Assembly (NCBI RefSeq): GCF_963853765.1
Contig: NC_088857.1
Location: 14,508,001-14,572,000, forward strand
Length of the DNA stretch: 64,000 bases
Direction of reading: 5' to 3'
Origin: Magallana gigas
Taxonomy: Eukaryota
Numbering within the stretch: position 1 is the first letter of the stretch; each line of letters opens with the position of its first letter. The translations under genes were made by a program, and so were the position numbers. This document shows, piece after piece, positions 1 to 64,000 of the stretch. Under the pieces are notes generated by a model. It worked only from the letters and a program-made list of their open reading frames with translations, did not search any database and was not told the DNA's origin.

Positions 1-12261: not shown

Positions 12262-14988
12262 AAACTTTCAATTTGGGACTTGACAGACATATGTCATTAG
12301 CATAAACATTGATTAAAAAATCCAGAATAATTCTTTGGCATACTAATATTATCTGAGAATGAAAGTTATAGGCATCAAGGATATTTTGTTCTAAGACATC
12401 AATTCATACATCTAGTGCTTGATCACTATTTCAATAATACAAATCATACATGTATAGTTCGTGTAACTATCGTAGCAAGACGAAGCATTCGCTGGTTATC
12501 TTATCGTAAATTAATTACGATAATGGCATTTTAAACAGCGTGCGCATGATTTTGAAAATGTTTCTATTCCTGCAATAGTGTTTACCATGTTTAATTATAC
12601 CAAAAATATGTGTGACTGAATGACTATAAAAGAATTTGTTAAAATTGTTAAATAATAAGAGCACTGTTAAAATAAAATACAGCAAAAACATCATGAAATA
12701 ACGCTTAATTATTTAAGTAGTACGTCTTTCTTTTCACTTTTCTTACGACAATATTAATTACATGCATGTTGTTACAATATATGACACTTTTTTAAAACAC
12801 ATTTATTTTAAAAACTTTATCAGGCAGCTCCGACTCTGACACAGTTATCAATTATTTTTTTTTTGGTTACAAATAAATGCGTCTTATATTAAAACACATG
12901 GTCAACAACACCCTCCCCAAACCCTCCTATAAACCTTAATCTGATAATTCATTTTAAGTACAGAACAATGCAAATATATATTCTACATTTTCAACATTTC
13001 TTTGGGAACAAAACTAGGATTATATGATAAGACGCTAAATAAATATTGTGTAGTCTTGGGCGATAGCTGATAGTTACAAAAGTATACAAAACTGAGATTT
13101 TAGACGCAGCAAGGTGAATACTAGATATGAGGCCAATGAAGTTGAGCGTTTGTTGTGTTTTCAAAAAAGAATTGGTTTATTGCTTAACCTCCCATATAAT
13201 TATAGTTTTATGTTTTGAAGAGAAAGTCAATATAAAGATGCATTGCCATCTTGTATGAAATTATATTAAATCATATCAACCATTAAGTGTGACATTTATA
13301 TCTTTAAACCTACGATTCATTATAAACAGATTTGAATTCAAAATAAAATTTGATGATATGAAAACAATTATAAAATATAGTTGACTTTGAACCCTTTGTG
13401 AACGACACACATGTACATAAATCATTCATAGCAGACGTCTAAGATTGTCTACACCCTTCCGTTCAAGTGCAAGATTTTATTACGTAAATATAAAATAAAT
13501 ATAATAAAAATAATAAAAGTTACACCACTAATTTATATTTTAACCTTTTTTATCTGCCCCCCCCCCCCCCCCCCTCCAGTAAAAAAGGGATATAGAAGGA
13601 TAGAACCAAATTTTGCAAAGAAATTTCAACGTAATTTCAAAAGTCCACATAAAATTAAGGCATAATTGCTTTATCAACGTAAGAAAATTCCTAGTAAATG
13701 ATTTTGAATATGACTAGCTACTTACCGATGAAATGAGTACAAGACTGGTGATAAAATAGGGCTGCGGCCAAGTGGTAAACCGACGTACCTTACTGTACTT
13801 ATTGTGTCATCTCTTAAATAAAGGTCTAAAAGATTGGTCGTCCAACTAAATGTTTTTATTCATAAAAGTAAAATCAATCTTCTAAAATTTATCATGTTCC
13901 TGTATATGACTTGCTTATAAATAGATACAGTATCAATATAAAATTGCAATTAATCGGATATACAGTACCAGCAACGTTATTTTTTACAAGATAAACGAAA
14001 AATAGAATTTAAGCACGATACGATAGGATAAACGCACCGCACGAAAGAACAGAATTCACACATGCACGATACGATATGATTGATACACGATAGGAAAGGA
14101 TGAACGATGTTTTTGATAAACGTACGATCGCGTTAAATGATCTTCACGATTAACCTGATAATGACAGAATTTGACTAAAATAATACGTACGAATCAAGAT
14201 ATACGTGGAATTTCTTGTACATGTAACATTACAATGTAAATAGCAAGTAAAAATAGGTTGACACTTTTGTTTGAATATCATCTTTTATACAATCCCTTTT
14301 TATTTGGTGATATAATTTATCATTAAAACGCACGTTCATTCCTCTTGCTTAAACAACAAAAAAGACCCCCGCTAAGAATACTACACAGTAAAGGAGCTAA
14401 TGCTTTCAATTTCTGTAGACATGCAGTTCATGTTTATGCTAATGAATTCCAAAACGGTTTTAAGAAGTTATAAAATCTGACGTATGGTTGAATGATATAG
14501 CCTGTTTACGAGTGTAAATCATTGCCTTAAATACGAACAGGAGGAGTGAGTTACCATTTTTGTTGTATATAAATGTTATAATGTTTTCAAATGGTCGAAG
14601 CGAACTAAATAGCATGTTAATATGGCTGTTCTATGTATGTTTCATATCCCTGACTGAGAGCGTATATAATGGCTTTATAGCGACACTACTCATAATTATT
14701 TCACACAAATAGACATCAGTACAACATTTATTTTATTTTAATAACCGTGTACATTTACATGTAAAAGATTCCTTAAAAAAATTATACGTGGTACGATGTA
14801 TGACTGTATGATTTTCCTAGAATAATTCATGTATCTCTAGTCAAGTATTTATATTTTATACCACTTATAGAATGAAAAAATGTAACTTTCGATAATCTTC
14901 CATTCACTTAGCATTTTATCATTATGTAACTTACATAATTCAATCATTTAAAAAAAATCAAATCATTTTGTTAAAACAATTAACAAAT

Positions 14989-15764
14989 CTATAATTTAGG
15001 CACCAGCCTTTTTTTCTTCGCCTGCTTTTCAAAAATGGCTGAAGCATGGAAAATAAGTCTGCCATTCAAAAGAATTGAGAACTGGATGTGCTCCGGAGAC
15101 CCAGCTTCGTTCTGCCAAGTGTAGATGGACAGTTCGTCGTTTGCTCTGCTTTCACCCACATAGCTGATGGTCCACAGGAGAGGGGCATATAGACACATGT
15201 CCTCGTTGAAGTGCACGTAGTGACCACTCAAAGACGCATGCGTGGCAGCATCCATGCAGAATTTAATGTACGACGATTGGTTCACGTGGTTGTTTCGATC
15301 CGAGTCACTGTGGCGCGGAATCAAATCGAACTTGAAAGCGTTATCTGGAATTTTTGGCAAAGCGTCTCTGGGCAAAGCTTGTGTTGATCCGTAGGAATTT
15401 CTGTATGAGTCGTATTTTTCGTAGAACCATTCCGGAAACGTGACAGGACGTCTCGTTTTGCGAGACATCCGGACCATTTTAATCAAATTTTCACCATAAA
15501 CCTCCCTAGTGTTGCCATCTTTGAACTCAACAACGAACTGTACCGACGTTTTCCCGACTTCTACTAACCTCAAATCAAACAACATCGTAAATTTCACGTT
15601 CATGCCTTTTTCATGAAGCTTCGGGATTAGTTTCAGTTGTTGTTTGACAATCACCAAAGCCGCTTCCCTACCATCGATTTTCGTAAAGTCTATGAATCCA
15701 TTATACAATGCAAGGATACGGGCTGCTTCGAACATTTTCGATACATACCATATTGCCCAATGAC
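14989..15764 (-). CDS. Double hot-dog acyl-ACP/acyl-CoA thioesterase-like protein, copy 1, exon 2
   Basis: Acceptor TTTTAG|GTCATTGG, open to the stop at 14989. Contains SDSDRNNHVNQSSYIKFCMDA (DxNxHVN) and ISYVGESR (YxxE), matching the catalytic C-terminal hot-dog of FatA/FatB and bacterial acyl-ACP thioesterases. Confidence 0.88.
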
Positions 15765-15881
15765 CTAAAATAAACATGCAAATTTTGGCAAAATGAAAAC
15801 ATTGAAAACATTTCATCATCAAAACAATTGCTTAACACTGAAAAGTTATAACATGTTATTAAAAGCAAATATAAGAAAAAC

Positions 15882-16177
15882 ACACCGTTGCTTTTTTCAA
15901 AATCTTTAAAAACAATTATGTATTTCTTTCATCTAGTAACACTGTGTCGGATAAGTATGCCAGTGCCAAGGTGGAATTTTTGCACCTGCTTAGGATGCAG
16001 TTTTGTAAAAATTCATATACAATAAAAGACACCGTTGCTTTTTTCAAAATCTTTAAAAACAATTATGTATTTCTTTCATCTAGTAACACTGTGTCGGATA
16101 AGTATGCCAGTGCCAAGGTGGAATTTTTGCACCTGCTTAGGATGCAGTTTTGTAAAAATTCATATGCAATAAAAGAC
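15882..16177. repeat. Tandem duplication, 2 x 147 bp, in the intron of thioesterase copy 1
   Basis: ACACCGTTGCTTTTTTCAAAATC... starts at 15882 and 16029; the copies are near-identical. Confidence 0.9.
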
Positions 16178-16794
16178 AGACAATTTTCCCAAGCTTTTAA
16201 GGGTAGATGTCTACTTTCGTTTTTAGTGTTCCCCACCTATAAGGAGAGTTAATTATTTACCTTTAAAACTAGATATCCCAGAGGAAAATAATGATTTCCA
16301 TAAGAGAAATGATTTACCTACACCAAAATCTGAAAATCCCTTAAGATATTCTAAAATCCCTAGAGGAATTATATTTCCTGTAGGATTTAAATATTTCCTG
16401 TAGAAAATCGATTCAGACAGGTAGATTTTAATGTCCTATGAAAGTTTTGTTCAAATCCTATTCGAATTTAAATTCCTATGGAAAGTTCTTTTATTCTGAA
16501 AGGAATTTCCATCTATCCTTTGGCAAAATTGTTTTTCCTATGGGAAAAACAGGTTAGATACAATATTAACAAAGGTGGTTATAACTTCTCAAACAATAGT
16601 CTATCATATGGCATATTTGAATTTTTTAATGCATAAAGCTTGGACGGATACAAAAATGTCACCTTCAATGGCACTGGGATAATTATTCAGCACAGTGTTT
16701 ATTAGTTTTATTCATTTAGAAAGCAGAGTGCACGACATTGAATGTATTGTTTATACAAACAAATTTAAATCATTTAAATGTTATGTAACAGCAC

Positions 16795-16882
16795 CTGTTC
16801 TATCAAAATCAGCGTAAGGAATTCCAAAGAAGGAGACAGAGGCAGACGATCCTGTTGCATGGTTGATCTCGTAATGCGTCAT
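16795..16882 (-). CDS. Thioesterase-like copy 1, first coding exon
   Basis: MTHYEINHATGSSASVSFFGIPYADFDRT plus G, donor ACAG|GTGCTG. 88+776 nt gives 287 aa. The spliced YADFDRTGHW...MFEAAR matches the N-terminal hot-dog motif DxDxxgh...yfE.aR. Confidence 0.8.
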
Positions 16883-17374
16883 CTTCTGTGAAAAGAATGG
16901 TGGTAAACGATGCAGCCAAACAGACTAATATAAAATACATGAATCGTAATGTTGGTCAGTTTTTTGTACATACGCAAACATTTGCAGCTTCAAATGCATA
17001 TACTTTTTTTATCTTTTAAAAGATAAAGACGTAAGCATATTATAAATAGAGTATAGTACGCGTACATACTTATAATTTATCATAATATAAAATTTAAAAA
17101 ATATAACGCGCTAAATAAAATTCTAAGATTACTCCAAAGCGTTGTACAACAAAACTTGAAAATTGGCGTGATAAAACACACTTCAGATAAACGATGTAAA
17201 TGGAAAAAAAGGATAAATAACATTATAAAATACTGCTGTAACTGGTAAAACTCATATCTATATCAAAAAGAAGAAAATGAACAAGTGCTATGCAAGTAAT
17301 ATGTGCTATAATATAAGGAAGCAAGTTCAAGCAAAATGTTCAGAAAAACAAGAACGGCAAGTATTTAAAAAAGC

Positions 17375-18960
17375 TATTTCATAAAAATGTTTCTTTGAAT
17401 GTCTTTTAAAGATGTTCAAAGACTGTGCCTGTTTTATGTCGCCAGAAAGGAAATTCCACAAGTGCGCTGCTTGCCAGCTCTAGCTGGCATTCTCCGTATG
17501 TCTTTGTCAAGATTTTTTTGAGTCACTAAGAGAAATGTAAACTCAGACTGCAGTAATCTGGTGTGCTTAAATCAAAGTATTGAAGTCTTTGATATAGGAT
17601 GGAGCTTACCCGTGGAGCGATTGATAGACATATGTCAGTATTTTGCGCTGCGTACGAAAGTGCACAGGTAGCAAACGGAGATCTGCCAGGATCGGGGTGA
17701 TATGCTCCTGGGCTGCGTTCAAAATCGTAGCTGCTACCTATGGCTACGTAGTTGAACGGTAAGCTAATGCACTAACCTAGCCGCTACGTAGATATTCGTA
17801 GCCTGAATATTTTTCGTTAAGCATCAAATTCAAGATGACCACCTTAGTTACCACTTTGTAACAAACATGAAATCTATTTATACTCAGTGATATTTTGTTC
17901 ATTCTTTAAGTTATAATGAATTTTAACATGTATATTTCCGCTTGCAATTAACAAATTATGTTGATGTAATTAGTCTTTAGTTGAATATTTCCAACTTCAA
18001 ATCTGAGACCTAGCGGTCCGTTCAATAGACCTACATGTAGATATATACGACCTAGCGGCTAGGCTAGCTGCTACGATCTTGAACGCAGCCCTGTAACGAT
18101 GTTCTCGTGACAAGACATGCTGCAGTGTTTAGGGCACGTTGTATGTTTTCGAGGGTATGCTTTGCAACTCGATATAGAGTGCAGTTCCCGTTGTCCAGTC
18201 TGGCAGTGATTACAGCGTTAACCATGGTTTTGCAGGTTTTTTTGCGCCGTATACGCACAATATTGCATATCTGAAAATGACACGAAAATGACACGACTTG
18301 ACGATCGACGATACCTGTTTGACCATAGTGAGGTGTTGATCGAAAATGACACCCAGGTTCTTCACACAGGGCACACTTTCAATGGCATGATCACCAACTT
18401 TAAGCTTAAATTTTGGTAGATGTTTCTGATGCTTCATATGCATAGCAGTGATACATTATTCCATGTCAATGACATATGGCCCCAGTTGGTTTGGAGAAAA
18501 GGCAGCACAGTTTAGGTCCAAGAAAAGATCCTTGAGGAACACCATATGGAAGCTGACAAGAGTATGGCTTGATGGATCCAACGGTAACACATTGTCGCCT
18601 TCTCTGGAGCAATAAACTCTATCCAACTAACAGCAGTACCACGAAAACCACATGATGCAGTCAGACGTTGGAACAGTATGCTGTGGTCGATAACATCAAC
18701 AGCTGCTGATAAATCCAAGAGGATCAAAACTGCTGAAGATTGTTGGTCCTGTTGTGTAACAATATCATTGTGGACTTTCATTAGGGCCGTTTCCGTAGAA
18801 AGTCTGGTTCAATATTTCGACTGAAGTGGATCACGCAGAGAATTTGCATCAAGAGGACTGCCAATTTTACGAGATATTTTCTCCAGTATTTTTGAGATGA
18901 AAGTCAAGTTTGATAGGGGTCGAAAGTTTTTCAACACTTCCTTGTCAAAACCAGATATTA
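17375..18960 (-). mobile_element. 5'-truncated, decayed non-LTR retrotransposon (L2/CR1-clade reverse transcriptase)
   Basis: Fragments FDKEVLKNFRPLSNLTFISKILEK, STETALMKVHNDI...AVLILLDLSAAVDVIDHSIL, VKNLGVIFDQHLTM, HITPILADL, HG*APSYI and LWNFL...SLNIFKR occur in correct order, with many stops and frameshifts. Confidence 0.88.
17711..18090. mobile_element. 380-bp MITE (PIF/Harbinger-like) nested in the LINE
   Basis: 21-bp TIRs GGCTGCGTTCAAAATCGTAGC / GCTACGATCTTGAACGCAGCC (1 mismatch), 3-bp TSD CTG at 17708-17710 and 18091-18093. Removing it restores the LINE frame LVTRTSLQEHITPILADL. Confidence 0.85.
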
Positions 18961-21181
18961 AGATGTACATGTAGATACTCTTTAACCGTTTCATATTCTT
19001 GACTTTTTTCCTCAATTTTAAGAGTTTTCTTTTATAGGAGATGTTTTGGGGCTTAATTGTGATTTTTAACCTCTATATATATAAGTATGTATGAATTATG
19101 AAAACCTAAACAAGTTTTATACACTTAATACATTACATTTATGCTCGCTATAACTATTTGGATAGCTTTACATGTATACAGTAAAATTGCAAGTTACAAA
19201 TGGTAGGTAAAAACATGAAAGTTGGGTGGAAGGACATAAATATAGTAAACTACAGACAGGTAAGTTTCTGTCATGTAAAAGTGCGACATGCATATGGTAC
19301 GGCCGGATTGTCAACCCTTTGCTGGGAGTTATAACCGGTGGATGTCTTAAACGCTGAAAATCATGAATAAAAATGTAATGTTGATAATTTAACCATTATA
19401 ATAAGTAATTTTCCCCAAAACTCGGAGGATGATAAAGAGTGAAATAGGAGGAAATTCTATAGTTATAGAGTTCCGAAGACACATGTCCTCTTCCTTACAT
19501 TGATATAAAAAGGCCGTCTCTTACTACTTTTAATTCAAAATCACAAAATGTTCAGCTATATATTAAAAAAAAAACCAGATATACGAAACCTCAAAGAGTT
19601 TTAGATTAAAGCACTCTCTGATTAAAGGTAGAATAAATGAAAAGATCTCGGATATTTTTGTTGGAAAGTTTTCCTTCTTACCTAATAACAAGGTGATAAT
19701 GTAGAACTGTGGTGAGGTGCAAGGTACAATTTAGAGTTGCCTAACTTTTGTACGGTACACCATTACGGCAAAAATTGAAGGCCAAAAAGTAGTTTTCTCA
19801 TTGAGAATCATTTTCTCCAAAAATATTCTCTTTAAATTCTGGTGGTATAGTTATCAATATTCAAAAATACTTCTTCACGGTATTTTATTTTTTTTTGGAG
19901 GGGGGGGGGTTGCATTTTAGGTAATTATAAGAACGACTGATCTAGTTTTTACTCGAGGTAAAATAAGATCGGCCATACTGTACCGACAGTTAGTATTACA
20001 TATCTTTGCGTATTAATAACTCTTAACACGCCACAGCTGTGTGTAGTTTAATTATAAAGTGACAAATTTTTTTCAAATAGTTATACTTTTTTATAAATAC
20101 ATATTCTTGAGTAATTTAAGATTATGTACAATTTTCAAAATTGTAAAATGGTGTATTATTTTTAAGTGTTTTGGATAACTATGAATGATTTTTTTTTTTC
20201 GTTATCTGAGAAAAATCATATACACAAAGATAGATACTTTGAGTTATACTCTGTCCCGAGTTTTTGCTTCCACCACTTTTCGCTTGATATTTCGAGAATA
20301 ATAAATACCTTTGTACTCAAACAAAGTTCATCCACTTAAATATGAAAAATGTCCAGATTATCTGTTTTGAAATGCCCCCTATATCGCTTCAAGTTTCAAT
20401 ACACATCCAAAAATATAAAGTCTACGGGGATTTTGCATTGCATCAGCCATTAAAAAGCCCGGATGATAACGTTAAAAAATTGCGGGAGGTGTCCCGAGTA
20501 CTTCCGAATGGAGAAAAGATGTAAACATTTCCCATTAAAAATCTCCGTAAAAAATTTGTTTTCGTTCCTGTAAACATTAATGAGTGAAAAGGGATAATTT
20601 TTCAATGAAGATATCTAGGATATTTTTCATTTCATCGATTTCAACCGTACTTCTTTCACAGGTTTGTGTATTTTTATTAAAAATCATCAAAAAGTGATGG
20701 AAGCAATAGTTTGGGACAGATTATAATATTGTTTATTTGCCACAAACAGCACGATCTTTGCTTGTGTCTCCACCAAACGACACCATAAAAACAGATAGCT
20801 TACGCACAGCGAGGTACAGACTCAACATCATTTGTTTCGTGGTTCTTAAAAAACATATTTTCCTTAGTCTTTGATTTTCATCCAGAGACGAATTTAATGG
20901 TAAAATGAATTTATAGGGTAAGGATTATCATGCATAAAGATTTTTTTCATAAAAAGGTCATTCTAGAAAATCAGTCATTATAAGTATGTTTAAAATTAGT
21001 TATTATAAGTATCTTCAAGTACCGACAGCACTGAACTGCTACACTATCTGTACCAACTGCGTAATATTCATAACAATTTCTTAAAATGATGAATTAATAT
21101 TAATTTATTTTGTCAATACGTACTTGATTCTTGTATAAATTCACATATTTTATCTCACGGAAGAAATAAAAATAATATCGC

Positions 21182-21957
21182 TTAGATTTTTGATAATGAG
21201 GATGCGACTTTCTTTGCCTCCTTCTCAAAAATGGTTGAGGCATGGAAAATAAGTCTGTCGTTCAAAAGTATTGAAAACTCAATGTGCTCCGGGGACGAAC
21301 TTTCGCTCTGCCACGTGTAGATGGACAGTTCGTCGTTTGCTCTGCATTCACCCACATAGCTGATGGTCCACAGGAGAGGGGCATATAGACACATGTCCTC
21401 GTTGAAGTGCACGTAGTGACCACTCAAAGACGCATGCGTGGCAGCATCCATGCAGAATTTGATGTACGACGATTGGTTCACGTGGTTGTTTCGATCCATA
21501 TCACTATAGTTTGGGACTAGACGGAATTCGAAAGCGTTGTCTGGAATATCTGGCAAAGCAGTTTTGCTTCGAAACTGTTGTTTCTGCGGGCTCTCATGTA
21601 GTTCAAGTGATTTGATGTACCACTCAGGAAATGAAATTGAACGTCTTGTTTTACGACTGAATCTGACAAATTTGAGAAAGGTTTCACCAAGCCTCTCTTT
21701 CGTGGACCCGTCTCTGAGCTCTGTCACATTCGTAATGGACCTTTCTCCGACTTCCAGTAATTTCACATCGAACAACAAATGAGATTGTGGTTTCAGTTTT
21801 ATCTGATGAACTTTGGGATTTAATTTAATCTCTTGTTTAGCGATCACTATAGTTTCGTCTTGGTGATAGATTTTAGCCAAATCCAAAAATCCATTGTACA
21901 AAGCTAAAGCTCTAGATGCCTCAAACATTTTGGAAATACACCATACTGCCCAATGGC
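21182..21957 (-). CDS. Double hot-dog thioesterase-like protein, copy 2, exon 2
   Basis: Acceptor TCTAG|GCCATTGG, 776 nt, colinear with copy 1. Contains SDMDRNNHVNQSSY and ISYVGECR. Confidence 0.88.
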
Positions 21958-22630
21958 CTAGAGAAATTGAAGAAGAAATCGTGTGTCTATCAGATTATAT
22001 TACGGTTGCAATTATTTCCGATACAGGTACAAAATTTTCATAAACCAACTACCGTCATACCCATTATGAACACAAAAAGGAACCATTTTATCATTTTAAG
22101 GTAGGTTTTGCGGCTGGAATTTTCAGGCACTGTACAGAGTTACATACCATTTTGTTCACTATACTAAAAGTCTTTTTCTTATAAATTTCAAGTGATGTTG
22201 CCTCACCCCTTTTATAGCTACAAAATGTCAAAATTAATGATTTTGTCATGTTGATGAAATGTTAGTAATTTCGTGAAAAATGTACATTTTATGTGTAACT
22301 ATTGAAGGGGTGATTTATGCTTAACATGTTCGAAATTCATGTCATTATTTATATCATGGTTAATTTTTATTGATTTCTAATAGACTATTTAAGGACGTTG
22401 TTTACTCAGAATTTGAGTTCTCAAATTCGGATTGTTAAAATGAGTAAAATTTGTTCTAAACACTAAAAGAATAGAATAAAATGCAACAAAAGTCAAAATT
22501 TTGGGCTGAAATTAAATGTAACTTTCCAAGTCCACAGATTTCAGAAGAAACTTATCTTAGTAAATGTATAATTTGGTGTTTCTAGAAAATAATTAGAAAC
22601 CTTTTATCATTTAAACTACATGTACACTAC

Positions 22631-22718
22631 CTGTTCTATCGAAATCAGCGTACGGAATTCCATAAAAGGAAATAGAAGCAGATGATCTTGACACCGAGTG
22701 GATTTCGTAATTCGACAT
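22631..22718 (-). CDS. Thioesterase-like copy 2, first coding exon
   Basis: MSNYEIHSVSRSSASISFYGIPYADFDRT plus G, donor ACAG|GTAGTG. Same 88-nt length and phase as copy 1; total 287 aa. Confidence 0.8.
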
Positions 22719-24806
22719 TTTAAAATCTAAAAAGTAAAAAGTAATGCAACTGTCAAAATATAGAATGCTAGACTTAAAATGGAATAGAGATTTTTTAAGA
22801 CATAGCAATCACCTTACCTTTCTTTTCAACTTTATTAAAATTCGATGTTTTGTATCTTAGACACCGATTGCTTTTCTCTCTACATCAATTCCGCGAGGGT
22901 TGAAAAATATTATATTTTCAAGTAAAATAAAGATATCAAAATTTTAAGAACAAGGGCTGGACCTAGCATAACGTTAGTTCTGAATTAACTTGATGTATGT
23001 AGATTTACAATATGCGCCCCCCCCCCCCCCCCCCTTGTAACAAGTGTTTCCAGAAATGTTTTCTAGAAACACTGTAACAAGAATTCTGAGATAAATTTTG
23101 ACCGTGGTTAATGAAACATCACCAGACAAGTCAACGAATTTTGACCTTCCAAATCTATTACCACGACAGCCGATGACATCTGGAGAGGAATTTTCAAAAA
23201 CAAACTCAGGCGTGAGGGACAGTTCATGCATGGAATATTAACATTAGGTTTTTATTAAGAAATGATTGTTTAATTAATTTTTGAATTTAATTAAGTGCAT
23301 GATATGGGTCCAATGTTTTGATATTTTGCAAACTTATAATCACATTCTCATTCATGAAGAAAGCTAACCGAAAAACGTTCAATACACGTTAGTCTCGTTC
23401 TATTTATTAACCCCATTCGGAAGCTTGCAAATGAGGCTAAACAAAACATTTTTTAAAAATCAGAAATTCTGTACATCGGTAATTTAATAAATTCTTTAGC
23501 TTTATCATAAGGAATTTTTGAACAAAAAAGCTCAGGTAAAAACAAACACTTACACTGTCACTCGGGTAGAACCTCCTTCTACTGATAAAGAATAGAGTTA
23601 TCGGTCTTAGGTTACATTATAAAATTGTATGGTGGACTAGTTAAGTTATAATTCTATATATGAATTGGTATTATCTCGAAAATTATTTTGATATTTTATC
23701 TACTCTAAAACTCATAAATATCTACATTTTGTTTAAATGATAAATGCCGTGTGATACCCATTGTATAACCTAGCAATTCAAACCTTATTTATGAATACGA
23801 TACTATATGGAGAAGGCTTACATAGGCATTGCCTGCTGCCTAATCCATTTATGTAAATGTATATTTGCATAATAAAATATGTTCAAATCAAATTAAAAAA
23901 ATCAATACTATACTATAACTACTGGTATTGAATTAATTATAAAATATCATATCATAAAGGGTTTGCTAAAGTGTTTTAAAGAACTGTAAAACTATACACT
24001 TTAGTACCCTCTCTTTAATTGGACTACAGGCATAACAGAGAACAACAATAATTTATAACTGCAAATCATTCAGCACATTAAATCATCTATGGTCATGATA
24101 TGAGCTGAAAATCTAAAAATTTAATATTTTTATACTGGATGTATACATTTTTTTTTATCAATGTTATGCAACAGTCAGGCCGTGGTATTTTTTTTTTTCA
24201 TTTTGATAACTGATTACAAAATATCAAATTTAAAACAAATTTAAAGATGACAACTCTAGAAAATATTCATTTGTTGCTTTAAAAATTGTAACAAACAGAA
24301 CAATCTGCTTATACGGACCTTTTACCAGAAAATATTGAACTAATTAAAAAAAATAATGACACGGGTCATATTACAGAACAATAATTGTGAGCTTTGTATC
24401 TTCTTTTAACTCTACAAATGACGTTATAAGTTAAGTTGACCATTAGAAATACCTCACATAACCGTTGAAAACAGTAAAAATGGATTACATGTAATCGAAG
24501 AAAATTTTCAGCTAAAATCGTGAGCATGCCCCTTTAAACATCAATAAGCAGTGAGTAGTAGTAGGCCGGGATGTGTCAAGTGAGCCTTCCTATAGAATTA
24601 TTTGATCTCCCTTCTATTCAACACACTACATGAACCACGAGTACAGTAATATTGGCAGAATTGCCACTAAGGTATGTAATTTGACTTTTTCTTGGTATTT
24701 TCAACAAAGAACATGAAATGAACCCAAAATATTTTGTTTGACAATACCTGACTTATATGAATTAAAATGTTTTAAAAGGGAGGGATTTCGAAACAGTGTT
24801 AATCAC

Positions 24807-25796
24807 TTAAAGGTTTGAAAATGGAAATACTATTTCCTTCGCCTGCTTCTCAAGAATCGTTGAAGCATGCACAATTAGTCTGTTGTTCAAGAGAATTGAG
24901 AACTGAATGTTCTCAGGATATCCAGCCTCGTTCTGCCAAGTGTAGATGGACAGTTTGCTGTTCGCCTTTCTTTTTACGACATAGCTGATGGTCCACATGA
25001 GAGGGGCGTATAGAAACAAGTCATCATCGAAGAGCACGTAGTGACTGCTTACAGACGCACATTCAAGGCAGATTCCATGCAGAATTTTTTGTACAAGATT
25101 GGTTTATGTGGTTGTTTCGATCCATATCACTATAGTTTGAGACAACAAGAAATTTGAAAGTGTTGTCTGAAAATTTTAGCAAAGCCTTTTTGCCTTAAAA
25201 CTGTTGTTTCTGTGGATTCTCTATGTTTCAAAGGTTTGATGAACGATTCAGGAAGTGACATTGAATGTCGTGTTTTTCGACTACTAGTATTCTGACAAAT
25301 TTAATAAGGGTTTCACCAAGGCTCTCTTTGGTGGACACGTCTTTAAGCTCTGTCACATATGTAAGGGACCTTCCTCCGACATCAAGCAATTTCACATTAA
25401 ACAACAAATAAGATTGGGATTTCAATCTTATCCGATGAACTTTGGAATTCAATTTGATCCGTTTTCTTACGATCACATGGCTGCGTCTTGGTAGTGGGTT
25501 TAAGAGAAATCCATAAATTATTTATTCAAAGTTAAAGCTCGGTATACATCAAACATTTTATAATGCACCTTGTTGCCCAATGGCTTAGCTAGAGAAATGA
25601 GCGAAAATTATTGTATCACTCAGATTATAACAGTTGCAATCATTACAGAAAACAAGAAAAACAAAAATGGCAGCATTTCATCCTTTTAAACTACATGTAC
25701 GGTACCTGTTCCATCAAAATCGGCGTAAGGGATTCCAAATAAGGAAACAAGGAGGAAACGTAAACAGAGGATATTGACTTCAAGAGAATTTTGCAT
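24807..25796 (-). pseudogene. Thioesterase-like copy 3, pseudogene
   Basis: Exon 1 (25706-25796, ...FGIPYADFDGT) is intact. Exon 2 has a 1-nt deletion after HWA, an in-frame TAA and further frameshifts. Homologous peptides LLFNVKLLDVGGRS and YAPLMWTISYV remain. Confidence 0.85.
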
Positions 25797-39120: not shown

Positions 39121-39251
39121 TATGTACGTACTTGAGAGTACGATTCACAACGTACAAGTAGCTAAGCAAGAGATCCCCATCTCTCCTCTTTCCGTAATTT
39201 AACATTTGCGATTTTTTTTCATCTTAATTGCCTTAATACCTTACTCTAGTA

Positions 39252-39418
39252 TAGCATTGAATGATTTATTTTTGACGTCGTCGTGTCAATAACTGCCGTC
39301 AGGTGAGCAGACAAATCGAATAACGTGCGTTAGCGCGTTATGATAATTTGTCTGCTCACCTGACGGCAGTTTTTGACACGACGACGTCAAAAATAAATCA
39401 TTTAATGCTTATATTTAC
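39252..39418. mobile_element. About 160-bp palindromic element (Crypton-like, inferred)
   Basis: Arms AATGATTTATTTTTGACGTCGTCGTGTCAA...GAGCAGACAAAT and their reverse complement surround AACGTGCGTTAGCGCGTT, followed by TGCTTATATTTAC. Confidence 0.8.
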
Positions 39419-40240
39419 ATTCCCTTACTAAAGAAATCAATTGTTTACTTAAATAAATCGGTATAAAGTGCAGATTACGGAGGGAGTGAATAAGAACAGC
39501 TGTTTATAAAACCGGTTTAAACTGTAAAAATGTCTAAAATCATTAAAGACTCAGTATAAAATTTCATAAACAAAATACCATAAATTGTTGTACGCACAGT
39601 CCTTTATAGATCTAAATAGATTGAGTGGGGGGATAATTAGAAGGAAAACTGTTTGATAGTGATGATGAATGTTAGAAGCGGAATTACGTAAGACACATCC
39701 CATCCTCTGTATCCGTCACGTTCACACAGTTCCGCCTCACGTTCTCGCGCCATTGCGTCAGTGACCTTCACAGAAGCTACGTGATTTGTTATTGTATGGC
39801 GACCCTGTCGGGACACAATTCCATTGCAGCGAGGAATTAAAAGTCGCTTGTTCTGCTTGATTTCTCAGAATATCTACATAGTTATACAATAAATATGAAG
39901 ACTACATATTTAAATTACAATAACCTATGATTGCACGTGGAGTTTGATTCAAGAATAATGTTATTTAAAGCACAGTGTAAAGAATCGAATCTTAAAAATA
40001 TTTTTGCCCCGTTTGACCTACTGCAGGGTACATTGTAATTATAAACAGTGCGATCTCGTCACGTTCCTCTGCTAAGCGCCTTACAACCGGTATATATATA
40101 TTTGCTATGCCTTACACATTGACTGGTATTTTGAATTTGTCTTGGAAGTGTTTACAATCCAACCTTTTTTAATTCAGGGAGAAAAATTCTACCATATATT
40201 TTGAACATTGTTCAGGACAGATGAGAATTTAACTTCAAAT

Positions 40241-41327
40241 ATGATAGGCCTTTTGATTAAAAATCCAGCGCTTCTGACAAGTGTGTTTTCGGCCGTTCTT
40301 CTACAGAATGGGATTCGTATGTCTACATGTGCCTTGAATTCAAAATTCAGTCATGAAACTGGTACAGTTATTTCTCGAAGCCCACCCGGATTGAACTCGG
40401 GGCTGAAGCTTTGGTGGGCAAAGCAAGTCACCCCTGAATATTACGTGGCGGGAAGACTGAGCAGACGACAGTTACAATACGCGGCCGAAGGAGGCTTTAA
40501 AAGTGTTGTTTCTTTATTTACATACGAGAACGACAAAGACTGCTGTTTTGGGATGGACTATTTACCCGCAACATCCAAAATGGCTACGATTGCCAAAGAC
40601 TCTGGACTTCAGTTTAGAACCGTGATGGATTCGGCGGGGACCTTGACATCTTCCGCCGATTCCGTTTCACAACTAAAACAGGCACTGAACAATATCCCCA
40701 CTCCCGTACTTGTGCTTTCAGACCGGGGCTACAGTGCAACATTTACTTTGTTTATGTATTTATTAAATTATGACAAGAATTTTACGATGGACAGAGCTGC
40801 TGCTATAAGTCATGTGTTGGGAATGGACTTGAGTATGAAATGTATCAATCAGAAACTGTGTAAGGTAACCGGAGAAAATGTCGAGTTTTCTAAGTTAGAT
40901 AAATTACCAAAGCAGTGGCTGAATTACTGGCATGCTATACCCGTATATAAGAATTGGTTTGTGGCAGGGCAAATTTTGGAATCACATATTCCTCGCATCA
41001 TGCAAGCTGGGTTCAAATCCGTTGTGAACCTTCGAGCTGGTACAACCCACAAGGGGAAACCAGCACAAGAAAAAGTTACACTGATGAATATTGCGGACAA
41101 TTCTAAGACCTATGGTGATGAGAATTTAGGTCCCAGACAGAGTATAGACGCGTTAAAACAAAAGATTCTTGATCCCCTTAAAGAGAACTCATATGTATCC
41201 CCGAATTCATCACACAATTTCGCCACGTCCAATCCAGAAGAATTCGGAGATCTCATTGGTTATAACGAAGATCTTGAAAAACTCGCCTTTCGTAAAGCAG
41301 GGTTCCCTTATTATCACTTACCAGTTG
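40241..41327 (+). CDS. Tandem DUF442/BLH phosphatase-like (rhodanese-type) domain protein, exon 1
   Basis: Two repeats: YYVAGRL...AEGGFKSVVSL...GLQF...PVLVLSDRGYSA and WFVAGQI...QAGFKSVVNLR...AGFPYYHLPV, matching the DUF442 pattern sGQi...GfktiINlR...Gl.Y.hiPv...PVlxyCxSGxR. Donor G|GTAGGT. ATG 40241 is the first in-frame ATG. Confidence 0.85.
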
Positions 41328-41395
41328 GTAGGTATTAAAATCCAATACACATTATGGGAGAAATGAAGTGAAATCTGTTATATATTCAAGCGTTG

Positions 41396-41427
<32 letters not shown>

Positions 41428-41495
41428 CCGTAAAATTGAATGTAACTTTGTGATAATTATGACCAAATTTTTAACTATAGATTTTTCTCTTGCAG

Positions 41496-41606
41496 TCAAC
41501 AGTGAACCATTTTCAGCTGAACTATTTGCTCTCTATCAGCCAGAATTAATGGACGCCATCAATCGAGGACCAGTTCTTGTACACTGCGCCAGCTCCAAAC
41601 GAGCAG
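41496..41606 (+). CDS. Tandem DUF442 protein, exon 2 (active-site loop)
   Basis: Acceptor TTGCAG|, donor G|GTAGGT, phase 1-1. Encodes ...INRGPVLVHCASSKRA (Cx4R). Confidence 0.88.
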
Positions 41607-41868
41607 GTAGGTTGGGATTTCATTCCTTTTAAAGGGAATTTAATCGGCTGTAATCTCGTCAATTTAGCGAAAATTATGAAAATGAAGATGTATTTTATAT
41701 GTTATTTGTAACACTATTGATTGTCAATTAATATACTTTTTTAGACGGAATACTATAGTAGTATTCATTGAATAAAGCACTTTTATTATATTTAAAGAAT
41801 TATTTGTAAAGTTCAAAATGTAGAAAGTATATTTATACAGGTCAAAGATTTTCGCTGTGAATTCAACT

Positions 41869-42072
41869 CAGGCACGTAGCATCGTTTTTGAAAGTGGGAG
41901 GGGGGGGGGGCAGACTCATCCAAAAATTCTTGACAAGTAAAAAAAAATAAAGAAAAAGGAAAATTGCAAATTTTCTAAAAAACGTGAAAATCCTAATCAA
42001 GGGTGAAGGGGGATGGGGGGGGGGGGAGAGATCGAAAAAGTGTGTATGGGAGGGGGTGATGCTACGTGCCTG
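41869..42072. mobile_element. MITE with CAGGCACGTAGCATC termini (hAT-like ends), copy 1, intronic
   Basis: TIR CAGGCACGTAGCATC / GATGCTACGTGCCTG with subterminal poly-G tracts. A related copy lies at 45264-45538. No clean 8-bp TSD. Confidence 0.75.
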
Positions 42073-42147
42073 CAACTAAAATTGATCTTATAAATCAGTA
42101 CATAATATTTTTCAAGCATCCTCATTAATTGTACCATTGTTTTGCAG

Positions 42148-42362
42148 CATACATCGCTGTTTTGGCCGCCGCGGTACAACACAATCACGACCTATCCTGG
42201 GCACTGACCAAATTATCTGACCTAGGACTGCCCGTAGGTCCCGACAGAAAGGCGGATATATACGACATGTATGTAGGGATACTATCCGGAGATCGGAAGG
42301 GAAAGAACCGTAACTCCAACAATGCATGCAAGGAATCCTGTGTCAAATTTAACGGAAACTGA
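42148..42362 (+). CDS. Tandem DUF442 protein, exon 3 (terminal)
   Basis: Acceptor TTTTGCAG|. Encodes AYIAVLAAAVQHNHDLSWALTKLSDLGLPV...*. The spliced total is 1413 nt, or 470 aa. AATAAA near 42816. Confidence 0.85.
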
Positions 42363-43617
42363 TGGAGAGGATTTGAATTATTTTTACACCTGATATAGAA
42401 TCTCATTATATTAGTACTGTGCAACTAGTCATTGGAATTTTTCCAAGTAAAATGACATGATTCATTCATTTTTAAGGATTTTTTGGGCATTATGATTTCT
42501 CCGAGGTTTAGGGGGTGGGGCGCGTTGAAGGGTTTTGTTGGCGTGGAGGGAAAGGAGAGGTCGTCGAATAAATCAATTATAACCTCGAAGAAATGTTTGT
42601 GTAGCTCCAATAGAATTTATGTAATGCTTTATTGCTTTATGATTTACTCGTGTATAAATGATTTTGTAGTTTTTTAATGTTCCATTTTTGATACTTGTCA
42701 AATGCAAGTTGAGATCTCAAAGGAAAATATACTTTACCTCGGTGTTTTGTAAATTATGTTTACTTTTTTTTCTACAGAGTTGTGGCTCCTATGTTCAATA
42801 TCAATTTATTTTTTCAATAAAAGAAATCAGTTTTATCTTTTTTTTATGTTTGTTATAAATGTAGTCTTTCATGCACTATTTAAGATTGTTTAGATGAGGA
42901 AAAGGTTAAGAAGGTTTTCATGTACACATTTTTTTAAAGGTAACCAATTTGATTACTTCTGCTAATAATAACATTTTATAACAATTTTAGTGCTGACATT
43001 CCATCACTTTATAAAAGAATTTTTAAAAATCAAAGGACTCCAAGTCATGCAAAACAAAGATTTAATCTAAACTACAACATAAAAAACACATATACACATC
43101 TTGATAGATTCTTTGATTTGTCAACAGCAACTGGGAAATCGCTGAAAAAAATGGAGACATTAGTTTTGAAATTATCAAGAAGCAAGTCTTTTGTGTATTT
43201 CTTATTTTTTTTCTTTCTTATAGATTTGATTTATTAAAGATCAATACATGTATTTTAAACTGGGAATACATGTATTTCCCTAAATACAATTTGTTGATTC
43301 AGTAAAATTTTGTTTCACATAGCTGTTTAAATACGTGGCCTGTAACAAGCAGTCTAAAATGTCTTTATCATTTTATGATAAAGTTAGATTTACACCCCTT
43401 TAGGACAGATCTAAGTTATAACAAAAGGCGCATTTGGTTATAGTACTTTATCCCTAAAACCAATCTAAACTCTCAATCCCTTAAATTAATGGAAAGTGGA
43501 ACATATATGATCTGACTTAAAATAACCCATGCACATGTTAACTATATATTTCCAATAGTACTAAATTATTCTAAAAAGCACATGTAGAACATAATCTATT
43601 CACGACTGACCGGCGAT

Positions 43618-43841
43618 CTAGGAGATGACTATTTGATAGGCCGCCATGCACCAGGCGCAGCAGTTCTGGTTGTAGTAGTTGGTCATACAGCGAGACAACC
43701 AGTGACCAGTTGTGTGTGAGTCACAGTCAGTCACACGATTCTCGCATTCCTGGCGACGATCGAAGCTCTTGGCAGCGCTGATAAGTTCATGGATCTTGTT
43801 GCGGAGCATGTCGTATTGTCTACGTTCCTTCTCATCCAGAT
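43618..43841 (-). CDS. Secreted 6-Cys PLAC/ShK-like peptide precursor, exon 2
   Basis: Acceptor CTATCAG|. Encodes DLDEKERRQYDMLRNKIHELISAAKSFDRRQECENRVTDCDSHTTGHWLSRCMTNYYNQNCCAWCMAAYQIVIS*, with pattern C-x6-C-x11-C-x8-CC-x2-C. Confidence 0.8.
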
Positions 43842-44303
43842 CTGATAGTATTGGAAACGTTTGTTTGTGATTGAACATTTTTATTATGATTTATTCATTT
43901 GAAAATATATTTTGGTCATTTGAGGAAGTTCCTCTGATATGATGATATCATAATATTCACAGTCCCGCACCCATTGAACAGTGGTTAGAACTAATTGTGT
44001 CAGCAACAACTTACTTAATTTAGATTACTTTACGTCATATAGTTCCAAAAAGGAAGTATCTTATCTTTCAAAAATTTTCAATTATTTATTTCTTTTTTTA
44101 TGGGTGTTTGCCCAAAAGATGGCTTCAGAAAATTTTGCATGTCAATTATCTAGCAGTAGATCTAATTTAGCGGTCAGTGAAGAAGTTTTAGGAGCTGTCA
44201 ATATATATACCTGCCCGGGGATCGAATTCCGGGCAAGTAATTAAATACATAAGCTTATATAAAATAAAAATCACTAAATGGATGACAAAACAAATATTAT
44301 TAC

Positions 44304-44379
44304 CTTCTGCAGACGACGAGACGTCATAAAACTGAAGCACCAGACAGAAGGCCATGATAAACATCGAAACTTTCTCCAT
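44304..44379 (-). CDS. Secreted 6-Cys peptide precursor, exon 1 (signal peptide)
   Basis: MEKVSMFIMAFCLVLQFYDVSSSAE plus G, donor G|GTAATA. 76+224 nt gives 99 aa in frame. TATATTAA at 44439-44446 upstream. Confidence 0.8.
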
Positions 44380-45263
44380 CTCGACACTCCTCTCTTGTTC
44401 CGGTCAATTCGCGGTATAACCGGGACGTGAAAACGCTGTTAATATATCGTGAGAATTTATGGTCAATTTATTCTATATTTTACCCGGGGAATTTTTTATT
44501 CTAATTTGAAGATATTTTTCTATACCACCTTGGTTTATAAGTGGCCTCATTGGGATCGGACAGTACCTTATCAAGTACCCCCATCTTATAATAATAATGT
44601 ACCCTGTAGCGGTAATAGTGGTAATAAAGGTCCAACGCACTCGGAAATTTTCTTTTTTCAAACTAGTAAACACTGTCAGAGTTTTACAGATACACTGTAT
44701 ATTTTTGGAGGAGTAGGTTAAAGAAATCTACATGATTTGATGGGTTGGTGGGGGGTTGAATTTATACTTTAAAATTCATAGATACATAAAGTGTAATTAT
44801 AAATCTATATCAGATTTAAACTCGTGAACTTCGGTTTAGCAGTTTAGTTCTAAGCGATGTTATATTACGTCTTACATTGACATCGTCGCTCTAAATTCAG
44901 ATTAAAATTTGAGAATTATTTGCTTCTCATTATTGATAATATTCTCAGCAACATGAAGGAATGTAAAAACTGTTTGTCAAATACATCTCAAGAAGAAAAC
45001 AAACACCTAAAAATATCAGACATTATTCATTTATCTCATCAATGCCACTTTTATAGTATTAGTATTCATCATATGTTTGTACAGACCACGTTATACGATC
45101 GTACATATATGGTTTTGTATCTTTTAATTTCAGTAGAAAAACAATAAAAAGATTGATTTATAGATTGCAACTCATTTTCAACTCGAAAATTACTTCATTA
45201 ATTATGAAAACCAACGTCTTTTACAGAAAAATAGGTCGATTTTCAATATACACCGGTACTTCT

Positions 45264-45538
45264 CAGGCACGTAGCATCGGGAGGGGGGGGGGGCAGGGGG
45301 GGGGCTGCCCCCCCCCCCCACTTTTTCTCGCAGCAACCAATTTTTTAAAATTTACATATAAAAAATTGAATTATCATGGAGTCCCCCCCCCCCTTTTTTT
45401 GGGAGTATGTAAAAAACGATATGAAAATAAGGAAATAAGGAGTGAAATTGAAGTTATATTTTTTGCTTGTCAAGATTTTTTTGGATGAGTCTGCCCCCCC
45501 CCCCCCCCCCCACTTTCAAAAACGATGCTACGTGCCTG
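45264..45538. mobile_element. MITE with CAGGCACGTAGCATC termini, copy 2 (opposite orientation)
   Basis: Same TIRs and same subterminal block (TTTTTGAAAGTGGG...GCAGACTCATCCAAAAA) as 41869-42072, reverse-complemented. Confidence 0.75.
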
Positions 45539-45560
45539 CCTCTTACTGAAAGTGGTGAAA

Positions 45561-45879
45561 TAAGGAATAATTCTTTGAGAATTATGAAGATGATAATTTT
45601 GGTCGGGGCGTGATCAAATCCAATAAAGCCCGAAGGGCTTCATGATAGATTTGATCATGCCCCGACCGAAATTACCACCTCATAATATTTAAAGAATGAT
45701 TCCTTATTACTTATATTTATATAACTTTCAGCCATCCTACGATTAAATATTTAAATATAGATAAGCAAACCCCGCTGGCGCCTCAATTTGGCGTCATTTG
45801 TATTATGGGTTATATAGTACAAAATCGATACATACATGTAGTGTTATCACAGGCAAAGACACTGGAAAATGTAAATATA
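45561..45879 (+). mobile_element. Non-autonomous palindromic element, copy 2
   Basis: Near-identical to 11954-12261, including the GCCCGAAGGGC centre and the tail GCAAACCCCGCTGGCGCCTCAATTTGGCGTC. Confidence 0.8.
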
Positions 45880-46280
45880 TAAAAAATAATGGTTCTAGAA
45901 AGTGTACGTGTGGTTAACGTTTACCTGAGGATGATCATTTGCATACCAAGCTAGATACATGTACTTATTCACTCTTTAACAGATGTTCAACACTAAAAAT
46001 GGGTTGCATTCTTCGTCGGCGGTTCATTAATTAGGTTAACTAACCTTGATAACCTTACGTATTCTCTTTATTTGTTCGTTGATTCATGTCTCATATAAGT
46101 ATCTAGTCAAAACTTTTCTTTTTTCAAGTGTTGATCGAACTAGTTCTTTTTTTATCATATTGCGTCGTACATGTACGTATATACATATATTTCATGATGT
46201 CATGACAAGGTGGGTTTTTCATTAGTTATTTTAAAGTGTTCTACCCGATGTCAATTTTGCATTGTGCGTGCATTTTTCTT

Positions 46281-47277
46281 TAGAACCATTTTAACAAGAC
46301 CTTGGACTTTCAGAAGGATGTAACCATCTTTTTCCTACGTCAAAACAAGTTAAAATGACGCCGGTTTCAGGTGGAATATATATTGGCATATCTCTGCCCC
46401 TTGTGTGCAAGTTATTTTTCTATCAAATATGTCGACACGCAAGCTAAATATGTTGACATGCAAGATAATTATGTCAACATGCAACATAACTATGTTGACA
46501 TGCAAGAAAATTGCAACCAGACAAGAATTATACAAAATCTCAAAAAATCTCAAATATCGCCCACCTGTGACATCCAAGATGCTAGATGCTACCTTTTTAT
46601 GTCGACATACAACTTATTTATGTTAACATGCAAGATAAATATGCTTACATGCAACTTATTTATGTCAACATGCAACTTATTTATGTCGACATGCAACTTA
46701 TTTATGTCAACATGCAACTTACTAATGTTGACATGCGAGATAAATATGTTGACATGCAACTTATAAGTTGTATGTCAACATAAATAAGTTGCATGTCGAC
46801 ATAGATATGTTGCATGTCGACATAGATATGTTGCATGTTAAAATAACTAAGTTGCATGTCGACATAAATAAGTTGCATGTCAACATAAAGAAGTTGCATT
46901 TTAAGATAAACAAGTTGCATGTTGACATCAATAGGTAGCGTATCTAGCATCTTGGATGTCACATGTTGGCGATATTTGAGAATTTTTATAACTCTTATTT
47001 GATTGCAGTTTTCTTGCATGTCAACATAGTTATGTTGCATGTTGACATAACTATTTTGCATGTCAACATCTTTATCTTGCTTGTCGACATAATTAATAGA
47101 AAAATAACTTGCACACAAGGGGCAGAGATATGCCACCATAGAAATATACACAGATTGCGTAGTCTTAGCTTTCAAAGGGCCATGACTGAGTGGCCAGCAT
47201 TGAAATAGACAGGCATACGTCACATTGCTGTTTGACACAACTACCCAAAGTCCAAGCTCCTGTTAAAATGGTTCTGA
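46281..47277. mobile_element. Composite: about 250-bp TIR element interrupted by a 760-bp foldback element (46381-47140) carrying internal GTTGACATGCAA repeats
   Basis: Outer TIRs AGAACCATTTTAACAAGACCTTGGACTTT / AAAGTCCAAGCTCCTGTTAAAATGGTTCT. Inner long TIRs begin TGGCATATCTCTGCCCCTTGTGTGCAAG. An uninterrupted outer element lies at 57056-57303. Confidence 0.85.
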
Positions 47278-47720
47278 AATAATAAGATGTCCAAATGACG
47301 TTGATACAACGCAAAGTTTGGAAAAATCAGAAGCATGTTGTTCGATGGTTAACATTTGATATCATTTTTTTTTCATTCAAAACGTTCGCCAGAATTAGAC
47401 TTTGGAATGACGTATATGGCGAAGGCTTAAACAGGCCTAGTTTGCAATTGGTTAAAATCCAGAAATCTAACGGCATCGACATCAAATTTTGAACTGTTAT
47501 TACGGACATGAATATTTCTGCAAACTTCAACCAAACGTCTTGAAAATAATTATGATTTTCGCAATAATATCCAATTTTGAGTATCACTTCATAAAAGTTA
47601 TCAGAATGGAATGCACAACACACATTAATTCCACATCCATCCGCCTTCTACACAATTGATGAACAAACGCAGTAAGTATTCTGGCCAGAAAACCTCCCAT
47701 AATGAAGCCCCGGTGGCGCA

Positions 47721-47930
47721 CTAGGACGTGTCATTCGATGGTCCATGGTTGAAGGAACCCAAGTATAGATTTGTTTGTGGCGTCTCGTCTTGCTGCGACA
47801 CTACCACAATCACCACAATTAGCACCACAATGCCAACCGCAACAGCAACCGCTACAAGGATGCGGGTCCTCCACAGCCTCATGTTTTGCTTCTGTCTAAC
47901 TTTATTAGTGACCACCTTAAACTGTTGACA
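47721..47930 (-). CDS. VAMP/synaptobrevin-family R-SNARE, terminal exon (SNARE end, TM helix, luminal tail)
   Basis: Acceptor TTTTCTTCTCAG|. Encodes CQQFKVVTNKVRQKQNMRLWRTR-ILVAVAVAVGIVVLIVVIVVV-SQQDETPQTNLYLGSFNHGPSNDTS*. Confidence 0.85.
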   Translation of the reverse strand, partial: CQQFKVVTNKVRQKQNMRLWRTRILVAVAVAVGIVVLIVVIVVVSQQDETPQTNLYLGSFNHGPSNDTS

Positions 47931-48679
47931 CTGAGAAGAAAAGATTAATTGTGTGGTAATTATACTAGTAATTTCTGCAAGAGCATTGTTGCAGATAAAA
48001 AATCATACTATGTAGACAAGTTTGCTGTATAAGTACCGATCCAATTGTAATTGCAAAAAATAACACGTTAAACTAATTTTATCTCCACTCTCCCCGAAAA
48101 GCTTGTCATTTTCTTCTATAAAACGGAAGATTGGTTATTTTCATTCTTATTTTTTTTTAGTATGGGGGTGGTCACTTAAAAAAAGAAATGAAAATTTCCA
48201 TTGAAAATCTGAAGAACACAGTCAATCACTACGTGTTACTACAACAGGTGACCTGTCTACTGCTGCGAATATGGGATGAATGTGATGAACTAGTGAGGTT
48301 TATACCGATGGGCCATCTGACATTTCTTTTAAAATAAAATAGCTTAGAGCCATCTATATGATAGAGCTATTGGTTTAGGGCAATGTGTTATGGTAATGCA
48401 TTAGTTAGATTTCAAACACAAAAATATTTCTTTCAAAAAAATAAAACGACTTAGAAAGATTGTTGCGGTGTTGCAAGCTCAATGCATTGCTCTCTGACAA
48501 TAGTACACAAAAGAATATATTCTCGAATTTTTTTATGCATTATATAATTGAGCTAGCAGAGAAATTGTAATGTTCAATAATAGTTCATTTCAATAACTAA
48601 ATGTCTAAATAACTTTCAAAGTAAAGGTATTTCAACTTATTTAAACTTTTACTTCTATCTTTGCATATGCACAGCTTAC

Positions 48680-48928
48680 CGAACCAGTTAACATGTCTCC
48701 TTTTTCAACTAGATCGTCCAGTTTCCCGTTTCTGTCGCGAAGTTTCACAATATTTAAATGCATTACTTCTTTAACTTCCTCAAGCTGTTCACGCAGGATA
48801 TCGTCCACACTTTTTGTTTTCCGGATACTATTTATCCGCACAAATTCTTTCAGTTCTCTACTTTCTGGCTCCGTACTTCGCAGGTCTTCCAAACTTCGAC
48901 ATCGCTTCTCCTCCGAGAGAAGGCATGT
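48680..48928 (-). CDS. VAMP/synaptobrevin-family R-SNARE, SNARE-motif exon
   Basis: Acceptor GCAACAG|, donor TCG|GTAAGC, phase 0-0. LREQLEEVKEVMHLNIVKLRDRNGKLDDLVEKGDML aligns with VAMP q.qv.eV..iM..Nv.kvleR..kL..L.d...L, including the zero-layer Arg. Confidence 0.88.
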
Positions 48929-49489
48929 CTGTTGCAATACAGGAAAAATATTCAAGATTGGCCATAGCAATAATTTAAAATATTTCAGGATTCACAATAG
49001 TTGAACTTAAAACATATCACTCTTTGTCGAAACTAAATACTCTTATCATCTCTTATCATTTTTACTTTAAAATGATGAATCTTATTCATAGTTGAAAAGT
49101 GAAGATTTCAATAACCTTCATGTATTTTCTTACATATTTATTTTCCCTGTCCCATATTAAAAACACATTGCAGTATTTGTAAGAGCCTCTTTAAAGTTAC
49201 TTAAAAACTTATTGTTCCAGGCGATAATTCAATAACCCCTTTCTTGGTCCGTGGAAAGAGAGGGGGGGTCCATAATCATTTATTAAACAGAAAGTCCAAA
49301 GAGATGGTTCTCATAGACAAAATGCCTTTAATAACAGATTTTAATAATGCATAAAACTTTTCTCTCCAACTTGATAGGGGGTCTCACCGTCTGTTATTGC
49401 AACAGGGATGGGGCACAACGCTGGTCCTGGAGCATAAGTGTAAACTTTTCACCATATCTGTATCATTTTGTAAAAATTAATATACTCCC

Positions 49490-49593
49490 TAGCTGAAGAA
49501 CTGTAGCTCCACTCGGGAAGTTAAGTTGACGGACCGTGGAGCTTCTAAGGTCCGTCAACCTAAATTTCCCGTTGAGCTATAGTTCTCGAGCTA
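49490..49593. repeat. Imperfect palindrome of about 100 bp (intronic)
   Basis: GTTGACGGACC / GGTCCGTCAAC core arms, with outer arms CGGGAA/TTCCCG and AGAACTGTAGCTC/GAGCTATAGTTCT. Confidence 0.7.
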
Positions 49594-49842
49594 GATACTT
49601 CCCACATCCCCCTCTACATTTAGATATATATGAAGAAATATCGTTGAATCTAAACTTTTTCAAAGTTCAAACGGCGACCTGTATCATCATTACAATTTGA
49701 AGAAGAAATTGAAATATTGCTCTGCGATTCATTTAAAAATGTGAACAATTTTTCTTTTTTTTTTGGTGGGGTTTGAGGTCATTTTGCATAATGTAGTTTT
49801 ATTTCTCCCTAGTAGCATCATGAGTATGTCTTTCTAGTGTAC

Positions 49843-49902
49843 CTCAAGTTCCTCTGGATTTTCAGGATCGGCATCCAAATCGTCATGTCTTTTTTTAACA
49901 CC
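49843..49902 (-). CDS. Candidate upstream exon of the R-SNARE gene
   Basis: Polypyrimidine TTTTAG|GGTGTT...GAG|GTACAC, 60 nt, phase 0-0 (GVKKRHDDLDADPENPEELE), in frame with 48928. Confidence 0.45.
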
Positions 49903-50485
49903 CTAAAAGAAAAAAGAAGAAAAAAGGAAGTTTTCTAAAATTATACCCAAGGATTATCTTTTGAACTCTAAAAGATATGTATCAAAATTAATATCGTCCA
50001 TCCTTTTAGTACTGCTATCTATGGGTCGTCTCAAAGTTTGGAATTTTCTCTCCATATCTATTATTCTCTTAAACCCTTCAAGATATTTCCGGGTCAATAT
50101 ATAATGCGCAACATTATCTTTGAAAAAGAGGAAGGTGAAAGAATTCGTTGGCCCTCATTTGGGAATATTTAAGGGGAAAATATGTCGCTATTTACAACTG
50201 CCCTGAAGACTGAAGTGGGAGTGGGATAGATATAAATCTAGCGTGTTTTCATATATATATATGAGCCAATGCAATACCAATAAAAGCAAAATACATATAT
50301 ACGTCATATATTTGTCACATATCTATAAAAGTTAAAACTACATGTACTGAACATAGATGCATATTTCTTTGCTTTTACTTTTAAGTATCAACAAGTACGA
50401 CAAATGACGATTTTAATCCTTAAAAAAATTCACCACTCAGATGATAGATCAGTTCTTATCCTAAAGGTATCATTAGAAAATAAAA

Positions 50486-50488
<3 letters not shown>

Positions 50489-50554
<66 letters not shown>
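50489..50554. repeat. (GA)n microsatellite
   Basis: Direct reading. Confidence 0.95.

Positions 50555-50556
<2 letters not shown>

Positions 50557-64000: not shown

What the first reader, a model, noticed from the sequence alone, without database searches (positions are those of the whole stretch)
14989..25796. Tandem array of plant/bacterial-type acyl-ACP thioesterase-like genes in an animal
Seen: three head-to-tail paralogues with the same phase-1 intron after FDxTG; two are intact (287 aa) and one is dead. Each intact copy has an N-terminal hot-dog motif (YADFDRTGHW...FE.xR) and a C-terminal DxNxHVN...YxxE(C/S). Established: DxNxH plus YxxEC is the catalytic signature of FatA/FatB and bacterial acyl-ACP thioesterases, which set fatty-acid chain length, and the N-terminal hot-dog carries substrate specificity. 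Animals normally use the FASN-integrated thioesterase. Inference: a lineage-specific, possibly horizontally acquired and now intron-bearing family. Its N-terminal halves (about half identical by hand count over 103 aa) may be diversifying in substrate, for example in lipid, polyketide or pigment offloading. Animal hot-dog ACOT/THEM genes offer a vertical alternative.
Basis: partly seen in the sequence, partly recalled or inferred. Interest (0 to 1): 0.7.

Follow-up and report, generated by a model that had tools for sequence, protein, structure and literature searches.

The report
Tandem oyster double hot-dog thioesterase genes
Two expressed genes and one dead copy in an oyster encode enzymes built like the plant and bacterial fatty-acid-releasing thioesterases, but the family is old and widespread in marine invertebrates and most members carry a peroxisome address tag, so they more likely cut fatty acyl-CoA inside peroxisomes than set chain length in fatty-acid synthesis.

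Summary
There are three head-to-tail minus-strand paralogues. Two are intact (287 aa, two coding exons, phase-1 GT..AG intron after FDRTG) and one is a pseudogene. Both intact copies are transcribed and spliced as predicted.

The proteins are TE14-type double hot-dog thioesterases:
- hhalign against 80 bacterial acyl-ACP thioesterases gives 99.6% probability over 233 columns.
- FatA, FatB and bacterial TE14 structures are the top fold hits (Z 17-19).
- Asp185, Asn187, His189 and Glu234 match the FatA catalytic centre, and Asp, His and Glu are near-invariant in 144 relatives.

The "lineage-specific, possibly horizontally acquired" reading is not supported:
- Named members come from bivalves, gastropods, an annelid, a brachiopod, a hemichordate and amphioxus.
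- This oyster has at least 14 intact loci plus the pseudogene, and all break at the same exon boundary.
- No close bacterial relative was seen.

One point is new. Of 143 relatives, 66 end in a strict peroxisomal PTS1 tripeptide, against about 0.5 expected by chance. The window copies end in -PKL and -SKI. Peroxisomes have no known ACP, so a peroxisomal acyl-CoA thioesterase role is the most likely one. This is inferred, not shown.

A 183-nt gene-conversion tract homogenises the catalytic segment of the two live copies, while their N-terminal halves are only about 52-56% identical.

The scan also noted a sister four-gene array elsewhere in this genome.

The parts
14989..15764 (-). Copy A, last coding exon (residues 30-287 plus stop). 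The transcript runs on at least to 14800 as 3' UTR.
   Evidence: Open frame and AG acceptor at 15766-15765. RNA coverage and an X2 contig spanning 14800-15301.
15765..16794 (-). Copy A intron, 1030 nt, phase 1, GT..AG
   Evidence: Sequence. The joint 15764|16795 is seen in X2 contigs and in raw polyA reads of X21 and X22.
16795..16887 (-). Copy A first coding exon (ATG at 16882, 88 nt of CDS). An upstream splice boundary lies at 16887.
   Evidence: An X2 contig matches 16793-16887 and then continues into other sequence.
19684..19713 (-). Part of a 5' non-coding exon of copy A. Its limits were not determined.
   Evidence: The 30-nt continuation of the X2 contig beyond 16887 maps here with 2 mismatches. 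It is the only match in the window.
15277..15300 (-). Copy A catalytic motif D185-R-N187-N-H189-V-N-Q192
   Evidence: Translation. It aligns to the FatA/FatB DxNxHVNN motif. Asp is conserved in 143/144 relatives, His in 143/144 and Asn in 102/144.
15151..15153 (-). Copy A Glu234 (of YVGES), equivalent to FatA Glu300
   Evidence: (135/144 conserved). FatA residues are from PMC12713704.
14992..15000 (-). Copy A C-terminal tripeptide -PKL, a PTS1-like signal preceded by KKKRLV
   Evidence: It fits the broad metazoan PTS1 consensus quoted in PMC8919083.
21121..21957 (-). Copy B last exon (CDS 21957-21182; 3' UTR to about 21121)
   Evidence: The transcript contig L013 aligns to 21959-21121 at 98.3%.
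21958..22630 (-). Copy B intron, 673 nt, phase 1, GT..AG
   Evidence: It is absent from transcript contig L013.
22631..22726 (-). Copy B first coding exon (ATG at 22718)
   Evidence: L013 positions 52-148 match 22726-22630 at 100%.
23554..23604 (-). Copy B 5' non-coding exon (at least this part)
   Evidence: L013 positions 1-51 match at 100%.
21473..21496 (-). Copy B catalytic motif DRNNHVNQ (residues 184-191). Glu233 lies at 21347-21349.
21185..21193 (-). Copy B C-terminal tripeptide -SKI (PTS1-like)
24807..25796 (-). Copy C, a pseudogene. It has an exon-1-like segment at 25796-25706, a short intron remnant, a destroyed acceptor (AG to AA), and frameshifts and stops in the exon-2 remnant.
15119..15301 (-). 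Gene-conversion tract in copy A. Its partner in copy B is 21315-21497. The tract is 183 nt with 2 mismatches.
   Evidence: dS is 0.11 for residues 181-245 against more than 1.4 upstream.
21315..21497 (-). Gene-conversion tract in copy B
15884..15981 (-). Minor alternative cassette exon inside the copy A intron. It is 98 nt and breaks the frame.
   Evidence: Joints 15762>15884 and 15981>16791 in X2 contigs at lower depth.

Best explanation
The locus is a recent tandem expansion of one branch of an old animal gene family. It holds two live genes and one pseudogene.

The family encodes divergent TE14-type (FatA/FatB/bacterial acyl-ACP-thioesterase-like) double hot-dog thioesterases. Each protein is one chain of two hot-dog domains.

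By analogy with FatA and FatB, the N-terminal domain should form the acyl-chain pocket. The C-terminal domain supplies the catalytic centre: Asp185, Asn187, His189, Gln192 and Glu234 in copy A.

The proteins have no N-terminal targeting extension. They end in a PTS1-like tripeptide (-PKL and -SKI), as do most relatives in other phyla, where -SKL is the commonest ending. They are therefore most likely imported by PEX5 into the peroxisomal matrix. There they would hydrolyse acyl-CoA thioesters and release free fatty acid and CoA during beta-oxidation or chain shortening.

The two live copies keep an identical catalytic segment through gene conversion. Their N-terminal halves have diverged under purifying selection, which fits different acyl preferences with one chemistry.

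Shown here: the gene structures, transcription and splicing, the fold class, the conserved residues, the taxonomic spread and the PTS1 enrichment.

Inferred: the thioesterase activity, the peroxisomal location, the acyl-CoA substrate and the divergence in specificity.
For: Gene models and the pseudogene.

Expression:
- The splice joint of A appears in RNA contigs and raw polyA reads. Strand-specific coverage fits a minus-strand RNA.
- A spliced transcript contig of B exists, with a 5' UTR exon.

Selection: dN/dS is 0.29.

Fold and family:
- The AF2 model has pLDDT 80.
- The 44 best Foldseek PDB hits are all acyl-ACP thioesterases, at E about 1e-14 and TM 0.6-0.7.
- VIA gives Z 17.4-19.1 for TE14 structures.
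- The top 11 Swiss-Prot models are plant FatA/FatB; ACOT7, 9, 10, 11 and 12 fall lower, with rmsd 9-12 A.
- hhalign against 80 bacterial TE14 proteins gives 99.6% probability, E 8e-25, over 233 collinear columns.
- The C-terminal halves nest among bacterial TE14 C-domains (support 92). Holding the animal and TE14 N-halves together is not rejected (p-AU 0.66, higher likelihood).
- The nearest non-animal ESM Atlas clusters are bacterial TE14.

Catalytic centre: alignments to FatA/FatB, FatA residues from PMC12713704, and conservation in 144 relatives.

PTS1:
- 66 of 143 relatives end in [SAC][KRH][LMI], against 0.5 expected. At any other offset the count is 0-3.
- 92 of 144 fit the broad consensus, against 5.6% of the zebrafish proteome.
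- The signal is present in bivalves, gastropods, an annelid, a brachiopod, a hemichordate and amphioxus.
- 13 of the 15 ostreid-clade sequences (the window's two copies included) fit the consensus; the other two end -AKY and -RKL.
- The C-terminal tail is disordered in the model.

Age of the family: named members in six animal groups, and at least 14 intact loci in this genome that all start at the same profile position, meaning a shared intron.
Against: - No enzymatic or localisation data exist for any member.
- -PKL and -SKI are non-canonical, weak PTS1 variants, so targeting may be partial or dual.
- About a third of relatives lack a PTS1. This includes one paralogue clade of this genome (C2 22.9-23.1 Mb, C5 7.12 Mb).
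- The FatA Asn269 position is Gln in these proteins.
- Pfam PF01643 (TE14 N-terminal domain) is not matched by the window proteins. PF20791 also rings in genomes without Fat-type enzymes.
- Each half is about as similar to single hot-dog 4HBT_2 thioesterases as to TE14 halves. In the free tree search the N-halves sat next to three single-domain proteins.
- LnmK, a double hot-dog acyltransferase/decarboxylase, scores only 1-2 Z units lower.
Confidence: 0.55

Rival explanations
1. The proteins are cytosolic acyl-ACP thioesterases that act in trans on the ACP domain of the animal FAS, or of TE-less FAS-like PKSs (AFPKs). They would set chain length or offload lipids, polyketides or pigments.
For: - TE14 fold and catalytic centre.
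- No N-terminal targeting sequence.
- -PKL and -SKI are weak signals, and some paralogues lack a PTS1.
- Mollusc AFPK clades 1-3 lack a TE domain and their offloading is unknown (PMC10764717).
Against: - The family-wide terminal PTS1 is ancestral to both main branches of the family tree.
- No ACP is known in peroxisomes (general knowledge).
- No PKS or FAS gene was seen in the window's larger ORFs.
- The family also occurs in phyla for which I have no AFPK information.
Confidence: 0.15
2. The double hot-dog arose independently in animals by fusing two 4HBT_2-type single hot-dog domains. On this view it resembles TE14 by convergence, not by sharing TE14's fusion event. The function would still be a thioesterase.
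For: - Each half matches bacterial single hot-dog thioesterases at 98% probability. The summed score (189) is similar to the full-length TE14 score (170).
- Single-domain PDB thioesterases score as well as FatB against the family profile.
- The N-half keeps a DxDxxGH motif like single-domain enzymes.
- In the free tree search the N-halves join three single-domain sequences.
Against: - The alignment to TE14 is collinear across both domains and the linker.
- The C-halves nest within TE14 C-domains.
- The tree with animal and TE14 N-halves held together has a higher likelihood (p-AU 0.66).
- TE14 structures are the best whole-chain matches.
Confidence: 0.15
3. The genes were recently acquired by horizontal transfer from a bacterium or alga into the oyster lineage.
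For: TE14 enzymes are otherwise typical of bacteria and plastid-bearing eukaryotes. The Fat subfamily table in PMC516016 lists no Metazoa.
Against: - Named homologues occur in six animal groups.
- There are at least 14 intact paralogous loci with a shared intron position.
- Among the ~45 clusters's 150 listed hits that I could name or check, all were animal; bacterial TE14 reach only about 50 bits against the family profile.
- The animal N- and C-halves are each monophyletic (support 100 and 98).
- GC content and intron structure are typical of the host.
Confidence: 0.03
4. The proteins are members of the pan-metazoan ACOT/THEM hot-dog families (ACOT7/8/9/11/12, THEM4/5/6).
For: Pfam 4HBT_2 matches 51 of 53 members. 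From memory, that family also covers THEM6. ACOT7 is a double hot-dog and scores Z 15.4.
Against: - Animal ACOTs rank below all TE14 entries, with rmsd 9-12 A and 9-12% identity.
- No ACOT-type or TesB-type Pfam family was matched.
- The architecture is two domains with no membrane anchor, unlike THEM6 (from memory).
Confidence: 0.03
5. The hot-dog scaffold serves a non-hydrolytic function, for example an LnmK-like acyltransferase/decarboxylase, a dehydratase or a binding protein.
For: LnmK scores Z 17.0-17.3, close to TE14. Hot-dog folds are functionally diverse (PMC516016).
Against: - The Asp/Asn/His/Glu set typical of TE14 thioesterases is conserved.
- Sequence identity to LnmK is 11%, against 16-20% to Fat enzymes.
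- Profile matches are to thioesterases only.
Confidence: 0.07

Closest known systems
TE14 acyl-ACP thioesterases: plant FatA/FatB (e.g. AtFatA, UcFatB 5X04) and bacterial homologues (2ESS, 2OWN, 4GAK)
   Same: - One chain of two hot-dog domains of about the same length.
- Full-length collinear profile match (99.6%).
- A linker motif TRRP.
- A catalytic Asp-x-Asn-x-His-Val-Asn motif and a downstream Glu-(Cys/Ser) in the C-terminal domain.
- These are the best structural matches.
   Different: - This is an animal nuclear gene with a conserved intron.
- There is no plastid transit peptide.
- It carries a C-terminal PTS1-like signal.
- Sequence identity is only 13-20%.
- The FatA Asn269 position is Gln.
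- The N-terminal half keeps a DxDxxGH motif.
- The Pfam TE14 N-domain model is not matched.
- The likely substrate is acyl-CoA, not acyl-ACP.
Peroxisomal acyl-CoA thioesterases of animals (ACOT8, a TesB-type double hot-dog; ACOT3-6, alpha/beta-hydrolases)
   Same: The inferred role is the same: PTS1-targeted hydrolysis of acyl-CoA in the peroxisomal matrix. Like the mouse ACOT cluster mentioned in PMC8919083, the genes form tandem clusters.
   Different: It is a different structural family. ACOT-type folds score clearly lower, and the alpha/beta-hydrolase ACOTs are unrelated. No orthology is implied.
Single hot-dog 4HBT_2/YbgC/FadM-type thioesterases
   Same: Each half matches them at 98% probability. 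The DxNxHVN motif and the C-terminal strand motif are shared. They are acyl-CoA thioesterases.
   Different: Those are single-domain proteins of about 130-150 aa that form the active site across a homodimer. Here two domains are fused, and only the C-terminal one keeps the full catalytic set.
Mammalian thioesterase II (OLAH), a trans-acting chain-length-setting TE for FAS
   Different: It has an alpha/beta-hydrolase fold, is cytosolic and has no PTS1. No homology is implied (general knowledge).

Membership tests
TE14 acyl-ACP thioesterase (Fat) family | Two tandem hot-dog domains in one chain of about 250-300 residues | tested here: met
   - The AF2 model has two helix-plus-sheet units.
- Whole-chain matches to TE14 structures give Z 17-19 over 206-229 aligned residues.
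- hhalign aligns 233 columns.
TE14 acyl-ACP thioesterase (Fat) family | Catalytic centre in the C-terminal domain: Asp, Asn, His, a second Asn, and Glu (AtFatA D262, N264, H266, N269, E300) | tested here: met
   D185, N187, H189 and E234 are present and aligned. Across 144 relatives, Asp is kept in 143, His in 143 and Glu in 135. The N269 position is Gln192 (Gln in 75 relatives, Asn in 19).
TE14 acyl-ACP thioesterase (Fat) family | Match to the curated family models (Pfam PF01643 N-domain and PF20791 C-domain) | tested here: inconclusive
   PF20791 scores above its cut-off for both window proteins and for 41 of 53 relatives. PF01643 matches only 3 of 53. PF20791 also rings in 9 of 14 control genomes, including E. 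coli, so it is not specific.
TE14 acyl-ACP thioesterase (Fat) family | Both halves are orthologous to the TE14 N- and C-domains, meaning the fusion event is shared | tested here: inconclusive
   The C-halves nest in TE14 C-domains (support 92). In the free search the N-halves sit beside single-domain proteins, but the constrained tree is better (p-AU 0.66). The alignment has only 136 columns.
TE14 acyl-ACP thioesterase (Fat) family | Hydrolysis of acyl-ACP of a type II fatty-acid synthase (plastid or bacterial setting) | not testable with these tools
   No assay was possible. The setting differs: an animal gene, no transit peptide, and a PTS1-like C-terminus.
PTS1-targeted peroxisomal matrix proteins | C-terminal tripeptide fitting the PTS1 consensus on an accessible tail | tested here: met
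   - -PKL and -SKI fit [ASCNPHTG][RKHQNSL][LMIVF].
- 66 of 143 relatives fit the strict motif, at the terminal position only.
- The tail has pLDDT below 50.
- Copy A has basic residues upstream of the tripeptide.
PTS1-targeted peroxisomal matrix proteins | PEX5-dependent import into peroxisomes | not testable with these tools
   This needs a localisation experiment.
Animal type II ACOT / TesB-like thioesterases | ACOT-type or TesB-type hot-dog domains as the best sequence and fold match | tested here: not met
   No such Pfam family was matched. ACOT7, 9, 10, 11 and 12 rank below all Fat entries, with rmsd 9-12 A. ACOT7 scores Z 15.4 against 17-19 for TE14.
Single-domain 4HBT_2 thioesterases (including THEM6-like) | One hot-dog domain per chain | tested here: not met
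   PF13279 matches both halves, but the protein has two fused domains.

The most novel reading that the evidence does not exclude
Some members with a weak PTS1 or none, possibly including the -PKL and -SKI copies here, may work in the cytosol as free-standing release enzymes for the TE-less animal FAS-like polyketide synthases of molluscs. Their diverged N-terminal pockets would choose the product. That would fill the 'offloading mechanism unknown' gap stated in PMC10764717.
Probability: 0.08. Interest if true: 0.8.

Novelty: new variant of a known kind. Interest (0 to 1): 0.5.

Why it matters
TE14 thioesterases are textbook plant and bacterial enzymes that end fatty-acid synthesis. A sizeable, expressed animal branch would be a new class of peroxisomal thioesterase. 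This branch is spread over molluscs, annelids, brachiopods, hemichordates and amphioxus, and it mostly carries a peroxisomal signal.

It would also be a case of an enzyme scaffold moved to another compartment and another thioester carrier.

I saw no named vertebrate, insect or nematode member. If that absence holds, the family would have escaped study because it is missing from the main animal models. This absence was not tested systematically.

The family is expanded in the oyster, with at least 14 intact loci, several in tandem arrays. That may bear on how marine invertebrates shape their unusual fatty-acid pools.

The enzymes could also be of use as chain-length-selective acyl-CoA thioesterases.

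For the genome scan itself, the lesson is that the DxNxHVN motif and a Pfam 'acyl-ACP' label do not identify the substrate.

Tried and rejected
- The search for related loci with the diverse alignment A3 failed because no conserved stretch was found.
- The search for homologous proteins with alignments A3 and A4 returned few extra proteins because of its word limit. Taxonomy therefore rests on three cluster look-ups covering 30 clusters.
- Six literature searches found no paper describing this animal family or a natural peroxisomal TE14 enzyme (plus the AFPK search). Absence from that library is not proof of novelty.
- The larger ORFs elsewhere in the window gave no functional context: only weak DUF3850 and BLH_phosphatase matches.
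- A plant/protist/bacterial whole-family phylogeny could not be built. No plant Fat sequences were available by reference, and the bacterial sample was picked by one DNA motif, so it is biased. The origin of the family, whether ancient vertical descent or ancient transfer, stays open.
- P0001, which looks like a hybrid of the A N-terminus and the B C-terminus, is probably an assembly join across the 183-nt identical tract. An X2 contig shows the same join. I do not count it as an allele.
- I did not run complex prediction (for example with PEX5 or an ACP), because no suitable partner sequence was in hand.
Homologues at 52-68% identity in Ostrea and Saccostrea point to another ostreid oyster. 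This is an inference.

Full report
**1. The observation**

The region holds three head-to-tail copies on the minus strand.

- Copy A: ATG at 16882. The first 88 nt of CDS end at 16795, followed by GT. The intron ends with AG at 15766-15765. The second exon runs from 15764 to the stop at 14989-14991.
- Copy B has the same layout: 22718-22631, then 21957-21182.
- Both give 864 nt and 287 aa. The intron is phase 1 and lies inside the Gly codon of FDRTG|HW.
- Copy C (25796-24807) keeps a recognisable first exon with a GT donor. Its acceptor AG has become AA, and the second exon has several small indels and in-frame stops. It is a pseudogene.

**2. Are the genes real and in use?**

- dN/dS between A and B is 0.29, with dS about 0.87.
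- Reads and contigs from RNA libraries laid on 14800-17100 cover both coding exons. They show the predicted joint 15764|16795 in X2 contigs and in raw polyA reads of two further runs. In the raw-read runs, exon coverage is all first-mate-on-plus, which in most stranded libraries means a minus-strand RNA.
- A 989-nt Logan contig (L013) encodes copy B without its intron and adds a 5' non-coding exon at 23604-23554.
- Copy A likewise has an upstream non-coding exon near 19.7 kb.
- A minor 98-nt cassette exon inside the copy A intron would break the frame.

**3. What the proteins are**

Sequence searches:
- Pfam gives 4HBT_2, and Acyl-ACP_TE_C above its cut-off.
- A sequence search of the PDB finds plant acyl-ACP thioesterases first.
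- The family profile finds UcFatB and the Chlamydomonas enzyme first, at E about 1e-12. Single hot-dog thioesterases (YbgC, FadM and others) score almost as well.

Structure searches, using an AF2 model with mean pLDDT 80 that shows two hot-dog units:
- The 44 best Foldseek PDB hits are all FatA, FatB or bacterial TE14.
- VIA-align gives Z 17.4-19.1 for TE14, 17.0-17.3 for LnmK and 15.4 for ACOT7.
- In Swiss-Prot models the first 11 hits are plant Fat enzymes. Animal ACOTs follow with rmsd 9-12 A.
- ESM Atlas searches put mollusc clusters first, then bacterial TE14 clusters.

Comparison with bacterial proteins. I fetched 120 bacterial loci through the DNA pattern for DxNxHVNNxxY. From these I took 80 typical 230-290-aa TE14 proteins and 17 single hot-dog proteins.
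- hhalign of the animal alignment against the bacterial TE14 alignment gives 99.6% probability and E 8e-25, over 233 collinear columns across both domains and the linker.
- Each half also matches the single-domain set at 98%.
- In a domain-level tree, the animal N-halves and C-halves are each monophyletic (support 100 and 98).
- The C-halves nest among TE14 C-domains (support 92).
- In the quick free search the N-halves sat next to three single-domain sequences. The tree that holds animal and TE14 N-halves together has a higher likelihood (p-AU 0.66).

I read this as a divergent branch of the TE14 double hot-dog lineage. An independent fusion of 4HBT_2-type domains is not excluded.

**4. Catalytic centre**

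PMC12713704 gives Asp262, Asn264, His266, Asn269 and Glu300 as the proposed FatA catalytic centre. It places that centre in the C-terminal half and the substrate cavity in the N-terminal half. PMC5830452 says the same for FatB and 2OWN.

The alignments equate these residues with Asp185, Asn187, His189, Gln192 and Glu234 of copy A.

In 144 relatives the counts are Asp 143, His 143, Glu 135 and Asn187 102. The position after Glu is Ser, Cys or Ala.

The motif is not unique to Fat enzymes. Bacterial single hot-dog thioesterases carry it too, and PF20791 rings in 9 of 14 control genomes, including E. coli.

**5. How old and how wide is the family?**

- The profile of the ostreid proteins finds 755 cluster representatives at E up to 1e-3, and 456 at up to 1e-10.
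- Named members come from many bivalves (Ostrea, Saccostrea, Tegillarca, Mytilus, Argopecten, Mizuhopecten, Pecten, Ruditapes, Potamilus).
- Outside bivalves they come from gastropods (Haliotis, Patella, Babylonia), the annelid Owenia, the brachiopod Lingula, the hemichordate Ptychodera and the cephalochordate Branchiostoma.
- An unnamed 330-kb contig carrying tandem copies has LINE-type genes around it, which suggests an animal genome.
- An AFDB hit, B3RZD5, is a Trichoplax entry from my memory of the accession. This is unverified.
- The window's own genome has at least 14 intact loci besides the pseudogene, including four-gene arrays at C5 12.05-12.08 Mb and C2 22.9-23.1 Mb. All of them begin to match at profile position about 30-34, which is the same exon boundary.
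- Bacterial TE14 proteins reach only about 50 bits against the family profile.

A recent or oyster-specific horizontal acquisition is therefore very unlikely. Whether the animal branch descends vertically from an early eukaryote or from an ancient transfer cannot be settled here.

**6. The peroxisomal signal**

Reading the C-termini of the family, I found that most end like a PTS1.
- Among 143 relatives the commonest endings are SKL 25, AKL 9, SKI 8, SRL 6, HKL 5 and PKL 4. Sixty-six fit [SAC][KRH][LMI].
- Composition predicts 0.5 such matches. The same motif occurs 0-3 times at each of the other 26 offsets from the end.
- Ninety-two of 144 fit the broad metazoan consensus. PMC8919083 reports that consensus as matching 5.6% of zebrafish proteins. 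The same paper treats -PKL as the PTS1 of Idh1 and -SKI as a weak PTS1 of human ACOT6.
- The signal occurs in members from every named group and on both main branches of the family tree, so it is probably ancestral.
- The 15 ostreid-clade sequences, counting the window's two copies, all end x-[KR]-[LIMY], although the preceding residues vary.
- The tail is disordered in the model.
- The proteins start directly with the first hot-dog domain, with no presequence.

Peroxisomes have no known ACP (general knowledge). The probable substrates are therefore acyl-CoAs, and the probable role is that of a peroxisomal acyl-CoA thioesterase. This changes the functional reading of the finding. It remains an inference. 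The two window copies carry weak variants, and one paralogue clade has no signal.

**7. The tandem pair**

- A 183-nt stretch (A 15119-15301, B 21315-21497) differs at 2 positions.
- dS there is 0.11, against more than 1.4 upstream, so this is gene conversion and not mere constraint.
- The stretch covers the Asp/Asn/His motif through the Glu.
- The N-terminal halves are 52-56% identical, with dN/dS 0.13-0.19.

The pattern fits two enzymes with one chemistry and different acyl pockets. No positive selection was shown.

De Bruijn contigs join A and B across this tract, which explains the hybrid protein P0001.

**8. Literature**

Six searches found nothing on this animal family or on a natural peroxisomal TE14 enzyme. 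The 2004 hot-dog survey lists the Fat subfamily only in plants, Firmicutes and Bacteroidetes.

Databases label some members 'Acyl-ACP thioesterase' automatically and most 'uncharacterized protein'.

PMC10764717 notes that mollusc AFPK clades 1-3 lack a TE domain and that their offloading is unknown. That keeps a low-probability but interesting alternative alive.

**9. Verdict**

- The fold and motif assignment is supported.
- Horizontal or lineage-specific origin is not supported.
- The acyl-ACP role is doubtful.

The best reading is an expressed tandem pair, plus a pseudogene, of an old, uncharacterised animal branch of TE14-type thioesterases that is mostly addressed to peroxisomes. Confidence in the full statement is 0.55.

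An earlier first-stage note on the conversion tract (s1-361765) agrees with my test. Another note (s1-380951) describes the sister array at C5 12.05 Mb, which I also detected.

Noticed in passing
window 15119-15301 and 21315-21497: A 183-nt tract is nearly identical (2 mismatches) between otherwise diverged paralogues A and B. dS is 0.11 there against more than 1.4 elsewhere, so this is gene conversion over the catalytic segment.
   Followed up: yes
window 15884-15981 (inside the copy A intron): RNA contigs show a 98-nt cassette exon that would break the reading frame. It lies next to a duplicated element (the ORF at 15944-16252 repeats itself). Reads there have loose ends typical of a dispersed repeat.
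   Followed up: partly
P0001 and X2 contigs at window 15301: Public de Bruijn contigs join copy A sequence to copy B sequence at the identical tract. This gives a hybrid protein that is probably an assembly artefact.
   Followed up: partly
G000 C5:12045128-12077241; C2:22888490-23086393; also C5:14.97 Mb, C5:7.12 Mb, C2:44.26 Mb, C3:23.24 Mb: There are at least 12 further intact loci of the same family in this genome (14 with the window's two live copies), two of them four-gene tandem arrays. All share the exon boundary. The C2 22.9-23.1 Mb and C5 7.12 Mb members lack a PTS1-like end, while C5 14.97 Mb ends -SRL and C2 44.26 Mb ends -SKI.
   Followed up: partly
window 18064-19015, minus strand: Short overlapping ORFs between copies A and B look by eye like a decayed reverse-transcriptase (retroelement) remnant. 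One piece tested had no Pfam match.
   Followed up: no
window 40208-41338, plus strand: A 376-aa ORF has a weak BLH_phosphatase (DUF442) match, E 5.8e-5, below the Pfam cut-off. An earlier first-stage note (s1-361663) concerns this gene.
   Followed up: no
window 36754-37740, plus strand: A 328-aa ORF has only a weak DUF3850 match, E 3e-4, below the cut-off.
   Followed up: no
Pfam PF20791 control search: The 'Acyl-ACP thioesterase C-terminal domain' model scores above its cut-off in 9 of 14 control genomes, including E. coli, B. subtilis and Haloferax. A hit to it does not by itself identify a Fat-type enzyme.
   Followed up: no
L017 (ENA contig ctg32543l, 330 kb): An unnamed, animal-like contig (LINE RT and endonuclease genes) carries at least two adjacent copies of the family. 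Tandem arrays of these genes may therefore be common outside oysters.
   Followed up: no

What the first reader, a model, noticed from the sequence alone, without database searches (positions are those of the whole stretch)
40241..42362. Intron-bearing animal gene encoding two tandem DUF442/BLH domains, one active and one degenerate
Seen: 470 aa in three exons. Domain 1 has lost the catalytic Cys and Arg (PVLVLSDRGYSA). Domain 2 keeps Cx4R (PVLVHCASSKRA) and carries an insertion of about 70 aa after the NLR strand. The N-terminus is hydrophobic and could be a targeting peptide. Established: DUF442 (TIGR01244/BLH phosphatase-like) is mainly bacterial, has Cx4R rather than the PTP Cx5R, and acts as a sulfurtransferase, often fused to sulfide:quinone oxidoreductase or persulfide dioxygenase. 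Inference: a possibly horizontally acquired and domesticated sulfane-sulfur handling enzyme with a pseudo-enzyme partner domain. This is plausible for a bivalve exposed to sulfidic sediments and, if real, would add an undescribed branch to animal sulfide detoxification. The GT-AG introns argue against contamination.
Basis: partly seen in the sequence, partly recalled or inferred. Interest (0 to 1): 0.75.

Follow-up and report, generated by a model that had tools for sequence, protein, structure and literature searches.

The report
Oyster tandem DUF442-like enzyme gene, relocalised paralogue
This is a real, spliced and expressed oyster gene for a two-domain cysteine enzyme related to bacterial DUF442 sulfur-transferases; it is not a recent bacterial import but an oyster-specific copy of an old, unstudied animal and protist family, and this copy appears to have left the endoplasmic reticulum.

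Summary
Three exons (40241-41327, 41496-41606, 42148-42362, GT-AG, both phase 1) encode 470 aa, and RNA contigs from three studies carry both splice joints.

- **Domains:** the protein has two homologous Cys-phosphatase-fold domains nearest DUF442/BLH (PF04273, 38.9 bits against a cut-off of 26.1).
- **Domain 1:** it carries Ser160 where relatives have the loop Cys.
- **Domain 2:** it keeps C393-x4-R398 and a conserved insert of about 62 aa.

The family is not a bivalve acquisition. It occurs in molluscs, annelids, hemichordates and protists such as Bigelowiella. The Ptychodera gene has the same two intron positions, the same phases and the same 111-nt exon 2.

Most mollusc members have a signal peptide, an -xEL tail typical of ER retention, a conserved N-glycosylation sequon and a Cys in both domains. 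The window gene is an oyster-specific duplicate that lost all four of these. Mussel and limpet copies show the same losses, and an AU test rejects a single origin for the oyster and mussel copies. Its N-terminus is amphipathic and basic with an R-x-M-S motif, which suggests mitochondrial import.

Sulfur-transferase chemistry is favoured by the six-residue loop but is untested. The family is uncharacterised in the papers searched. I class it as a new variant of a known kind.

The parts
40100..40240 (+). 5' UTR (at least this far upstream)
   Evidence: RNA contigs run contiguously over 40100-40283. An in-frame stop lies 12 codons before the ATG.
40241..41327 (+). Exon 1 CDS (1087 nt, ends in phase 1). 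It encodes residues 1-362 plus the first base of codon 363.
   Evidence: The donor G|gtaggt was confirmed by spliced RNA contigs.
40241..40354 (+). N-terminal targeting segment, residues 1-38. It is an amphipathic, moderately hydrophobic helix (ALLTSVFSAVLL) flanked by K/R, followed by NGIR-MST. The first acidic residue is at position 39.
   Evidence: The segment is conserved in other oysters' class B copies (P0002, P0005, P0006). AF2 predicts a helix over residues 5-27 at low pLDDT.
40400..40897 (+). Domain 1 (residues 54-219). It is DUF442-like with a Cys-phosphatase fold and is catalytically dead in this copy.
   Evidence: Pfam PF04273 23.4 bits and TIGR01244 28.7 bits. VIA-align matches model residues 54-206 to the DUF442 structure 2f46 at Z 12.9.
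40718..40720 (+). Ser160 codon (TCA), at the position of the domain-1 loop Cys (HCDRGYT in the paralogue and other molluscs).
   Evidence: Alignments.
40916..42296 (+). Domain 2 (residues 226-449, spanning both introns). It is DUF442-like and is the predicted active domain.
   Evidence: Pfam PF04273 on P0001 345-404. VIA-align Z 13.4 to DUF442 3gxh and Z 13.6 to Tk-PTP over model residues 221-451.
41036..41308 (+). The segment of domain 2 between the NLR strand and YYHLP (residues 266-356). It holds about 62 aa more than domain 1 and carries family-invariant residues (QE.VTL.N, RQ, N..E[FY]GD..GYNE).
41328..41495 (+). Intron 1 (168 nt, GT..AG, phase 1)
   Evidence: The joint is seen in 3 RNA runs. 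The position and phase are the same in the Ptychodera gene and in the oyster's own paralogue.
41496..41606 (+). Exon 2 (111 nt). It encodes the loop before the P-loop and the P-loop itself.
   Evidence: Exon 2 of the Ptychodera gene is also exactly 111 nt.
41585..41602 (+). P-loop C393-A-S-S-K-R398 (Cx4R), from the Cys codon 41585-41587 to the Arg codon 41600-41602.
   Evidence: The motif is invariant in 25/25 aligned relatives. It is one residue shorter than the Cx5R of TpbA in HMMER's alignment.
41607..42147 (+). Intron 2 (541 nt, GT..AG, phase 1). It contains a MITE-like repeat.
42148..42362 (+). Exon 3 CDS including the stop codon at 42360-42362. It holds the end of domain 2 and a Cys-containing tail (..NNACKESCVKFNGN) in place of the -xEL tail of relatives.
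42363..42600 (+). 3' UTR (at least to 42600)
   Evidence: RNA contigs of X2 and X5 cover 42144-42600.

Best explanation
The gene encodes a 470-aa protein made of two homologous Cys-phosphatase-fold domains of the DUF442/BLH kind. It belongs to an old eukaryotic family found in protists, annelids, molluscs and hemichordates. The usual members of that family enter the secretory pathway. They have a signal peptide plus either an -xEL tail of the ER-retention type or a hydrophobic tail of the GPI type.

The window gene is an oyster-lineage duplicate, which I call 'class B'. Its sister copy on another chromosome of the same genome keeps the ancestral form. After the duplication it evolved fast and lost four things:
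- the -xEL tail;
- the strongly hydrophobic signal core;
- a sequon conserved in all class A copies;
- the domain-1 loop Cys, which became Ser160.

**Likely mechanism (inferred, not shown).** Domain 2 is the only catalytic unit. Its six-residue loop C393-A-S-S-K-R398 has the length and the loop-end Arg of the experimentally characterised DUF442 sulfur-transferases, whose loop is CRTGTR. Cys393 would therefore take sulfane sulfur from a donor such as thiosulfate, GSSH or polysulfide as a Cys-persulfide, and pass it on to a thiol, sulfite or cyanide. Arg398 would bind and activate the anionic donor. The conserved 62-aa insert would shape the substrate pocket. Domain 1 would serve as a non-catalytic scaffold, as in tandem rhodanese.

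**Likely location (inferred).** The protein has left the ER. It most probably goes to mitochondria through an amphipathic basic presequence with an R-x-M-S site of the R-2 type. There it would sit beside the SQR, persulfide dioxygenase and rhodanese pathway.
For: **Gene and expression.** The model and its transcription rest.

**Domains.**
- PF04273 scores 38.9 bits against a cut-off of 26.1.
- Domains 1 and 2 are homologous (hhalign probability 97.9%).
- Per-domain structural matches are to the DUF442 structures 2f46 (Z 12.9) and 3gxh (Z 13.4).

**Age and vertical descent.**
- Named members come from bivalves, gastropods, Owenia, Capitella, Lamellibrachia, Saccoglossus, Ptychodera, Glandiceps and Bigelowiella natans.
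- The tree follows the species tree.
- The Ptychodera gene has exon 1 of 1084 nt in phase 1 ending at HLPV|, and exon 2 of 111 nt in phase 1 ending at YRA|. The window gene has 1087 nt and 111 nt.

**Duplication.**
- Oyster B is sister to oyster A with support 100/99.
- Mussel B is sister to mussel A with support 100/99.
- Holding oyster B and mussel B together costs 59 lnL units (p-AU 1e-154).
- The paralogue lies at G000:C4:32616057-32617666 and ends ..REEEL.

**Exit from the ER.**
- Every mollusc class A sequence in the table ends in -EL or -DL (KDEL, REEL, HNEL, KTEL, RVEL and the like), and no class B sequence does.
- The sequon at window residue ~176 is present in 11/11 class A copies and 0/7 class B copies.
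- The hydrophobic core scores KD10 2.4-3.7 in nearly all class A copies, 2.1-2.2 in oyster B and 1.0-1.7 in mussel and limpet B.
- An R-x-[MF]-S motif is present in all class B N-termini and in almost no class A ones.
- The N-terminal segment is conserved among oysters that are only 61-73% identical overall.

**Chemistry.**
- The Cx4R loop is conserved in almost all members.
- HMMER needs a one-residue gap in the P-loop to align it with the Cx5R of TpbA.
- No conserved acidic residue follows the HLPV strand, which is where DSPs place the general acid.
- The DUF442 loop CRTGTR has an essential loop-end Arg and a sulfur-transfer kcat of 4.9 s-1 (PMC8533005).
- Blh DUF442 has sulfur-transferase activity (PMC5823870).
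- DUF442 phosphatase activity is only 4.4e-5 s-1 (PMC10716126).

**Constraint.** Domain 2 is more conserved than domain 1. Against Saccostrea the identities are 77% and 62%.
Against: - No activity or localisation has been measured for any eukaryotic member.
- Pfam scores are modest. Relatives hover around the cut-offs of PF04273 and PF22741, and TIGR01244 is far below its cut-off.
- Structure cannot separate DUF442 from small archaeal PTPs or atypical DSPs, because the Z values are tied within 1.
- NMA1982, a DUF442 protein with Cx4R, is published as a genuine though very slow PTP, and it is secreted (PMC10716126).
- The window protein's loop, CASSKR, lacks the Gly of CRTGTR.
- The oyster class B N-terminus is of intermediate hydrophobicity, so it could still be a signal peptide or a signal anchor.
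- The lost sequon lies in domain 1, so its loss could be part of that domain's general decay and need not signal an exit from the secretory pathway.
- The near-identical [IV]RFMS[VT]G in oyster B and mussel B sits badly with independent origins.
Confidence: 0.45

Rival explanations
1. Domain 2 is a true phosphatase. It could be a protein-Tyr/Ser/Thr phosphatase or a small-molecule phosphatase, for example for inositol phosphates. It would use the Cx4R loop as Neisseria NMA1982 does, with domain 1 as a substrate-recognition pseudo-phosphatase as in Cdc14 or the receptor-PTP D2 domains.
For: - The fold is the Cys-phosphatase fold. The top whole-protein Foldseek hits are tandem PTP-like phytase (3f41, 4wu3) and Cdc14.
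- Tk-PTP and SsoPTP tie with DUF442 for domain 2.
- By sequence profile the best solved relatives of domain 2 are TpbA and VH1/VHR DSPs (E 2e-4 to 3e-3).
- NMA1982 (loop CRTGTR) hydrolyses DiFMUP by a PTP-type mechanism (PMC10716126).
- The invariant E-[FY]-G-D motif in the insert could supply a general acid.
Against: - The kcat of NMA1982 is 4.4e-5 s-1 (PMC10716126). That is about five orders of magnitude below the sulfur-transfer kcat of a DUF442 domain (4.9 s-1, PMC8533005).
- The loop is one residue shorter than every characterised efficient PTP or DSP.
- There is no conserved Asp at the DSP general-acid position.
- The whole-protein matches have rmsd 14-25 Å, so they reflect only 'two PTP-fold domains'.
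Confidence: 0.25
2. Class B is still a secretory protein. The N-terminus would be a cleaved signal peptide or a signal anchor, and loss of the -xEL tail would simply turn an ER-resident enzyme into a secreted or surface one. There would be no mitochondrial role.
For: - The oyster class B hydrophobic core scores KD10 2.1-2.2 over 10 residues, only a little below class A.
- The ancestral family is secretory, and annelid, hemichordate and protist members have GPI-like tails.
- The new C-terminal tail carries Cys pairs (C-x3-C here, C-x2-C in Saccostrea), and extra Cys (CC, C-x6-C) appear in oyster class B, as is common in extracellular proteins.
- An NFT sequon remains at residues ~180-182.
Against: - The core is amphipathic, with L,L/V,F/V,L,L on one face and T,S,S,A on the other, and is not uniformly hydrophobic.
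- Basic residues are present and there is no acidic residue before position 39.
- An R-x-M-S motif follows the helix.
- Mussel and limpet class B cores (KD10 1.0-1.7) are too weak for signal peptides yet show the same set of losses.
- The N-terminus is conserved as strongly as the mature protein among oysters, which is unusual for signal peptides.
Confidence: 0.35
3. One reading: a gene recently acquired from bacteria by a bivalve and then domesticated.
For: - DUF442 is far more common in bacteria. The nearest ESM Atlas clusters are bacterial.
- No vertebrate or arthropod member was seen among the proteins that carried names.
Against: - The same two-domain architecture with the same insert motif occurs in three animal phyla and in protists.
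- The gene tree matches the species tree.
- Both intron positions, their phases and the size of exon 2 are identical in a hemichordate.
- The oyster has a second, ancestral-type copy with the same intron 1 position.
Confidence: 0.03
4. Class B is a decaying or purely regulatory pseudo-enzyme. After the duplication both domains would be losing catalysis, and the protein would act only as a binder.
For: - The class B stem is long, 0.65 against 0.32 for class A.
- Domain 1 has lost its Cys.
- 15 of 28 exonic variants among the RNA contigs are non-synonymous.
- Some relatives have also lost the domain-2 Cys, for example Owenia copies with HSGSGHR and HSRTGHT.
Against: - H-C-x4-R of domain 2 and all invariant insert residues are intact in every oyster class B sequence.
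- Domain 2 carries 2 non-synonymous against 4 synonymous variants, whereas domain 1 and the N-terminus carry 12 against 9. The numbers are small.
- The frame is open, the transcript is spliced, and it is seen in many runs. The P0001 cluster has 280 members.
Confidence: 0.08

Closest known systems
Bacterial DUF442 / BLH_phosphatase domains (PF04273): the Xylella/Agrobacterium Blh N-domain, the N-domain of Cupriavidus pinatubonensis SQR, and Neisseria NMA1982 (PDB 2f46; also Shewanella 3gxh)
   Same: - They share the Cys-phosphatase fold (Z 12.9-13.4) and give the best Pfam match.
- The six-residue loop Cys-x4-Arg is conserved. Hemichordate and protist members even read CRTGYR, against CRTGTR in bacteria (PMC8533005; PMC10716126).
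- There is no conserved general acid.
   Different: - The eukaryotic proteins are a tandem of two such domains, and domain 1 carries a C-x2-G-Y-T loop with no Arg.
- A conserved insert of 16-62 aa sits in domain 2.
- They have secretory targeting signals and are never fused to SQR or persulfide dioxygenase.
- The TIGR01244 score is 41 against a cut-off of 85.85.
- In the window protein domain 1 has Ser in place of Cys.
Mitochondrial rhodanese (TST) and other tandem rhodaneses
   Same: - The architecture is an inactive N-domain followed by an active C-domain.
- The active-site loop has six residues. TST reads CRKGVT with an essential loop-end Thr (PMC8533005), and class A domain 1 reads CDRGYT.
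- The proposed persulfide ping-pong chemistry and the possible mitochondrial location are also shared.
   Different: The fold is unrelated (rhodanese/Cdc25 fold against PTP/DSP fold). The resemblance is by analogy only.
Tandem PTP-fold proteins with one weak or dead domain: Cdc14 (A + B domains), the Mitsuokella tandem PTP-like phytase, and receptor PTP D1-D2
   Same: - Two PTP-fold domains lie on one chain, with one catalytic and one degenerate.
- These are the top whole-chain Foldseek hits.
   Different: - They carry Cx5R loops and a general-acid Asp, and they are true phosphatases.
- The domain orientation is not the same (rmsd 14-25 Å).
- In Cdc14 the order is the same (dead N-domain, active C-domain), but there is no sequence relationship beyond the superfamily.

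Membership tests
Pfam PF04273 BLH_phosphatase (DUF442) | HMM score at or above the gathering cut-off (26.1 bits) | tested here: met
   P0001, the 98%-identical allele with the same exon joins, scores 38.9 bits. Exon 1 alone scores 23.4 bits. Relatives range from 20 to 39 bits, and PF22741 is sometimes equal or better. The family is therefore a divergent branch.
Pfam PF04273 BLH_phosphatase (DUF442) | Six-residue active-site loop Cys-x4-Arg | tested here: met
   Domain 2 reads C393-A-S-S-K-R398. Alignment to the Cx5R of TpbA needs a one-residue gap. Domain 1 does not meet the feature (S-D-R-G-Y-S).
Pfam PF04273 BLH_phosphatase (DUF442) | Cys-phosphatase (PTP/DSP) fold closest to solved DUF442 structures | tested here: inconclusive
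   2f46 scores Z 12.9 on domain 1 and 3gxh scores Z 13.4 on domain 2. Tk-PTP (13.6), ShufPTP (13.5) and SsoPTP (12.3) are tied.
Pfam PF04273 BLH_phosphatase (DUF442) | Sulfur-transferase activity (thiosulfate or GSSH donor) | not testable with these tools
   This is shown only for bacterial members (PMC5823870, PMC8533005, PMC9163753).
Pfam PF04273 BLH_phosphatase (DUF442) | Fusion to, or operon with, SQR or persulfide dioxygenase (common in bacteria but not obligatory) | tested here: not met
   There are no other domains in the protein. Neighbouring ORFs in the window are unrelated.
NCBIfam TIGR01244 sulfur transferase subfamily | Score at or above 85.85 bits | tested here: not met
   The score is 41.3 bits for P0001 and 25-40 bits for relatives.
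Conventional dual-specificity phosphatase (PF00782 DSPc) | HC-x5-R loop, general-acid Asp, and a score at or above 33.5 bits | tested here: not met
   DSPc gives no hit on P0001 and at most 27 bits on relatives. The loop is one residue short. There is no conserved acid after the HLPV strand.
Soluble ER-resident proteins (KDEL-type retrieval) | N-terminal signal peptide plus C-terminal [KRHQSA]-[DENQ]-E-L or a variant | tested here: not met
   The window protein ends ..CVKFNGN. The paralogue in the same genome ends ..REEEL, and the other mollusc class A sequences end in -EL or -DL.
Mitochondrial matrix proteins with a cleavable presequence | Amphipathic basic N-terminus without acidic residues and an R-2/R-3 processing motif | tested here: inconclusive
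   There is no D or E before residue 39, and the first 57 residues hold five K/R. The helix is amphipathic and the sequence reads ..GIR-M-ST. Hydrophobicity is intermediate, and no dedicated predictor or experiment was available.

The most novel reading that the evidence does not exclude
An ER-resident or cell-surface tandem DUF442 sulfur-transferase of marine invertebrates was duplicated and retargeted to mitochondria two or three separate times: in oysters, in mussels and probably in limpets. Each time it lost the ER tail, the glycosylation sequon and the domain-1 Cys. This would give these intertidal molluscs a bacterial-type DUF442 persulfide-transfer step in mitochondrial sulfide oxidation that other animals lack. 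A corollary is that the ancestral class A proteins would be the first sulfane-sulfur transferases of the ER lumen or cell surface.
Probability: 0.2. Interest if true: 0.8.

Novelty: new variant of a known kind. Interest (0 to 1): 0.6.

Why it matters
DUF442 has been studied only in bacteria, and its chemistry there is still disputed between sulfur transfer and very slow phosphatase activity. This finding shows a conserved, expressed eukaryotic family with a fixed architecture:
- a first domain with a Cx4T loop;
- a second domain with a Cx4R loop and a conserved insert;
- secretory targeting signals.

I found no paper on this family.

The family also offers a natural experiment. Lineage-specific duplicates repeatedly lost four features together, which points to a change of compartment. 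If the new compartment is the mitochondrion, animal sulfide detoxification in intertidal molluscs would gain an undescribed component. If it is not, the family still poses a concrete and testable question: what does a Cys-x4-Arg enzyme do in the ER lumen or on the cell surface?

Tried and rejected
- **The genome search with PF04273 on the window's own genome.** It returned nothing, not even this gene. The first-look filter is too coarse for such a weak match, so the result says nothing about other DUF442 genes in the oyster.
- **Raw reads of run X19.** Only about 1% of the run was read and none of it fell on the exons. This gave no information on strand, transcript ends or expression level.
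- **Profile searches of each domain against PDB sequences.** The matches were weak (E 2e-4 to 0.4) and mixed TpbA, viral and human DSPs, DUF442 and PTP-like phytases. They cannot decide the subfamily.
- **Foldseek and VIA-align on the whole model.** The fold is clear, but DUF442 ties with archaeal PTPs. Whole-chain hits to Cdc14 and phytase have rmsd 14-25 Å and reflect only the tandem layout.
- **The search for homologous proteins with the family alignment.** It was capped at 8000 candidates and added more molluscs (Pecten, Pinctada, Haliotis, Littorina) but no new phylum. I therefore do not claim absence from other phyla.
- **Synonymous against non-synonymous variants from RNA contigs.** There are 13 synonymous and 15 non-synonymous variants, with fewer in domain 2. 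The numbers are too small, and coverage too uneven, for a test.
- **The search of earlier findings by words.** Nothing was found. The search by place returned only this stretch and an unrelated thioesterase array.
- **Recent HGT or contamination.** Rejected on intron conservation, spliced RNA and the species-like gene tree.
- **Not done.** The AF2 coordinates could not be inspected, so the position of the insert relative to Cys393 and the domain interface were not examined.
Full report
**1.

Reading the sequence and splicing it in a script gives three exons on the + strand:
- exon 1, 40241-41327 (1087 nt);
- exon 2, 41496-41606 (111 nt);
- exon 3, 42148-42362 (215 nt including the stop).

The donors are G|gtaggt and the acceptors are cag|. 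Both introns are in phase 1, and the product is 470 aa. An in-frame stop lies 12 codons upstream of the ATG.

Public RNA-seq contigs of three runs from three studies carry both joints. One skips 168 nt and the other 541 nt, both GT..AG. The contigs also cover the 5' UTR from at least 40100 and the 3' UTR to at least 42600.

A 466-aa protein assembled from public runs, P0001, is 98% identical and has exactly these joins. Its cluster has 280 member sequences, and its contig of 1714 nt is too short to hold the introns. The gene is therefore real, spliced and expressed, and contamination is excluded.

**2. The domains.**

Pfam places P0001 in PF04273 (BLH_phosphatase, formerly DUF442) at 38.9 bits against a cut-off of 26.1. 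Exon 1 alone gives 23.4 bits for domain 1. NCBIfam TIGR01244 is matched but lies far below its cut-off, at 41 against 85.85 bits.

A profile of domain 1 aligns with a profile of domain 2 at 97.9% probability (E 5e-13). The two halves are therefore an internal duplication.

An AlphaFold model built on a 25-sequence alignment has pLDDT 81.6 and pTM 0.81. Each half has the Cys-phosphatase fold:
- model residues 54-206 match the DUF442 structure 2f46 (NMA1982) at Z 12.9;
- model residues 221-451 match DUF442 3gxh at Z 13.4;
- Tk-PTP (13.6), ShufPTP and SsoPTP are tied with these.

Whole-chain hits to Cdc14 and to the tandem PTP-like phytase have rmsd 14-25 Å. They show only that two such domains are present.

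Domain 1 reads PVLVLS160DRGYSA and domain 2 reads PVLVHC393ASSKR398A. HMMER needs a one-residue gap in this loop to align it with the Cx5R of TpbA.

From the NLR strand to YYHLP, domain 2 has 96 residues and domain 1 has 34. The insert is therefore about 62 aa, and it holds many of the family's invariant residues: QE.VTL.N, RQ and N..E[FY]GD..GYNE.

**3. It is not a bivalve novelty.**

Sequence searches and look-ups of source names find the same architecture in several groups:
- many bivalves (oysters, ark clam, scallops, pearl oyster, mussels);
- gastropods (Patella, Haliotis, Littorina, Nucella, Pomacea, Aplysia, Elysia, Lymnaea);
- annelids (three Owenia copies, Capitella, Lamellibrachia);
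- hemichordates (Saccoglossus with two copies, Ptychodera, Glandiceps);
- the rhizarian alga Bigelowiella natans;
- many unnamed proteins from metagenomes and metatranscriptomes.

The library of cluster representatives holds 95 clusters at E < 1e-30.

A maximum-likelihood tree of 38 full-length members follows the species tree: protist-like sequences, then hemichordates, annelids, limpets, other gastropods and bivalves.

The Ptychodera flava gene, taken from its genome, has the same structure. Exon 1 is 1084 nt in phase 1 and ends at ..YYHLPV|. Exon 2 is exactly 111 nt in phase 1 and ends at ..HCRTGYRA|. The gene, with both introns, therefore predates the split of protostomes and deuterostomes.

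Whether eukaryotes first obtained the domain from bacteria cannot be decided here.

**4. What the family looks like, and how this copy differs.**

Most mollusc members, which I call class A, share four features:
- a strongly hydrophobic N-terminal core (mean Kyte-Doolittle score 2.4-3.7 over 10 residues);
- a C-terminus of the type KDEL, REEL, HNEL, KTEL, RVEL or KEEL;
- a Cys in both loops (domain 1 HCDRGYT, domain 2 HCxxxxR);
- an N-x-[ST] sequon at the end of a domain-1 helix, present in 11 of 11.

By established knowledge of KDEL-type retrieval, this is the signature of soluble ER-lumen residents.

Annelid, hemichordate and protist members have a signal peptide and, mostly, a C-terminal hydrophobic tail of the GPI-anchor type. 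One Owenia copy ends in KQEL.

The domain-1 loop C-x2-G-[YF]-[TS] is conserved from Bigelowiella to molluscs. The ancestral domain 1 is therefore probably functional, and its loop-end Thr recalls the CRKGVT loop of rhodanese TST (PMC8533005).

The window's genome holds two copies. One is a class A gene on contig C4, which ends ..REEEL, reads HCDRGYT in domain 1 and has intron 1 at the same place. The other is the window gene.

In the tree, the window gene and its Saccostrea orthologues (66-68% identity) are sister to the oyster class A genes with support 100/99. They sit on a long stem of 0.65, against 0.32 for class A.

The window clade has lost the -xEL tail, the sequon and the domain-1 Cys, and its N-terminus is different. 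The same four changes are seen in a Mytilus-specific duplicate, which is sister to Mytilus class A with support 100/99, and in the Patella gene.

Before I saw the tree, I had noted the question of whether these copies form one clade. Forcing oyster and mussel copies together costs 59 log-likelihood units (p-AU 1e-154). The substitutions that destroy the sequon also differ between lineages: N-Y-D or K-T in oysters, Y-M-S in mussels and K-Q-T in Patella.

One observation does not fit comfortably. The oyster and mussel copies share [IV]RFMS[VT]G at almost the same distance from the start. Part of it (S-T-[CG]) is also present in Mytilus class A, so it may be ancestral. An old paralogue homogenised by gene conversion is not fully excluded.

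**5. Where the protein goes (inference).**

The window protein's N-terminus has these features:
- K7 is followed by ALLTSVFSAVLL, in which the large hydrophobic residues fall on one helical face and T, S, S and A on the other;
- next comes QNGIR-M-ST;
- there is no acidic residue before position 39;
- there are five K/R in the first 57 residues.

Other oysters' class B copies, only 61-73% identical overall, keep this segment almost unchanged.

Mussel and limpet class B N-termini are clearly too weakly hydrophobic for signal peptides (1.0-1.7), and they are Arg-rich. All class B sequences have an R-x-[MF]-S site, which resembles the R-2/R-3 motifs of the mitochondrial processing peptidase (own knowledge, not tested).

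Together with the loss of the ER tail, this suggests import into mitochondria. For the oyster clade the hydrophobicity (2.1-2.2) is intermediate, so I give a secretory fate about one chance in three.

The lost sequon lies in the decaying domain 1, so it is weaker evidence than it first appears.

**6. What it does (inference).**

The bacterial DUF442 domains that have been assayed are sulfur-transferases:
- Xylella Blh transfers sulfane sulfur from thiosulfate to cyanide or GSH (PMC5823870).
- The SQR-fused domain of Cupriavidus has the loop CRTGTR. Its loop-end Arg99 is essential, and its kcat is 4.9 s-1 (PMC8533005, PMC9163753).
- NMA1982, with the same loop, is reported as a genuine PTP, but its kcat is 4.4e-5 s-1 (PMC10716126).

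Domain 2 of the family keeps exactly this six-residue Cys...Arg loop. Hemichordate and protist members read CRTGYR. It has no conserved acid at the general-acid position of DSPs.

I therefore favour persulfide transfer at Cys393, with Arg398 binding the anionic donor. The insert would form part of the pocket, and domain 1 (Ser160) would be a scaffold. My odds are about 50% for sulfur-transferase, 25% for phosphatase and the rest for something else.

Domain 2 is more conserved than domain 1 (77% against 62% identity to Saccostrea). It also carries fewer amino-acid variants among the RNA contigs (small numbers).

**7. Comparison and novelty.**

The gene is a divergent member of the DUF442/BLH branch of the Cys-phosphatase superfamily. 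It meets Pfam's cut-off and the loop criterion. It fails TIGR01244, and it fails the DSP criteria.

Its architecture is analogous to tandem rhodanese and to Cdc14, but it belongs to neither.

Full-text searches for DUF442, PF04273, TIGR01244 and NMA1982 found only bacterial work. Database names for the animal proteins are 'uncharacterized protein'.

I rate it a new variant of a known kind. The family-level findings are the interesting part, namely the ER or GPI targeting and the repeated, correlated losses in lineage-specific duplicates. All of the functional statements remain to be tested.

Noticed in passing
window:41869-42072 (intron 2): This is a MITE-like element with perfect 15-nt terminal inverted repeats (CAGGCACGTAGCATC / GATGCTACGTGCCTG) and G-runs inside. 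The stretch 41864-41947 has summed contig depths in the thousands in all RNA runs, with many loose ends, so it is a high-copy transcribed repeat.
   Followed up: partly
window:41577-41897: One RNA contig of run X2 (depth 17) runs from exon 2 straight into intron 2. This suggests some intron retention or unspliced pre-mRNA.
   Followed up: no
window:42375 (3' UTR): Two RNA runs carry a 21-nt insertion (AATTACTGATTTGAAAGGTGC) relative to the window. There are also 28 exonic single-base differences among the runs, so the locus is highly polymorphic.
   Followed up: partly
G000:C4:32616057-32617666 (-), loci L002 and L005: This is the ancestral-type paralogue of the window gene in the same genome. 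It has a signal-like N-terminus, HCDRGYT in domain 1, intron 1 at the same place (..YYHMPL|gt) and the C-terminus ..NRTGREEEL.
   Followed up: partly
P0133 (Bigelowiella natans), P0102, P0104: These protist-type members (380-420 aa) have a shorter domain-2 segment (50 aa) and all end in a C-terminal Cys (..MLNC..LLKC..VLGC). The role of this Cys is unknown; it could be a persulfide-relay or a disulfide Cys.
   Followed up: no
P0048 and P0210 (Owenia fusiformis): Two of the three Owenia copies have Ser in place of the domain-2 catalytic Cys (HSGSGHR with a KQEL tail; HSRTGHT). Pseudo-enzyme forms of domain 2 therefore also exist in this family.
   Followed up: no
window:41405-41425, 41898-41910, 42010-42030: There are long G homopolymer runs in both introns. 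Reads appear cut there.
   Followed up: no
window:48641-48970 (-), 54667-54987 (+), 36754-37740 (+): Other long ORFs lie near the gene: a piece resembling a v-SNARE coiled coil (..LNIVKLRDRNGKLDDLVEKGDML..), a coiled-coil exon, and a 328-aa Ser/Arg/Lys-rich ORF. None is related to sulfur metabolism.
   Followed up: no
L006-L009 (contigs carrying P0191): The 515-aa metagenomic family member is encoded without introns on 3.4-4.7-kb contigs with wide gene spacing. This is consistent with a small eukaryote, but the organism was not identified.
   Followed up: no

Follow-up and report, generated by a model that had tools for sequence, protein, structure and literature searches.

The ShKT domain ends with the spacing C4-x3-C5-x2-C6, the PLAC module ends with CC-x2-C, and cnidarian precursors of ShK-type peptides consist of a signal peptide, a pro-region and a basic cleavage site. 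The ShK fold (Pfam PF01549) pairs its cysteines as C1-C6, C2-C4 and C3-C5. ShKT domains are short, 36-42 aa, and carry six conserved cysteines (PMC4460706). The PLAC module (PF08686) is a stretch of about 40 aa with six cysteines that stands C-terminally in extracellular proteins (PMC8221789); it forms the tail of large multidomain proteins and is known from ADAMTS/ADAMTSL, papilin/lacunin, PACE4/PC5 and C. elegans DYF-4. Among molluscs, the gastropod Cumia (Colubraria) reticulata makes secreted proteins of 64-99 aa with a signal peptide, a linker and a single ShKT domain (PMC6409789, PMC4460706). The mussel Mytilus encodes MgCRP-I, a large family with the cysteine array C-C-CC-C-C, in which the mature region is hypervariable and positively selected (PMC4558851). 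Cnidarians have stand-alone six-cysteine peptides of the ShK type, including the ShK-like neuropeptide/toxin pair of Nematostella, and a preprint places such peptides in both nervous and venom systems (bioRxiv 10.1101/2020.05.28.121442). Here we confirm that the window, the whole 64-kb stretch of Magallana gigas DNA that was analysed, holds a real, expressed Pacific-oyster gene encoding a 99-residue, putatively secreted precursor with a six-cysteine ShK/PLAC-like domain at its end, and we compare this gene with the systems above.

All features of the gene lie on the minus strand and are given in that reading. The start codon, ATG at 44379, stands in the context GAGATGG. The coding part of exon 1 (44304..44379, 76 nt) encodes a signal-peptide-like N-terminus, residues 1-25, and supplies the first base of codon 26. 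It is followed by intron 1 (43842..44303, 462 nt), a phase 1 GT-AG intron that starts with GTAATA and ends with TATCAG. The coding part of exon 2 (43841-43618, 224 nt counting the stop) comprises a charged linker or pro-region with two invariant RR-Q sites (43753..43841, residues 26-55), a 44-aa six-cysteine domain (43621..43752, residues 56-99) and the stop codon TAG (43618..43620). Exon 1 and exon 2 as they stand yield 99 aa upon translation. A first-pass annotation, made from the sequence alone, had proposed this two-exon, 99-aa coding structure, and the transcripts bear it out: eight intron-less Logan contigs from eight sequencing runs (seven of C. gigas type, the eighth from a diverged relative) all have the predicted junction, 44304|43841, and the 44-aa peptide is identical to the one predicted. 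In genomic-type contigs (L009-L013) intron 1 is kept with conserved GT/AG ends, and the splice sites are likewise conserved in diverged copies. A processed retrocopy might in principle have given rise to the intron-less contigs. We reject this origin, because the intron-containing form is found on more than 400 contigs and each intron-less variant on only one or two, a pattern that a genomic retrocopy would not produce. The gene is rarely assembled in RNA-seq runs. Its layout is like that of MgCRP-I: the phase-1 intron falls inside or behind the signal-peptide region, and the last exon holds the whole mature peptide and the 3' UTR.

A question that had been raised with the original proposal is whether the cysteine-encoding exon closes a larger upstream gene or is a pseudogenised remnant; a chance ORF is a further way in which it might fail to be an independent gene. 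Seven of the intron-less contigs (L001-L004 and L006-L008) are colinear with the window as far as 44530-44948, reaching 155-578 nt upstream of the ATG, and they set the minimum extent of the transcribed leader, or 5' UTR, at 44380..44948. This leader is non-coding and highly polymorphic (88-96% identity between contigs and window). It has stops in all three frames, including an in-frame stop nine codons before the ATG, and an upstream spliced exon is found in none of the contigs; the gene is therefore not the tail of a larger gene and stands alone, as had been suggested. The proposal had also been staked on the existence of a spliced transcript, which the intron-less contigs supply. Nor is the gene pseudogenised: 12 variant classes keep an unbroken ORF, and the listed genomic ones among them are alone found on more than 400 contigs. 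On one genomic contig the allele (P0002) is disrupted by a single frameshift. The gene is under purifying selection. Compared with the most diverged copy there are 10 synonymous and 4 non-synonymous differences (pN/pS 0.10), and among eight coding sequences 6 synonymous and 4 non-synonymous sites segregate. Taken against the frameshifted allele, the length of the leader, its richness in upstream ATGs and the presence of a TATA-like motif inside the transcribed region, which are the points on the other side, the colinear upstream sequence free of further splicing, the intact frames, the low pN/pS and the splice sites kept in diverged copies largely refute the idea that this is not an independent gene, and we regard it as highly improbable.

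The TATA-like motif, TATATTAA, is indeed present 60 nt upstream of the ATG (44439..44446). A promoter role for it is putative, because all seven transcript contigs run past it. A second TATA-type motif, TATAAAA, lies at 45055-45049. The leader contains eight upstream ATGs; a long leader with up to that many is odd for the mRNA of an efficiently translated peptide.

On the other side of the coding region, the 3' UTR present in the transcript is at least 400-500 nt long. Just 3' of the stop lies a 468-nt segment (43143..43610) that has GT at its 5' end and a T-run with CAG at its 3' end. It is within the 3' UTR of most contigs (present in L001, L003, L004 and L010) and absent from L005 and L009, in which a downstream non-coding stretch (43024..43142) is joined directly to the stop-proximal sequence. 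The segment represents either an optionally spliced intron in the 3' UTR or an indel polymorphism, and the downstream stretch may be a non-coding exon 3 or a continuation of the 3' UTR. Because two contigs are without the 468-nt segment, the description of the gene as two-exon may be incomplete for its non-coding part. AATAAA occurs inside the segment at 43235-43230, with L003 ending about 20 nt beyond it, and ATTAAA occurs within the downstream stretch at 43066-43061. L005 was also a candidate for an alternative N-terminus (the 128-aa P0016), which we rejected. Neither the first 348 nt of this contig nor its last ~240 nt, an RPL24e-like coding sequence, has a counterpart in the window; both ends are thus chimeric, and only the middle is informative.

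The precursor runs from a hydrophobic N-terminus through a charged middle and two RR-Q sites to the 44-aa C-terminal stretch. Residues 5-15 form a hydrophobic core (mean Kyte-Doolittle value 2.65) that is followed by the small residues S-S-S-A, which fits a putative signal peptide. The RR-Q sites occupy residues 32-34 and 54-56, with RR at 32-33 and 54-55 and Gln after each, and both are invariant across the 12 variants. A conserved dibasic site ahead of the cysteine-rich part is what a prepropeptide would have, as far as the presence of sites goes; in its pre-pro-mature organisation, dibasic site and six cysteines the protein is like MgCRP-I (PMC4558851). The first-pass annotation had described a signal peptide, a charged propeptide and cleavage at the second RR. 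The signal-peptide-like start, the charged stretch and the RR are there, whereas the first RR is conserved equally well and offers another option for cleavage, and the use of either site is putative. We propose that the signal peptide would be removed around residue 23/24 to give a secreted product of ~75 aa, that the C-terminal domain would fold with three disulfides, and that a proprotein convertase may cut after one or both of the invariant RR pairs to release a 66-aa or a 44-aa peptide with an N-terminal Gln. The 44-aa form has a pI of 5.31 and a charge of -2.1 at pH 7, with no Lys and two Arg; the charge of the 66-aa form is about 0.

Alternatively, the 75-aa secreted protein may stay uncut at RR, its helical part and PLAC-like module working together, and serve as a small protein of the extracellular matrix or the mantle or as one associated with the shell. 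RR without a basic residue at P4 is a weak furin-type site, and the second RR is of this kind. The product is acidic, as are many matrix proteins, and its linker is predicted to be helical, not disordered, in an AF2 model of the full precursor that is of low confidence (pLDDT 47.6, helix at residues 29-48). The array, with its CC-x2-C ending, lies C-terminally in the protein just as PLAC does in extracellular proteins (PMC8221789). The invariance of both RR sites, each followed by Gln, fits processing instead, and the Pfam PLAC model finds no match in the protein. We hold the uncut matrix protein to be rather doubtful.

Family membership is read from the cysteine array only. The array is C-x6-C-x11-C-x8-CC-x2-C (spacings 6, 11, 8, 0 and 2); C1 to C6 fall within 33 residues, the domain ends nine residues before the C-terminus, and all six cysteines are invariant in the 12 variants. 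By its spacing it appears to be intermediate between ShKT and PLAC. Like ShKT, the 44-aa stretch is a short domain with six cysteines; the terminal spacing is not that of ShKT, as C4 adjoins C5. Like PLAC, it comprises six cysteines in ~40 aa and lies at the far C-terminal end of its protein, whose N-terminus resembles a signal peptide; it would also share with PLAC the ending CC-x2-C. The C2-C3 loop is longer than in PLAC, and whereas PLAC is a module of large multidomain proteins, the oyster protein is a stand-alone 99 aa, with no upstream coding exon, of which the module would be almost the whole. The order C-C-C-CC-C also differs from the C-C-CC-C-C of MgCRP-I.

The spacing had been taken earlier as a PLAC match. 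The six-cysteine array ending in CC-x2-C stands, but the profile support does not: in the HMMER check against PLAC and ShK that had been suggested, hmmscan of the 73-aa exon-2 product and of the 44-aa domain against Pfam-A gave no family at E<=10, these two included, and the oyster protein has no NCBIfam match. Searches of PDB sequences, one with the protein by itself and one with a profile of 12 sequences, returned chance-level matches only (E 0.1-1.6; DUSP4, cyclin, GINS, envelope protein) and no ShK-type chain. A single-sequence AF2 model of the 44-aa domain, of low confidence (pLDDT 59.5), has predicted helices at 17-24 and 29-42, and Foldseek with this model against PDB yielded no matches at E<=10.

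A molluscan parallel in layout is the ShKL family of Cumia reticulata. Both are lineage-specific mollusc precursors within 64-99 aa, with a signal peptide of ~22 aa that is putative in the oyster, a linker, one six-cysteine domain and a short C-terminal tail, and in both the Lys-Tyr dyad is absent (mostly so in Cumia). The Cumia proteins have a canonical, profile-recognisable ShKT motif, whereas the oyster domain fails the Pfam ShK model with C4 and C5 adjacent; their linker is proline-rich and of low complexity, that of the oyster charged, predicted helical and bearing the RR sites; and they form a family of 14-19 genes with massive salivary gland expression, unlike the single-copy oyster gene. 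To cnidarian ShK-type peptides there is no detectable sequence similarity. The C4-C5 spacing differs, and the oyster peptide, stand-alone as theirs are, is in contrast anionic and without Lys.

The gene had been described as easily missed by annotation, which turns out to be wrong, as it is already in UniProt as K1REG3 (Magallana gigas, 'ShKT domain-containing protein'), to which the window protein corresponds in 98/99 residues. Variant P0003, one residue different, is UniRef100_K1REG3, and an identical 99-aa protein, P0014, exists in public data. The ShKT in the name probably derives from an automatic profile match. A phmmer search of 1.84 billion representatives with the 99-aa protein, with no length limit, found its own cluster and two fragment/variant clusters only, and we therefore reject a detectable larger relative or fusion. 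Word-based homologue searches found the own cluster only with the 73-aa exon-2 piece and no candidate with the 44-aa domain alone. Since the searches did not reach past its own cluster, homology gives no basis for assigning a function. In the sequences searched the gene shows a narrow distribution. The search for paralogues that had been recommended found none in the 64-kb window, by tblastn and by a cysteine-pattern scan in six frames. A full-text literature search (accession, sequence fragments, SRA run numbers, and 'ShKT domain-containing protein' with oyster) found no paper on the gene. In a survey of oyster visceral-ganglia neuropeptides (PMC8398477), the two fragments of the sequence that were looked for are absent, and those of its 'cysteine-rich' passages that were examined describe no such precursor.

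Could the peptide act in host defence, as an antimicrobial? Its pre-pro-mature layout with a disulfide-rich C-terminus is that of such peptides, rare assembly in RNA-seq runs would fit inducible or tissue-restricted expression, and many bivalve defence peptides are lineage-restricted as this gene is (PMC4558851). The putative mature peptide, however, is negatively charged (-2, pI 5.3) where cationic antimicrobials have a net positive charge, and it is not of amphipathic-cationic type; the gene is present as one copy, without a paralogue in the 64-kb window; and selection on it is purifying, not diversifying, unlike that on the hypervariable mature region of the large MgCRP-I family (PMC4558851). 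A defence role is in our judgement unlikely.

We arrive at a similarly low estimate for an ShK-type ion-channel-blocking toxin or deterrent. Oysters feed by filtering and are not known to possess a venom apparatus. The UniProt name speaks for a toxin, and stand-alone ShKT peptides of sea anemones and Cumia have been linked to channel blockade (PMC6409789). K+-channel blockers of the ShK type carry a Lys-Tyr functional dyad (PMC6409789), which is absent from the oyster domain because it has no Lys; ShKT proteins without the dyad can in principle still be active on channels (PMC6409789). The C4-C5 spacing is likewise unlike the ShKT type, and the Pfam ShK model has no match. The antimicrobial and K+-channel ideas of the first-pass annotation are thus both weakened by a net charge of -2, a pI of 5.3 and zero lysines, and a membrane-active cationic antimicrobial peptide or a Lys-dyad pore blocker of K+ channels is less likely.

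The reading that we prefer, and to which we give an even chance, is a stand-alone secreted peptide of ShKT/PLAC-like type that is restricted to its lineage and probably serves outside the cell as a ligand or modulator. The domain would most likely be an extracellular binding module, acting as ligand or modulator of a receptor, a channel or a matrix partner; this role is favoured because the domain is anionic and without Lys. In other proteins, ShKT and PLAC modules act in this way; secreted DYF-4 needs its PLAC module for its action in the pathway of the patched-related DAF-6 (PMC8221789). More tentatively, this may be a Magallana-restricted stand-alone gene of ShK/PLAC type with a hybrid array, in which ShKT-like loop lengths go with a PLAC-like CC-x2-C end; its product could have evolved independently in bivalves as a disulfide peptide with a hormone-like or modulatory role.

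What does this locus mean for the oyster and for the peptide family? The gene is not new to databases, as K1REG3 is already public as an uncharacterised protein; what is gained is a clean, transcript-backed gene model of use in oyster annotation, and its value beyond annotation hinges on expression and peptide-level data. The small secreted cysteine-rich peptides of bivalves, to which it adds, are a rich but poorly charted set. Single-domain ShK-like genes have been stated to be absent from mollusc genomes save Cumia and one Biomphalaria protein (PMC6409789), and if the stand-alone ShK/PLAC reading is true, the Magallana gene would be a counter-example to that statement. A true stand-alone ShKT/PLAC module would widen the known and so far very narrow range of single-domain ShK-like proteins, now sea anemones, nematodes and one snail lineage, to oysters, and would provide a compact natural example connecting the ShKT and PLAC cysteine arrays.

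The peptide gene is real and independent, on four lines of evidence: its protein is public, its transcript is spliced, the intron-less contigs do not stem from a retrocopy and no larger gene lies upstream. On the minus strand of the window (33% G+C), it runs from a start codon at 44379 (context GAGATGG) through the coding part of exon 1 (44379-44304, 76 nt) and a phase 1 intron of 462 nt (44303-43842), beginning with GTAATA and ending with a pyrimidine-rich stretch and TATCAG, to the coding part of exon 2 (43841-43618, 224 nt), closed by TAG at 43620-43618. Joined unaltered, the exons form a 300-nt frame that translates into 99 residues. This exact protein is found in the public collection (P0014), and UniRef100_K1REG3, 'ShKT domain-containing protein' of Magallana gigas, differs from it by one residue, a match by which the window is taken as Pacific-oyster DNA; the gene model is thus already in databases, not easily missed by annotation as had been supposed. 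In seven Logan contigs, each from a different sequencing run (L001-L004, L006-L008), intron 1 is missing at exactly 44304|43841, and an eighth, L005, from a copy about 6% diverged in nucleotides, has the same junction, confirming the predicted splice. A genomic retrocopy might also yield contigs without the intron. The intron-containing form, called as an 86-aa ORF starting inside the intron, occurs on more than 400 contigs, and the 99-aa intron-less variants on only one or two each; these counts fit the pattern of DNA versus RNA libraries, and we reject a retrocopy as their source. Nor is the cysteine exon the last exon of a larger upstream gene, an alternative raised in the first-pass annotation: the contigs are colinear with the genome 155-578 nt upstream of the ATG, none contains a further upstream splice, an in-frame stop lies 9 codons 5' of the ATG and all leader frames are closed. 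In the genomic-type contigs L009-L013, which stem either from diverged haplotypes or from sister species (90-97% overall identity), the start codon, the two intron 1 splice sites and the entire frame are conserved. Exon 2 of L009 and L010 is further from the window (9/223 differences) than the intron is (5/461).

All seven transcript contigs begin at 44530 to 44948, 5' of the minus-strand motif TATATTAA (44446-44439), which therefore lies inside assembled transcripts. The motif, earlier read as a TATA-like box, is present, yet its status as a promoter is unproven; TATAAAA at 45055-45049 on the same strand is an alternative candidate. The leader contains up to 8 upstream ATGs, unusual for a peptide mRNA. 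The 3' UTR reaches at least to about 43213, shortly beyond AATAAA at 43235-43230, and in two contigs extends to 43177 and 43113. A minus-strand segment of 468 nt (43610-43143), starting 7 nt 3' of the stop codon with GT and ending with a T-run and CAG, is present in L001, L003, L004 and L010 and missing in L005 and L009. It may be an optional intron of the 3' UTR or, alternatively, an indel polymorphism; neither reading neatly explains L009, which retains intron 1 and lacks the segment. In L005 (SRR8427117) only the middle holds the orthologue; positions 1-348 and 680-919 lack a counterpart in the window, and the last ~240 nt encode an RPL24e-like N-terminus. This contig is a chimeric assembly with both ends foreign to the window, and we reject the 128-aa protein variant derived from it (P0016) as a real isoform. 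About 2 kb upstream of the gene, 21-nt satellite arrays occupy 46425-47095 in both orientations, and this satellite accounts for the artefactual ORFs at 46371-47238. The diverged contig L011 has no aligned counterpart for 46286-47276, which holds most of the arrays, or for ~630 nt at 45252-45881, indicating that the intergenic region upstream of the gene is structurally variable.

The gene has a single copy and evolves under purifying selection. Neither tblastn nor a six-frame scan for the cysteine pattern found a paralogue in the 64-kb window. Comparison with the most diverged copy gives 10 synonymous and 4 non-synonymous differences (pN/pS ~0.10), and eight C. gigas-type coding sequences segregate at 6 synonymous and 4 non-synonymous sites. 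Aligning 12 protein variants showed no change at any of the six cysteines, at either Arg-Arg-Gln site or at 35 of the 44 C-terminal positions. A genomic allele, P0002, comes from a single 3420-nt Logan contig whose exon 2 is broken by one frameshift. It turned up just once in several hundred contigs and may reflect a rare null allele or a misassembly. Among the transcript contigs, identity to the window is 88-96% in the leader (44380-44948), the loosest part, with several indels, 98-99% in the coding sequence and 99-100% over 300-500 nt in the 3' UTR (43113-43617), which is tighter than the coding sequence.

Elsewhere in the window, uninterrupted minus-strand ORFs at 14989-15822 (277 aa) and 21182-21928 (248 aa) share 65% identity over 241 aa. 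Each hits the Pfam hotdog-fold thioesterase models 4HBT_2 and Acyl-ACP_TE_C, and the two seem to be tandem thioesterase-like genes; next to the first lies a 147-nt repeat (2.1 copies, 15877-16178). Two mutually unrelated plus-strand frames are also long: 40208-41338 (376 aa) has sub-threshold similarity to a phosphatase-like/sulfur-transferase domain (Pfam BLH_phosphatase, NCBIfam TIGR01244) and no relative in the PDB, and 36754-37740 (328 aa) has a sub-threshold DUF3850 match only. The window includes three runs of N (782-931, 1330-1474 and 10831-10958), and no tRNA gene or Rfam family at gathering score was found across it.

The precursor opens with a hydrophobic N-terminus (mean Kyte-Doolittle 2.65 over residues 5-15) followed by S-S-S-A, and intron 1 sits two residues past the likely signal-peptide cleavage region. 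Residues 26-55 are charged and helical in a low-confidence AF2 model, Arg-Arg-Gln occurs twice (residues 32-34 and 54-56), and six cysteines with spacings of 6, 11, 8, 0 and 2 residues fall within the 44 C-terminal residues, a stretch identical to the six-cysteine peptide first predicted. No profile backed the proposed match to PLAC: a Pfam-A scan of the exon-2 product and of the 44-aa domain was empty at E<=10, with neither PLAC (PF08686) nor ShK (PF01549) matched. A phmmer search of 1.84 billion representatives of any length found no relatives beyond the protein's own cluster and fragments, and word-based searches with separate pieces of the protein found no further ones. PDB searches with the single sequence or a 12-sequence profile gave chance-level matches, none to a ShK-type chain. 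AF2, run without an informative alignment, modelled the precursor at a pLDDT of 47.6 and the 44-aa domain at 59.5; the latter low-confidence model, in which residues 17-24 and 29-42 form helices, had zero Foldseek matches in the PDB. The family evidence left is the cysteine array and the UniProt name, which probably comes from an automatic profile match. C4 and C5 are adjacent with x2-C behind them, which is how PLAC ends; the C2-C3 loop is longer, more as in ShKT. ShKT domains have six cysteines in about 36-42 aa (PMC4460706), and PLAC is a ~40-aa six-cysteine region at the C-terminus of extracellular proteins (PMC8221789). The oyster array meets both general definitions. Judged by sequence, the domain may be called 'ShKT/PLAC-like by cysteine array', and is a proven member of neither family.

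The layout suggests a secreted precursor whose signal peptide would be removed near residue 23/24 and whose C-terminal domain would fold oxidatively with three disulfides. Convertases may cut behind the first, the second or both of the invariant RR sites, and each cut would expose an N-terminal Gln. The second site and its Gln, from which a 44-aa mature peptide had been proposed, are present and invariant, but this form need not be the actual product. The first site (K-E-R-R) is basic at P4, the second reads F-D-R-R, and by convertase motifs K-E-R-R should suit a furin-type enzyme no less well than F-D-R-R; the 44-aa form is therefore only one among the possible products (75, 66 or 44 aa). Its pI is 5.3 and its net charge -2, with two Arg and no Lys; at 66 aa the product would be roughly neutral. 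Such acidic, Lys-free chemistry argues against membrane-active antimicrobial action of the cationic kind and, lacking Lys, against K+-channel block through a Lys-Tyr dyad, weakening the antimicrobial and K+-channel ideas. ShKT proteins without the dyad may still act on channels (PMC6409789). Given this chemistry, the single copy and the purifying selection, we favour a putative extracellular binding role, as ligand or modulator; the chief alternative would be a small matrix-type protein that stays uncleaved.

In layout, the nearest counterparts are single-domain ShK-like proteins secreted by the snail Cumia reticulata, which have 64-99 aa with a signal peptide, a linker and a ShKT domain (PMC4460706, PMC6409789). 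Mussel defence-peptide families are expanding and positively selected (PMC4558851), whereas the oyster gene is neither. It is uncharacterised, already in databases and of a known kind, small secreted six-cysteine peptides, and represents no new type of system. M. gigas has nearly 50 ShKT-domain genes, and single-domain ShK-like genes are stated to be absent from mollusc genomes other than that of Cumia, except for one Biomphalaria protein (PMC6409789). Surveys would not list the oyster gene because its domain fails the Pfam model. If the domain is truly of ShKT type, the gene would be a modest exception to this stated absence.
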